Positions 1 through 64,000 of a stretch of 64,000 nucleotides of DNA are shown here, one piece after another (positions within the stretch are counted from its first letter, which is position 1; each line of letters starts with the position of its first letter). Below the pieces are notes generated by a model. The model saw only the letters and a program-made list of their open reading frames with translations. It was not told where the DNA came from and did no database searches. Source of the stretch: a virus (taxonomy: Duplodnaviria; Caudoviricetes); the IMG/VR virus record IMGVR_UViG_3300032254_000001, positions 224,001 to 288,000 of that record. The stretch is one strand, 5' to 3'. Position numbers and translations under genes: made by a program.

Positions 1-200
1 GTTGACAAAACATGGCCTGGATTAGTAGGACTAAAGTAAACATGAAAAAGGAATTTTTGCTTTGGTGCTAACGCCATCCCGTCCGGGCGCATTAGCTTCG
101 AAGCATGTGAATAATCCTTTTGTATATTGGTCCCAAAGAACCCGCCAGCTGCTTGACTAAGAAGCTTCGACGGGTCCGTTAGATCATCTAAGATGCTCAA
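1..200 (-). CDS. Second tail-tube-like/baseplate protein, N-terminal part (runs off left edge)
   Basis: Not in ORF track. TTG at 200 reads MSILDDLTDPSKLLSQAAGGFFGTNIQKDYSHASKLMRPDGMALAPKQKFLFHVYF; lies directly after the gp19 stop. Confidence 0.6.
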   Translation of the reverse strand, partial: MSILDDLTDPSKLLSQAAGGFFGTNIQKDYSHASKLMRPDGMALAPKQKFLFHVYFSPTNPGHVLS

Positions 201-206
201 TGTCTA

Positions 207-824
207 TTAACCTGTAGTGTTAAGACCTAAAGTACGACCAACATCTGCACCAATACCACTTTCTAATGGAGTCTGTACTGCATTATCAAATGTGATTGTT
301 AACGCTAATGTTGCTGGATCGTTTGATGTATAATCTACATCACCGTAGTTAACGCCTTGTAGGTAGCAACCGTATATTTCCCAAGTTTCAAGAACGTTGG
401 CTTCGTGTGCTCCGTTACCACCGTCTAACATTTCTAAACGTGTAGTAAATTTGTAATCGATACCTGAAGCTGCTGATGCTTGCTCCATGAAATCGAATTG
501 CTTCTGCATTTGCTCACCAACTAGTTTAGCAACTGCGCCTGAGGCATCATCACGTAACGTACATGTTACATCAGCCCAACTTGGCTTACCAGCTAATTTA
601 ATTTTTGAGTTGTATACGTCGATTACAATTGGTTCGAACGAAGGATTCGGACGTGCAAAGTTCATAACTTGTTTAGTTAATTCTGTACGCGGAGTCGAAA
701 CACCTAGGTTTTCAAAAATAACGCGAAAACGATATTTTAATTTAGGCATTAACAAGCCTTGGCTTGTTGCACTCTGATCACTTGCTAACGGCGTGGTCAT
801 TCTTGTTAAAGATGAAACTGACAT
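207..824 (-). CDS. gp19: Tail tube protein
   Basis: MPKLKYRFRV..ELTKQV..RP..KLAGK..W..TLRDD..W..YGC pattern of T4-like tube proteins; downstream of sheath. Confidence 0.9.
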   Translation of the reverse strand: MSVSSLTRMTTPLASDQSATSQGLLMPKLKYRFRVIFENLGVSTPRTELTKQVMNFARPNPSFEPIVIDVYNSKIKLAGKPSWADVTCTLRDDASGAVAKLVGEQMQKQFDFMEQASAASGIDYKFTTRLEMLDGGNGAHEANVLETWEIYGCYLQGVNYGDVDYTSNDPATLALTITFDNAVQTPLESGIGADVGRTLGLNTTG

Positions 825-857
825 TTTATTTGTCTCCTGTTATATAATTCTTACTGT

Positions 858-864
858 TATTTAT
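858..864 (-). promoter_or_regulatory. T4-type late promoter ATAAATA
   Basis: GGATAAATAAC 34 nt upstream of gp19 start. Confidence 0.7.
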
Positions 865-895
865 CCTTTTATCATCGTGAAAAAATCGCCAAAAT

Positions 896-917
896 AAAAG
901 GGCCGTTAAGCCCTTTT
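896..917 (-). terminator. Intrinsic terminator after sheath gene
   Basis: AAAAGGGC-cgttaa-GCCCTTTT inverted repeat. Confidence 0.75.
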
Positions 918-938
918 AAATGTACAGCTCAAAAGTTA

Positions 939-3900
939 TTAACCGCCGCTAATTTCACCAGTGTTCTTAATTCTAACAGGAACATAAATAAATTCGCTTG
1001 CTTTAACTGGTTCTATTGCTATATCAACCCAAAGTTCGTTTCGATCAATACGATCATTAGTGTTGTTGCTCTTATCACATACAACAATGTAATCGTAAAT
1101 ACCACGTTTTGAAATTAAGTCATTAAGCATACGCTCCATTTGACCTTTGATTTCATCACGTGTTAACTTGTCGTTTGGTTCAAATACAAACTGCTTACCT
1201 AATGCATCAGCTTGTACACGAATGTGAGCAACCAAACGTGATACGTTAATACGATCTAACGCTGTTCCTGGCTTAGTAGTTTTGTTACCGTAGTTAACAA
1301 TACCTGCACCTGGAATGAATGTAATTGGGTTAACGTTGCTAGTGTACAGTACGTCGCGAATACCCTGGCGTGTTGCCATTTGCTGGAATTCACCTGTCTG
1401 TGCATCAATGTAACCAATTGCATTAACGTTATCAATTTGACCACGTCTAACACCAGCTGGAGCTAACCATGGGTATGATTGTTCGTCGCTGTGTATAATT
1501 GTACGTAGCATCATATGACTTGGTGGAACAACAATTGATGTACCTGATAAGTCATTAGTTCTACCCGATGGATAGAACACACCAAGGTATTCATCATTTG
1601 ATGCTAAGCCATCGCCAGTTGATGTGCCTAGTCCATCGTTGTTTGATGCCCATTCAACAAGTTCTGAACCTGTGTTAGGTAAACGTAATGGTGAATCACC
1701 AACAATAAATGCAGTGTTAGCACGTTCGTTATTTAATGCAACCATGTTAGGAATAAGTTCTGGATATCCCGGAGCTGCAATTAAGTTATACAGACGTTGT
1801 TCTTCACGTATGTCTGAGTTAGTATCAATTGCTGCTTTCATTGCTTCAACAACTAGTGCGCGTTGAGCTAAACGACCAAAGTTTGCACTTCCATCATCTT
1901 TAAGTCCTGATACTGTAACCCATGCATTTCTTTCTGTTGGAAGAACTGCTGAACCAAAGTCATCTGCGTTGAAATAGTTAACACGGAATTCTTTAACGTT
2001 ATAACCGCTTCTACGCATGTTGAATAATAACATACCGTCTGGGTATAAAGCTGGATCTGGCGCATCAATGTCTAAGTAATCGCTTGATAGTAAATCAGTA
2101 GTTGATGGCATGTCACCAGTAACTGGATCTGTGGTACCGTCTCCTGCCCAACGTGCGTCTGCAAATAATACACCGTCTGTTGTTGTTTGATCTGCATTGT
2201 CAATTAATACCCAACCATCAACTGCGTTCTGGTCTTGTTCCCAACGTCTTAGAACTGGATAGTTTTCTAAATCGCTTGTATCAATCCATAAGTCGCCATA
2301 CACCAATGGTGATGAATCTGACTGGAATTCAGGAGCTGTTGGTGAAACAGTTGGACCTGCTGGATCAGTTACTGATAAGTCTAGTCCACGGATATCGTTT
2401 GTAACATTCTTGTAGCCTTTCCAAGCACCACCATCGTGTATCATAATATCAATTTCGTCAATTACTGGGTAGTACCAACGTGTACCATTTAATGGATCTT
2501 GTCCTGGTACTGTAACATCTGCTGTGTAAGTTAATACATTCCAGTTACTTAAAACTAACTGACCTGCGTTATTGTTACGAACACTTTCTAATGCATTACT
2601 AATACCTGTTGCAGCAATCGCGCCACCTGCTGTATCTTCGAGAATAATAACACCACCACCTGTGTGTGAAATGTTTACTCGATTATTTGCAGTAACACTT
2701 GATGTAACGTTTGTAATACCTGCGGCAGTTAAGTCTGCAACAAAATCAGCTGGAGTAGTACCAGTCATTGTAACTGTTACCGCTGCTGTTAAAGCTGTGT
2801 CGTTTGTTACACTTGCTTGGATAGTAAACGCGTCGCCGCTATTAAATACTGGAGCTGTTGTAGCACCAGTAATTGATGTTTCGCCAAATGCACGTTCAAA
2901 GATTTTAAATGTGCCTGTGTTGTTTTCTTGTGTGTCGTACTGCACATATGTATCGCCAACTGCAATTGACTTACCACCAGTAGCTGGATCTAAGAACTTG
3001 TTAGCTGTTTGATCATTTGCATATACTGGAGCTGCTTGTTCAGCGAAAGTATCTGTTGATGAATTGTAACGTTTAATTACAATGTTTGTGCCTTCGTTAA
3101 CTGCTGTAGTCTTCTGCCATATTGAACCACTTGGGCGAGGAGTAACATCTGTTGCTCTCCAACGCGGAATGTTTACATGGCTTTCGTGTGCTACGATTGG
3201 ACCTGCATACGAACCTGCTGTAATACCAAGGTCAGCTAAGATAGTGCCAGTAGTACCATTTGCTAATGTTAATGTTACATCAATTGAACTGCTGTCTGAG
3301 CCTGCACCAGACTCGATGTAAAATTCGATTCTGTTGTTAACCTTTGCAGCGGTAACACCTGTGATACCTGCATTAGTGATATCAGTTACTAATGTATCAA
3401 TTGTAGTACCTGTACCAACAACTGTATTACCGTTGATAACAATGTCATCGCCGATGTTCAATGCCGGGCTAGTTTCTGTGCCAACTACTGTTGCAATACC
3501 TGCTTTCCAATCATCCGAACCGATAAGAACCCATTCGTTGTTATTGTTTTTCCAATATATTGGATTGTTGGCATTAGTTGTTACAATTGCATAAGAGTTA
3601 ATTGTACCAACACTTGCTAATGGAACGCCACCGACTGCTAATAAATCATCGTTGTCTGTGATAAGCATTGGAGTAATTAAGTTAAACGCATTCTGCGTTG
3701 AATTCCAAGCAAATAATCCATATGATGATTCTGCTAAATCAAACCAATAAGCGCCATTGTTTGGATCACCTTTCGGACGTGTTAGTTCAGCTTCTAGTTG
3801 AGTTAAGTCAACGTCAACACGCTGAATGTATGCTCTGTTAGTAGAACCCAAAACTGAGTATGCTGCCATTAATCCGTATTCGTTTAATTCATAACCGTTA

Positions 3901-4151
3901 ATGGCATCGCCACCTGCTGTTTTGTAAAACTCTGGATTACCAAACGTGTTCACAAGTTCACGCTGGCTAGTAATTAAATATATATCATCAACTGATGATG
4001 CTAGTGTACCTGGTGCAATTCCTGTGCCTGCTGGAGTTAATTTATTTTCCGCTGTGGCTAACAAGATGTACGGTACTGTATTCTGTCCTGCTGAAGAGTA
4101 CTGACTTTCGTCTATAATAGTTACTTCAACGCCCGGTGATACAAGTGCCAT
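939..4151 (-). CDS. gp18: Tail sheath protein
   Basis: MALVSPGVEV N-terminus; C-terminal PWLAPAG.RRG, VNPI, YGNKT, ALDRINV.RL, FVFEPND, IEPVKA.EFIY sheath motifs. Confidence 0.97.
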   Translation of the reverse strand: MALVSPGVEVTIIDESQYSSAGQNTVPYILLATAENKLTPAGTGIAPGTLASSVDDIYLITSQRELVNTFGNPEFYKTAGGDAINGYELNEYGLMAAYSVLGSTNRAYIQRVDVDLTQLEAELTRPKGDPNNGAYWFDLAESSYGLFAWNSTQNAFNLITPMLITDNDDLLAVGGVPLASVGTINSYAIVTTNANNPIYWKNNNNEWVLIGSDDWKAGIATVVGTETSPALNIGDDIVINGNTVVGTGTTIDTLVTDITNAGITGVTAAKVNNRIEFYIESGAGSDSSSIDVTLTLANGTTGTILADLGITAGSYAGPIVAHESHVNIPRWRATDVTPRPSGSIWQKTTAVNEGTNIVIKRYNSSTDTFAEQAAPVYANDQTANKFLDPATGGKSIAVGDTYVQYDTQENNTGTFKIFERAFGETSITGATTAPVFNSGDAFTIQASVTNDTALTAAVTVTMTGTTPADFVADLTAAGITNVTSSVTANNRVNISHTGGGVIILEDTAGGAIAATGISNALESVRNNNAGQLVLSNWNVLTYTADVTVPGQDPLNGTRWYYPVIDEIDIMIHDGGAWKGYKNVTNDIRGLDLSVTDPAGPTVSPTAPEFQSDSSPLVYGDLWIDTSDLENYPVLRRWEQDQNAVDGWVLIDNADQTTTDGVLFADARWAGDGTTDPVTGDMPSTTDLLSSDYLDIDAPDPALYPDGMLLFNMRRSGYNVKEFRVNYFNADDFGSAVLPTERNAWVTVSGLKDDGSANFGRLAQRALVVEAMKAAIDTNSDIREEQRLYNLIAAPGYPELIPNMVALNNERANTAFIVGDSPLRLPNTGSELVEWASNNDGLGTSTGDGLASNDEYLGVFYPSGRTNDLSGTSIVVPPSHMMLRTIIHSDEQSYPWLAPAGVRRGQIDNVNAIGYIDAQTGEFQQMATRQGIRDVLYTSNVNPITFIPGAGIVNYGNKTTKPGTALDRINVSRLVAHIRVQADALGKQFVFEPNDKLTRDEIKGQMERMLNDLISKRGIYDYIVVCDKSNNTNDRIDRNELWVDIAIEPVKASEFIYVPVRIKNTGEISGG

Positions 4152-4192
4152 TTTAAAATCTCCTATAAATGTAAGTTTATTTCTGTTACATC

Positions 4193-4199
4193 TATTTAT
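4193..4199 (-). promoter_or_regulatory. Late promoter ATAAATA for sheath
   Basis: TAATAAATAGA upstream of gp18 ATG. Confidence 0.7.
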
Positions 4200-4273
4200 T
4201 AGAAAACCCGGAATATAGGTGGTTAACGACGGTGGTTTTGAAACCTTTAAAGGACCGACTGCTAAATAAAGTT

Positions 4274-4624
4274 ATGAAAAGACCTATTTGTACTGCATGT
4301 AACCAACGTCATGCAGGAATAAACTATAAACGCAATGGGAAAACATACTATCGAAAGAAATGCGACACTTGTATAAGGGAGAGCCGTCAGGTTAGACCTG
4401 CTAAACCAAATTGGACCAAGTCCGGATACAAGAAAAAGATGCAATGTGACAAGTGTCACTTCAAAGCTAGGTGGGCAAAACAGATTATTGTGTTTTATGT
4501 TGATGGAGATTTGAACAACACCAAATTGAACAACTTAAAATCCATTTGTTTAAATTGTTCAATTGCTGTTGAAAAACAAGATATGCCTTGGGCTAAGGAC
4601 TTAGGGTTAAACGCTGATAATTAA
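4274..4624 (+). CDS. Zinc-finger protein with degenerate HNH-like motif
   Basis: CxxC pairs plus FYVDGDLNNTKLNNLKSICLNC (compare HHIDG..NN..NL..LC.NCH). Start moved to ATG 4274, after TAAATA at 4263-4268. Confidence 0.7.
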   Translation: MKRPICTACNQRHAGINYKRNGKTYYRKKCDTCIRESRQVRPAKPNWTKSGYKKKMQCDKCHFKARWAKQIIVFYVDGDLNNTKLNNLKSICLNCSIAVEKQDMPWAKDLGLNADN

Positions 4625-5142
4625 AGCTTAGTAATACCTAGCTGCTCTATTGATTTCTGTAGTACATCAATTTGGTTAACACAGTCAGCCAAAGCATTAT
4701 GGTTGTTACCAAGTGGCTTAGCACCTGTTAACTTGTATATAGTACGCGCATCCATAACCTGCCAGTATTTCCATGGGCAGCTAATACCGTATTGGCGCAT
4801 CGCATCTTCTAAAATTACCATATCAAAAGTAGTACCGTTAGCCCAGATGCGGCTATGCTTCCATGCTACTTTTGATAATTCCTTAAGACCTGTTTCAATA
4901 TCAACACGGTCTTCGCCGTCGCCTAGAGCTTCTTCCTGTGCATCTTCAGCTTGCTTACCCCACCATTCAACGGTATCATCGTTTACACTACGTTCGCTCT
5001 GAGAATCAATAGTTAAGCGTCTGTAATATGTTACGTCGGTGAATCTATCGCTAAAAGGATCAAAGCCCTGAGCACCTATTGTTAGTATAGTTGATGTAGG
5101 TGTGACATCAAGTGTTTCAATATCTATCATTAAATCTGACAT
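4621..5142 (-). CDS. DEDDh 3'-5' exoribonuclease (RNase AS/Rv2179c-like)
   Basis: MIDIET, WANG..FD..IL, W...D.RT, HNALAD motifs; SD GAGGA before ATG 5142. Confidence 0.85.
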   Translation of the reverse strand: MSDLMIDIETLDVTPTSTILTIGAQGFDPFSDRFTDVTYYRRLTIDSQSERSVNDDTVEWWGKQAEDAQEEALGDGEDRVDIETGLKELSKVAWKHSRIWANGTTFDMVILEDAMRQYGISCPWKYWQVMDARTIYKLTGAKPLGNNHNALADCVNQIDVLQKSIEQLGITKL

Positions 5143-5143
5143 G

Positions 5144-5416
5144 TTAATCCTCTGTTTTATTTCCCGGAAACTCAACTACATTATCTGTTGGCTTTGTAGG
5201 AGGTTCTTCCGTAGCTAAATCTTTCTTGTACACAAGATAAAAATTTAGTAAGATGCGTTGAGCTTCTGCTAACTCGTGACTTAAGTTTTGTATTTCATCC
5301 TCAGGAAGAGGAATATCCATTTTAAGCAGATCCAGCAAACCTTCGCATCGTCTGCGAGCGTCGTGGATTTTAATTTCTATATCGGTTAAGGTGTATTCGC
5401 CTGTTTCATAAGTCAT
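5144..5416 (-). CDS. Hypothetical protein
   Basis: 90-aa ORF directly after a sigma70-type promoter. Confidence 0.7.
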   Translation of the reverse strand: MTYETGEYTLTDIEIKIHDARRRCEGLLDLLKMDIPLPEDEIQNLSHELAEAQRILLNFYLVYKKDLATEEPPTKPTDNVVEFPGNKTED

Positions 5417-5422
5417 AAGGAT

Positions 5423-5451
5423 AGTATAATAGAAAACTGTAGGTTTGTCTA
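5423..5451 (-). promoter_or_regulatory. Sigma70-type promoter TAGACA-17-TATACT
   Basis: Hexamers with 17-nt spacer; predicted +1 falls on the ATG at 5416. Confidence 0.65.
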
Positions 5452-5462
5452 CCTACAGTTTT
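5433..5462 (-). terminator. Intrinsic terminator overlapping the -35 box
   Basis: AAAACTGTAGGT-ttgtct-ACCTACAGTTTT perfect 12-bp inverted repeat. Confidence 0.8.
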
Positions 5463-5467
5463 TCCAT

Positions 5468-6361
5468 TTACTTTGTAACGTGCGGATTGTTTATATTGTT
5501 GAACTCTTTTAGGAATGTATCTTTGTGCTTGTTAACTGCAACCGTGTAATGCCAGTCATTGTACTCGCTACCTAAAGCACCGCCAAGTCCACGATTGTAT
5601 GCTGTGATAGCAAAGTTAGTTGGGCGTACATAGTTACGCTTTTCGTTGCGGCCCATCATCCAAAGATACTTACTTGCAACTCGAATATTGAACTTCTTGT
5701 CCATAATCAAATGCGCAATGATTTCTTCATTGGTCTTTAGGTAAGCTGCTTTTTGGACTGTCTTCATTGTTCCATTAGCTTGCTTCTCTCTAATGCGAGG
5801 CTGATAAAAACCTGGGAAGTCATTAGGGAACCGTTTAAATACGTCCTGGGCTGCTGCTACTTTAATTTGACCTACACCGTAATAGCGTTTACCAAATTTT
5901 AAACCAGCTTCGTCGCCAGCTACTTCGTGTCCTTTGTATCCACCTGCTTTAGATTCTTGCCAAATAAGACCTTGTAGCACTGCTGGTTCACGATGACCAT
6001 CTGCTTTTGCTACATCGTATGCATACAATAGCATGTCTGCCTGCTCGCGGTCTATCGACCTAGGTAAGCTAACAATGTGACGTTCGCCTTTGTATGAATA
6101 TAGATTTTCTTGATATGATTCACCTTTGCCTATCATCATTAAGTTGAGTGGAGTCATTATTACTTCTGCATATGTACCGCAGTAAGAAATAGGCATAGGC
6201 TCAGTTGGTGCCATTACTGTTGGGCTAGCAGGCGCTGGTTTTGCCTGTGCTTCTTGTTCTAAATAGCCGAACTGCATAACAGCCAATGGTACTGCAATTA
6301 GTGTAAAAATTGCTATGGCGATGTGGTAACCGAAAGTTGAGTTACTTGTTTGCTTCTTCAT
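5468..6361 (-). CDS. Lytic transglycosylase (SLT/lysozyme-like fold) with N-terminal membrane segment
   Basis: IWQES catalytic Glu, YGVGQI, NI..A.KYL, AYNRG motifs; hydrophobic residues ~13-32. Confidence 0.75.
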   Translation of the reverse strand: MKKQTSNSTFGYHIAIAIFTLIAVPLAVMQFGYLEQEAQAKPAPASPTVMAPTEPMPISYCGTYAEVIMTPLNLMMIGKGESYQENLYSYKGERHIVSLPRSIDREQADMLLYAYDVAKADGHREPAVLQGLIWQESKAGGYKGHEVAGDEAGLKFGKRYYGVGQIKVAAAQDVFKRFPNDFPGFYQPRIREKQANGTMKTVQKAAYLKTNEEIIAHLIMDKKFNIRVASKYLWMMGRNEKRNYVRPTNFAITAYNRGLGGALGSEYNDWHYTVAVNKHKDTFLKEFNNINNPHVTK

Positions 6362-6385
6362 GTGGTGCCTCTAAATTAAAATGTG

Positions 6386-7135
6386 TTATCCAATTACCCA
6401 TGTTAACGGATCTGATCCATCTACAAAGTTCTTTAAATCTTCAAGTAGTTCTTTCATTAACTCGTTTGCTTCTGATTTCATTGTTGAACCGTTTAAGCTA
6501 GTGCCGCCATTCGGTCCTGCAATTTGTGCAAACTTTTCACGTGCTTCACCTTCCATGTACTTACAATTGGCATAGGTAAAGTCTTTAATCCACTGTGATA
6601 TCTGAAGTTCTGTTAACAACTGTACCTCAGGCTTCATGTTGTAAGTCCACAATAGTATAGTTTCACCTGAACTAGTAATGTTTCTAACTAACTTAATACG
6701 CTTGGTGCTTGGGTTAAATGTAAAGTTCATGTAACCACCAAACATTCTTGCAGCAAGTTCTAGCTTTTGTGTGTATAGTTCCCACGTTGCTAAACCGCCA
6801 GTACCACCTAAGTTTAAGATGTACGTATTAATAACAGCTGATGAGAATGGATCAAACGCTGAGTCGCCACCAATAGAACCAAATGTTCTACGGAATATCT
6901 GGCGGACTTCTGTTACTTCCTGAGGTAGTGTGTATTCATCTATATTTTCCTCAAGGTCCAACCAAACATACGCTTCTTCGTATGCATTTTGTGCCTTTTG
7001 CCTATACGTGCCAATTGCTCGTTTATAAGCTGTTTCGTAATGTATTGGATCAAGAGAAAGATCCACCATACCACTACCCATCAATGCTGATGCGTAGTCA
7101 AATACTTCTTGTTTCATTTCTTCTAAGTTAGCCAT
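6386..7135 (-). CDS. gp13: Neck protein
   Basis: WIKDFT.A.CK...GEAR.KF....GPNGG.SLNG..MK.EA T4 gp13-type C-terminus; late promoter at 7159-7165. Confidence 0.85.
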   Translation of the reverse strand: MANLEEMKQEVFDYASALMGSGMVDLSLDPIHYETAYKRAIGTYRQKAQNAYEEAYVWLDLEENIDEYTLPQEVTEVRQIFRRTFGSIGGDSAFDPFSSAVINTYILNLGGTGGLATWELYTQKLELAARMFGGYMNFTFNPSTKRIKLVRNITSSGETILLWTYNMKPEVQLLTELQISQWIKDFTYANCKYMEGEAREKFAQIAGPNGGTSLNGSTMKSEANELMKELLEDLKNFVDGSDPLTWVIG

Positions 7136-7150
7136 AAGTTTTCTCGCAGT

Positions 7151-7510
7151 CTATATGCTATTTATCCTATCCTGCTTGGCTAACTCTTCTACTTGAGGCA
7201 TTATGTTCTTGACACAAGGTCCTTTGATTTGTCCATCCGGACTAGATATTACTATTGTCGCACAATCCAACGGCCACGGATATTGAATTACAGTGACGTG
7301 GGACTTAGACAAGTCAAATATTTTAAGTCCTTCTGTCCCTTCGGGGCGATACATTAACACGCCACCTAAAAAGATGTCTTCATAATTATAAGCTGCAACC
7401 ATAGCATTACCTAAAAACATGCTGTATGCCTTTAAGGTTACTACGCCAAGTAATACCGAGCCAACTACTGTTCCAAGTAAAACTCGTTTTATGCTTATCT
7501 TAGTATTCAT
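7151..7510 (-). CDS. Hypothetical membrane-anchored protein
   Basis: Hydrophobic N-terminus; TAATG coupling to upstream gene sets the start at 7510. Confidence 0.6.
   Translation of the reverse strand: MNTKISIKRVLLGTVVGSVLLGVVTLKAYSMFLGNAMVAAYNYEDIFLGGVLMYRPEGTEGLKIFDLSKSHVTVIQYPWPLDCATIVISSPDGQIKGPCVKNIMPQVEELAKQDRINSI
7159..7165 (-). promoter_or_regulatory. Late promoter ATAAATA for gp13
   Basis: GGATAAATAGC. Confidence 0.7.
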
Positions 7511-8025
7511 TACCACCACCAATGGATTAAACATTTAGTTATGCCACGCGATTCTAAGAACTCAGCAATGACAGGATATTGTTCTTTATGCTCTTCGTGA
7601 TCAATCCAGGTATAGTAATAATGATCGTTACCAAACCCCATGTCGGACCAAAGTTTTCTAACTTCGTCTTCAACTTCAACAGGACAATTGCTCCACTGCA
7701 CTTCGAAAATATTATGTGCTTCTATGCATTCTGCGCCGTTTGTCTCGGCAGTTTTCCAAGCATCTTTACCGTGGCTATCTTTATGCTCGTAAGCTGTTGT
7801 TTCACCTGAGTACCTTGTATTATTCTTTAGTACTGAGAATGTTTTGTTGCCACCTTTCTTGTGTTTCTCAACACGGATATAGTGTGCAACCTGTTCTTCA
7901 GATAGCGTGTCAAGGAATCCGATAAGCTCGCGGCCTTCAGGAATACCCGGAACTTCAAGTCCAGTCCATTCGCCTTTATGAAACAGATTGATGCCGTCGT
8001 AATCTATTAGCGCAAAATTGCTCAC
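7510..8025 (-). CDS. Hypothetical protein
   Basis: 171-aa ORF in a coupled early operon. Confidence 0.7.
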   Translation of the reverse strand: MSNFALIDYDGINLFHKGEWTGLEVPGIPEGRELIGFLDTLSEEQVAHYIRVEKHKKGGNKTFSVLKNNTRYSGETTAYEHKDSHGKDAWKTAETNGAECIEAHNIFEVQWSNCPVEVEDEVRKLWSDMGFGNDHYYYTWIDHEEHKEQYPVIAEFLESRGITKCLIHWWW

Positions 8026-8249
8026 AAGTTACCTCCAATGGTAACATCATATGTTTTTGTAGACTCGAAGCCCCAGCTAACCAGATAACGTTTAACACTT
8101 TCAACATCGTCGGTGTTCTTAAACATTTCAGTCGCTTCTTTAGCAAGTTCTTTAGCAATCTTTTTAGACATACCGTCTGGCGCTTTCATAGTTAATGCAG
8201 TGCCTGGCATATCAAAGTCGCCGTATGTTTGTACATTAAAAGTAATCAT
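8022..8249 (-). CDS. Hypothetical protein
   Basis: SD GAGGA before ATG 8249 (MITFNVQTYG). Confidence 0.6.
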   Translation of the reverse strand: MITFNVQTYGDFDMPGTALTMKAPDGMSKKIAKELAKEATEMFKNTDDVESVKRYLVSWGFESTKTYDVTIGGNL

Positions 8250-8589
8250 GGTTTCCTCGGGGCCGAACTCGTGGCATTGGTGGAGCTGGAGGTGGTGGCG
8301 GACGGTTTGGCTTAAGTCGACCTGCATGATGTGAAGTGTCTTCAAACGTTACCTTGCCTGGGTTTTTAATTGTCATCCATAATGTTTCTTTAAGAAAGTT
8401 ACCGCTATTCCTAACATAGAAAAACAGTACTACCAACCAAACTATAGCATATAGATACCACGGGCCTCCGTCGACATTCGGGTTTATATCCATAATGATA
8501 CCGTATATTGCCGCTGCTTGCATACAACCAAGCCAAAAGGCTAACGTTAGACGTCGCTCTGGAGTCATTTTAAGCTTTTTAAACTTCAT
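8236..8589 (-). CDS. Hypothetical membrane protein with Pro-rich tail
   Basis: Two hydrophobic segments and RPPPPPAPP; start coupled to upstream stop. Confidence 0.6.
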   Translation of the reverse strand: MKFKKLKMTPERRLTLAFWLGCMQAAAIYGIIMDINPNVDGGPWYLYAIVWLVVLFFYVRNSGNFLKETLWMTIKNPGKVTFEDTSHHAGRLKPNRPPPPPAPPMPRVRPRGNHDYF

Positions 8590-8827
8590 GCTTTTCCTTT
8601 TGAAACGGCTCGACATCAAACCCGAGACGCTTCTTAACTAAGTCTTCTTCAGACTTTACATTTTCTTCCATTAGCGTCTTACATTGCTTAGGCATTGCAA
8701 TTGATCCTACTACTGCCATACACTTCCAGCAACGGTAAGAACAACCGCTAGCATCATCCCAATGGGCTTCACCACAAGGCAAGTCAATGGTTTCCGGTAC
8801 TACGGTACCATCAAATGCGCGTGGCAT
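8579..8827 (-). CDS. Hypothetical Cys-containing protein
   Basis: 82-aa ORF with CSYRCWKC; coupled operon. Confidence 0.6.
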   Translation of the reverse strand: MPRAFDGTVVPETIDLPCGEAHWDDASGCSYRCWKCMAVVGSIAMPKQCKTLMEENVKSEEDLVKKRLGFDVEPFQKEKHEV

Positions 8828-9108
8828 TACTCTGGGCCTTTTGGCTTGGTAAATGTGCTAATAAGATTCTCTAACATCCGAAGAGTTCTTTCTTCGTCGC
8901 TTAGTGATTCGTCAAGGTCAGCGTCAAAGTCAAAGGCGCCATGTAACATATCATACGCTTCTTTGTTTTCATCTAGCTCACACAGGTCTTCGCAGAACAT
9001 ACCGTACTCATTAGACACTGTAATTGGCTTGCCTGATATCTCGCATTCGCATTCGATATCAATCTGACCATTGCCGTTATCATTCGGCACTGCTTTAAAT
9101 CTACACAT
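8827..9108 (-). CDS. Hypothetical acidic protein
   Basis: 93-aa ORF, coupled. Confidence 0.6.
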   Translation of the reverse strand: MCRFKAVPNDNGNGQIDIECECEISGKPITVSNEYGMFCEDLCELDENKEAYDMLHGAFDFDADLDESLSDEERTLRMLENLISTFTKPKGPE

Positions 9109-9283
9109 CTTCTTTTATCTCCGTAAGTTTAAGGGCGTAAAAACTGTTATCTTCTTCAGCACGTTCCAAAAAGGCTTCATCAATAACAATTCTGCCATCC
9201 TCCTGGAACCAAGTTTCGTCAATGCTGTCAGCAGTAACATTTTCACCTAAATCAATTTCTACTCGTATTTTACACATTAGCAC
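9101..9283 (-). CDS. Hypothetical protein
   Basis: 60-aa ORF, coupled. Confidence 0.5.
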   Translation of the reverse strand: MLMCKIRVEIDLGENVTADSIDETWFQEDGRIVIDEAFLERAEEDNSFYALKLTEIKEDV

Positions 9284-9459
9284 TGTACCACATCAATTAT
9301 TGCCTCGGCATCACCAATTGAAACATTTGGAAAGTGACGCTTTACTATATCATCCGGGTCGCAGTCAAAGTCTGCAATTTCAGTATCAATCTCCGATTCA
9401 CAGTCTGTGATACGCATTGACTTGCTCGGATGGTCTACCATGAATGCTATCCAACACAT
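9277..9459 (-). CDS. Hypothetical protein
   Basis: 60-aa ORF, coupled. Confidence 0.5.
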   Translation of the reverse strand: MCWIAFMVDHPSKSMRITDCESEIDTEIADFDCDPDDIVKRHFPNVSIGDAEAIIDVVQC

Positions 9460-9460
9460 A

Positions 9461-10666
9461 TTAAAATACCTTCAGTATAACAATGTTATCGTTAAAGCGA
9501 CCGGACATCTTAGTCTCAACTGACTTCGTTTTCTCAAACAGCTTCCTGGTGTTTGGTCGGCTCGCTGCCATTAGTGCTTTAAGCTGCTCTGCTGGCTTAC
9601 GGACTGTCTTCTGCACGGACTTCGTTGTGTTAAAGCCTTCGATTGTGTTGTTCTTAATTGACAGGCCACCTGCGTACTCGTCTGCAATGAAATACATGAG
9701 CTTGCGCTTCTTAGCATCGTATGCGAACATTTCTTTAGCACCAATAATCTTAGCTGGCTTTTCACTAACAAGCTTTAAGGTATCTTCCTTAGGCATGAAC
9801 TTCAACTTACGTGCTAATTGATCAGGCGTCTTCACCTTACGTGCTCGCACTTTCTTAGTTGACTTCTTGTATGCCACATAGCTGTGGTAATCAGCAACAA
9901 CCATTTCAGCAAACTTAACTAGGTTGCGGAGTTGGATTTTAGTAAACTGACTGTAACCTTCTTTAAGATCAGCGTCTTCACCTGCATGAGCTTCTTTATA
10001 TTCTGCTGCAACCGCTTCCCAGTGTGCAATGCCTGCGCCTGCATGAGCTGGTAGGATGTTTGCAATCTTTAAAACATCAATTGGCTTGAAGTTGTGACTA
10101 GCTTTTGCGCCTGCTTTAATGTAATCATCAAGCAAGCCTTCTATTTCGCCTTCTGCTTCTGCTGCAATTTCTCGCATACGTTCCTGGATGTTAAATTTTG
10201 CTTTGGTTGCCTTAGCTTCCTTAGCTTCATCTGACTCAGGGTCAACTTCTGCTTTTTTAGCTGCTACTGATGCAATTGCTTTTTCAATTGCAGTGTCGAT
10301 GCGGTTTGTCTCATCTTCGTCCAGCACCCAACCCATCATAGTCATACGAGATAACCAGCCTAGTGCATTTGATACTGAATTGTCATGTGCGCGTTTAAGC
10401 TGCTTCGCTTCATCTTTGCGCTCATTAATAGTTAAGTACTCTTGCAGGAATGCATGAGCATCTTTTGAACCAAAATTATAGTTGTACCAGTTAAGTCCAG
10501 TTGATAAGTGGTGCTTGCGATTGTCTGCGGTTATTTCAACCCCTTCCCAAACTGGCTCATAGCCTGTGTACTTTGCTGCATCAACACTTACTTTAAGTGA
10601 CTTGGCTGCTGTGTTCAGTGGCGCTGGGTTCATTGCCCTTGCTCTACTTGTTTTAGCTTTAGCCAT
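9461..10666 (-). CDS. Large basic early protein of unknown function
   Basis: 401 aa; first gene after a strong early promoter; SD CAGGAG. Confidence 0.85.
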   Translation of the reverse strand: MAKAKTSRARAMNPAPLNTAAKSLKVSVDAAKYTGYEPVWEGVEITADNRKHHLSTGLNWYNYNFGSKDAHAFLQEYLTINERKDEAKQLKRAHDNSVSNALGWLSRMTMMGWVLDEDETNRIDTAIEKAIASVAAKKAEVDPESDEAKEAKATKAKFNIQERMREIAAEAEGEIEGLLDDYIKAGAKASHNFKPIDVLKIANILPAHAGAGIAHWEAVAAEYKEAHAGEDADLKEGYSQFTKIQLRNLVKFAEMVVADYHSYVAYKKSTKKVRARKVKTPDQLARKLKFMPKEDTLKLVSEKPAKIIGAKEMFAYDAKKRKLMYFIADEYAGGLSIKNNTIEGFNTTKSVQKTVRKPAEQLKALMAASRPNTRKLFEKTKSVETKMSGRFNDNIVILKVF

Positions 10667-10699
10667 ATTATGTGCTCCTGTTAATTAACTTATGTACGT

Positions 10700-10728
10700 A
10701 TTATATGATCATCTAGCCAAAAGGTCAA
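10700..10728 (-). promoter_or_regulatory. Early sigma70 promoter TTGACC-17-TATAAT
   Basis: GGTTGACCTTTTGGCTAGATGATCATATAATACGTACATA. Confidence 0.85.
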
Positions 10729-10768
10729 CCTATTTATATTGTGTTCTCCAGGGATTTTTGTATAATTT

Positions 10769-10951
10769 TGTAAGTCATTGATTTATATAGCTTTTTAGCA
10801 ACTCACAATATATTGGTACATTGCTGTAAGTCATTGATTTATATAGCATTAAAAATTAAATAGGCGGTTTTTAAAAAATAAGGTAGGGCAATGTATACAT
10901 TATATACGTGTAATACGCAAAAACCACGGTTATTTTGTAAGTCATTGATTT
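10769..10951 (+). repeat. Three direct repeats TGTAAGTCATTGATTT(ATATAGC)
   Basis: Identical 23-mers at 10769-10791 and 10825-10847; 16-nt copy at 10936-10951. Confidence 0.9.
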
Positions 10952-10967
10952 TAACTTAAAATAAAGG

Positions 10968-10996
10968 TTGACCTTTTACCAAAATAGTCATATAAT
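10968..10996 (+). promoter_or_regulatory. Early sigma70 promoter TTGACC-17-TATAAT
   Basis: GGTTGACCTTTTACCAAAATAGTCATATAATTAGTACATA; mirror of the leftward promoter. Confidence 0.85.
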
Positions 10997-11021
10997 TAGT
11001 ACATAGTTAGATAAAGAGACA

Positions 11022-11180
11022 ATGCACATGAACGTAACAGACGAGATGCTACAAGCTGCAATGAAAAAAGCAGTAGAATTAGGGTTACTTCCTGCATTTG
11101 CCGGTGAAGAACAATACTTAAAGAATTGGGATAATATGCAGCAAGTGTTAGAAGCTGCATTTGAGGAGATAGCGCAATGA
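11022..11180 (+). CDS. Small early hypothetical protein (52 aa)
   Basis: Not in track. MHMNVTDEMLQAAMKKAVELGLL...; ends in an ATGA overlap with the next gene. Confidence 0.6.
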   Translation: MHMNVTDEMLQAAMKKAVELGLLPAFAGEEQYLKNWDNMQQVLEAAFEEIAQ

Positions 11181-11428
11181 CTGTACCATACGATAGACCA
11201 GTACCAGGCGAATATGATGTTACTGTTGAAGCAGACGGTGAAATCACAATTGCTATTGATGGTGGTTACCATGGTGAGCAAGTTGATCGCGTTTTCACAG
11301 GCGAGCAGATGAAGACTATTGCTGCATACGCTGAACGCCACCGTGCTGCATACCAAGCATGGGTTGATGGTGATTACGAAGACGAACAAGTTTATTTTGA
11401 TGCAATGGGTGAAGAATGTCAAAAATAA
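11177..11428 (+). CDS. Hypothetical acidic protein
   Basis: SD GAGGAG; coupled early operon. Confidence 0.7.
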   Translation: MTVPYDRPVPGEYDVTVEADGEITIAIDGGYHGEQVDRVFTGEQMKTIAAYAERHRAAYQAWVDGDYEDEQVYFDAMGEECQK

Positions 11429-11757
11429 AAGTAGGCGAGCAATACTTTAATTGGTGGACTACCGGCTTTGTCGGTCCGTTCACTTATAAGGGTGGCGATA
11501 ACTTTGCGTTCAATTCAATGATACGCGGCGACATTGCTAAGTTAACACTTGCCCAAGAAGGCTTTAATTACATGTTCGACAATGCTTGGACATTAGATGC
11601 GTCTCGCGATTATGCGGGGCAGGTGCATGAGGTGTTTGCTGCTGAAGCAGTTGACGAGCAGATTGCACTTACTAATGATCCCCACGTTGTTGAAATCTTA
11701 GAAGCACTGAAAGAATGCACCGATGTTCTTTTGGAATCACTTGGAGTTACATTATGA
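11416..11757 (+). CDS. Hypothetical protein
   Basis: 113-aa ORF, coupled. Confidence 0.7.
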   Translation: MSKIKVGEQYFNWWTTGFVGPFTYKGGDNFAFNSMIRGDIAKLTLAQEGFNYMFDNAWTLDASRDYAGQVHEVFAAEAVDEQIALTNDPHVVEILEALKECTDVLLESLGVTL

Positions 11758-11918
11758 TGTTAGCCTCATTTTTAATTGGTGCGGTATGTGTTATATTGAT
11801 TATAGTTGGCGGTGTGTTTGTGTTTGGCGGCATGCTTGGCAATGACATTAGGGTATGTATTGGCGGGGGACTAATGATCGCCGCTGGTATTATCTTACCA
11901 ATATCGGTATTCCTATGA
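11754..11918 (+). CDS. Small two-helix membrane protein
   Basis: MMLASFLIGAVCVILIIVGG...; hydrophobic; ATGA coupling. Confidence 0.55.
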   Translation: MMLASFLIGAVCVILIIVGGVFVFGGMLGNDIRVCIGGGLMIAAGIILPISVFL

Positions 11919-12322
11919 AGTTTACTCCACTTGAAAAAAGCAGAGCTAAAGAGCTCGAAACTATAACTACATCCTATTTAAATGTATTGTCACATGATGA
12001 TTTGTTAGGCGTGGACCCAATGCTAGTACATCAATTCCATAACTGGGCTGATGATAGTACCACCGAACGTGCTAATCCAGATGGTATATTTTTTAAGGGC
12101 TTGTACGAGAAAGCTAGATACATCTCAGATAAGTTAGGAATGAAGACATCGTTTTGGGTAACCTACTATGTCAAACATGCTGTATGGGGTTTTGAATACA
12201 ACGGAAATGAATACCTGTTGTACTTTAGCAATGAAGGACTATCACTACAGATGCTGGACACCACGTCAGGCTATGAAGTGCTAGCTTGTATTTCAGAAAT
12301 AATCAAGAGGTGGAAATCATGA
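11915..12322 (+). CDS. Hypothetical protein
   Basis: Start reassigned to MKFTP (ATGA overlap). Confidence 0.65.
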   Translation: MKFTPLEKSRAKELETITTSYLNVLSHDDLLGVDPMLVHQFHNWADDSTTERANPDGIFFKGLYEKARYISDKLGMKTSFWVTYYVKHAVWGFEYNGNEYLLYFSNEGLSLQMLDTTSGYEVLACISEIIKRWKS

Positions 12323-12498
12323 AAGCACTATTCTTCTTACCAATGTTAATACTAAGTAACCTGCGCTTAATGCTGCCACGTCAAATGTTTGCAGCAACAT
12401 ACACACCAGCATCGGATGAGATGCGGGATGCAGAGCAGGAAATCCGTAACGTATCTAGACTAGCTGCTTACAAAGCAAAGAAACTTTTAGGAGAGTAA
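12319..12498 (+). CDS. Hypothetical protein
   Basis: SD GAGGTGG before MKALFF. Confidence 0.55.
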   Translation: MKALFFLPMLILSNLRLMLPRQMFAATYTPASDEMRDAEQEIRNVSRLAAYKAKKLLGE

Positions 12499-12499
12499 C

Positions 12500-12814
12500 A
12501 TGAAGTTCGCTGACATGTTAACGTTTTGGAAGATGAAGGGCATGATTGAAAATGATATCTGCATGACACGTGATAATGTGCATGGCAATGATCACAAGCA
12601 TGTTCTTTATTTAATGACAGTTAAAAGCACATTTGAAATAGCACAAATTGTATACCGCTATGACTTAGTTGATAACGTTAAGACCAAGTTTGCTTTAGTG
12701 TATGCCGACATATTATTCCCAGGCAACAACTTTGGGCAGAAGAAGCCTAACGAAGTGTTCATTAAAAATGCTAAGGTTAGTGACTTAGCCAGGTACCTAT
12801 GTGAGCGTACATGA
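12500..12814 (+). CDS. Hypothetical protein
   Basis: SD AGGAG. Confidence 0.7.
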   Translation: MKFADMLTFWKMKGMIENDICMTRDNVHGNDHKHVLYLMTVKSTFEIAQIVYRYDLVDNVKTKFALVYADILFPGNNFGQKKPNEVFIKNAKVSDLARYLCERT

Positions 12815-13077
12815 AGCCTGCTGAAGTACTCACATACGCCTTGCTTGCTGGAGAAGTGACTCTTAATAAACAGTTAAAAGACAACTCCGGCAAGTTGACC
12901 GATTTCTATATAGTTCAACTTACTGTACGCGGCAGCTCTATTGGCTTCCAATACCACAAAGATGGCGACGAATTAACCTTTGTCAAAGGTAGTAAACGTG
13001 AGTCTGATCCTACGCTGGGCACTACGCTATCTACAATCTACGGTTTTGATCATCTCTTAAAGACCCTTTCATTATGA
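12811..13077 (+). CDS. Hypothetical protein
   Basis: ATGA coupling. Confidence 0.65.
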   Translation: MKPAEVLTYALLAGEVTLNKQLKDNSGKLTDFYIVQLTVRGSSIGFQYHKDGDELTFVKGSKRESDPTLGTTLSTIYGFDHLLKTLSL

Positions 13078-13310
13078 AACTACCAGAATTTATAACGTAC
13101 TGCACACTTAAAGATCTTATTGTAGTGCATGAAAGGTTAGATAACGAGTGGTATGCTAATGCCACTAATATGCAGAAACTTGTAATAGAAAATGATAATT
13201 TCCTGGCTACAATCAAATATATCCATTTTGCAAACAAATACAGTATATTATATTCTGAACTATCTGAGTATTCACCAGATATGATACACTCCCTGTTCAC
13301 ACCGACTTAG
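13074..13310 (+). CDS. Hypothetical protein
   Basis: ATGA coupling. Confidence 0.6.
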   Translation: MKLPEFITYCTLKDLIVVHERLDNEWYANATNMQKLVIENDNFLATIKYIHFANKYSILYSELSEYSPDMIHSLFTPT

Positions 13311-13348
13311 ATATTATAATAAGCAAATTCGCGTAACAATTCTGCTCG

Positions 13349-13384
13349 TATACTTCTGCATAAATACATCAAAGCAGGAATATA
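13349..13384 (+). promoter_or_regulatory. RBS-sequestering hairpin with late promoter ATAAATA (13360-13366) in its loop
   Basis: TATACTTCTGC pairs with GCAGGAATATA (10 of 11 pairs) and covers the SD of the HNH gene. Confidence 0.7.
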
Positions 13385-13386
13385 CT

Positions 13387-14112
13387 ATGCAATTTACAGA
13401 AAATAAGTACACCAGATGGTATTTTAATATCATTTACAAAGCGGCAGATGTTCGCACAAAGGGCAAGACTGAGTTACACCATGTTTTGCCTAAATCGCTG
13501 TATCCTGAATTTAAAAATTTGAAAAAACATTCATGGAATGAAGTACACCTAACTGCACGTGAACATTTTATTTGTCATTGGCTACTAACTAAGATGTGTA
13601 CTAACCGTGCCAATATGCACAAAATGGTCTTTGCATTTAAAATGATGATGCACATGGAAAATCCAACACAAAATAGATACAAAATTAATTCACATGTGTA
13701 TCAAATTCTTAGAGAAAACTTGGCGCAAAAACTGAGTGATTTTAAGTTTACGGATCAACGCATTGCTAATATGAAAAAAGCCGCACAGAATAGGGCTGCT
13801 AACCTGACAGATGCCGAGCGCGAACAACGAAGTGAATGTCTAATTAAATTAAATAAAAGTAGAAGAGGTGAGAAGCGACCTTCCCAGTCTGGGAAGAATA
13901 ATGTTATGGCCGGACCAGGCGTATTAGCTAAATTTGTTGGAGAAAATAACCATTTCTATAACAAAACCCATACGTCAGAAACCAAACAGTCAATAGGCGA
14001 ATGCAGAAAGAAAGAAAAATGGATATGTCAGCACTGTCAAAAAGAAGGGGTAGGGTATGGCAACTATCACCGCTGGCATAATGAAAATTGCAAGGAGAAG
14101 ATACATGCCTAA
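13387..14112 (+). CDS. Free-standing HNH homing endonuclease with NUMOD3-like C-terminus
   Basis: ELHHVLPKS...LTAREHFICHWLL HNH motif; basic N.F..KTH..ETK C-terminal repeats. Confidence 0.85.
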   Translation: MQFTENKYTRWYFNIIYKAADVRTKGKTELHHVLPKSLYPEFKNLKKHSWNEVHLTAREHFICHWLLTKMCTNRANMHKMVFAFKMMMHMENPTQNRYKINSHVYQILRENLAQKLSDFKFTDQRIANMKKAAQNRAANLTDAEREQRSECLIKLNKSRRGEKRPSQSGKNNVMAGPGVLAKFVGENNHFYNKTHTSETKQSIGECRKKEKWICQHCQKEGVGYGNYHRWHNENCKEKIHA

Positions 14113-15310
14113 GTTATCATTGTGGCGCCAGGAAAAAACGAACGATTTTAAGTTTCTTGATAATATAATTAGGGAACAGTATGTAGTCGGGGGCCTTGAT
14201 ATCCACATACACAAGTACCTTGGCGTTAAAACTACCGCAGAACCATCAGGGGATGCAACTATCCCAACATACAACGAAACAAATCCTCTCTTTATAGAAG
14301 ATTTGTTATTGCTTGAAAACCGTAATCGCGATTACGAAGATGATGTGTACACAATGCGCGGTGTTTATCGCACACAAGATATCGACTTTGATTTAAGCCA
14401 ATTTGGACTTTTCCTCCAAAACGATACACTGTTTATTACCTTCCATTATAATGATATGATCGACCACCTTGGTCGAAAGCTAATGAATGGTGACGTACTT
14501 GAAATACCAAATTTACGTGATTATCATCCACTGGATGATTCTATCCCTAAAGCTTTACCAAAGTTCTACGTTATTAATGATGCGTCATTTGCAAGCGAAG
14601 GTTTCTCACAAACATGGTTACCTCACTTGTGGCGTGTAAAGGCTGTACCGTTAGTAGGCTCACAAGAGTACAACGATATTCTCGAAAACTACATAGACGA
14701 AGATGGCGGCATTGATGGTGATGACGGAGCCGGTAATGGAAGCGGAACGCTTGCGGATTACATGTGTCAACACAATAAAAACCTTGAACTAAATGATGCT
14801 ATTCTTACACAAGCCGAAGTTGAAGTTCCACTAAGTGGTTACGACATAAGTAACTTTTACATAGTTGAATATGACGAAGAAGGTTTACCCGTTGACACAT
14901 TCGGCTTACCAATAGATACAACATATATCACAGCTGATATAATTACTGTTACAGCTGACTTCGGTACTGCATCAACAAATACAAGAGGTGAGCTATCACT
15001 AGGGTACATGGACGGAGACGGACTTGCACCAAACGGTTGGCCTGTTTCACCAGGTACATCATTCCCAATTAATCCATCAATTGGCGATTATGTATTACGA
15101 CTAGACTACGCACCTAATAGATTGTTTAGATACAACGGTACCATTTGGGTTAAAGTAGAAGACAACATCAGAACTGATTTATACTTAGATGGCGATACTC
15201 AACGTAGTAACTTTGTTAACAACACAGATACCGTTAGCACTACCGACCGCGGTGATATACCAAGTAGACAATCACTTAGTGATTTACTTAAACCGTCATC
15301 TGATAATTAA
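14105..15310 (+). CDS. gp14: Neck protein (extended)
   Basis: MPKLSLWR..K.NDF.F.D..I.EQ...GG; LSQFGLFL.ND.LFITFH; LGRKLM.GDVLE; precedes gp15. Confidence 0.8.
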   Translation: MPKLSLWRQEKTNDFKFLDNIIREQYVVGGLDIHIHKYLGVKTTAEPSGDATIPTYNETNPLFIEDLLLLENRNRDYEDDVYTMRGVYRTQDIDFDLSQFGLFLQNDTLFITFHYNDMIDHLGRKLMNGDVLEIPNLRDYHPLDDSIPKALPKFYVINDASFASEGFSQTWLPHLWRVKAVPLVGSQEYNDILENYIDEDGGIDGDDGAGNGSGTLADYMCQHNKNLELNDAILTQAEVEVPLSGYDISNFYIVEYDEEGLPVDTFGLPIDTTYITADIITVTADFGTASTNTRGELSLGYMDGDGLAPNGWPVSPGTSFPINPSIGDYVLRLDYAPNRLFRYNGTIWVKVEDNIRTDLYLDGDTQRSNFVNNTDTVSTTDRGDIPSRQSLSDLLKPSSDN

Positions 15311-15311
15311 T

Positions 15312-15520
15312 ATGTACATATACCTAATCACAAATTTATCTAACAATAAAGTTTATGTTGGACAAACTGTACAGAAGAATCCAAAGATGCATTGGTATGT
15401 GCATTAGAAGGAAGGCCAAGCACTAAGTGGACAAAAGAAATGAAAGAAAAAGCCTATAAAATGTTTAAAAGGAAAACTCGGAAACTAATCATCGGCAAAC
15501 ATGTATGGATGGAGGTGTAA
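15312..15520 (+). pseudogene. Deleted GIY-YIG homing endonuclease remnant
   Basis: MYIYLITNLSNNKVYVGQT ends at TAG 15407; a different frame gives a basic ..RKLIIGKHVWMEV* tail. Confidence 0.75.
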
Positions 15521-15521
15521 C

Positions 15522-16913
15522 GTGGCTGCTTTTCATTATGATCAACAAATAAGACGCTTCCTTTTACAGTTTGCTAGAATGTTTAGTAACTTCGAAGTTG
15601 AAAGCGGACTTGACAATACCGGCAATGCGACTCTTATTCGTGTGCCAGTGCGCTATGGCGATGCGACTAGACAAGCTGAAACTATCTTGCAGGAAAACTC
15701 TCGCAATAGTATTCCGTGTGCTCCGACAATGTCTTTTTATATTGACTCGTTAAAATATGATCGTCCTCGTATGCAGGAACCATATCACATTGACAAGAAA
15801 CAAGTTAAACAACGTGAGTGGGACGAAGGTTCACAGACATATGAAACTACACAAGGTAACGCATTTAGTCTTGAACGTCAGATGCCAGTGCCGTACTTAC
15901 TTGGTTTAAAATTAGATGTATGGACATCTAGTACAAACATGAAGCTTCAGTTAATGGAGCAAATCTTAACACTATTCAATCCAGCACTTGAGATACAGTC
16001 AACAGACAATTACTTAGACTGGACAAGCTTAAGCGTAGTTGAGTTAGCCGATGTTAACTGGAGTTCTCGTCAAGTTCCAAACAATGACGATGCAATCGAT
16101 ATCGCTACACTAAAATTTAATCTTCCAATTTGGATTAGCCCGCCTGCTCGTGTTACAAAGCAAGGTGTTGTCCATAAGGTTATTGCTAGCATATACGACG
16201 AAGCTGGTGAATATGTCGATGCTATTGACGCAGATAATATACTACTAGGTACCAGAGTTAAAATTACTCCACACGGTTATCAAGTATTGTTACTAGGCAA
16301 CGAGTTGCGTATTTTACCGCAACCAACACCAGGCGATAACGGAGACATTCAAACAATTCCAGATCCGGCCGATAATAATATTTCGTGGAGAGCAGTAATT
16401 GATGAGTACGGTGCATTAAACGATGGTATATCACAAATTCGAATTGAACCAGAAGATGAAAGTGACTCTGATATTGTTGGCACCGTTGCGTTCCATCCTG
16501 CAGATCCTAGTTCGTTACTATTTACAGTAGACACTGATACGTTACCTAGCAACACAGAGCTACCAGTTGATGCTGTTATTGATCCACTAGACGATGGCCC
16601 AGGCGTTGGGTTACCCGCTGCGGCACTAGGCGCGAGATACTTATTAGTTGATGACATCGGTAACATAGATAATACTGATATTGCTGATGCTTGGCAAGGA
16701 CCAGGTGCTCCACTAGTCGCAGTTAAAAATGATATTGTCGAGTACAACGGAACTGATTGGGTTGTTGCATTTGACGCATCAGCACATAATACAGATGCTC
16801 CTGCTTATGTTGCTAACTTAACAACGTCTATACAATTTAAATTCGACGGTAACGACTGGAAGCGAAGCTACGAAGGAATATACCCTGGAGGTAGATGGGG
16901 TCTAGTTCTTTAA
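15522..16913 (+). CDS. gp15: Tail completion/sheath terminator protein
   Basis: YDQQIRRFL.QF.R.FSNF.V; VP.RYGD..R; MPVPY.L...LD.WT; GTG start after GGAGG. Confidence 0.85.
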   Translation: MAAFHYDQQIRRFLLQFARMFSNFEVESGLDNTGNATLIRVPVRYGDATRQAETILQENSRNSIPCAPTMSFYIDSLKYDRPRMQEPYHIDKKQVKQREWDEGSQTYETTQGNAFSLERQMPVPYLLGLKLDVWTSSTNMKLQLMEQILTLFNPALEIQSTDNYLDWTSLSVVELADVNWSSRQVPNNDDAIDIATLKFNLPIWISPPARVTKQGVVHKVIASIYDEAGEYVDAIDADNILLGTRVKITPHGYQVLLLGNELRILPQPTPGDNGDIQTIPDPADNNISWRAVIDEYGALNDGISQIRIEPEDESDSDIVGTVAFHPADPSSLLFTVDTDTLPSNTELPVDAVIDPLDDGPGVGLPAAALGARYLLVDDIGNIDNTDIADAWQGPGAPLVAVKNDIVEYNGTDWVVAFDASAHNTDAPAYVANLTTSIQFKFDGNDWKRSYEGIYPGGRWGLVL

Positions 16914-16915
16914 GA

Positions 16916-16944
16916 TTGACAAATCTTACAATACCTGTTATACT
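16916..16944 (+). promoter_or_regulatory. Sigma70 promoter TTGACA-17-TATACT
   Basis: Near-consensus; predicted +1 within 2 nt of ATG 16953. Confidence 0.75.
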
Positions 16945-16952
16945 GAATTGAT

Positions 16953-17654
16953 ATGAAATATCATTATACTTACTTAATAACAAATTTACACCCACTCTCG
17001 AGAGAACGCTATTATATTGGTGTGCATTCAGCAAGTAGCGATAGCAACAATTACATGGGCTCAAGTAAATATCTTACTAAGGACATCATTCAACTCGGAA
17101 AAGAAAACTTTGAAAAAATAATTATCGAAATTTGGCCAACTCGAAAATTAGCAGAAGCGCATGAAATATGGCTTCATGGGTGGTATAACGTAAAAAATAA
17201 TAATTTATTCTATAATAGGGCTAATCAACTAGATAACGGATTCACTTCGTATGGAAACGTAGAGGTCGCTAACAGACGCATTACATCAATTATTAAATGT
17301 TGGGCAAACAAATCACCAAACGACATACTAGCACATGCCACAGTCGCTTCGAAAATATCAGCTAACACATGGAGCAAAAAAACACAACAAGAAAAAGATG
17401 ATATTTTCAAAAAGGTGTCATTAGGTAATAAGTTACACTGGACGAAGAAATCAGTAGAAGATAAAGATAAGTGGTCAAATAAGTTCAAAGAGATTTACAA
17501 TAATAAATCGCCAGAAGAAAAGAATATTATTGCAATTTGTAATTCAAAAGCCACAAAAGGAACAAAATGGTACACCAATGGAAAAGTTCGCAAACGCTGT
17601 TTACCAGGCCGTGAACCTGACGGTTTTGTCCTAGGACATAAAATAAATGTCTAA
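16953..17654 (+). CDS. Free-standing GIY-YIG (Seg-like) homing endonuclease
   Basis: YTYLITNL..YYIGVH..YMGSS..GKENFEK..E; C-terminal KWYTNGK..PDGFVLG. Confidence 0.85.
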   Translation: MKYHYTYLITNLHPLSRERYYIGVHSASSDSNNYMGSSKYLTKDIIQLGKENFEKIIIEIWPTRKLAEAHEIWLHGWYNVKNNNLFYNRANQLDNGFTSYGNVEVANRRITSIIKCWANKSPNDILAHATVASKISANTWSKKTQQEKDDIFKKVSLGNKLHWTKKSVEDKDKWSNKFKEIYNNKSPEEKNIIAICNSKATKGTKWYTNGKVRKRCLPGREPDGFVLGHKINV

Positions 17655-18075
17655 AATAGAAGCAGTGGGTGTGTGGTTCTACAGTAAAGAAACTAACCGT
17701 CATCTTTACTTAATGCGCAATGACATAAAGTACAAAGGCCATTGGTCGCTCCCAGGTGGCAAGATCGAAGAAGGTGAAACATTACTTGAAGCAATCGAAC
17801 GTGAATGCACTGAAGAAATGGGTTTCATGCCCGAGTCTATTAAACTAATACCCATTGAAAAGTTTACTGCTAATGATGACTACTTTAGTTACCATACATT
17901 CTATTGCATTGTAGAAAAAGAATTCACACCAGAATTAAATCATGAGCATGTTGGATACGCTTGGATTAATTCAGATATTATCCCTAAGCCGTTACATCCG
18001 GGCTTGTGGGCTACATTAAAAATTGATGATATTTTTCAACGTATCAATACGTTAAAAGATTTGTACTTAAATTAG
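17647..18075 (+). CDS. NUDIX hydrolase
   Basis: Nudix box GGKIEEGETLLEAIERECTEEMG. Confidence 0.93.
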   Translation: MSKIEAVGVWFYSKETNRHLYLMRNDIKYKGHWSLPGGKIEEGETLLEAIERECTEEMGFMPESIKLIPIEKFTANDDYFSYHTFYCIVEKEFTPELNHEHVGYAWINSDIIPKPLHPGLWATLKIDDIFQRINTLKDLYLN

Positions 18076-18725
18076 ATATCACACTGTGAAACAAACTCAG
18101 CTCGCGGCATCATATTAAAATTAATACACCTGCGCCAAGAGTCTGGGCTATTAACATCACTTACATGATGGAAAGTCACATCGTTGTATGTTTGCATTAC
18201 CTTTGTAACTGCATGAATCGTTTTCATATCAGCATCAGTTAAATCATATCCAAACATATAGATATCTGTGTGTCCGTCGAAACATGCAAGCCACAATGCT
18301 GTTGCTGGTGACACCATTAATGTGCCATGCGGTATTAGATAAAACTTTCCTGGGTTAGCAATACACAAAGCACCTGACGTATAAACAACATTGTCGATGT
18401 GATACCCTTCGCTAATGATCTCATCTAACTCAGGCTGAGTTAATACTATAGAGAAGTCTGCATTCATTTCTTTCCATGAATCGTTAACGGCATATAGCTG
18501 CATCTTGTTGCGGCCTAGTAGACCTCCGCTGTGATTCTGAAGTTGCTTTAGTGATGGAGATTTTATTATCCCGTGTGGCATAATACAACATGCCCTACAG
18601 CTTGAGCTCGTAACTTCGATTGGATTATCCACCCACTCTCGTGTTTGATCTTTACCGCCTTTCTTAAAAACAGTATTGGTAATTACAAACTCGCCCGGAT
18701 ACTCCGACCTATAGAATTTTTGCAT
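18072..18725 (-). CDS. Hypothetical protein, DUF115/MAF-like family
   Basis: SPATALWLACFDGH.DIYMFGYD motif shared with 29151..29729; late promoter at 18757-18762. Confidence 0.55.
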   Translation of the reverse strand: MQKFYRSEYPGEFVITNTVFKKGGKDQTREWVDNPIEVTSSSCRACCIMPHGIIKSPSLKQLQNHSGGLLGRNKMQLYAVNDSWKEMNADFSIVLTQPELDEIISEGYHIDNVVYTSGALCIANPGKFYLIPHGTLMVSPATALWLACFDGHTDIYMFGYDLTDADMKTIHAVTKVMQTYNDVTFHHVSDVNSPDSWRRCINFNMMPRAEFVSQCDI

Positions 18726-18770
18726 GTCTTAATTGATTCCCTGGAATGTTCAGTTATATTTAGCCAAATA

Positions 18771-18790
18771 AAAAGGGCCGAAGCCCTTTT
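18771..18790 (-). terminator. Intrinsic terminator
   Basis: AAAAGGGC-cgaa-GCCCTTTT, near-copy of the 896-917 hairpin. Confidence 0.8.
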
Positions 18791-18811
18791 TACTATATAG
18801 CTATGTTAAAG

Positions 18812-20236
18812 TTAAACTACAACTTCAATAACTGCTTCGCCTTCAGAATCTTCTAAAGCCTTAGCAATTACAGCACCCATCATAGGGTTAGCTTCTGCTC
18901 TCGCTCCGCCGTTGCCGTCACTTACAAGCATGTCGCCTTTCTTGATGCTACCGCTTACCTTACATGGAACTCGTCCACGTAATGCTACTGCTACACCGTC
19001 TGCGTCACTGTTCATTAAGTAAGCTGGGTTTGTTGAAACAATACCTGCTACTCGTTGATCGTGATCGTGGCCACAAGCTGTAACTTCCTTAGCACCACCA
19101 AAACATACTACAGTACCTGGAGCAATTTCGGCATCAGCTTCATATATTTCAGCTAAATCCGCGTACTGAGCAGATGTTGATTCACCGTAGAATGTAGTTG
19201 CATACATTGCGTTGAATACGTTACCACTTGCACCAACTGTACGAGTGTTGTTTGCATCTGGAACTAAGTTACCAGCAATGCTGTCACCAGTGTTAGAAAC
19301 AAACGCATCATCAACACTAAAATCGTTACCAGTTAATGTTAAGTTTGTGCCTGCTGTGTAAGCTGGTAAACCCTGGAACTGTGAAAATGTTAATGCATCA
19401 GTATCAAGAACAGCTATTGCCGGTGAACCACCGCCTGATAAACCAGTTTCTAATAGTGTCCAACCAGAAAGACCATTTGCTGAACCTTCGTTAATGAATG
19501 CAAATGTACCAGCTGTTACTTCACCTGATGGGTTACCATCGTAGTCAGTTGCACGAGTTAATACAAACGCAACACCGGCAGTACCTAATGTTGTCATTTC
19601 GTATATACCGTTATCAGCACCAGCTGCCTGGTCTTTAACCATAATACGATCGCCTAATTCAACTGCAATAGTATCAACTGTTAATACACCAACTGCATTA
19701 GCTGTTAATGTTTTACCAATACCTGAGCCTGCTGCTGTCACTGCTGGAAGAGCTGCATCTGTAGCTACTCGACATGCATCTTTAACTAATAAACCAGCTT
19801 GGGCTGAGTCTAACTGATTCTTAGTAACTGCATCTTGAGATGATACGCCATCAGCCATGTTAGTAATACGCTGGCTACCCATGTTGATTAAGCCAGTCAT
19901 TGTAACTGTACCATCAGCTAAGAAGATAGCATTACCATGAATACCATCAACCATATCTGCATCAATGCCAGAACCTGAACCGTCAACAGTAATTAATGCT
20001 GCTAGTATCTCAGCTGCTGATTGATCAGCCGTTGCACTTGCTTCAATTGCTGCAAGCTTTGATTTTTCAGCATCAGTATAACGTATTGTTGCTACGTCAA
20101 TAACAGTGCCACCACTATCTTTCATATAGATAATGCCGTCTGCTGTGTTTAATGCGAGTTCACCAGCTGCTAAGTCGCCTGGATTAGGCACTGCACTTGC
20201 TGTCGAACTCCTTTTAAGTAATATTGTATTTGCCAT
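18812..20236 (-). CDS. Tail fibre protein with C-terminal intramolecular chaperone (peptidase G2-like)
   Basis: N-terminal ILLKRS...GELALNTADG; QDAVTKNQLD; C-terminal YADLAE.Y...VALRGRVPCKV. Confidence 0.8.
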   Translation of the reverse strand: MANTILLKRSSTASAVPNPGDLAAGELALNTADGIIYMKDSGGTVIDVATIRYTDAEKSKLAAIEASATADQSAAEILAALITVDGSGSGIDADMVDGIHGNAIFLADGTVTMTGLINMGSQRITNMADGVSSQDAVTKNQLDSAQAGLLVKDACRVATDAALPAVTAAGSGIGKTLTANAVGVLTVDTIAVELGDRIMVKDQAAGADNGIYEMTTLGTAGVAFVLTRATDYDGNPSGEVTAGTFAFINEGSANGLSGWTLLETGLSGGGSPAIAVLDTDALTFSQFQGLPAYTAGTNLTLTGNDFSVDDAFVSNTGDSIAGNLVPDANNTRTVGASGNVFNAMYATTFYGESTSAQYADLAEIYEADAEIAPGTVVCFGGAKEVTACGHDHDQRVAGIVSTNPAYLMNSDADGVAVALRGRVPCKVSGSIKKGDMLVSDGNGGARAEANPMMGAVIAKALEDSEGEAVIEVVV

Positions 20237-20330
20237 TTTTATAGTCTCCTATGAGAGGTCAAATTATTAATTGGCTTATTAATAATGCCTTGCGGGTCAG
20301 GTTAACTTTCGCTAACGCCCAGTGGGTCAA

Positions 20331-20352
20331 GACTGGGGCAAATGCCCCAGTC
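20331..20352. promoter_or_regulatory. GC-rich hairpin without U-tract between tail-fibre genes
   Basis: GACTGGGGC-aaat-GCCCCAGTC. Confidence 0.45.
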
Positions 20353-20362
20353 GCCCGTTCTA

Positions 20363-23300
20363 TTAGTACGAACCACCGTCTAAAGTGACATCTGGATCTA
20401 ATGTTGTACCTAAGTCTACTGGAGCTGGATCAACGCCATTTGACTGTAAGAATGTTACCGTACCTGCTACATTCTTAATCTTAACACCGCCTAAGTCAAT
20501 AGTTGTGCCTGATAAGTACAGATCTTTCCAACGATTAGTTAATGAACCTAAATCGTATGTTACGTCTGCTGATGGAATCATGTGTCCAGTTATATCAAAC
20601 TGTGTTGTGTTAGCTTGTATTGTAACACCACCGTCTGATACACCGTTAACACTTGTAGTAGTTGTTAACTCACGTACTTCAATAACATCGCCTGTTGCTG
20701 GAGCTTCAGTAAATGTTAATGTAGTACCAACAACACCGTAAGCTGTAGTTGGAAGCTGAACAACACCGTTAATGCTAACAATACATGAAGCAGTTGTTTG
20801 AGCACTTGCTAATGTAAATGCAGTTTCTAAATCATCACCTGCGAATGTTTCACTTGCAATGATTGTAAACTCTGTACCAAACGTTGCCCACACTGTGCCA
20901 TCAAAGAATTCATATTGATTAAACACTGTGTTATAACGCATCATACCAGCTATACCAACTGATGGACGTTCTAGTGTAGTACCAGTTGAAAGTATAGATG
21001 AAGTGTTGCCACCTACCTGGAACTCAACGTCTGTTAATATTGCTGCTGTACCAACGTTAACACTGTCTGAACCTGCATCAACAAATAATGCGTTAGCATT
21101 TCCGTTACCTTCAACGCGGAAGTTAAAATCACCGCCTGCATCGTTAATAGTAAGCTCTGTGCCCGCAGTTGCTGATATGTCATTACCATCAATAGTAACG
21201 TTATCAATTGCTGCTGAACCTGTTACAGTTACAACACCAGTCGCATTAATATCAGTTGTAGTTGTTAAACCAGTTACACCAAGTGTACCAGTTGTTGCAA
21301 CATTACCTGTTGTATCTGCTACTGTAAACGCACCAGCGTCTGCTGTAATACCACCGTTAAGTGTTGTTAAACCAGCTACTGTTAAAGTACCAGTAGATGC
21401 AACGTTACCAGTTGTATCTGCTACTGTAAACGCTGTTCCGTCTACTGCGATACCACCGTTAAGATTAGCTAGACCGCCAACTGTTGCTGTGCTTAATGTA
21501 GCCATTGCGCCAGTAGTACCATCAACTGTGAAGTTTGTACCATCTACTGCAATACCACCGTTAGCATTTAACAGAGCTGTCATTGTTGCTATACCAGTTA
21601 CACCAAGTGTACCAGCAATCTGAACGTTATCTGGTAAACCAATTGTTACTGTGTCTACACCTGTTACAACTTCAACTTCACTTGCTGTACCACTAAGTGT
21701 GAGTGTATCACCTCCTGATATTGTAGTTGGAGTAGTACCGTCTGTAAGTGTGAAACCAGTAGAAGCAGTTGCGTCTACGTATGCTTTAGTTGCTGCATCT
21801 TGTGCAAGTGCTGGATCTGCTAAGTTAGTAAGCTTGTTTGCGCCTGCATCAAATACTGAAAGTGCATCTAATGTTACTGCGCCAACTTGTAAGCCACCGT
21901 TTAAGTCAGTTAAACCAGTTACTGTTAATGTACCGTCTGTTGCAACATTACCTGTAACATCTGCTACAGTAAATGCAGTACCGTCTACAGCAATACCACC
22001 GTTTAGGCTAGCTAAACCAGCTGAGTCCATTGTACCAGCAACTACAGTATTACCGTTAGTTGTATCAACGCTAAATGTTGTGCCCGATGTGCCATCTTGT
22101 ATTAAGAATACATCACCTACGCCACCTGTTAATGTAACGTCGGCGCCAAATGTTACTGCACCGTCTGCGTTTAATGTACTTGCTGTGCTTACTGCACCAG
22201 TTGTACCGCTAACTGTAAAGTTTGAACTATCAACTGCAATACCACCGTCTAATGTTGCAAGACCAGCTGTATTTAAAGTACCAGCAATTGTTGTGTTACC
22301 TGTACCGTCTGCTACGATAAATGCATTTGTATCAACTGTGATGCCGCCGTTTAAAGCTGCGCCAGTTGTAACTGTTAATGCACCACCAATAGTAACGTCA
22401 TCTGGTAAACCAATTGTTAAAGTATCTGTTGCTGTTACCGCAACGTTAACTTCATTAGCTGTACCGTTTACTGTTAATGTATCACTACCAGCAATTACTT
22501 GTGGTGTAACACCATCTGTAATAGTCCAACCAGCTTCAACTAAGCTATCTACATAACCTTTGTTTGCTAAGTGTGCATCAAGTGATGGAGATGTTGCCCA
22601 TGATATAGAACCAATAGCTGCATCAACAGTGTAAGCACCGTCCATTGTATCGCCAGTGTTAAGTAACTTACCGTCTAATGCAGTTTGTAAACCATCTACG
22701 TTTGCAATGATATGTGCGTGACTATCGTCAACTACTGTTACCGTTAATGTGCCGCCAGCTAAGTCAGTCATTGTGATTGAACCAGTTGCGTCACCACCCA
22801 ATGTAATAACTGGATCTGGCTTATTAGTTGTGTTAGTCCAATCTAAGTAGTAAGTACCTTCTTGACCGTCTAATAAGTCTGCGTCTAAGAATGAGCCTGC
22901 ACCTTGTGGTGATACGTTTAAAGTATTACCGGCGTATTCTAAGTTAGTTCCTGCTGCAATACTGCCTGGACCAGTAATTTCTACCCAAGAATCTGTATCT
23001 GCGTTATACAAGTATGTGTGTCCATAATGCACTGAATCTGGATCAGAACATAAAACAGTAATACCTTGTACAATTTCTGTTTCGCCTGCTGCTAAACCAC
23101 TACGTCCTTCTGGGAAAGACCAACTTGCTGCTGTAGTTCCGTTACCTGTACCGGTGAACTCAATTAAATCGCCTTTCTTAATGTTATTTGTAACATCAAG
23201 CGCGGCACCGCTGCCAGCACCGCCGATGCCTGTTGCTACGAAGCTCACGCCAACTGTGTCAGCAGATGCGCCAATTGCTATAAAGTCTGTGGTACCAACT

Positions 23301-26227
23301 GTTGTAATTCTGTAAGTATCACCAACTACAAAGTTACCATCTGTTACAGTTGCATCATCAGCGCCAATATCAATTTGACCTAATGCACTATCTAGGATTC
23401 CTTGTGCTGTAATGTGTTCTGCACCAATGATGAATCTGTCGCCTGTTGATAATGGTGTTTCGATCAATGTGTAGTCACCATTGCCTGTGCTTGTAATTGT
23501 TAAGTTAACAATGTCGCCTGCAGATGTGCCAACTACTGTTGACCCTGTACCTAATGAGAATGTAATAGCTGCGGTTGCAATAAAGGAGCAATCTGAGCCT
23601 ACTGTTAAACCATAATCTGCTTCTGGTGTCGCTGGGTTTACACTAACAACGTCAGCTAAATCTGTGTCAGTAACTGGATCTTTCCATACTGTACTTGATG
23701 ATACTAAGTTGTCAACATATACTTTAGTTGCTGCATCTTGAGCTACTGTTGGATCAGCCATGTTAGTGACTTTATTAGCACCCATATCAAGTGTGCTTGC
23801 TGCATCAATTGTAACGTCTGCTAATGTAGTAATACCATCAACGTTCATTGTACCTGTTGTGCTTACATTACCAGTTGCGTCTGCTACCGTAAACACGCCA
23901 TCTACATCAATACCACCGTCTAAGCTAGCTAAACCAGTTGCATTAATTGCCGCTGCATTTGTAGCTCCAGTAATTGTTAAATCGTTACCAATTGTAACGT
24001 CATCTGGTAAACTAAATGTTATTTGGTCAGTAGCTGTAATAACAACATCAATTTCGTTTGCTGTGCTATTGAATGTAATTGTTTCACCACCTGATATAGG
24101 TTGTGAACCTACGCCATCATCAACGATAGTAAACGCTAGACCCGAAAGTCCTGCATCAACATATGCTTTAGATGTTGCATCTTGTGCTTGAGTTGGTTCT
24201 GCAATATTAGTAACACGGTTGCCGCCCATATCGACAGTACCAGCTAATTTAGCTGCACCAGTTGTACCCGTACCTGGACCAGTTGCTGTAAATATTACAC
24301 CTACTGTATTTGCACTTGCACCAATTAGTGTAAAGTCTGTATCACCAACTGTTGTAATTTCATATGTAACACCATTAACGAAGTTAGTTGTTGCAACAAT
24401 TGTTTCTGTTATAACAAGTTCCGAAATGTCTGCTTTTTCAAGTGTTGTATCACCAGTTACATCTAATGTACCGGTTGTGCTAATGTTACCACTAGTATCT
24501 GCTACTATAAATGCACCATCTACATCAATACCACCGTCTGCTGATAATACACCAGTAAGTGTAACTGCATCTGGTAAACCAATTGTTAATGTATCTACTG
24601 CTGTAAAGCCAACTTCAACTTCAAGTGCTGTACCCTGTATAACTAATGTATCACCACCTGATATAGTATCAGAAGATGTGCCATCGTTAAGTGTGAAACC
24701 AGTTGCTGCAACCGAATCAACGTATGCTTTAGTTGAAGCATCCTGTGGGTTAGATGGATCTGCAACATTTGTTAATGCATTTGCACCAGCGTCAAAAGTA
24801 GAAAGAGCGTCTAATGTTACATCGTTTAATGTTGAAAGACCGTCTACGTTTGCTGTACCAGTTGTACTAATATTACCAGTTGTGTTTGCTACTGTAAATG
24901 CACCGTCTACATCAATGCCACCGTCTAAACTAGCTAGGCCAGCTACGTCAAGTGTGCTTGCTGTTGCTACTGCACCAGTAGTACCGTTAACTGTAAAGTT
25001 TGAAGTATCAACTGCGATACCACCATCTGCATTTAAAATGCCAGTTAATGTTGTTGCACCAGTTACACCAAGTGTACCAGCTACCTGTACGTTTGTAGCA
25101 AGACCAACAACTAAAGTATCAACACCTGCGCCTGCTACTACTGTAGTTTCGCCTGCTGTACCAGTAACTGCTAATGTATCACCACCTGAAATAGTAGTTG
25201 AACCTGTATCACCTGTTAAAGTGAAACCGCTTCCTGCAATTGTATCAACATATGCTTTTGTAGCTGCATCTTGATCTAATGTTGGATCAGCAATATTTGT
25301 AATCTTGTTTGCGCCACCATCAATTGTGCTTAGTGCATCCCAAGTTGTATCTGCTACTGTTAAAAGACCGTTTAAGTCTGTTGTGCTGTTTGCTGTTATT
25401 GAACCGCCTGCTACAACATTACCAGTTAAGTCAGCTACTGTGAACACGCCATCTACATCAATACCACCATCTAGACTAGCTAGACCAGTTGCATTAATAA
25501 CACCAAGTGTTGATGTACCTGTTACGCCAAGTGTGCTTGTTGTGCTAACTGCACCAGTTGTACCATCTACAGTAAAGTTTGTACCGTCTACTGCAATGCC
25601 ACCGTTAAGATCTGAAAGACCATTAACTGTTAATGATGAAAGTGTTGTTGAGCCTGCGCCAAGTGTACCAGTTGTTAAAATGTTACCAGTTGTATCTGCT
25701 ACTGTAAATGCGCCATCTACATCAATACCACCGTCTAAACTTGAAAGACCAGTTACATTAAGTGCTGTAAGGTTAGTGTCGCCTACTGGAATATCTAATC
25801 CAGCTAGTGTAGTAGTACCAGTCGCTGTGAATGCAGCAACCTGCATGTCAGCACCTGCTGAAAATGTTACTACAGTATTTGATTCTGCTTCATTAACAAA
25901 GCCTGCTCTAAATTTTGATAAGCTTTCATCCCAAACGAAAGCAACGTTTGTGTCTGTGCCACGTTCACCAATGAAACCAATGTCAACCGCGCCGGCGCCT
26001 GTTTGCTGTGAAGCTAATACAAGGATCGGATCTTCTACGGTTGTGTTAGTTGAGTTGACGGTAGTCGTTGTACCGTTGACAGTCAAGTTACCTGTTACGG
26101 TAAGGTTTGACCCATATGTTAAATCATTTTCTAACAATCCAGACGTTACAGAAAGGCCAGAGACCTTTTCCGATGCAACGATTGTAGTGTCAGTAATCTG
26201 ATTATTTTTAATTCTTGTAATAGCCAT
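20363..26227 (-). CDS. Very long repetitive tail fibre/adhesin-like virion protein (1954 aa)
   Basis: Repeated ADPT..QDAATK.YVD, GGIDVDG.FTVAD.TGN and T/G/V-rich beta repeats; late promoter at 26242-26247. Confidence 0.85.
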   Translation of the reverse strand: MAITRIKNNQITDTTIVASEKVSGLSVTSGLLENDLTYGSNLTVTGNLTVNGTTTTVNSTNTTVEDPILVLASQQTGAGAVDIGFIGERGTDTNVAFVWDESLSKFRAGFVNEAESNTVVTFSAGADMQVAAFTATGTTTLAGLDIPVGDTNLTALNVTGLSSLDGGIDVDGAFTVADTTGNILTTGTLGAGSTTLSSLTVNGLSDLNGGIAVDGTNFTVDGTTGAVSTTSTLGVTGTSTLGVINATGLASLDGGIDVDGVFTVADLTGNVVAGGSITANSTTDLNGLLTVADTTWDALSTIDGGANKITNIADPTLDQDAATKAYVDTIAGSGFTLTGDTGSTTISGGDTLAVTGTAGETTVVAGAGVDTLVVGLATNVQVAGTLGVTGATTLTGILNADGGIAVDTSNFTVNGTTGAVATASTLDVAGLASLDGGIDVDGAFTVANTTGNISTTGTANVDGLSTLNDVTLDALSTFDAGANALTNVADPSNPQDASTKAYVDSVAATGFTLNDGTSSDTISGGDTLVIQGTALEVEVGFTAVDTLTIGLPDAVTLTGVLSADGGIDVDGAFIVADTSGNISTTGTLDVTGDTTLEKADISELVITETIVATTNFVNGVTYEITTVGDTDFTLIGASANTVGVIFTATGPGTGTTGAAKLAGTVDMGGNRVTNIAEPTQAQDATSKAYVDAGLSGLAFTIVDDGVGSQPISGGETITFNSTANEIDVVITATDQITFSLPDDVTIGNDLTITGATNAAAINATGLASLDGGIDVDGVFTVADATGNVSTTGTMNVDGITTLADVTIDAASTLDMGANKVTNMADPTVAQDAATKVYVDNLVSSSTVWKDPVTDTDLADVVSVNPATPEADYGLTVGSDCSFIATAAITFSLGTGSTVVGTSAGDIVNLTITSTGNGDYTLIETPLSTGDRFIIGAEHITAQGILDSALGQIDIGADDATVTDGNFVVGDTYRITTVGTTDFIAIGASADTVGVSFVATGIGGAGSGAALDVTNNIKKGDLIEFTGTGNGTTAASWSFPEGRSGLAAGETEIVQGITVLCSDPDSVHYGHTYLYNADTDSWVEITGPGSIAAGTNLEYAGNTLNVSPQGAGSFLDADLLDGQEGTYYLDWTNTTNKPDPVITLGGDATGSITMTDLAGGTLTVTVVDDSHAHIIANVDGLQTALDGKLLNTGDTMDGAYTVDAAIGSISWATSPSLDAHLANKGYVDSLVEAGWTITDGVTPQVIAGSDTLTVNGTANEVNVAVTATDTLTIGLPDDVTIGGALTVTTGAALNGGITVDTNAFIVADGTGNTTIAGTLNTAGLATLDGGIAVDSSNFTVSGTTGAVSTASTLNADGAVTFGADVTLTGGVGDVFLIQDGTSGTTFSVDTTNGNTVVAGTMDSAGLASLNGGIAVDGTAFTVADVTGNVATDGTLTVTGLTDLNGGLQVGAVTLDALSVFDAGANKLTNLADPALAQDAATKAYVDATASTGFTLTDGTTPTTISGGDTLTLSGTASEVEVVTGVDTVTIGLPDNVQIAGTLGVTGIATMTALLNANGGIAVDGTNFTVDGTTGAMATLSTATVGGLANLNGGIAVDGTAFTVADTTGNVASTGTLTVAGLTTLNGGITADAGAFTVADTTGNVATTGTLGVTGLTTTTDINATGVVTVTGSAAIDNVTIDGNDISATAGTELTINDAGGDFNFRVEGNGNANALFVDAGSDSVNVGTAAILTDVEFQVGGNTSSILSTGTTLERPSVGIAGMMRYNTVFNQYEFFDGTVWATFGTEFTIIASETFAGDDLETAFTLASAQTTASCIVSINGVVQLPTTAYGVVGTTLTFTEAPATGDVIEVRELTTTTSVNGVSDGGVTIQANTTQFDITGHMIPSADVTYDLGSLTNRWKDLYLSGTTIDLGGVKIKNVAGTVTFLQSNGVDPAPVDLGTTLDPDVTLDGGSY

Positions 26228-26305
26228 GATATTTGAGCTCCTATTTAGCTTACACGTATTTATATTTTTAAGCCAGATTTCGACTGTACGTATATTATCT
26301 TGGTA

Positions 26306-27694
26306 TTATATAGCTAGGAACCTTACTGATACGATATCAGTAACTAATAGGATAGATGTGAATGTTAAGGTTGTGCTGCTCACCGAATATACCGCGCCTC
26401 CTTGCGGATCTTGAACAAGACCATTAACACTAACGAGAATAGAATCCGTTGTTGCAGCTTTATTTAGCACAAAATCAAAGGAACTTGCTGTACCAGTACC
26501 AGTACCGATGCCTGTTGCTGTAAAGACTGTGCCCGGGTTGCTATCTGCTGCGCCAATAGTAGTGAAATCAGTTGTTCCAGTTGTGGCGATTTGATATGTA
26601 AATCCAATTGTGAAGAAACCAGCTGTGAGTGCTGCTGGAGTAATTTGCTGTGATGTAATTGCAAATGTTGTTGCGATGGTTCCCCAGAACGAACCATCAA
26701 AGTATTCAGGCTGGCCAGTTGTTTCATTCCAACGTGTCATACCAGCTACTGGAGTAACTGGACGTTCGCCTGTTGTGCCTGAAGGTAACTGCATTGCTGA
26801 CGAACTTTGTAGGTCGATGAGACCAGCACCTACAGAAACAGTTAAGTCACCGTCTGCTGTTGTTGTTAAACTCATGCCAGCTGTATTAGCTGTAATACCT
26901 GCGGCGTCTAATGTTAAATCGTCAACATTTAAAATACCTGTTAAATCAAATGTACTTGTGCCTGCTGTGTAATCAAATCCAGCTGTGCCATCTATGTGGC
27001 CTGCTGCATCTGTGAACAGAACTTTATTAGTTCCTGTTCCATTAACAAATACGTTACCTGTTAAATCTATATCGGCTGCATCGATAACTATTGTTGCACC
27101 AGTCGTGCCAATTGTGTCACCGGTTACTGTAATAGCACCTATTGTAGCTGTTGCGCCTGCAATGTCACCAGTTGCATTTAATGCAGGTACACTTAATAAT
27201 GTGCTTGTATATGTTCCGACTACTGCGCCATCAATTGTGTAATTAAAGTATCCAGCAGCGATGCCGTCGTCAATAACTTGTAAAGTTGTGTTGTCTAATG
27301 TGATGCGATCGTTTGTTAACGATCCTACTGTCGATGTAAGAGTCTGTAAGTTAACAACATCTAAAACCCCAACTGGGTCTAAGCAACCAAGTATTCTTTT
27401 GCTGTTAACGCTAACGTGGCCGCCTGTTGAAGTAAGTATTAAATCGCCTGTCGCTGCACTTACTGTATTACCTGATAATGTAATGTTACCTACGTCAGCT
27501 GTGTTAGCATCTAAGTTTAATGATATAGAAGCATTACCAACAACGTCTAATTGAGACGAAGGGGTCGCAGTGTTTATGCCAACACGCAATCCAGTGACGT
27601 CCATGTACAGTAAATTAGAATTAACACTAAGGTCAATCCCATCACGTTCTAAATCACTTTCTAACATTTTACCGCTTACTAAGTTAATAGCCAT
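26306..27694 (-). CDS. Tail fibre/baseplate-associated virion protein
   Basis: LQLPSGTT.ERP...GM.RWN; C-terminal VSVNG.VQ.P..Y.V..TTLTF domain shared with the 20363 gene. Confidence 0.75.
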   Translation of the reverse strand: MAINLVSGKMLESDLERDGIDLSVNSNLLYMDVTGLRVGINTATPSSQLDVVGNASISLNLDANTADVGNITLSGNTVSAATGDLILTSTGGHVSVNSKRILGCLDPVGVLDVVNLQTLTSTVGSLTNDRITLDNTTLQVIDDGIAAGYFNYTIDGAVVGTYTSTLLSVPALNATGDIAGATATIGAITVTGDTIGTTGATIVIDAADIDLTGNVFVNGTGTNKVLFTDAAGHIDGTAGFDYTAGTSTFDLTGILNVDDLTLDAAGITANTAGMSLTTTADGDLTVSVGAGLIDLQSSSAMQLPSGTTGERPVTPVAGMTRWNETTGQPEYFDGSFWGTIATTFAITSQQITPAALTAGFFTIGFTYQIATTGTTDFTTIGAADSNPGTVFTATGIGTGTGTASSFDFVLNKAATTDSILVSVNGLVQDPQGGAVYSVSSTTLTFTSILLVTDIVSVRFLAI

Positions 27695-27707
27695 TACATT
27701 TTATACC

Positions 27708-28145
27708 TTATAAATTTGGAACATCAAATACATTACCGCTCTCAACATACGTATCAAACAATCCGTGAATAATGGTAATGTCTAATCCTGTTGGCGGAAT
27801 TGATGTGAATACAATATCAAACCCTGACGTGTCGTAGTTACTTGCAGCACCTGGTGTTTGATAGATACCGTCAATAAACACTATTATGCTAGCGCGGTGT
27901 GATTCACGCGACATAGTAAATGATGCATTAATTCCGTCTGTCACTATCTTGTCAATACCAGGTGTTGTGAGTCCAGTCTTAGCCAGATCAACAAATGCTG
28001 TTCCGTTAAAGTATTCAAGACTTTCTGTGTCTGTGTTGTATCGCAAGGATGCTGTAATTGGAGTTACAGGACGCTCTGAAGTTGGTCCAGATGGTAGTAC
28101 CATTCCTTCATTACCGTGTTTACTCTTTTTAACAAAGTATCCCAT
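27708..28145 (-). CDS. Small virion structural protein
   Basis: LPSGPT.ERP...LRYN; VFIDGIYQ.P motif like neighbouring fibre genes. Confidence 0.7.
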   Translation of the reverse strand: MGYFVKKSKHGNEGMVLPSGPTSERPVTPITASLRYNTDTESLEYFNGTAFVDLAKTGLTTPGIDKIVTDGINASFTMSRESHRASIIVFIDGIYQTPGAASNYDTSGFDIVFTSIPPTGLDITIIHGLFDTYVESGNVFDVPNL

Positions 28146-28146
28146 G

Positions 28147-28461
28147 TTACACCGTCACATAACTTGTAATAACTGATACGACACTTGCTACCGACGAAAG
28201 TACTACAATCGAATCATTATTTTCCAGGACTAGTTTTTCACCACCTTGGTATAAAATATATGTGTCGCCTGCAATAATTTCAAGATCTGTTATTAACAGA
28301 TTGCCGGGGCCAGCTACGGCACCATCTGGTACAACGTGTATTTCACATGCTACCGCGGCGCCGCTAGTATTACACAGTGACATGAATGTTACCGCTGAAT
28401 CACCTGAACTTATATAAGTTGTTGCTGGTGCTGCGCCTACGCTTACTGTTGAAATTGCCAT
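28147..28461 (-). CDS. Small putative virion protein
   Basis: Beta-rich 104 aa in structural operon. Confidence 0.65.
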   Translation of the reverse strand: MAISTVSVGAAPATTYISSGDSAVTFMSLCNTSGAAVACEIHVVPDGAVAGPGNLLITDLEIIAGDTYILYQGGEKLVLENNDSIVVLSSVASVVSVITSYVTV

Positions 28462-28477
28462 TAATTAATAACCCTAT

Positions 28478-29137
28478 TTAAAATATTAAGCCATACAAGA
28501 TAGCTTTCTTTCTTGAAACTAATTCATCAGCATCTGTCGAGTTTGCAAAATACATACCCGATCCGCCTTTCCCAACAGTCTTAGCATAAAGTTTATTATA
28601 CCCTGCTGTTGGTGTTTCATCTGTTACTTGTTCTTTAAAAGACAAGTCCTGATCAAGTTTAACTAGACCAGTTGTGCCTGCTACTATTACAATGTCGCCG
28701 CCTGCGGCACTTGTAATTGAAAATCCGTTTACATCTAAATCGCCACCTAACTGCGGAGTTAAATCGCTAACTAAATTAAAGCTAGCTGCAATCGATGCAT
28801 TTAGTGGATACCAGTCACCAGGACTAGCAACATCAACATCGTTTGCTTCCCAGTAATCTAGTGTCTCGTTGTACCGTATACCTACATTTGCTGAACCGCC
28901 ACGATCTATTTCAATGCCTGATTCACCTTCAGATATGCCTGCGCCTAACTCTCCCGAGTTTAATACAATTTGGTTATCTACTATAGTTGTGTTAGTTGAT
29001 TGTATTAATGACGAAGCGCCTGTTACTATTAAGTCACCAGTAATTGTGATGCCACCTGCTTCGTGCAAAACAATTTTGTCGCCTGAATCTATTGATTCAA
29101 TTGTATAATCGCCTTTAACTCGTTTATTTAAACTCAT
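28478..29137 (-). CDS. Putative virion structural protein
   Basis: GIEIDRG, D.TPQLGGDLDVNG motifs; late promoter at 29159-29165. Confidence 0.7.
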   Translation of the reverse strand: MSLNKRVKGDYTIESIDSGDKIVLHEAGGITITGDLIVTGASSLIQSTNTTIVDNQIVLNSGELGAGISEGESGIEIDRGGSANVGIRYNETLDYWEANDVDVASPGDWYPLNASIAASFNLVSDLTPQLGGDLDVNGFSITSAAGGDIVIVAGTTGLVKLDQDLSFKEQVTDETPTAGYNKLYAKTVGKGGSGMYFANSTDADELVSRKKAILYGLIF

Positions 29138-29150
29138 TCAATGGTACTCC

Positions 29151-29729
29151 TTATACGTTATTTATGTGAATTAAGAATTCGTCAACAGATATAATTTCAA
29201 CATTTTCAAGTTCATTTAACGGTTCTGAGTACATTATCGCAGTTTCCGGGCCTGTAACTACCGTGAACTGTACATTTGGATTATGAATCATTACCGTTCT
29301 AATTTGATTATACCAATTTCCACCGTACGTAGGAGGATCATCTTTTGTCTTATAAAGTTCGTGGCCAGCATACACATTATTAAATTTATCGTTTGCACTT
29401 CCAAAATCAAACCCAAATAGGTAAAGATGGGTGTGTCCGTGCATAACTGCTAGCTGGACTGCATTAGGTCCGCTGCTCCAATTTGAATATGGTGCTTTTA
29501 GCTTCTTAGCACCTTTGTCTGCATATGGGCTTCTAGTATAAAACTCTCGGTGGTGTGCGTATCCTAAATCTTGGATCAGATGTGCCTGCTCATCGTCGGT
29601 TGCTACTAGAACATCCGGTGTTACTTCTTTGTAAATGTTATTGCACCCGTACAGCACACCTTTGCTGTTAACGAGTTTTAAACAAATACGGCGTCTACTG
29701 ATACCGTTTCCCGCTATATACACAGCCAT
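29151..29729 (-). CDS. DUF115/MAF-like nucleotide-sugar-related protein
   Basis: YIAGNG.SR, YGCN, LVATD, WSSGPNA, YLFGFDF motifs. Confidence 0.6.
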   Translation of the reverse strand: MAVYIAGNGISRRRICLKLVNSKGVLYGCNNIYKEVTPDVLVATDDEQAHLIQDLGYAHHREFYTRSPYADKGAKKLKAPYSNWSSGPNAVQLAVMHGHTHLYLFGFDFGSANDKFNNVYAGHELYKTKDDPPTYGGNWYNQIRTVMIHNPNVQFTVVTGPETAIMYSEPLNELENVEIISVDEFLIHINNV

Positions 29730-29734
29730 TAAAA

Positions 29735-29767
29735 AACCTCTTGTATGTAATTAGCACACAAGAGGTT
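29735..29767 (-). terminator. Intrinsic terminator
   Basis: AACCTCTTGT...ACAAGAGGTT, followed by a T-run on the minus strand. Confidence 0.6.
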
Positions 29768-29793
29768 AGTTAATAATTTAATTATAAATTAAA

Positions 29794-30354
29794 TTAGAAT
29801 GTATCACCTTCAGCGTCAGCTGTAGCGATAGCAGTTCCTGTTCCAGTACCAGCTGTTTCAGCAGTGAATGTGTCACCAGCTAAATCACCAGTTGCTGTAG
29901 CTGGATGCTCAGTAGTGAATGATGTTGTACCAGGTACAACAATTTCGTATTCGACACCAACTACAAAACTACCAGATGTAATAATGTTAGTTGAGTCACC
30001 AGCTTCTGGCATTTCAACACGGTCGTCGGATGTTGAATCATCAAATGACCAACCAATGCTTTCGCCTGTATCTACCGTCACTTTATGTGCCGCAACCTTA
30101 ATAACTTGCTTAACGTTTGCTGCATCGTCTTTAACTGAAATTGACATTTCGTTAGCTGCTAACGAGCCTGGTGCTACGTCAACTAACCAGCAAATTGCTT
30201 CGTTTGTACCATCTGAGCAGCGGAACTTTTTAGAGCCAAGCTGCTTAACAATCCAACCTGCTACTTCCGAAGTACCATTATGAAATCTTACTTTTATTTC
30301 GTTTCCACCAGCTGTTGGCTCACCGAAATATCTTTTATTTATAGGTCTACCCAT
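29794..30354 (-). CDS. Late structural protein
   Basis: MGRPINKRYFG..IVKQ.GSKKF; SD AGGAG; late promoter at 30440-30446. Confidence 0.75.
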   Translation of the reverse strand: MGRPINKRYFGEPTAGGNEIKVRFHNGTSEVAGWIVKQLGSKKFRCSDGTNEAICWLVDVAPGSLAANEMSISVKDDAANVKQVIKVAAHKVTVDTGESIGWSFDDSTSDDRVEMPEAGDSTNIITSGSFVVGVEYEIVVPGTTSFTTEHPATATGDLAGDTFTAETAGTGTGTAIATADAEGDTF

Positions 30355-30383
30355 TTGAATTCTCTCCTTTGTTTTTAAGAATT

Positions 30384-30446
30384 GCCGTTCTAAGGCTACG
30401 CGGTTGGTTCCGCATAAACTAGTTAACTAGCTGTAGTCTTATTTAT
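30384..30446 (-). promoter_or_regulatory. Late promoter plus structured 5' leader
   Basis: ATAAATA; palindrome CTAGTTAACTAG; hairpins TATGCGG/CCGCGTA and GCC/GGC. Confidence 0.5.
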
Positions 30447-30461
30447 GGAAAACAAAGGATT

Positions 30462-31286
30462 TTAGTCGATACCGTCAGCTTTATTTTGAGCTAAGATTTC
30501 ACGCTTGCGCATCATACGCTCAATTCTTGATTTTGACAGGTTGAAGAAATACTCTGCTACACGCTCATGCCAGTGATGGTCTGGGTGCATTCCATCACGT
30601 GCAAATGAATCTATCACAAATGGATTGTTATCGTGCATCTGAAAATTAGTCAGAGTTTCTATAACAGGATTAGAAAAGAATGTAGCAGCATGATTATTAT
30701 ACAAGCTCTCTACAAAGCTATAATTCTTGTTAAAGTTAAATGTTAAATAACTCTCATCTATCATAACCTTAGGAAAATGTTCGTTGTCAATAGCCGCTTG
30801 TATTACCTTATTATCGCCGTAAGGGGTTGGTAGTTCAAGTCTTGTAATTGGAGGCCAGTACACATACACTAAGTCAGGTTCCATATCCCTGTCTACTTTA
30901 TACAGTGTACGAGCAACATAATCTGTGCTTGCTCCGCTAGTTGCCAGGTTCCAGTTAGATGCAGTCTTACCTGTGAACTCTTGTATTTTAGCTTGTAGTC
31001 TAGCAGGCCATGTTTCTTCTTGCTTAACCCCAACACCAACTGTCATGCTGCATCCACATGCTACTATCCTAATGTCAGGCTCATCATAAAAACTATCGCC
31101 ACGATAACCATGTTCGTTGAATGTGTATGTAATGTCGCGCTCAAACTGTGCATGTTCTGGCTTATCTGTATCTAACCAATCCACTGTCATGTTAGGAGGA
31201 TACATTCCACTCATAGGAATCTCTTTTGCCCAGCCAGTTAATGCACTTGTGTTATGCAGGAATTGTCGTTGCTTCCATTTGCTCAT
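30462..31286 (-). CDS. SGNH/GDSL-hydrolase-like protein
   Basis: GCSMT.G.G block I, NLA.SGAS block II, DGMHP block V. Confidence 0.65.
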   Translation of the reverse strand: MSKWKQRQFLHNTSALTGWAKEIPMSGMYPPNMTVDWLDTDKPEHAQFERDITYTFNEHGYRGDSFYDEPDIRIVACGCSMTVGVGVKQEETWPARLQAKIQEFTGKTASNWNLATSGASTDYVARTLYKVDRDMEPDLVYVYWPPITRLELPTPYGDNKVIQAAIDNEHFPKVMIDESYLTFNFNKNYSFVESLYNNHAATFFSNPVIETLTNFQMHDNNPFVIDSFARDGMHPDHHWHERVAEYFFNLSKSRIERMMRKREILAQNKADGID

Positions 31287-31600
31287 ACACTAAAGCTCGT
31301 TCCACAACCGCATTGTGTTTTAGCTGCTGGATTTGATACAACAAATCGCTCGCCTTGTACATCTTTAGTGTAATCAAGTGTTGCCGTCTCAAGGTACTGA
31401 TAGCTCATTGGATCAATTAATACTACCGCACCTGTGTCATTAATAATGATATCGCCTTCGTCAATCTGTTCTGCGAATGCAAACACATAATTAAATCCAC
31501 TACAGCCACCGCCCGATATGCCAATTCGCATTGCCATTGCATTGTCTGTTTCATTAAGTAAATCAAATACTTTTTGTTCTGCTGCTTTTGTTAAATTCAT
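31283..31600 (-). CDS. iscA: A-type Fe-S cluster carrier (HesB/IscA/ErpA family)
   Basis: GGGCSGF.Y, NP.AK..CGCG.SF signature. Confidence 0.93.
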   Translation of the reverse strand: MNLTKAAEQKVFDLLNETDNAMAMRIGISGGGCSGFNYVFAFAEQIDEGDIIINDTGAVVLIDPMSYQYLETATLDYTKDVQGERFVVSNPAAKTQCGCGTSFSV

Positions 31601-31609
31601 AATATTTCT

Positions 31610-31810
31610 CTAGTTGTCACATGCGTTGTACGCTTTAATTAACGAGTCAAGTATTTCCTTATCGATCTCGTCTGCTATTCCCTTGGCCATTTGCTTGACT
31701 AAGATATCTCGAAAACTCATCGACATATCAAACTCGTCTTCGACCGGCGGTATGCCGTTCTTTAAACGGTCCCAAACTTCTGCTTTTTCTTTTGAAAGTT
31801 TCTTAGCCAT
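31610..31810 (-). CDS. WxxL-tagged small protein with major-capsid-like fragment
   Basis: EVWDRLK tag; MAKGIADEIDKEILDSL vs gp23 LAQEITAEIDQEILLSL. Confidence 0.75.
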   Translation of the reverse strand: MAKKLSKEKAEVWDRLKNGIPPVEDEFDMSMSFRDILVKQMAKGIADEIDKEILDSLIKAYNACDN

Positions 31811-31812
31811 AC

Positions 31813-32028
31813 TTATGATACTACTATCGGATCATCAGGAAATGCACTCACTAATTTCCATACTGTGCCAGTAAACACATATATCTGCGAATCGTCTTTA
31901 TTGTAAATCATTGCACCGGCTGCTGGCGGACCTGTCACTGAAGAATTCCAGCCGACTTCGGAAGTCTGCTTAATTCCGTTCTTTAAACGATCCCAAACTT
32001 CTGCTTGATCAGATGTTAGTTCTTTCAA
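31813..32028 (-). CDS. WxxL-tagged small protein with tail-fibre-like motif
   Basis: EVWDRLK tag; AGAMIYN....QIYVFTGTVW. Confidence 0.7.
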   Translation of the reverse strand: MKELTSDQAEVWDRLKNGIKQTSEVGWNSSVTGPPAAGAMIYNKDDSQIYVFTGTVWKLVSAFPDDPIVVS

Positions 32029-32404
32029 GTAGGTCTTCCTCTATTCTTTTCTGCTTATTCTCTTTACTAATATGATGAAGAAAGGCTGAGTGACTAACTT
32101 GCACTAAAAATCCAAATGGGTTATTGCTTTTAGTTGAGTCAAAATGCTGATATGAAATTAACATTTGCATAACCGCAGCTTGAACTAAATCATCTGCGTA
32201 CACTAGACTCTGATAATGTTTTCTGTGTAGTAGTCTATCCGCAAGTTCTATCATGTACTTGCCTAATGCTTGCGATACTTTGCCATCATTTTGTGCATAG
32301 TCTATAGCAATAAGCAAATCAGAATTGTTGTTGATTGGACCGTAATAGCCCCACGGGTCAACTAACTTATCCCATACTGCACGTTGGTCTTTATTCAACA
32401 GCAT
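32009..32404 (-). CDS. WxxL-tagged truncated gp55-like sigma factor paralogue
   Basis: AVWDKL tag; IELADR..HR.HY....YADDL..A......FDSTKSNNPFGF......AFL..I.KE.KQ aligns with the gp55 core at 60984..61961. Confidence 0.75.
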   Translation of the reverse strand: MLLNKDQRAVWDKLVDPWGYYGPINNNSDLLIAIDYAQNDGKVSQALGKYMIELADRLLHRKHYQSLVYADDLVQAAVMQMLISYQHFDSTKSNNPFGFLVQVSHSAFLHHISKENKQKRIEEDLLERTNI

Positions 32405-32711
32405 TGAGTTTGTCCCATATAGCTTCTTTCTCTAAGCGATCATGGAACTCAATCATTGCTGCTTTTCTTTCTTTCTTAAAAAGATCAAGTGCTATCTTGT
32501 GTGGGCAGTCCTCAGGGTACTCAGTTATGTTGTGTTCAGCTTCGCTTAAGCGACAAGAAACCCAAGTGTTGTCTGACTCGTAGTCCCTGCTGTGATCGCT
32601 TATGTGTAATGTTTCATCCCACTCGTAGTAATTTTTACATTCAAGTATATCTCTGCACATACTGTCATAATGTATTCTAAACATCTTTCCTCTGCTCTGC
32701 TGCAATTTCAC
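32391..32711 (-). CDS. Cys/His-containing WxxL-tagged protein
   Basis: ECK.Y.E.D..C..NI.EYPE.C.H; AIWDKL; paralogue of 33765..34031. Confidence 0.7.
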   Translation of the reverse strand: MKLQQSRGKMFRIHYDSMCRDILECKNYYEWDETLHISDHSRDYESDNTWVSCRLSEAEHNITEYPEDCPHKIALDLFKKERKAAMIEFHDRLEKEAIWDKLNAVE

Positions 32712-32937
32712 TAATTAATATATCAGCTAGTTCTTGTTCAACATCTATTCCGTGTAGGGACTCTAGGTCTTTAGCAACGTCAACAGTCCAACTAGCACGT
32801 AGCCTACGGGTCACAGGGCCAGTCTCCTTTAGGCGGTCCCAAACTTTTTCTTTCTCTCGTTGAATAGCTTCTTTCTGCTTCCGGATACCGTTGCGGATCT
32901 TTCGTTGGTTCACTTGTATTGCTGTCTCTTTCATCAA
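32677..32937 (-). CDS. WxxL-tagged small protein with major-capsid fragment
   Basis: KVWDRLK; TRRLRASWT..DLESLHGIDVEQE..EIAAE is 21/39 identical to gp23 residues 167-205. Confidence 0.8.
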   Translation of the reverse strand: MMKETAIQVNQRKIRNGIRKQKEAIQREKEKVWDRLKETGPVTRRLRASWTVDVAKDLESLHGIDVEQELADILISEIAAEQRKDV

Positions 32938-33166
32938 ACTTCCATTCTCCTAGTATATGTTTATTAAATTCTGTCATATCTTTAGTCAGACTGTCAATGT
33001 ATGCGTCTACTAAAGACCAATCGATCCCATACTTCTGGGGGAGTTGTGTTACCCCAGATAATTTCTTCCATATGGTCTCTTCTTCTTTTTGCAGCCGCTC
33101 TCTTTCTTTTCGCCTCTGCTCTTTTCTTTTTCCGCGGGTCCTGAAACGTTTCCGTCTTGAAGTCAA
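32804..33166 (-). CDS. Arg-rich WxxL-tagged protein
   Basis: TTG start with GGAGG SD; TIWKKL; N-terminus paralogous to the 33419 gene. Confidence 0.7.
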   Translation of the reverse strand: MTSRRKRFRTRGKRKEQRRKERERLQKEEETIWKKLSGVTQLPQKYGIDWSLVDAYIDSLTKDMTEFNKHILGEWKFDERDSNTSEPTKDPQRYPEAERSYSTRERKSLGPPKGDWPCDP

Positions 33167-33419
33167 AATGAAACCCTCCTACTGGTTCTATACCTGCTGT
33201 TTGTTCGCCCATTGGCTGTACACCAACTAAGTCGTCTGCAATCATTACAGGTGCTATGCGTCTCATTAACGGCATTAAAATAGCGCCAAGATCATCCCAA
33301 TCGTATTCAGGTGGTAGTGGCGGGCTAACATTTGTTAACTTGTTCCAAGTCTCTAACGACTCTTTCCTTAGTGCTTTACGCTTACCACGCTGCCTACGTC
33401 TGCGCCTGACACTAGTCAT
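32994..33419 (-). CDS. Arg-rich WxxL-tagged protein with Gol-like major-capsid fragment
   Basis: ETWNKL and EVWDRL tags; LGAILMPLMRRIAPVMIADDLVGVQPM is 14/27 identical to gp23 residues 57-83. Confidence 0.8.
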   Translation of the reverse strand: MTSVRRRRRQRGKRKALRKESLETWNKLTNVSPPLPPEYDWDDLGAILMPLMRRIAPVMIADDLVGVQPMGEQTAGIEPVGGFHFDFKTETFQDPRKKKRAEAKRKRAAAKRRRDHMEEIIWGNTTPPEVWDRLVFSRRIH

Positions 33420-33765
33420 CGTCGGTAATATCCTTAGGTTTAGGTTTCATTATTATAACATTATCATGCTCGTCGGACTTCTCGTATTTGTTCTTAATAC
33501 TATCTAACTTTTCTTCAAATGTGTCGCAGGCCCACTCGTTTAATTGATTGTATAAGTCAGCAGCACCAGGCGTCACAGTGTGTCTAAATGTTTCTGTTTT
33601 TGAATCATAATTGCTGATTATACGTTCTATTCGTATTACCCGCTTCCTGCGCCACCAAGACTTGAAATGAATAGTAAAAACATCATAAACCTTTGTGCCA
33701 ATCTTATGCTCCATTGTGTGCTCGAAGTATTCGATTTTATCAAAAAATTCTTTAGGTAGTATCAT
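33412..33765 (-). CDS. Hypothetical protein (no tag)
   Basis: 117-aa coupled ORF. Confidence 0.65.
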   Translation of the reverse strand: MILPKEFFDKIEYFEHTMEHKIGTKVYDVFTIHFKSWWRRKRVIRIERIISNYDSKTETFRHTVTPGAADLYNQLNEWACDTFEEKLDSIKNKYEKSDEHDNVIIMKPKPKDITDDD

Positions 33766-34031
33766 TATAGGACCTGTATATGTACTGGATCACGTAAAAG
33801 TGATTTTACTGTTCTATGGGGTTGATTCAATTTCTTCCACATTATATCTTGTTGCTTTGCTTTATCTTTCGCAATGGTAATATCTTCAAGGTGCAAACAA
33901 CCTTCTGGATATTTAATAATGTTAATCGTCACACCCATTACAATACAGGAATGACATTTACCAACCTGCATATCAAACTCTCTGTGGTACTTGCATTCCT
34001 TTGATTTACAAAATTCATTAAAGTTATACAT
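33765..34031 (-). CDS. Cys/His-containing WxxL-tagged protein
   Basis: ECKYH.EFD..C..NI.KYPEGC.H; IMWKKL. Confidence 0.7.
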   Translation of the reverse strand: MYNFNEFCKSKECKYHREFDMQVGKCHSCIVMGVTINIIKYPEGCLHLEDITIAKDKAKQQDIMWKKLNQPHRTVKSLLRDPVHIQVL

Positions 34032-35055
34032 GCTCTACAACTACTTTTACATTTGGAAACGGTGTTATAAACTGCCCACATGCAGACTGAATTTCAACTC
34101 CGGTTGAAATTTGTATCTTTAAATTATTGTGAAACTTTGCAAACTGCACAATAATTTCCTTAAAGCGATCGCTTTCTTCCATTTCGTTAGCATCACATCT
34201 GTTATAGCGTAGTACTCTGAACTCGTAGTCTTCTAGATTCCACTTAGTGATAAAATCAAACAATGCTTGCACTTCTTCTTCGCTATCGTTAACACCATCC
34301 ATAAACATATGATGGAATATTAAATTATGTTTGTTGTTGTCTGCGTACTTTAACAGCTTCGGCATTGCTTCTTCCAATGGCATAGCTCCAGGAATAATTT
34401 GATCCCTAGTCTCTTGTACTGCACTGTGCAACGAATAAAACAATCTAAATGGACTGCGCTGTATGTAATTGCCCATTGATGATTGTGCTTCACTATGCAC
34501 AACAACCTTGTTATTTGGATTAGTTCCAAATGATTTTAGGTCTTCATTGAGCTCGTGAAATATGTCAATCCAATCATCGTTTCTAATTTTAGGTAGCACT
34601 GTTGAAAGATCAACACCATCTAAGCCTGCTGCGTAGTTGTTATCTGTTACGTAGTTTAACACATCGTTGGTTGCTCTGTACACCCCTGCTGGGTTAAGAA
34701 TTGCTTCGCCCATGCCCATCCAGCATACTTTCATGTATCTGCTTGCTATGCTTGCATCGTGTTGCACTGCATGATCAATTGCATCAATAAGATTTGATTG
34801 CACTGTAGTAATTGGCAGCTTCTTGTAAGGCATTTCTTTCATTGTTAAGTAACAGAAGTCACACTGCATCGGGCATCCGCCGCTAATCGATGCGAACACT
34901 GAATACTTATTTCTGTTAATAGGATTCATTTCCAGTACACCAGTTACTGGATTTCTAATTGTGTCGCAGCTTGAAACAGTTTTTATTGCAGTTTCAGACG
35001 TGTCGCTATGCACATACTTTGTTACTAGTCCGTCATCTGATTCAAAAACTTCCAT
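34024..35055 (-). CDS. RlmN/Cfr-like radical SAM protein
   Basis: GCPMQCDFC, MGMGE, SLHSA, EI.SACGQ motifs. Confidence 0.85.
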   Translation of the reverse strand: MEVFESDDGLVTKYVHSDTSETAIKTVSSCDTIRNPVTGVLEMNPINRNKYSVFASISGGCPMQCDFCYLTMKEMPYKKLPITTVQSNLIDAIDHAVQHDASIASRYMKVCWMGMGEAILNPAGVYRATNDVLNYVTDNNYAAGLDGVDLSTVLPKIRNDDWIDIFHELNEDLKSFGTNPNNKVVVHSEAQSSMGNYIQRSPFRLFYSLHSAVQETRDQIIPGAMPLEEAMPKLLKYADNNKHNLIFHHMFMDGVNDSEEEVQALFDFITKWNLEDYEFRVLRYNRCDANEMEESDRFKEIIVQFAKFHNNLKIQISTGVEIQSACGQFITPFPNVKVVVEHV

Positions 35056-35290
35056 TGGTATTCCTCTTCAATGAGTCCGGGTGAATTATTTCGTTACGAA
35101 CTCTGTTGTTTTCTCTTTCCCTTGCTGCTTCCATCTCTGCTAGTATCTCGTCTTGGATGCGACGAACTGCTTCTTCCATACGTCCTACCATGTGTCGTAG
35201 CATCTCTTCCCATTCCGTGTCATGGATAGAAGGTTCTTCCTGCAGACCGTTCTTTAAGCGATCCCAGACTTCTTCTTGCTCTGTGTTCAT
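35042..35290 (-). CDS. WxxL-tagged small protein
   Basis: EEVWDRLKNG. Confidence 0.7.
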   Translation of the reverse strand: MNTEQEEVWDRLKNGLQEEPSIHDTEWEEMLRHMVGRMEEAVRRIQDEILAEMEAARERENNRVRNEIIHPDSLKRNTNGSF

Positions 35291-35472
35291 GCCGTTGTGT
35301 CCGATACTATTGTTATAGCCTTGTCAGCTCGAAGCACCTGTGTTGACCAATATATCGATCGATACATAAGTGGTTCAAATTTAACCTTAGGCTCTGGAAC
35401 ATGCTTAAGCTTTTCCCACACCAGTTCTTTATCACTGGGTTCTGCAGATGTTACTTTCTTGACTTTTGCCAC
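35287..35472 (-). CDS. WxxL-tagged small protein
   Basis: ELVWEKLKHVPEPK, shared with the 36567 gene. Confidence 0.65.
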   Translation of the reverse strand: MAKVKKVTSAEPSDKELVWEKLKHVPEPKVKFEPLMYRSIYWSTQVLRADKAITIVSDTTA

Positions 35473-35671
35473 TAAATTTTAATGCGAAAATTATCGCATC
35501 CTCCTTATACTCAAACCACCAACGTGTGTTAGTGTAATGGTGATAAAAACATCCACCATCTTGTTGTTCGACACACCACTTGTGAGCTTCTTTAATACAG
35601 TCACGACATGGTGGTGGAACAACAAACCATAATTCATTACGATGTTCCTTAGGTGGATTACACCACTTCAC
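35432..35671 (-). CDS. Small 'W.FE..DA..F.LK' family protein
   Basis: KWC...WWFEYKEDAIIFALKF. Confidence 0.7.
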   Translation of the reverse strand: MKWCNPPKEHRNELWFVVPPPCRDCIKEAHKWCVEQQDGGCFYHHYTNTRWWFEYKEDAIIFALKFSGKSQESNICRTQ

Positions 35672-35919
35672 TCATCTTTACCTACTACCACATACTCGAC
35701 GCTAGATACGCCGTCACCTAAATCTTTGTGTACTAATTTAGTTTCCACCTTACCTCCTCGCATATCAGCGAACAGTTGCGATGCTTTTTTAAGTTCTTCT
35801 TCTGTGTTCTCTACTTCTTTCCAATTCGAAGCCTTGCTCAGCTTTTCCCACATTAATTCCTTATCGTCATCTTCTGTAGTCTTGCCAAGAAGTATTCTTT
35901 TAAAACGTTCTAAGTTCAT
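35668..35919 (-). CDS. WxxL-tagged small protein
   Basis: ELMWEKLS. Confidence 0.7.
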   Translation of the reverse strand: MNLERFKRILLGKTTEDDDKELMWEKLSKASNWKEVENTEEELKKASQLFADMRGGKVETKLVHKDLGDGVSSVEYVVVGKDE

Positions 35920-36143
35920 TTGTCGATTGTACTCTCAATATCGAAATACATTGTTTTACCAGCTCCGCGTCGTGCTGCTATTACAACCAATTCACCTTTG
36001 CCAACACCACCACACAATGCTCTACCTAATTGCTGTTGGTACCATGTTAGGCCGTTGCCATTAAATGGTGGTACATACTCTGTGGATAACTTTTCCCACA
36101 TTAGTTCCTGCTCAGCGGCTTTTGAGGATTTTGATTGTGACAT
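35916..36143 (-). CDS. WxxL-tagged protein with isolated P-loop (Walker A) fragment
   Basis: ELMWEKLS; GG...GELVVIAARRGAGKT. Confidence 0.75.
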   Translation of the reverse strand: MSQSKSSKAAEQELMWEKLSTEYVPPFNGNGLTWYQQQLGRALCGGVGKGELVVIAARRGAGKTMYFDIESTIDK

Positions 36144-36567
36144 TATTTGGATCCACCTCTTCTTTAGAAATACTTAGTATAGTGTCCATCATGCTCGGAT
36201 ATAATGAACTAATGTCATTATCAAACGTGCTACCCTTAGGCTGTGGAACATGTTTAAGCTTTTCCCAAACTTCTGCCTTTTCCTCTTCGATCTTCTGTAA
36301 TAAAATTTTAGCTTTAACACGGGTACCAAACACAGGACTTTTTGCAGCTTCCTGCAAGTCTGCTATCTCCATGCGGATCCGGTTGTCATGCTCCTCATCA
36401 GTATCAGTAATCATCCTAAGTCTAGCTTTTGCTCGTAGCCTAATGCCCATTGAATCATCCTTACTAAGGATTTTAAGATATTCCGGGCCATTGTTCATTA
36501 GCTCTATCTTCTCAGCTTCAGACATTGCCATTATTCTAATTTGGTCAAACAGATCAACTTCACTCAT
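36112..36567 (-). CDS. WxxL-tagged protein with DNA polymerase B motif-A fragment
   Basis: EVWEKLK; DISSLYPSMM. Confidence 0.75.
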   Translation of the reverse strand: MSEVDLFDQIRIMAMSEAEKIELMNNGPEYLKILSKDDSMGIRLRAKARLRMITDTDEEHDNRIRMEIADLQEAAKSPVFGTRVKAKILLQKIEEEKAEVWEKLKHVPQPKGSTFDNDISSLYPSMMDTILSISKEEVDPNNVTIKILKSR

Positions 36568-36797
36568 TTAAATTTTAATGCAAACAATGTTGCATCCTCT
36601 TCGTTTTCAAAATACCAATATGTTTCTCTAAATTCCACGTCCGCTTTATTTTCTTTATACCTGCGATAATATTGCCCTGATGAATTATGTCCTGTGCACC
36701 ATGATCCTTCCGCAGTATACGATCTAGATGCATGTCTAACTAATGTCACTTTATTCCACGGGTGGCCGTTAACATCGCCTATATCTTTATATTCCAC
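36564..36797 (-). CDS. Small 'W.FE..DA..F.LK' family protein
   Basis: WC..WYFENEEDATLFALKF. Confidence 0.7.
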   Translation of the reverse strand: MEYKDIGDVNGHPWNKVTLVRHASRSYTAEGSWCTGHNSSGQYYRRYKENKADVEFRETYWYFENEEDATLFALKFK

Positions 36798-36805
36798 AGT
36801 ACACC

Positions 36806-37198
36806 TTATTCATCAAACTTCTCATTTTTCAATTTATAAAATGTTTCAACGCTTTCTTCTGTGAACGGAACAAAGGTACTAGCCAATGCATCTTTGCCAG
36901 AAGTAAAATAAAATATCCAACCGCCCGGTACACGTTCAGCACAGGTATCGTCGTGTATATCTAAGCGATCATAATGTGGCATGGTATACAGTTGCCTGCG
37001 ATTCTTAGCATAGACCACTTCCCTTACTGCGGCTTCTTTAGCAGCCTCATCCATTTCTGCCCTGTGTTTCGCCATTATTTTGTCAATGCGATCACGGCGT
37101 TCTAATTCTTCACGTAGGCCTTTTGCCTTAGCTGCGTCTTTAGCTTCTTGCTCTTTCTTTTCTTTTAGTAGCTGCCGGTCTGCTTTACTTTTCCACAT
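36806..37198 (-). CDS. Hypothetical protein
   Basis: Start at MWKSK after GAGGAG; RVPGGWIF C-terminal motif. Confidence 0.65.
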   Translation of the reverse strand: MWKSKADRQLLKEKKEQEAKDAAKAKGLREELERRDRIDKIMAKHRAEMDEAAKEAAVREVVYAKNRRQLYTMPHYDRLDIHDDTCAERVPGGWIFYFTSGKDALASTFVPFTEESVETFYKLKNEKFDE

Positions 37199-37508
37199 CG
37201 TGGTACTCCTCGGGAGGAGCTGCAATTGCTTCTAAGTCGTATACCACTCGTTTAATGTACTGGAACTTTGATTCCGGATCATCGCATAATGCCATCCATG
37301 CTAATTCCTTATTAAACTTGAATTTAAGTGTGTTAGCTACGCCATTGGTATAGCGATTGATACGGCTAAGTTCAGCTTCGTGGTCACGTTTAACCCGAAG
37401 GAACTGCTTTTCGCGGTAGTTAATATGCTGGGCTTGGCCTTTAGCCTTGTCTTCCAGATCCTTTATTTGCTGTTTAAGATCCTTAATTATATCGCGTTTT
37501 GATGCCAT
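37185..37508 (-). CDS. Hypothetical coiled-coil protein; first gene of the tagged operon
   Basis: Directly after the promoter at 37541-37569. Confidence 0.65.
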   Translation of the reverse strand: MASKRDIIKDLKQQIKDLEDKAKGQAQHINYREKQFLRVKRDHEAELSRINRYTNGVANTLKFKFNKELAWMALCDDPESKFQYIKRVVYDLEAIAAPPEEYHDVEK

Positions 37509-37540
37509 AACTACCACTGAGGTTAACGAATTGTGTAGTA

Positions 37541-37569
37541 ATTATAGCAAGTTTTGGAGGGATGGTCAA
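37541..37569 (-). promoter_or_regulatory. Early sigma70 promoter TTGACC-17-TATAAT
   Basis: Heads the coupled operon containing the tagged genes. Confidence 0.8.
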
Positions 37570-37808
37570 TCAGTTTTGGTGTCATCGAGTGTAATGTTAA
37601 CGCTTAAATAGGGGAATTCGGTGTCATCTACGTACTCAACATCGTACGGCTTTTCAATTGTGCAATCGGTACTTAAAAAGGCATCTACTGCCGTCTGTTC
37701 CTCTATGGATAATACCTCATCCTGGAAAAGCCATATATCCATAACCGATTCGAATCCACCGTGCTTAATAAGAAGCAGTGTCATTAGGTGTTCCTGTTCT
37801 GGAGTCAT
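37566..37808 (-). CDS. Small 'L.(L/I)K(Y/H)G' family protein
   Basis: TLLLIKHGGFE..MDIWL; promoter TTGACA-17-TAACAT at 37856-37884. Confidence 0.65.
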   Translation of the reverse strand: MTPEQEHLMTLLLIKHGGFESVMDIWLFQDEVLSIEEQTAVDAFLSTDCTIEKPYDVEYVDDTEFPYLSVNITLDDTKTD

Positions 37809-37880
37809 AAGTCAGACCTTTATGGGCTTCTGTGTTTGACGCTTTACAAGCCGTTATGTTAACACACTATTTTGGTGTTG

Positions 37881-38033
37881 TCAATGGCTGTTCTTTATAT
37901 GCACGTCAAAACCTTCTTTTTCATGCTCGTAATATACAGGAGTATTGTTCAAAATCTTTGCTATTGAATGTGCAAACTCTCTGTCTTCTGTCATTAGTCG
38001 TACGAATGTTGCTTTAAGCTCTTCGTCACTCAT
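37881..38033 (-). CDS. Small hypothetical protein (50 aa)
   Basis: Not in track. MSDEELKATFVRLMTEDREFAHSIAKIL... Confidence 0.5.
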   Translation of the reverse strand: MSDEELKATFVRLMTEDREFAHSIAKILNNTPVYYEHEKEGFDVHIKNSH

Positions 38034-38247
38034 CTTCATTATCTGTATCCTTTGGATTATCGTATAGTTTGTTAAACTCTTTCTTTACATCTAAAACAAG
38101 ATTTGGTAATATTTTTATTGCATGTTCACCTAGTACTTCCTTCTGGGCATCACTGAACTGTTCTTTATCGTACAACCATATACAGAATGCGTTCTCTATA
38201 CTGCCGTACTTCAAAATTAAAAATGTTTTAACATCATCTTCACTCAT
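38026..38247 (-). CDS. Small 'LILKYG' family protein
   Basis: TFLILKYGSIENAFCIWL. Confidence 0.7.
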   Translation of the reverse strand: MSEDDVKTFLILKYGSIENAFCIWLYDKEQFSDAQKEVLGEHAIKILPNLVLDVKKEFNKLYDNPKDTDNEDE

Positions 38248-38447
38248 TTGCGTCTGGTCTCTGCAAAGAATATATTAATAGCATCGTGCAAGTGAGCGGG
38301 CATTTTATCGTGTGTATTGATCCACATATGGAATGCTTTGTCCAAATTGCCGTATTTTAATATTAAATATGATTCTATATTATCCATAGTTATCGGTCCC
38401 GGGTGATACGCTGTTCGCGTTACTAGCGTAACACACTCGTCTACCAA
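38244..38447 (-). CDS. Small 'LILKYG' family protein (true start probably MDNIES)
   Basis: SYLILKYGNLDKAFHMWI. Confidence 0.65.
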   Translation of the reverse strand: MVDECVTLVTRTAYHPGPITMDNIESYLILKYGNLDKAFHMWINTHDKMPAHLHDAINIFFAETRRK

Positions 38448-38465
38448 AAGTCAACCTCAATCTGC

Positions 38466-38678
38466 TCATTTTAAGTCATCTTTTAGTGTAACACTTACTG
38501 GATATTTAATACCATCTTTGGTATGCTCTAATATCATGTGTGCTAGTTCGGATATAGTAGGATCTGGGTCGTTCTTAAATACATCAAGATGCTTACCATA
38601 ACGTACCATTATGAACTTTTCTTCAAACGGTAAGGAGTAGTACTTGATGTGATCAAATACATTTGATTCATTTGCCAT
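38466..38678 (-). CDS. Small hypothetical protein
   Basis: FIMVRYG, weakly like the LILKYG family. Confidence 0.6.
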   Translation of the reverse strand: MANESNVFDHIKYYSLPFEEKFIMVRYGKHLDVFKNDPDPTISELAHMILEHTKDGIKYPVSVTLKDDLK

Positions 38679-38847
38679 TATCTTTATCTCTTTGATCTAA
38701 ATAATCGTTAAGTGCTTTTACTGCTTCCGTTAAGTTGTCCTTATTTCTATCAGTATTGTATTTCTGGATTATATCCAATTTTTGTTCCGTTGTTAGGTAT
38801 TCCTTATTAAGGTTTTCCCATGTTTCTTCTTCAGGTGTTTTAGCCAT
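38668..38847 (-). CDS. Small WxxL-like tagged protein (59 aa)
   Basis: Not in track. MAKTPEEETWENLNKEY...; follows the promoter at 38886-38914. Confidence 0.6.
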   Translation of the reverse strand: MAKTPEEETWENLNKEYLTTEQKLDIIQKYNTDRNKDNLTEAVKALNDYLDQRDKDNGK

Positions 38848-38885
38848 AATTCGTGCTTCTATCTTGAGGGCGCTTTACAGCACTT

Positions 38886-38958
38886 AGTATAACAATTTAA
38901 AATGCGTTTGTCAACCTTATCGTAATATTTGACTTATACCCATTTTGCATGTTACACT
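38886..38958. promoter_or_regulatory. Back-to-back sigma70 promoters
   Basis: Minus: TTGACA-17-TATACT (38914-38886). Plus: TTGACT-18-TACACT (38929-38958). Confidence 0.7.
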
Positions 38959-38962
38959 CATC

Positions 38963-39035
38963 CTACGAAAGCGTAGAGCAGTTACACGCTTTTGGCCCAC
39001 TAGGGCCATCGAGGACGAAGTACTCGAGTAACTGC
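38963..39035 (+). ncRNA. Structured 5' leader (hairpin plus three-way junction)
   Basis: CTACG/CGTAG; GCAGTTAC/GTAACTGC encloses TGGCCC/GGGCCA and TCGAG/CTCGA. Confidence 0.55.
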
Positions 39036-39053
39036 GAAGAATAGGAACTTATT

Positions 39054-39284
39054 ATGAATGTAGTACCCGGAGCATCTATAACAGCTATTAAAGATTCGTA
39101 CTTTATGGTTGAAGCACGTACTCCTTTTGAGCGTGATGGCGAATTATATCCATGGTGTAAGAATCACGATAGCGAAGGATATTTCAATTATGCTAATCGC
39201 TACTCTAGTGGCGGTAACGTCCGACCACAGTTTTGGTTTGAGTTAGAAGCTGATGCTATGTTGTTTAAGTTGAAATTCGCATGA
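39054..39284 (+). CDS. Small 'W.FE..DA..F.LK' family protein
   Basis: WC...FWFELEADAMLFKLKF. Confidence 0.7.
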   Translation: MNVVPGASITAIKDSYFMVEARTPFERDGELYPWCKNHDSEGYFNYANRYSSGGNVRPQFWFELEADAMLFKLKFA

Positions 39285-39628
39285 GACTTATAATAGCTGG
39301 AAGCAGACACTTAACACTTGATGTAGAAGGCATACAGGCCTTTATTAACTATTTAGGTATTACAGATATAACCGAAGTAGTGTGTGGCATGGCGCCTGGT
39401 ATTGATGCTGCTGGAAAATTATGGGCAGAATCTAATAACATTCCAGTTGAGCCGTTTCCTGCAGAGTGGGAGACGTACGGCAAAGCTGCTGGGCATATAC
39501 GCAATAAGCAAATGGCAGACTACGGTGATGAACTACTAGTAATTTGGAACGGTAAGTCTCCGGGTTCTCGTAATATGAAGACCACAATGGAAAAATTGGG
39601 CAAAAAGGTACACGAAGGCACATTCTAA
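39281..39628 (+). CDS. SLOG-superfamily protein (DUF2493/YspA-like)
   Basis: IIAGSR, G.A.G.D, FPA.W..YGKAAG..RN.QM, W.G.S.G motifs. Confidence 0.8.
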   Translation: MRLIIAGSRHLTLDVEGIQAFINYLGITDITEVVCGMAPGIDAAGKLWAESNNIPVEPFPAEWETYGKAAGHIRNKQMADYGDELLVIWNGKSPGSRNMKTTMEKLGKKVHEGTF

Positions 39629-39810
39629 TGACAAACGATTACCCATACAAAGTTAGATTTAAATGGCGTTACGGTGAAATGCTAAAGGATCTTTCTGCAT
39701 GGTGTAATGAGAATTGCACCGGCGAATATCAGTATCAATACACTGCTTCAGTGTTTTGGTTTAAAGAGTCTAAGGATGCAATGATGTTTAAACTGGCTAA
39801 CAACTTATGA
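39628..39810 (+). CDS. Small 'W.F...DA..F.L' family protein
   Basis: WC...FWFKESKDAMMFKL. Confidence 0.65.
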   Translation: MTNDYPYKVRFKWRYGEMLKDLSAWCNENCTGEYQYQYTASVFWFKESKDAMMFKLANNL

Positions 39811-39992
39811 TACTAAGCATTCCAATCAAAGATTACTGCATTGGTTGTCGTATGAAGTCTGTCAGACCGCAGTTTAAACCTAGGCAAGACGACTTCAATT
39901 ATCTGTACTTTAGTATTAACGATGTTGTGTACTTTGAATGGAGTAAGGAATTTGAGCAAGCTTTACTATGGGAGGCACTGCAACGTGATTGA
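39807..39992 (+). CDS. Small hypothetical protein
   Basis: FEWSKEFEQALLWEAL; paralogue of the next gene. Confidence 0.6.
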   Translation: MILSIPIKDYCIGCRMKSVRPQFKPRQDDFNYLYFSINDVVYFEWSKEFEQALLWEALQRD

Positions 39993-40167
39993 ATACCAGC
40001 GACTAGACTATCCGTGGGAATGGTACGTACTTACTGAGAGGGATTTTATCTGTCGCCCTGATGACTTTAGGCGAATTATATTTAGAGTTGATGGTGCAGA
40101 ATTTATCGAGTGGAATGCAGAATTTGAACATGCTCTTTTAATAGAAAGGCTTAGCCGGTCTGCTTGA
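39922..40167 (+). CDS. Small hypothetical protein (true start likely GTG ~39985)
   Basis: IEWNAEFEHALLIERL. Confidence 0.55.
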   Translation: MLCTLNGVRNLSKLYYGRHCNVIEYQRLDYPWEWYVLTERDFICRPDDFRRIIFRVDGAEFIEWNAEFEHALLIERLSRSA

Positions 40168-40192
40168 CAAACTAAAATTTACATGTTATGCT
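40164..40192 (+). promoter_or_regulatory. Sigma70 promoter TTGACA-17-TATGCT with no downstream ORF
   Basis: Points into an ~80-nt noncoding stretch that ends at a terminator. Confidence 0.6.
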
Positions 40193-40279
40193 TAGTTCTG
40201 TCCAAGCAAGCGAGGTCAGTCGAACACGTTCGAGTCACCCGCAACAACAGAACCTACTTATCATGGATTACAACTCAAA

Positions 40280-40307
40280 AAAAAGCACTCTGTAAAGAGT
40301 GCTTTTT
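40280..40307. terminator. Bidirectional intrinsic terminator after gp23
   Basis: AAAAAGCACTCT-gtaa-AGAGTGCTTTTT. Confidence 0.85.
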
Positions 40308-40346
40308 AATTTTACTTCAAACTATCTAAGATAGTACAGTAACAAC

Positions 40347-41537
40347 TTAGCTAAAGCTTAAATTGCTGACTGCGACTTCCCCTAAATAATCTCCAGCATT
40401 ACCGAAAGATGATGCAGTATTCGTAAGCTCAATATAACCATAACGTGTCATAAAGCTTACAACTGGCTCAAATGTACTTGGATCAAGTACAACACCTGAA
40501 CTCATTAAAGGAACGTATGGGCAGTAGAACGCTGGTGCGTCTGCTTCGCTTGAACCTTTATAACCAACAAGTACTGGAGTAGTGTCGTTAGCATAGCTAT
40601 CAACGTAAACTTTCATTGCTGAGTTAAGAGTACCAACAAACTTAGTGTTTGTAGGAGCTTCAAATGTACCTTCAGTGGTACGTGCAAATGCAGAGGTAGT
40701 AGCTGACTGTAGTACAGTTAAAGAAGCTGGTGAAACAACTGCATAGTTACCAGCGCCACGACGTGTACGTGTAGCGATAAGGTTAGCTGTACGGTTGATA
40801 AGAACTGCTAATGCAGCATGTTCATCACCTACGAATGTAGCAGTACCTGAAACAAGTGACTGATCGTATGTGAATTCTGTGCTTGCTAATGAACGTAAAG
40901 ATAAAAGAATCTCTTGGTCAATTTCAGCAGTAATTTCTTGTGCTAAAGCAGCCATGATTTCAGCTTCAACATCAATGCCGTGCATTGACTGAGCATCTTG
41001 AGCAGCTTCAAAAGTCCAACGTGCTTGTAACTTACGTGTCTTAGCTTCAACAGCTTGCTTTAAGATCTGAACGGAAATGTTACGACCGCCTTCGCCTTCT
41101 AAGTTTGCTGTCTGTGCTGCACGGTAGTCAGCTTGTGTAGCGCCAACACCAGCTGAGTATGCTTGCGCAATCTTGAATGGTGATAGTGCTTCTTCGCCTG
41201 CTGCTGTACTAGTACTAGCTGCACTTGAATCAGTCATAGTAGAACCGTAACGTACACGAAGTGTATGAATCTGGCTTACAGGACCTGACATTGGCTGTAC
41301 ACCTACAAGTTCATTTGCAATGACTGTAGGCATAACACGTCGAATAACTGGTAAAATAACACGGTTTAATGTTGCAACGTTACCAGCGGCAGTAGCGCCA
41401 CTTGATGCAGATTCTGCTAAGTGGTTACGAGTGTTTTCCAAAATTACGCTCATTGTAGAACGTTTGGTACCGTCTAGACCTTCAAGCAATGCTTCTTTGG
41501 TCTCACCCCAACGGTTTTCTAATAGTGCTTGTGACAT
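40347..41537 (-). CDS. gp23: Major capsid protein
   Basis: IRR..P..IA..LVGVQPM, KTRKL.ARWT.E.AQD, EIDQEI, FYCPYVPL, MTRYG motifs. Confidence 0.98.
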   Translation of the reverse strand: MSQALLENRWGETKEALLEGLDGTKRSTMSVILENTRNHLAESASSGATAAGNVATLNRVILPVIRRVMPTVIANELVGVQPMSGPVSQIHTLRVRYGSTMTDSSAASTSTAAGEEALSPFKIAQAYSAGVGATQADYRAAQTANLEGEGGRNISVQILKQAVEAKTRKLQARWTFEAAQDAQSMHGIDVEAEIMAALAQEITAEIDQEILLSLRSLASTEFTYDQSLVSGTATFVGDEHAALAVLINRTANLIATRTRRGAGNYAVVSPASLTVLQSATTSAFARTTEGTFEAPTNTKFVGTLNSAMKVYVDSYANDTTPVLVGYKGSSEADAPAFYCPYVPLMSSGVVLDPSTFEPVVSFMTRYGYIELTNTASSFGNAGDYLGEVAVSNLSFS

Positions 41538-41558
41538 TATAATCTCCTATTTAACACT

Positions 41559-42659
41559 TTATTTTAAGCCAGCTAAAGTTTTAATATCAACGATATTGCT
41601 ATCATCGTTAGTATTTACTTTAGCTGTTTTATCACCAGTTACTTCTTTACGGCTTTCTGTTACTACGCGCTTCTTAGAAGGTGTAGCGTCATTGGCTTTA
41701 TTAGCAAGTACCGCTGGCAGATATTTCTCGAAAGCATTCGATAATCGACTTGTTTGAACGCTTTCTAATAAGTTTTGCATGATCTCACGCTTATCTTCGT
41801 TTAAAGGTGCTAACAAATCTGTCATAGCCTCATCACGTTGATTGCCTTCTTTTATCATACGAATTTCTTTGTTTTTACTTTCTGTAAGTGCTTCTAACTT
41901 AGTTGCTTTAGTAGCAGACTCTTTCAACTCTGTTTCCTTAGCTTCTAAACTATCTTTCAACTTACGGATTTCTGCATTTTCGTTTAAGTGTGTTGATGTA
42001 AACTCACTTGAAAAAGCTTCGAAAATACGTCGACCAAAGCTGTTCTCGCGAGCAGATTTGATGTCTTCTTGTAATGTTGTTAACTCTGTTGATAGTGTTG
42101 ACTTAACATGGTTCTGGACTTTAGCAGCACTTTCTTTAACGAAACGTGTTTTAAGTGCTTCTAGTTGTGTACGTGCTTCTGCAACAAGCTTAACCTTCGT
42201 TTCAACGACGTCTTGCTTATCTTTTGCAAATTCACGAACTTCTTTTGCTAACTGTTTAGCAACAAAAGATTCAACTGCTTCTAATCCTTCACTTTGGATT
42301 TGGCGGTCCTTACGTAGTTCTTTAATTTCTTCAGCTAACTTAGCAGTCATGAAATTATTAAACTTAGCACCGTTTTCAGCCATCTTCTTATTGAACTTAA
42401 CTCGATCTTCTGCTAATGCAGCTTTCTCTTCCTTAAATTCACTAATTTCAGACTGTAAACCTTCAGTAACCATTTTATCAAGAGCTTCGACCATTACTTT
42501 CTTGTCGTGATCGTAACGTTGTGCGAATTCCTCACGTAACTCAGTACGCAATTCTTCACGTGCTTCGTTTAACTTTGAATCCCAGGCTTCCATAATCTCT
42601 GAGCTGGTATCTTCGTTAATCACGTTACTGTCAAGCAATTGTTTGATTGCATCTAGCAT
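41559..42659 (-). CDS. gp22: Prohead core scaffold protein
   Basis: Acidic coiled coil between protease and capsid; FGR.IFEAF. Confidence 0.85.
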   Translation of the reverse strand: MLDAIKQLLDSNVINEDTSSEIMEAWDSKLNEAREELRTELREEFAQRYDHDKKVMVEALDKMVTEGLQSEISEFKEEKAALAEDRVKFNKKMAENGAKFNNFMTAKLAEEIKELRKDRQIQSEGLEAVESFVAKQLAKEVREFAKDKQDVVETKVKLVAEARTQLEALKTRFVKESAAKVQNHVKSTLSTELTTLQEDIKSARENSFGRRIFEAFSSEFTSTHLNENAEIRKLKDSLEAKETELKESATKATKLEALTESKNKEIRMIKEGNQRDEAMTDLLAPLNEDKREIMQNLLESVQTSRLSNAFEKYLPAVLANKANDATPSKKRVVTESRKEVTGDKTAKVNTNDDSNIVDIKTLAGLK

Positions 42660-42670
42660 TTTGTGGTCTC

Positions 42671-43303
42671 CTAAATTTTAAGATCTTTGATTAGGGCAAT
42701 TACGCCTTCTTTCAAATATCTTTGTACACGTTTGTTCTCGCTAGCTTCTTCTGCAATACCTAACAACTTCAATCCGCCTTTCATATTCATGATGCCTTCA
42801 TATATAGCTGTTGGGTACGCTTCAGGCGCACTAGGTTGAGCAACGATATCGACTGTGATTATCTCAAAGTCTGATACGTGTCCTGTAGCTTCGTTAACAT
42901 TACCGCTTCCTCTAGATGAAACGCCTAGCTTAACGCCTGCGCCTAACATCGTTTCAATGACTTTACCCATTGGAGTTGGAAGTATTTTTAACTTGCCATA
43001 ACCGTTAGCGCCTTCCATCCACATTTCTGTGATCATGTGCGACACGCGGTCTAAATTTATTTTTAAATCATCTGGGTGATCTATTTCGCCTAAAACGGAA
43101 TAGCCACCTGTGATTTGTTCGTTAAGTGTGCTAACGGCTGTGTTAATTTCTCTCACTGGATATATACGCTGATTAGCATTTCTCTGATCACCTTGGATGC
43201 AGATGCCTTTCATGTATAAATCTTTTCCGCCTTTACCGTCAGCAGCTTCTTCAAGCTGGACTTTAGCTGCGTCAAAGTTTAAATATTCTTGTAAGATACT
43301 CAT
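42671..43303 (-). CDS. gp21: Prohead core protease
   Basis: N.N.RIYP, GE.DHP, LGVSSRG.G, TVDIVAQPSAP.A motifs. Confidence 0.95.
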   Translation of the reverse strand: MSILQEYLNFDAAKVQLEEAADGKGGKDLYMKGICIQGDQRNANQRIYPVREINTAVSTLNEQITGGYSVLGEIDHPDDLKINLDRVSHMITEMWMEGANGYGKLKILPTPMGKVIETMLGAGVKLGVSSRGSGNVNEATGHVSDFEIITVDIVAQPSAPEAYPTAIYEGIMNMKGGLKLLGIAEEASENKRVQRYLKEGVIALIKDLKI

Positions 43304-43312
43304 AATCTAACC

Positions 43313-52296: not shown

Positions 52297-54099
52297 TTAT
52301 TTTTCGGTGTAATCTTTATTAAGCCACGACGTCACTTCTTCTATACAAGTGTTAGGGTGGCTGTCTAATATAAATTCTATTGTTTTAATAACATCTGCAC
52401 ACGGTGTTCCGTTGCCTGTCCAACTATCTCTGCTTCTGCTTAGTGGTGTATCAAGTCTGTCAAAGTTAATTAAAGATGTTTTAAACGGTACTAAGTTATC
52501 TTTGAATGCTCGTGTGCATTGTTTGCTGGCATGTTCTAGAGCTGCTTTACTAACACGATAACGTTCAAATGATGGGTCTGGCGCAACTATATCCTTAAGA
52601 CCTGTGCTGCCTATGTTTATAATATGCCCCTGCTTATTTGCTGCTTTCCATGCATCGTATACAGCAATTAACAAGTTGACTTGTGCGAAGTTACTATGCG
52701 CTTCGCCTGCAGGACCATCAAATGCATTATTAATGAATACATCGTAATTAAGTGATTCTTGCACTATACGATCTATGTCGTATGGGTTAGTAATGTCTGC
52801 TTGCATGTCGGAATCTTCAGAGCGAGAAACGTTTACGCCTCTGAAGTGATTAATTAGTTCTAACCCTAATCCTCTATTTCCGCCTGTGATTAAATATTTG
52901 TTGCCCTGTGGTTCCAATTGATCCCATACCTTGTAAAATTCTTTACCACAAGTTAAAGCACATTCAAATAAACGTCCTTCTCCTAGTGGCTTGTTAAAAC
53001 TGTCTGTGACTTCTGTCCAGAACGGCTGTTTCATTATGTCAGCTAGTGTGTTGTGCTGTATACTTAATGTATTAAATGCATCATGCCTATTAAACAGATC
53101 CCGTATTTGATTTTCACCATTAGGTAAGAATGCCATATCGCTAGCACCAGGGAGTATATCCCTGTCATGGAAGCGAGCATCGTATAAATTATGATTGAAA
53201 AAGTTGCACGGCATAACAAGCCCATTGGCTGTTACTAATAATTTGCTTTTCTGGTTCTCACCATTGCCGTGGTGCGTACATAATGCATCGCATGTAATTG
53301 GTGTGCTACTAAAATACTTATGTAGATCATCATTATACTTGTCTTTAAGCTTTGGTAAATGTACCATGCTCTTATTTCGGTGGTCAAGCTCAGCAGGGTA
53401 TTCGATGTTGTATTCAACGTTGCCTGCTTTATCTTCTTTAGGCCATTGCTTAAGCTCACTGAAGTTGTTATATTCTAGGAATCTACCTGTAGAACGTTGA
53501 TTAAAAGATTCGAAGCCTATTAATGCTGCAAGCATACTAGCTTCTGCTACTTGGTGTTCGTTGTGCTTAAACACAATGAAATTCCATGCAGCTTTACCAC
53601 CTGCACGAATAAACGCTTCTGCATTTGTTATAATCTTATCGAAATCTGTATTACAGCGATACAAGTGATTTGTATCTTTAAGCCCATCTATGTTAAATTC
53701 TACTTTACCGTGTTCGCCAATGATCTCTGCAAGTTCTGCCCACCATTCGGTTTTACGTGCGCCACCATTTGTGTGTATTAAGATCCACAATGTGGGGTTT
53801 TTAGCACGAAAATCACGTAAAATATCTAAGAACTCTGGGTGTACAATTGGATCACCGTACCCTCCGCAGAAGAATATCTGGCGTAAATTAGCACAGATCT
53901 CTTTAGTAAAAGCTGTGTCAATGCATTCACGTGACAAGTGTTCTTTAACGATATGTGGGTTTTCTTTGCCACCATTTAAGTTCCTTGGGCACTGCGGACA
54001 CGCCGCATTGCAGAAATTAGTAATCTCTAGCTGGAACTCATCTACATTGTCTAGTTTAAATTTCAGGGAGGTCACCATCGTCAAAGAAGTCTTTAGCAC
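52297..54099 (-). CDS. Radical SAM domain fused to a short-chain dehydrogenase/reductase
   Basis: CNAACPQC, F.GG.GDP, TNG; C-terminal ITGGNRGLG, NNA, YRVSK. Confidence 0.85.
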   Translation of the reverse strand: MLKTSLTMVTSLKFKLDNVDEFQLEITNFCNAACPQCPRNLNGGKENPHIVKEHLSRECIDTAFTKEICANLRQIFFCGGYGDPIVHPEFLDILRDFRAKNPTLWILIHTNGGARKTEWWAELAEIIGEHGKVEFNIDGLKDTNHLYRCNTDFDKIITNAEAFIRAGGKAAWNFIVFKHNEHQVAEASMLAALIGFESFNQRSTGRFLEYNNFSELKQWPKEDKAGNVEYNIEYPAELDHRNKSMVHLPKLKDKYNDDLHKYFSSTPITCDALCTHHGNGENQKSKLLVTANGLVMPCNFFNHNLYDARFHDRDILPGASDMAFLPNGENQIRDLFNRHDAFNTLSIQHNTLADIMKQPFWTEVTDSFNKPLGEGRLFECALTCGKEFYKVWDQLEPQGNKYLITGGNRGLGLELINHFRGVNVSRSEDSDMQADITNPYDIDRIVQESLNYDVFINNAFDGPAGEAHSNFAQVNLLIAVYDAWKAANKQGHIINIGSTGLKDIVAPDPSFERYRVSKAALEHASKQCTRAFKDNLVPFKTSLINFDRLDTPLSRSRDSWTGNGTPCADVIKTIEFILDSHPNTCIEEVTSWLNKDYTEK

Positions 54100-54580
54100 T
54101 GTTTAGCACGTCTTTACTTGTCTTGAATACAGTACCATCAAGATTAGGCCCGTTCTGCCTTGACTGTATCAGCCAATCGATAGCAGGGTAGAATATTTGT
54201 AGTTTCCACTGTCCGTTAAAGCCTAGGTACAAGTTAGGGGTAATAGATGCAGGATTCTCATCTGAGTTAAAATCGTATATTGGCCAAAACACACCGCTGT
54301 TAAGCTCTTCTAATGTAAGCTCGACATCGTCTAGCTTTATAGATTTAATGTATACGTGCTTATCTGCAATAACATTACCGATAGCATCGTATTCGTGATC
54401 GTGTATTGTTTTACCAAAGTGTGTAATAATTAAGTAGTGTTCGCCACTAACTAAATTAATGTCTGCTTCAATGTGATCAGGACAATCACCCTCACACAAT
54501 ACATCGTAGTCGCCTACTTGTATTTTAATTTTTGGGTTGCCGAGCTTACGCTCAACTGCAAAATCGATTTCAATTTTCAA
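54056..54580 (-). CDS. Hypothetical protein in the radical SAM operon
   Basis: 174 aa, coupled. Confidence 0.7.
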   Translation of the reverse strand: MKIEIDFAVERKLGNPKIKIQVGDYDVLCEGDCPDHIEADINLVSGEHYLIITHFGKTIHDHEYDAIGNVIADKHVYIKSIKLDDVELTLEELNSGVFWPIYDFNSDENPASITPNLYLGFNGQWKLQIFYPAIDWLIQSRQNGPNLDGTVFKTSKDVLNSAKDFFDDGDLPEI

Positions 54581-56091
54581 TGTATAACTCCGACTAGTTT
54601 ATCTAGTTGTGTAAGGCGCTTCTTGTATTGATCCATTAGTATCCTTAACTGGTCGTCGCCCTTCCAGAATGTATATCCTAAATCAACTGCTAATTCCTGT
54701 GCTTCGATTCTACGCTTAATGCGTTCTTTGTACGTTAGTGTAGGATTGCCTAAACAAATCCAATCTGGGCCGTGTGGGTGATTTCCATTTTTACCAATGA
54801 TATTCATCTTTTGGTGTTCTTCCCACAGCGGAGTGCCTTCTTCGATAGTTAATGTAGTGCCTAAGTTAACACCAATGATAGTGCCATCCGCTACGTACTT
54901 CTGATATCGCTTAAGCATGTTTAATGTATCTTCAAAGTCTTCACGTGTTTCTGTTGGCCATCCGACGATAATAAGGAAATAAATCGCAATGCGATGTTTA
55001 CTAAACATTTCCATAGTGTAGTCAAGGTCTTCGTTAGTGAATCCCTTTTTCATATCTTCTCTAACTTTATCGCTTCCAGTTTCGACACCTACTACCATAG
55101 TCTCGGCACCTGCCCTAGCCATCATTTCGTAATCTTCGTCTTTGAATTTACTAGCTGATCTAATAATGTAGTGGCTACTGTAGTTTAAGAATCGTTCTGG
55201 TAAGTTATTTTGTTCGTAGTACTCAACAAGTAACTTGTTAAACACTCTAAAATCTTTAAGGCTGCCATTGCATAACGCATCGTGGAAAAAGAAATCCTCG
55301 ACATCGTATTGATCGTAGTAATGAATCATTTCATCAAACAATTGCTGACCTGATTTAAATCTAAAGCCGCCTTGCATAAGTGGAATGTCGCAGAACTTAC
55401 AACGTCTGATACATCCACGTGATGTTTCAATAGGTAATACACCTTTATTGAAACCGCTGAAATATTTAGAAACGGGAACATCGTCGAAGTTCATAAAATT
55501 ATGTTCGGCTACATTACTGTACGGAGCAAGTGTATTGCTATCAATACCTTGTGCATCGAAGTTGCCGGCTACTATATGCTTTATAGTAGTTTCAGCTTCG
55601 CCACGCACCCAATGGGCTATAAGCCCTTTGTCTTTAAGTACTTGCATGTACGGAACTTCACTTGAATAGCTGCCGTGTTCTTCACGTTTTAATCCTTGCC
55701 CACCTATTATAACAGGAATGCCTTCTTCTTTTATCAACTTTAAGAAATCTCCAAGGAACTTATGACTTTGCCATGTAAATGCGCTAATCATTATGTACGT
55801 TGGGTTATGTGCTTTTATTTTATCAATCCACTGCGTCATCCACTCGGAGTAGCTAGCAGTTTCTTCATCAGTCAAAGCATTTAAGTCGTCAAAGAAGTAC
55901 TCGTCAACTTTCCAATATGTGTTATCGCCGTATGTTTTTCTAAACTCTACAGCAAAGTCTAAGTTCATATCGTATACTTGTGACTCTTGTCCTTCAGCTT
56001 TTAATAAACTCTTAATGATCGCAGGAGCAGCTTGCGGACGTACTGCCGCAAAGCGAGGCACTGATAAAATTACAGCATATACCTCTTTCAC
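54577..56091 (-). CDS. Cobalamin-binding (class B) radical SAM protein
   Basis: N-terminal B12-binding-like domain; IETSRGC.RRCKFC; GVETGS..VR.DM.KG. Confidence 0.85.
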   Translation of the reverse strand: MKEVYAVILSVPRFAAVRPQAAPAIIKSLLKAEGQESQVYDMNLDFAVEFRKTYGDNTYWKVDEYFFDDLNALTDEETASYSEWMTQWIDKIKAHNPTYIMISAFTWQSHKFLGDFLKLIKEEGIPVIIGGQGLKREEHGSYSSEVPYMQVLKDKGLIAHWVRGEAETTIKHIVAGNFDAQGIDSNTLAPYSNVAEHNFMNFDDVPVSKYFSGFNKGVLPIETSRGCIRRCKFCDIPLMQGGFRFKSGQQLFDEMIHYYDQYDVEDFFFHDALCNGSLKDFRVFNKLLVEYYEQNNLPERFLNYSSHYIIRSASKFKDEDYEMMARAGAETMVVGVETGSDKVREDMKKGFTNEDLDYTMEMFSKHRIAIYFLIIVGWPTETREDFEDTLNMLKRYQKYVADGTIIGVNLGTTLTIEEGTPLWEEHQKMNIIGKNGNHPHGPDWICLGNPTLTYKERIKRRIEAQELAVDLGYTFWKGDDQLRILMDQYKKRLTQLDKLVGVIH

Positions 56092-57995
56092 TCTACTGCA
56101 CCCTCGTAGTTCGTGAAGCCACCTTCTTTAACCACCTTCATAGTATTGTTTACGCGACTAATTAATTCGTCGCGATGTGAAACAAGCCACACACTCTTTC
56201 CACGCTCTCGGGCCATGCCCTTCATGATTTTAATTGCGGCTTCAACTCCATTAGAGTCTAGGCCGTTGTCGACAAGCTCATCCACAAACAATAAGTTTAT
56301 ATGGTTATATAGGCTTTCCCAAACGTCCCGGAAGGCCCAGCTTAATGATAATATGAGTCTGTTGCGTTCACCGCGAGACAAGTTGTCGAAGTCTAATTCT
56401 CGTCCCATGTCTGTAATTTCTACAGACAAATCGGACATAAAGCGTACCAGGTGAGGAAGACCAATTTCACGTAGGTAGTGTGTGAGTCGATTATTTAAAT
56501 AAGCTAAATTCTGCTCAATAATCTTTTTACGTATGAAGCTGTCTTTGCTTGTTAACAGCTTTAATAGGAATGCTTGATGTTCTTGTAAATCAACTAGTCT
56601 GTTCATTTCATCGTAGTCAACATCCTGCATGCCTTTGTCTTTCATATCATTTATTTGATCAATGTACGGATCTTCATCAGCTAATGCTGTTTCTAACTGT
56701 GATGATAACGTTTCAAGTGAACTCTTGTGTCCATGTGCTTCGTCGATCGTCTTATAAAATGTTGTATTGCCTTTGTATCGCTCAGGACTAAATGTACGAG
56801 GCTCAACCTTCATACCTTGTACTTCTGGCGGAGAGCCTAGTTCAGCAAGTGTTAACTTATGCTCTTCTATACGACCCTCATTTAGTATCAACTGTTCTGA
56901 ACATTCTAATAGTTCTTTTTCTTTAGCTGCAATATTTTCTTCTTGCTTTGAATCGTGTAATTCCTGACCGCATGAATGACACTTGTGATCTGCTAATAAG
57001 TCAATATCTTTCTGGATTGACTGCGAACGTCTTTCTTGTGTTGTGCTATCGCTTGTAATCTGTTTAATCCAGCGATTGCACTCTAATACAGCTGAATTAA
57101 ACTTATCAACGGCAGCTTTATCTTTGTCTGATTGTAGCTTTAGTTCAGCATTGAACTTGTCTACTTCGGCTTGTCCCTTAGCATTTACTTTATCAGTTTC
57201 GACACGCTTGTCGGCATTATTTTTGTGTTTGGTAATCTCATCTTCGATGTCAAGTTCCATTAACTTTTCAATAGCAGCAACATGGTCGCCGACAGTTTCA
57301 TCCTTCTTACGTTGCCACATACGCTGTCTACGCTCAAGCCCTTCGATCTGCTCTTCGATGTGTTCGTTAGCTTTGATAACTGCACTTAAGCGGAACTCTT
57401 CTTCTTTAATTTGGTCTTTAGCTGTTTTATTAATTGCTTTAAGTGCTTCTGCCTTCTCAGTAAGTACTGTAATACCAAGCAATTCTTCAATGATGTTCTT
57501 TTGTTCACCTGCCTTCATTGACAAGAACGGTGTTGTATATGTGTTTAATGCTATTGCATGTTTAAACATGTCGTGGCTAATGCCTAGTAGACTCGCAATC
57601 TCTTTCTGAGTCTCACGACCATCACCTTGCGCTTCATCATCTGCTTTTTGTTCTTTATTATCTTTATAGAACTTTAATACATTTGGTTTACGTCCACGCT
57701 CAATTCTGTATTGAGTTTGATCGATGTCAAATTCAACACTAACAAGCATGTTCGCTGCATTTGTTTTGTTAATAAGATTATTAACTTTAATGTCTGACAA
57801 TGCGCTACCGTATAGTCCATAGCTGAGCGCATTTATTAATGTGGTTTTACCTGTACCGTTCCTGGAACCATTGCTGCCTAAGTCGAGGTTCTCGCCGAGG
57901 ACTAGGGTTAAGTCGTCGCGGTTAAAATCGACAGCCTGTGTGGCATTGCCGATTGACATGAAATTTTTTACGGTTAAATTCTTTATTCTGATCAT
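56088..57995 (-). CDS. gp46: Recombination endonuclease ATPase subunit (Rad50/SbcC-like)
   Basis: Walker A GTGKTT, zinc hook CHSC, signature LSRGE, Walker B LLFVDE. Confidence 0.95.
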   Translation of the reverse strand: MIRIKNLTVKNFMSIGNATQAVDFNRDDLTLVLGENLDLGSNGSRNGTGKTTLINALSYGLYGSALSDIKVNNLINKTNAANMLVSVEFDIDQTQYRIERGRKPNVLKFYKDNKEQKADDEAQGDGRETQKEIASLLGISHDMFKHAIALNTYTTPFLSMKAGEQKNIIEELLGITVLTEKAEALKAINKTAKDQIKEEEFRLSAVIKANEHIEEQIEGLERRQRMWQRKKDETVGDHVAAIEKLMELDIEDEITKHKNNADKRVETDKVNAKGQAEVDKFNAELKLQSDKDKAAVDKFNSAVLECNRWIKQITSDSTTQERRSQSIQKDIDLLADHKCHSCGQELHDSKQEENIAAKEKELLECSEQLILNEGRIEEHKLTLAELGSPPEVQGMKVEPRTFSPERYKGNTTFYKTIDEAHGHKSSLETLSSQLETALADEDPYIDQINDMKDKGMQDVDYDEMNRLVDLQEHQAFLLKLLTSKDSFIRKKIIEQNLAYLNNRLTHYLREIGLPHLVRFMSDLSVEITDMGRELDFDNLSRGERNRLILSLSWAFRDVWESLYNHINLLFVDELVDNGLDSNGVEAAIKIMKGMARERGKSVWLVSHRDELISRVNNTMKVVKEGGFTNYEGAVE

Positions 57996-58001
57996 TTAGC
58001 T

Positions 58002-58030
58002 ATTATACTACCATTGTTGTGTTATATCAA
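58002..58030 (-). promoter_or_regulatory. Sigma70 promoter TTGATA-17-TATAAT
   Basis: Predicted +1 coincides with the gp46 ATG. Confidence 0.65.
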
Positions 58031-58044
58031 TTTATTTGAATCAT

Positions 58045-58578
58045 TTACCCTAAGGTTTCAATGAGTTGCGTGATTTCTTTGTCTTCCAATTCAGTTAGTG
58101 TTTGGAAGTTGTGATCTAATATATCTTTATTTTGATTTAGTAAAACCTGCACTTCTGATATATCCAGACCGCAGAATTTTATTATTTCTTTTTCTATCAT
58201 TAAAAATCTTTTTACAGGATCTAATTCTAGATCATATGACTCATCAATAAAATGGTCAAACGTTTTAAACCCGTTGTCATGCAACATAGCTAATGTTTTA
58301 GGTGCACCTACTACAATAAAGAAACGCTTTGCTGCTATTGGTCTTACTGTTTTTTCAGTAATAAACGGATACGGATAATCAAATACTGTTTCAGTTACAA
58401 TATCCAAACCGATCTTTTTATAAAATTCTGACTGGTACCAGCTGTCGTCCCATCCTGGAGGCTTATCAGCAATTAATGGATCCTTGATCTTTTCAAATCT
58501 ATTATTAACATCTAGACCCTTGCCTACAAGCCTATCGTATATCCGTGTCTGCGTCATTGTTTTAAGGAATTCATTCAT
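58045..58578 (-). CDS. Glycosyltransferase-like (GT10-type) C-terminal domain protein
   Basis: IVTET....FITEKT.RPI......G....L..L...GFKTF...IDESYD. Confidence 0.6.
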   Translation of the reverse strand: MNEFLKTMTQTRIYDRLVGKGLDVNNRFEKIKDPLIADKPPGWDDSWYQSEFYKKIGLDIVTETVFDYPYPFITEKTVRPIAAKRFFIVVGAPKTLAMLHDNGFKTFDHFIDESYDLELDPVKRFLMIEKEIIKFCGLDISEVQVLLNQNKDILDHNFQTLTELEDKEITQLIETLG

Positions 58579-59111
58579 GATGAAACTGCAATCTTATTTA
58601 ATAGGTTGTTGTCAGTGATGGAATTATACATTGCAATTCGATGCGACCTTGGAACCCCGCCCATCATACAAATAGCATTCTTCTCTACACGATCTGCGTC
58701 AATGTTGTAGTTTTCGTATCCGTTTGCATTTATTGTTAGATTAGTAATAAACGTTTCGATTACTGTAGGCATGGATTCAGTTTCGTGATTTGTCATTGCT
58801 GATATTTCTTCAGTGATACCAAAATTATTAGTAACTAGCACAACGACGCCCATTGATATATCGACTGTTCTAAAACATTCTATTAGGTTGTATATGTTAA
58901 GCCCATTCTTTAATATAGCCGGATTGTAATAATCTGTATCGAAGTGTTCGATTAAAATACGCTGATTTGGTAATATTGGTTGCTCTATTTTCTGGAGCTT
59001 GTCTATTAATACGTTAAAGTCTCTATCGAACTTTGTAAATTTATCAGCTAGTACTATATCGAATCTGTTGTACAATACATCTTTATACCGTTGTGATAAA
59101 AAGGATTTCAT
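58575..59111 (-). CDS. Hypothetical protein (possible N-terminal partner of the GT-like gene)
   Basis: Coupled; ends with R.HRI motif. Confidence 0.6.
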   Translation of the reverse strand: MKSFLSQRYKDVLYNRFDIVLADKFTKFDRDFNVLIDKLQKIEQPILPNQRILIEHFDTDYYNPAILKNGLNIYNLIECFRTVDISMGVVVLVTNNFGITEEISAMTNHETESMPTVIETFITNLTINANGYENYNIDADRVEKNAICMMGGVPRSHRIAMYNSITDNNLLNKIAVSS

Positions 59112-60121
59112 AAGCTATTGTAGATTTCCATTAACAAACCAATTTTATAAAAGTCACTTTCGATTGCTGCAATTTGCTCGCCAATTATAGTGTCTACACT
59201 ATTAAACGATACTTCAGCATCATTGTCCTGCTCAAATTCTTGATCCTTCATTGGAATCAAACTAATCTCACGCAAGTTGTAATCTGTTATAAAGGTTTCT
59301 TTAATAAAGTTAGCTTCTTCGTAGCTAACGTCAATGTCTAAGTTAACCTTAACATACATATTAGGACCAAGTAGATCTGGAGCATTGTCTAGTAGATTGC
59401 TTAAGTTTAATACTTTATATAACGGTTGATCTGGCCATGCATGGAATGTAGGGTCTTTATCCCACTCCAATACCATAGCACCACGCTGGTCATCTCCTGC
59501 ATCTGCAAAGTTATGTGGGAAGCAATTGCCTACATAGGTAACGTTACCACGCTCTTGTCGCATATGAAAGTGACCACTAAACACTTGGTCTACATTAGCC
59601 ATTTGCTCAGACTTAACAGTACCGTGGTCAGGCATTTCTACCAACGCATTCATTTTAAAATGCGGGAGCTCGAAATGTCCGAACATGTACTTGGCTTTGA
59701 TCTTTGTTAACTTTTTATAATCGTCTCCAACAAGCCACGGAACAATCGCAACATCATCTTGTTTAAACCAGTCATTACAAATCGTAATGTTAGGCAAGTG
59801 CTTTGCCCACTCAATCCCGTGTATGTCCCGCTTATCTCTATAGTAGAGGTCGTGATTTCCAGGGATAAAATAAAAATTTTCGAATGCATCATTTAGTTTC
59901 TCCAAACTTCTCAAACTATAGTTCAGAGTTTGGAGATTAATGGACGCCCTGTGGTGATGCCAATCGCCAAGAAACAGTCCAGTTTCGCAGCCTTGTTCTT
60001 TGGCCGTTGCTATGGCCCAATCGACGAATGCTTCGCAATCTTTATTATGTTGTTGACTATTTGATTTTAATCCAAAATGTATATCTGTAAATACTAATGC
60101 CTTATTAAAAAGCTGACCCAT
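59108..60121 (-). CDS. gp47: Recombination endonuclease nuclease subunit (Mre11/SbcD-like)
   Basis: TDIHFG, LGD..H, GNHD, FGHFE, SGHFH phosphoesterase motifs. Confidence 0.95.
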   Translation of the reverse strand: MGQLFNKALVFTDIHFGLKSNSQQHNKDCEAFVDWAIATAKEQGCETGLFLGDWHHHRASINLQTLNYSLRSLEKLNDAFENFYFIPGNHDLYYRDKRDIHGIEWAKHLPNITICNDWFKQDDVAIVPWLVGDDYKKLTKIKAKYMFGHFELPHFKMNALVEMPDHGTVKSEQMANVDQVFSGHFHMRQERGNVTYVGNCFPHNFADAGDDQRGAMVLEWDKDPTFHAWPDQPLYKVLNLSNLLDNAPDLLGPNMYVKVNLDIDVSYEEANFIKETFITDYNLREISLIPMKDQEFEQDNDAEVSFNSVDTIIGEQIAAIESDFYKIGLLMEIYNSL

Positions 60122-60140
60122 TTTTATTATTATCCTGTTC

Positions 60141-60983
60141 TTACGTATACTTCCACAGCTCTGCGGCTGTATTAGGGAATGTATCCCCTATTTCGTTGCA
60201 TCTTAGATCGAGTTGTAGTTTCTCGCGAAGATAATATTGAATATACGCTTCGTCTATTATACTACAATTGTCTGGTAATGCACAATCAATGCGGTTAACA
60301 AAGTTCGAAAGGAACTCAGTAACTACGTTATTCTTATTAAGATTACTTTGTAGTGCTAACATACTCTCGTGGTTATCTATTATAGTACTAATAGGTGCGG
60401 TTAGCTCTGTGTCTAAAAATTCAACTGTACTGGTTAACAAATCTTCAAAGTTGTAAAGTAAATCATACAGATCGATTGTTTTAATGTTCTCTGATTCGAA
60501 ATGATATATGTCTGGTGCATCGTAAAATAGTTTATAACTTAGTATTTCTCGTTGTTGAGAGATTTCAGTTACATCATTTAACTCAGATATACCAAACCAA
60601 TCTTTTCTTTTGTTGCGTGTTTTTTGCAACCAATTGTTTGCTGCTACTAGTTGCATATCCTGTGTGTATTTTATTGCTATAATTTTATTACACTTTGATA
60701 CAGCTTCTGTCATTAATGCATCTTCATCCATGCCCGTAGCTGGATCACCGTAGTGTATGCAAAAGAACGGATGGTGTGCATGTGTTGTGCTGTTAACCCA
60801 CTTAGACCAAAACGGCCCAGGACGAGGTCTCTCAAATTGAGAATGTGATCCGCCATCAGCATTAAACGGCAGCCCGGGGTGGTTGTGTAACCCCCGAGCT
60901 GTAAAGTTGTTTAATACCCAGTGTATATAATGGCCGTAACTACCGAGATTAAAAAAGATAGGAACACGATCTTTTAATAGCAC
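60141..60983 (-). CDS. Hypothetical protein (possibly sulfotransferase-like fold)
   Basis: I.F..GSYG.YI.W.L N-terminal loop; assignment weak. Confidence 0.5.
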   Translation of the reverse strand: MLLKDRVPIFFNLGSYGHYIHWVLNNFTARGLHNHPGLPFNADGGSHSQFERPRPGPFWSKWVNSTTHAHHPFFCIHYGDPATGMDEDALMTEAVSKCNKIIAIKYTQDMQLVAANNWLQKTRNKRKDWFGISELNDVTEISQQREILSYKLFYDAPDIYHFESENIKTIDLYDLLYNFEDLLTSTVEFLDTELTAPISTIIDNHESMLALQSNLNKNNVVTEFLSNFVNRIDCALPDNCSIIDEAYIQYYLREKLQLDLRCNEIGDTFPNTAAELWKYT

Positions 60984-61961
60984 TTATGAATCGTCAGTTT
61001 TCTTTTTGTTGGGGTTACACAAGTTATAATCGTATGCAAAGTCTTCTTTCTTGCCTTCGTTTGCAAACTGTCTAGTCCAACTAGGTGTTAGTCCGTTAGC
61101 TTCGAGAATATCATCACGTATATTTTGCATCTTCTTCTCAATGTTTAGTACACGAGTAAAGCTGTTAGTCACTGCGGCAGTGTAGTACGCAAATGGGTTC
61201 TGTGATTTAAGTTCATTAAACTGTAGCCCAATCTGTGATAGCTGCAATAACGCTTGTCCTTGCATCTCATCGTTATACGTATACCCACGCCAGTTACTAC
61301 GTGTGCCATAACGTTCGCATAGCTTTATGTACATCATAGCTAAGTTATTTGTAGTTCTGCCATGATCTTTGGTAAACTTGCCTTCTTCGATATCGCCCTT
61401 CCAGTGTGATTTACCTACTATTTCTGCAGATAGCTCACCATCTGTGTCTGTTACACGGTAATGGAAGAATGGAGGGAAGTTAACACGCATTGGTATCATT
61501 TCAACATCTGGATCAGTTGGTGATAATGATTGATCATCGTCAGTTTCGATTAGTTCGTCAAATACTGCGTTTGCTTTTGCTTGTTTCGCTGCTTTAGCTA
61601 ATGCCGCTTTTGATTTCTTCTTAGGCACTAGCGGAATGTGCTCATTGGTCATAACACGGAATACAACATCATGCAGTTCAACGTCTGCTACATCTGTCGG
61701 TATTTCTAACTTAGTGAGTCGTGTTGCTCGTGCTTGTCTAGCTAAATCAACGACGGGTACGTCTTTGAATGTAGGGTTACCGTTTTCGTCTTTGCCGACA
61801 TCAACGTTCTGTGTTCCCCAAATTTCTTCTAGTGATTCTACTATGAAGTCTTGCTGATTGTCCTCAACTTTATCTTTAAAGGAACAATATGATATTTTGC
61901 TTAGGTGTATTTCTTTAAGCATATCCTTATTATTTAAGTAATTCTTTTTTCTCTTAGCCAT
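60984..61961 (-). CDS. gp55: Late transcription sigma factor
   Basis: NYLNNKDML.EI; L.ERY..R.NWRGYTY.DEM; F.E.KS.NPFAYYT; start MAKRKK after GAGGA. Confidence 0.93.
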   Translation of the reverse strand: MAKRKKNYLNNKDMLKEIHLSKISYCSFKDKVEDNQQDFIVESLEEIWGTQNVDVGKDENGNPTFKDVPVVDLARQARATRLTKLEIPTDVADVELHDVVFRVMTNEHIPLVPKKKSKAALAKAAKQAKANAVFDELIETDDDQSLSPTDPDVEMIPMRVNFPPFFHYRVTDTDGELSAEIVGKSHWKGDIEEGKFTKDHGRTTNNLAMMYIKLCERYGTRSNWRGYTYNDEMQGQALLQLSQIGLQFNELKSQNPFAYYTAAVTNSFTRVLNIEKKMQNIRDDILEANGLTPSWTRQFANEGKKEDFAYDYNLCNPNKKKTDDS

Positions 61962-61987
61962 AAAATCCTCGTTGCTGTAGTGCATAC

Positions 61988-62015
61988 AGTATAACATGAT
62001 GTGCGTATTTGTCAA
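61988..62015 (-). promoter_or_regulatory. Sigma70 promoter TTGACA-16-TATACT for gp55
   Basis: Near-consensus hexamers. Confidence 0.65.
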
Positions 62016-62049
62016 CCTAAGTTATTATATTGGGTTATAATGACTATCC

Positions 62050-62056
62050 ATAAATA
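62050..62056 (+). promoter_or_regulatory. Late promoter ATAAATA
   Basis: CCATAAATAC upstream of baseplate genes. Confidence 0.7.
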
Positions 62057-62080
62057 CAACATTAGAATAGGAATATATTT

Positions 62081-63205
62081 ATGGCAACAGTTAGACAGAC
62101 AAATTCTACGTTAACAACTATTGAGTTTGACGAAGACGGCAATGAATCGTATTTCATCGACGGGAAACAGGTACAACGCGATGAGTATGTACAGTCTGGC
62201 GCTGATAATGTTGAGCTGACAGAAGGTGAATTAACAGCCCAGTACCAAGCTGAACTTAAATCTAACGGTTGGACTGACGAGCAGATTGAAGAGTACCAGG
62301 GTTATGAAGACGACGACGAGTTTGATCCAAACGATCCTGATAACTTAGTTGTAGACCCAGTAGGCAGCGGCCCTATTACACAGGGCGAACTTGATCTTAG
62401 ACAAGATGAAGAACGCTTTGATGAAGAATTAGAACGAAGAACAGCTGAAGGGCAATCTATTGCTGATAAGGAAAATGACTGGCGTGTACGTTTACACTTA
62501 GCACCATCAGCAGATTACTTGTATGCATCAAAAGATCCAGGTATATTAGCTCCATTAATGGAAACAAACGGTCTTATATTTCCGTACACTCCGCAAATTG
62601 CTATTCAGTACAATGCAGATTACGAAAACTATGATTTAGTTCATAGTAACTACCGAGGCTATTTTTATAAAGGAAGCCAAGTACAAAACATTCTTGTAAC
62701 AGCAACATTCACAGCTAATGACGCACAAGAAGCAAATTATATGCTAGCAGCAATGCATTTTTTACGTAGTGCTACTAAGATGTTTTACGGCCAGGACATA
62801 GAACGCGGCATGCCACCACCAGTTGTATTTTTAACTGGACTAGGTGAGTATCAATTTGATGGGCATCCGTGTGCTGTTACTATGATGAATTACAATTTAC
62901 CTAACGATGTTGATTATATTTCATGTGGTAAGCCTAGTGGTGTAAAGCCGTTGCCAACACCACGCGATAATCTTTCACCTTCTATTCCATCGACACGATT
63001 AGAAGCTGCAAACTTAGAGAAAGGTGCCAGAGAGGAAGTTGTTGAACGAGCTGAGACTGACACGTATCTAAAGGCAACATATGTGCCTACAAAAATTGAT
63101 TTTAACTTTACTATGATTCCAATTCAAACACGTGATCAAGTTAGTAAAGAATTTAGTCTGAAGGACTACGCATCAGGTAAATTACTTAAGAAGGGGTTCT
63201 GGTAA
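62081..63205 (+). CDS. Baseplate tail-tube cap/initiator (gp48/gp54-like)
   Basis: DWRVRL, G..FPYTP.I, HSNY, HF.RSATKMFYG, PPP..FL.G.G motifs. Confidence 0.7.
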   Translation: MATVRQTNSTLTTIEFDEDGNESYFIDGKQVQRDEYVQSGADNVELTEGELTAQYQAELKSNGWTDEQIEEYQGYEDDDEFDPNDPDNLVVDPVGSGPITQGELDLRQDEERFDEELERRTAEGQSIADKENDWRVRLHLAPSADYLYASKDPGILAPLMETNGLIFPYTPQIAIQYNADYENYDLVHSNYRGYFYKGSQVQNILVTATFTANDAQEANYMLAAMHFLRSATKMFYGQDIERGMPPPVVFLTGLGEYQFDGHPCAVTMMNYNLPNDVDYISCGKPSGVKPLPTPRDNLSPSIPSTRLEAANLEKGAREEVVERAETDTYLKATYVPTKIDFNFTMIPIQTRDQVSKEFSLKDYASGKLLKKGFW

Positions 63206-63510
63206 TGGCAATAACACAATATCCAAAGAAGAGTGCGTATGCATTAACGGTCACACATGATCACTATCTAGACTTGATGGTTAACAGAGACATACCAAAA
63301 TTAGATAGTGATGTGGAATTTACAATTACACAGACGTACAATTTACGCCCGGATCTACTAGCGTTTGACTTGTACGACGATTCAGAGTTATGGTGGGTAT
63401 TTGCCCAACGTAACCCAGACGTATTGAAAAATCCTTTACTTGATTTTAGCACAGGCACAACAATACGTTTACCTAACATAGACACATTGCGAGATACACT
63501 GGGCTTCTAA
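63205..63510 (+). CDS. gp53: Baseplate wedge subunit (gp53/LysM-like)
   Basis: Y.LRPDLLA.DLY....LWWVFA.RNP. Confidence 0.8.
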   Translation: MAITQYPKKSAYALTVTHDHYLDLMVNRDIPKLDSDVEFTITQTYNLRPDLLAFDLYDDSELWWVFAQRNPDVLKNPLLDFSTGTTIRLPNIDTLRDTLGF

Positions 63511-64000
63511 TGGCAGAGTTAACTGGACCAATTCCAAATCCTTTCCGCGCATTCAATACAATGACGTATAGTATGTCATTGTATTTGCAAGATCCTAAAG
63601 AATACGCAAGCATGATGGCCACTGGTAAAAAGGATGTAAGCAAATTAGAACTACTAGTACAAAGTGGTGGCATAAGTAGCGACACAACTAAAACCGGTGG
63701 CAACTTTGGTGCGACACGAAACAAGTTTTTCACACGTGACTTTTACTTAGACGACATTCAGCTTTCTAGCTATATTGCAGGAACATCAACAGGCGGCCCG
63801 CAAAACAGTTTCGAAATGAATTTTACAGTAACAGAACCGATGGGCTTAACGTTCATGGATCGTTTATATAATGCTGCAACTGATTTTGCTGAGAGGAAAG
63901 GGTATCAAAACTTTAACCCAATTAACCAAATCTACTTAGCTGTTATTCGTTTTTACGGATACGATGAAAATGGTAAGCAGGTTATAAACGGAAAGTTCAA
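63510..64000 (+). CDS. Baseplate hub protein, N-terminal part (runs off right edge)
   Basis: TAATG coupling; MAELTGPIPNPF..F....Y..SLY..DF..DDI.L...F.VTEP.G..F..RL. Confidence 0.65.
   Translation, partial: MAELTGPIPNPFRAFNTMTYSMSLYLQDPKEYASMMATGKKDVSKLELLVQSGGISSDTTKTGGNFGATRNKFFTRDFYLDDIQLSSYIAGTSTGGPQNSFEMNFTVTEPMGLTFMDRLYNAATDFAERKGYQNFNPINQIYLAVIRFYGYDENGKQVINGKF

Follow-up and report, generated by a model that had tools for sequence, protein, structure and literature searches.

Family B DNA polymerases, such as gp43 of T4 and RB69, carry the catalytic motif A, DxxSLYPS. In phage T4, a 29-residue segment of the capsid protein gp23, Gol, is the most conserved part of that protein; it binds EF-Tu and activates the abortive-infection protease Lit (PMC3014915). 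Gol corresponds to gp23 residues 93-122 and is active as a stand-alone peptide, but it is part of gp23 and not a separate gene. Lit and CapRel read short motifs of the major capsid protein (MCP), and the Avs families sense MCP, helicase ATPase and DNA polymerase (bioRxiv 10.64898/2026.01.04.697583). Phages also encode anti-defence mimics and decoys, for instance sensor-binding inhibitors such as DSAD1 (PMC11087589), while Ocr is a mimic of DNA. The T4 internal proteins IPI-III are small, fast-evolving proteins in a hypervariable locus, where a short capsid-targeting sequence (CTS), about 10 aa at the extreme N-terminus and ending in an L-x-E prohead-protease site, is joined to unrelated bodies. 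Finally, in T4-type hyperplastic regions small early genes are reported to be exchanged as modules between related phages, with junctions at PeSL cassettes, a DNA or RNA promoter-stem-loop between genes (Arbiol et al. 2010).

Here, we examine a 64,000-nt stretch (the window), bases 224001-288000 of a 344,483-bp virus record with direct terminal repeats. The genome belongs to a T4-like jumbo myovirus, in which the tail sheath, portal, prohead protease and gp23-type capsid protein are all recognisable. The nearest cultured relatives, PA5oct and Atu_ph07, share only about 50% identity in the portal protein. Downstream of the capsid gene lies a cluster of about a dozen small genes, in which a shared short tag is joined to a body, and for several of them the body is a segment of a core phage protein, see Table 1. 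To the best of our knowledge, this arrangement has not been described in the libraries or the literature searched, and a literature search for tagged capsid-gene fragments found nothing relevant.

Compared with family B polymerases, the 151-aa ORF studied here matches over about 15 residues only, D-[VI]-[NS]-S-[LM]-Y-(P) preceded by hydrophobic residues. It lacks the exonuclease motifs and motifs B and C, and it cannot be a polymerase. Compared with Gol, the sibling 141-aa ORF carries an equivalent segment (..RR..P..IA..L.GVQPM..) as a free-standing tagged gene, although no Lit homologue or host is known for this phage. Compared with the T4 internal proteins, the tag is not strictly N-terminal, as it lies 9-101 residues from the start and sometimes at the C-terminus, it shows no L-x-E pattern, and the bodies are fragments of core proteins. 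The known mimics and decoys are dedicated folds and not arrays of tagged fragments of the phage's own core proteins; the proposed logic, to occupy a host sensor with a look-alike, is the same, but no sensor has been identified here. In contrast to PeSL, the tag is inside the coding sequence and is conserved as a peptide.

Table 1. Features of the tagged-gene cluster and its surroundings; positions refer to the window.
Position	Strand	Feature	Support
36112..36567	-	151-aa ORF, in-frame fusion of a HEAT-like gene and a tagged mini-protein gene; its start overlaps the upstream stop (ATGA)	phmmer; separate adjacent genes in relatives
36283..36567	-	Residues 1-95, two-repeat HEAT-like domain; family of free-standing 83-103-aa proteins	phmmer hits P0002-P0014; family alignment; lead-level atlas hits to HEAT families
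36112..36297	-	Residues 91-151, tagged mini-protein module: tag helix, P-rich linker, D-x-x-S-L-Y block, C-terminal VTIK[IV]LK[NS]R; free-standing 58-68 aa in relatives	phmmer and profile searches
36256..36267	-	Tag core WEKL (W101-L104), predicted helix	AF2
36187..36216	-	DISSLYPSMM (D118-M127), PolB motif-A-like block	Profile-profile alignment
36112..36143		32-nt overlap of the module gene (3' end) and the P-loop mini-gene (5' end) in two frames
35916..36143	-	75-aa tagged mini-protein with a DnaB-like Walker A segment	phrog_19 E 4.8e-5; own DnaB E 1.4e-3; homologue in L014 E 5.8e-6
35287..35472	-	61-aa degenerate paralogue of the module; tag and linker near-identical at DNA level for about 35 nt; D and S lost
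32994..33419	-	141-aa ORF: Arg-rich leader, tag, capsid-protein segment equivalent to T4 gp23 residues 92-122 (Gol region); second tag at the C-terminus	Pfam Gp23 positions 6-37, E 5e-6, above cutoff; alignment with T4 gp23
32677..32937	-	86-aa ORF: leader, tag, 44-aa capsid-protein helix segment (own MCP residues 166-207)	Pfam Gp23 positions 147-190, E 5e-12; 670 phage MCP hits
31610..31810	-	66-aa tagged ORF, weak match to capsid-protein residues about 189-214	E 0.0015-0.03 (weak)
32009..32404	-	131-aa ORF: tag plus core (region 2) of the late sigma factor	phrog_234 E 1e-16; Sigma70_r2 E 1e-6; own 343-aa sigma E 5e-9
31813..32028	-	71-aa tagged ORF with a tail-fibre-type motif	Weak DUF2793 hit, E 0.006; homologues in L008, L010 and G002
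33765..34031	-	88-aa Cys-rich ORF with a C-terminal tag	Weak primase zinc-finger hit, E 0.0017
35668..35919	-	83-aa tagged ORF, body unidentified
35042..35290	-	82-aa tagged ORF, body unidentified
38668..38847	-	59-aa tagged ORF (TWENL), first of the cluster
32804..33166	-	120-aa ORF with Arg-rich leader and tag, overlapping its neighbours in another frame
32391..32711	-	106-aa ORF ending in a tag
33018..33070		Pair of tags in different reading frames at a gene junction
32363..32417		Pair of tags in different reading frames at a gene junction
34024..35055		343-aa radical-SAM protein gene inside the cluster
36564..36797		~78-aa ORF ending in FALKF, first of two paralogues
35432..35671		~78-aa ORF ending in FALKF, second of two paralogues
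38886..38914	-	Sigma-70-like promoter (extended -10) ahead of the first tagged ORF	11/12 match; consensus match only
40280..40307	.	Strong hairpin terminator between the capsid gene and the cluster
40347..41537	-	Major capsid protein (gp23-like), parent of the capsid fragments	
41559..42659		Scaffold-like protein	phrog_10922
46143..46667		Homing-endonuclease-like ORF directly upstream of the portal gene	phrog_314
52297..54099		Second radical-SAM plus FabG-like ORF
60984..62015	-	Late sigma factor (gp55-like), parent of the sigma fragment

An earlier note, made from the sequence alone, had pointed to an isolated polymerase motif A next to the tag, in a 151-aa protein with no other polymerase features. 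This observation is correct: the motif lies 13 residues after the tag core, and no Pfam or PHROG polymerase family hits the ORF. D..SLYPS[IM] is expected 0.0017 times in the six-frame translation of the whole genome. SLYPS occurs only twice, here and in the phage's own PolB, a 919-aa frame at genome positions 108232..110988 that reads VDINSLYPSAI. One correction is needed, however, as the 151-aa protein is a fusion and the motif belongs to its C-terminal ~60-aa module.

An exhaustive phmmer search of 1.8 billion representatives splits the ORF in two. The N-terminal part matches free-standing proteins, while residues 91-151 match free-standing proteins of 60-64 aa, a range that a profile search extends. 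In L012 and L014, two loci of related uncultured phages, a ~98-aa gene, a 52-62-aa gene and a 70-78-aa gene are separate and adjacent, in that order. The in-frame fusion is unique to this genome, as a word-indexed search and an IMG/VR pattern scan with the whole ORF returned only the ORF itself, or nothing. The N-terminal half looks like two tandem HEAT-type repeats; two repeats with the D/S-x-x-VR-x-x-A signature are visible in the family alignment, and atlas feature hits of 0.81-0.86 go mostly to HEAT families, which is lead level only; there is no Pfam hit. A complex prediction between the two halves, which are fused here and adjacent elsewhere, returned no verdict and is not counted as evidence either way.

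The note had named loss of the SLYPS residues in homologues as the result that would refute its reading, and the answer is mixed. In 19 intact homologues at 36-53% identity the block reads D (19/19), V/I/L (19/19), N/S (19/19), S (17/19), M/L (17/19) and Y (19/19), followed by P (8/19) and S (5/19). One natural variant, the 52-aa protein of L014, has lost the D..S part but keeps YPSAI. The core of motif A is therefore conserved, but the full SLYPS is not.

HMMER does not link the family to PolB. A family profile gives only chance hits among PDB sequences, and only 1 of 19 members gives a weak DNA_pol_B_2 hit in Pfam (E 0.018). More sensitive comparisons suggest a relationship. With the tag removed, the best non-self hit of the family profile among all 5128 six-frame ORFs of the genome is the phage's own PolB at residues 387-401, i.e. 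motif A (E 0.035), and the full profile also picks PolB motif A as the top non-self hit in another phage contig (E 0.008). An hhalign comparison with an alignment of 50 distinct PolB fragments from related viral contigs aligns 15 columns centred on motif A, with probability 86-89%, P 2-5e-6 and score 36, while 120 column-shuffled controls have a mean of 10.8, an sd of 2.2 and a maximum of 20.1. In addition, the Asn at +2 and the YPSAI of a subfamily match this lineage's own PolB. The similarity is short but real at family level. The sibling tagged ORFs are demonstrably fragments of other core phage proteins, which makes a PolB origin credible. The AF2 model of the module is of low confidence (pLDDT 63, pTM 0.24) except for the tag helix, too poor for a fold search, and the ESM Atlas gave nothing usable for the module.

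The tag (consensus E-x-[VLM]-W-[DE]-[KR]-L, relaxed W-x-[KR]-L) occurs 15 times in frame on the minus strand between 31.7 and 38.8 kb, within 8 kb downstream of the capsid gene. The rest of the genome has 52 copies in all six frames, which makes the cluster about 24-fold denser. Leu, Arg and Asp codons vary synonymously between copies, so the tag is conserved as a peptide, and a DNA or promoter motif can be rejected. The paired tags at gene junctions are 41-43 nt apart and some ORFs end in a tag, suggesting repeated fusion or recombination at tags. Each gene has a variable, often basic leader, the shared helix tag, a Pro-rich linker and a short body, which for several siblings is a recognisable 25-90-residue segment of a core phage protein. 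Many leaders are very basic. Those of the 141-aa and 120-aa ORFs, and some in L014 and L012, are extremely Arg-rich and followed by the tag Trp (MTSVRRRRRQRGKRK...W.KL), and it can be speculated that they resemble arginine-rich RNA-binding peptides such as lambda N.

A direct phmmer search of all small ORFs against the phage's own large proteins reproduces the capsid, DnaB and sigma parents. In relatives it adds a further capsid segment, the C-terminal FYCPYVP region. The capsid fragments coincide with the local conservation peaks between this capsid protein and T4 gp23, but detectability biases that result, and detecting fragments only from conserved segments is partly an ascertainment bias. 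In the P-loop mini-protein family, [AG]xxxxGK[ST] is present in 7/7 close homologues and GK[ST] in 17 of 24 wider homologues. These proteins are 57-119 aa long, most of them 57-80 aa and ending 0-25 residues after the P-loop, and thus do not contain a complete RecA-type ATPase core of about 250 aa with Walker B and arginine finger. The overlap of this gene with the module gene recurs, at 32-50 nt, in the related loci L012, L014, L008 and L006. The conserved C-terminus VTIKVLKNR and the conserved N-terminus MSQSKSLK are therefore dual-coded, and the two genes are probably translationally coupled.

The cluster is syntenic in the related loci L006, L008, L010, L012 and L014, and is also present, with the same fragment types, in G002, a more distant 250-kb relative (PolB fragment 77% identical); the same fragment types occur in the five related loci. 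G002 again has a PolB-like member (..HIVDYDISSFYPGVIRD..), a P-loop member, a capsid C-terminal member, a sigma member, a zinc-finger member and a tail-fibre-motif member. The closest large relative, G001, has a shorter cluster without these fragment genes, so the content is accessory. The radical-SAM gene inside the cluster is absent from the equivalent place in G001, and L005, a radical-SAM relative, has no tags. Leaders and bodies are recombined. The leader and tag of the capsid-helix mini-protein are joined to the PolB-like and P-loop bodies in G002 and to an unrelated body in G001. A 68-aa metagenomic homologue, P0027, joins the tag and DLSSMYP to a P-loop (AGRNTGKS), a natural fusion of the two adjacent mini-gene types that complements the HEAT-module fusion of the window. 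The two paralogous ORFs ending in FALKF flank the trio of 151-, 75- and 83-aa genes. The second is 87% identical to its L008 counterpart, far more conserved than the tagged genes, which suggests a local segmental duplication. In a comparison with L010 and L008, the C-terminal 202 aa of the capsid protein are 98.5% identical to those of a relative whose neighbouring genes are only 40-67% identical, reflecting either extreme constraint or recent exchange of the capsid gene.

Among 50,697 phage records, megablast of the cluster gave no match and tblastn of the module gave no match at E<=1. Cultured phages searched with the capsid mini-protein show only their capsid gene (670 records, one place each except a single record). 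The copies are neither recent nor DNA-level. Nucleotide identity to the parents is 31-60%, third positions are unremarkable and the longest exact matches are 11-16 nt, which rules out a recent duplication, a homing-site copy or a recombination template. Capture by a reverse transcriptase was also considered, but none is found in the genome. The timing evidence is weak. Two sigma-70-like sites with 11/12 matches hint at early expression, but the count of such sites is not above chance; no T4-type late promoter TATAAATA lies in the cluster, and its window-wide count is not above chance either.

We suggest, tentatively, that the mini-proteins, a conserved and fast-evolving set, act as competitive mimics. 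In this view, the body of the module is most likely the piece of a family B polymerase covering the motif A strand and helix, kept not for catalysis but because it copies a conserved surface or peptide of the parent. The proteins would occupy whatever recognises such segments, most plausibly host abortive-infection sensors that read short motifs of core phage proteins, and the tag, an amphipathic helix followed by a Pro-rich linker, would be a handle for one shared partner. The analysis itself establishes the ORF family, the fusion, the tag cluster, the fragment identities of the siblings, the profile-level similarity to motif A, the conservation across diverged phages and the swapping of bodies behind the tag. 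Descent from PolB is an inference that we consider more likely than not, whereas the mimic or decoy function and its target are inferred and doubtful on present evidence. No experiment or partner links any of these proteins to a defence system, and a free Gol-like peptide would be expected to trigger rather than block Lit unless it is altered. The note's interpretation, a mimic of the polymerase palm that may be bait for replisome-sensing defences, is thus supported in part. The motif is probably a polymerase-derived fragment and may be a mimic, but a palm mimic is not supported, and the bait role remains a hypothesis, which gains plausibility from the Gol-like capsid fragment nearby and from the sensors that target capsid protein, helicase ATPase and DNA polymerase (PMC3014915; bioRxiv 10.64898/2026.01.04.697583).

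A bolder version, which we consider unlikely but cannot exclude, is that the cluster is a phage-encoded library of peptide mimics. Each mini-protein would present one of the most conserved short segments of the core phage proteome (capsid Gol region, capsid helix and C-terminal motif, helicase P-loop, polymerase motif A, sigma region 2, tail-fibre motif) behind a common tag, with bodies exchanged as modules. It would pre-empt motif-sensing abortive-infection systems or sabotage competing phages, as a protein-level counterpart of an array of interchangeable recognition units.

Among the alternatives, the one that survives best, although unlikely, is that the motif is coincidental or convergent. 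The ~60-aa family would then be a genuine small phage protein whose D-[VI]-[NS]-S-[LM]-Y block is a generic strand-to-helix cap without any link to polymerases. The negative HMMER searches, the only 4-6 shared positions, the variable P and S, and the selection of the motif after the fact from many recognisable motifs favour this; the shuffled controls, the top non-self hits in two phage genomes, the residues shared with this lineage's PolB and the neighbouring core-protein fragments speak against it.

Less likely, the mini-proteins could be dominant-negative or regulatory fragments aimed at phage proteins. They would compete with full-length capsid, helicase, sigma or polymerase proteins of co-infecting related phages (exclusion), or of the phage itself (timing), for partners such as RNAP core, EF-Tu or oligomer interfaces. 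Sigma region 2 is the part that binds RNAP core. The tagged, truncated second copy of the late sigma factor, region 2 only, could act as a competitor for RNAP core. Further, the fragments are no closer to the phage's own proteins than to those of distant T4-like phages, and the DnaB fragment resembles canonical DnaB more than the phage's own copy. However, PolB motif A is buried and is not an interface, self-poisoning would have to be avoided, and no data on timing or targets support this reading.

Also improbable is that the tag is a capsid-targeting element analogous to the T4 CTS, so that the mini-proteins would be packed into the head and injected, which could coexist with a decoy role. 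The cluster lies directly after the portal, protease, scaffold-like and capsid genes, the leaders are often basic, and the scaffold-like protein has a tag-like EAWDSKL near its N-terminus (EIMEAWDSKLNEA), conserved in G001 and G002, a possible link between the tag and head assembly. On the other hand, the variable position of the tag, the missing protease-site pattern, the terminator after the capsid gene and the lack of a T4-type late promoter in the cluster argue against it. Gene debris from illegitimate recombination or partial duplications, for example a decayed second, gp24-like capsid gene, is the least likely, as despite the variable cluster content among relatives, the overlapping frames, the duplicated tags at junctions, the absence of a gp24-like paralogue from the genome and the collinearity of the three capsid pieces in this phage, the ORFs stay open with conserved ends in 19-24 diverged homologues per family, the same fragment types persist in a distant relative, the capsid pieces are not collinear in L012 and L014, the DnaB, sigma and PolB pieces cannot come from a capsid gene, and no residual DNA identity to the parents remains. 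As the sole source of the fragments, a decayed gp24-like paralogue can be rejected.

If these mini-proteins really present conserved pieces of capsid, helicase, polymerase and sigma proteins, they would be a new way for a virus to deal with factors that recognise its unchangeable core proteins, mirroring the recent finding that bacterial sensors survey the core phage proteome. They would also point directly at which short segments are being sensed, and each mini-gene would be a ready-made probe for finding its host or phage partner, including a free-standing Gol-like peptide that can be tested against Lit and EF-Tu. Even if the function differs, the modular design of a tag plus a captured fragment is an unusual route of gene birth in phage hyperplastic regions.
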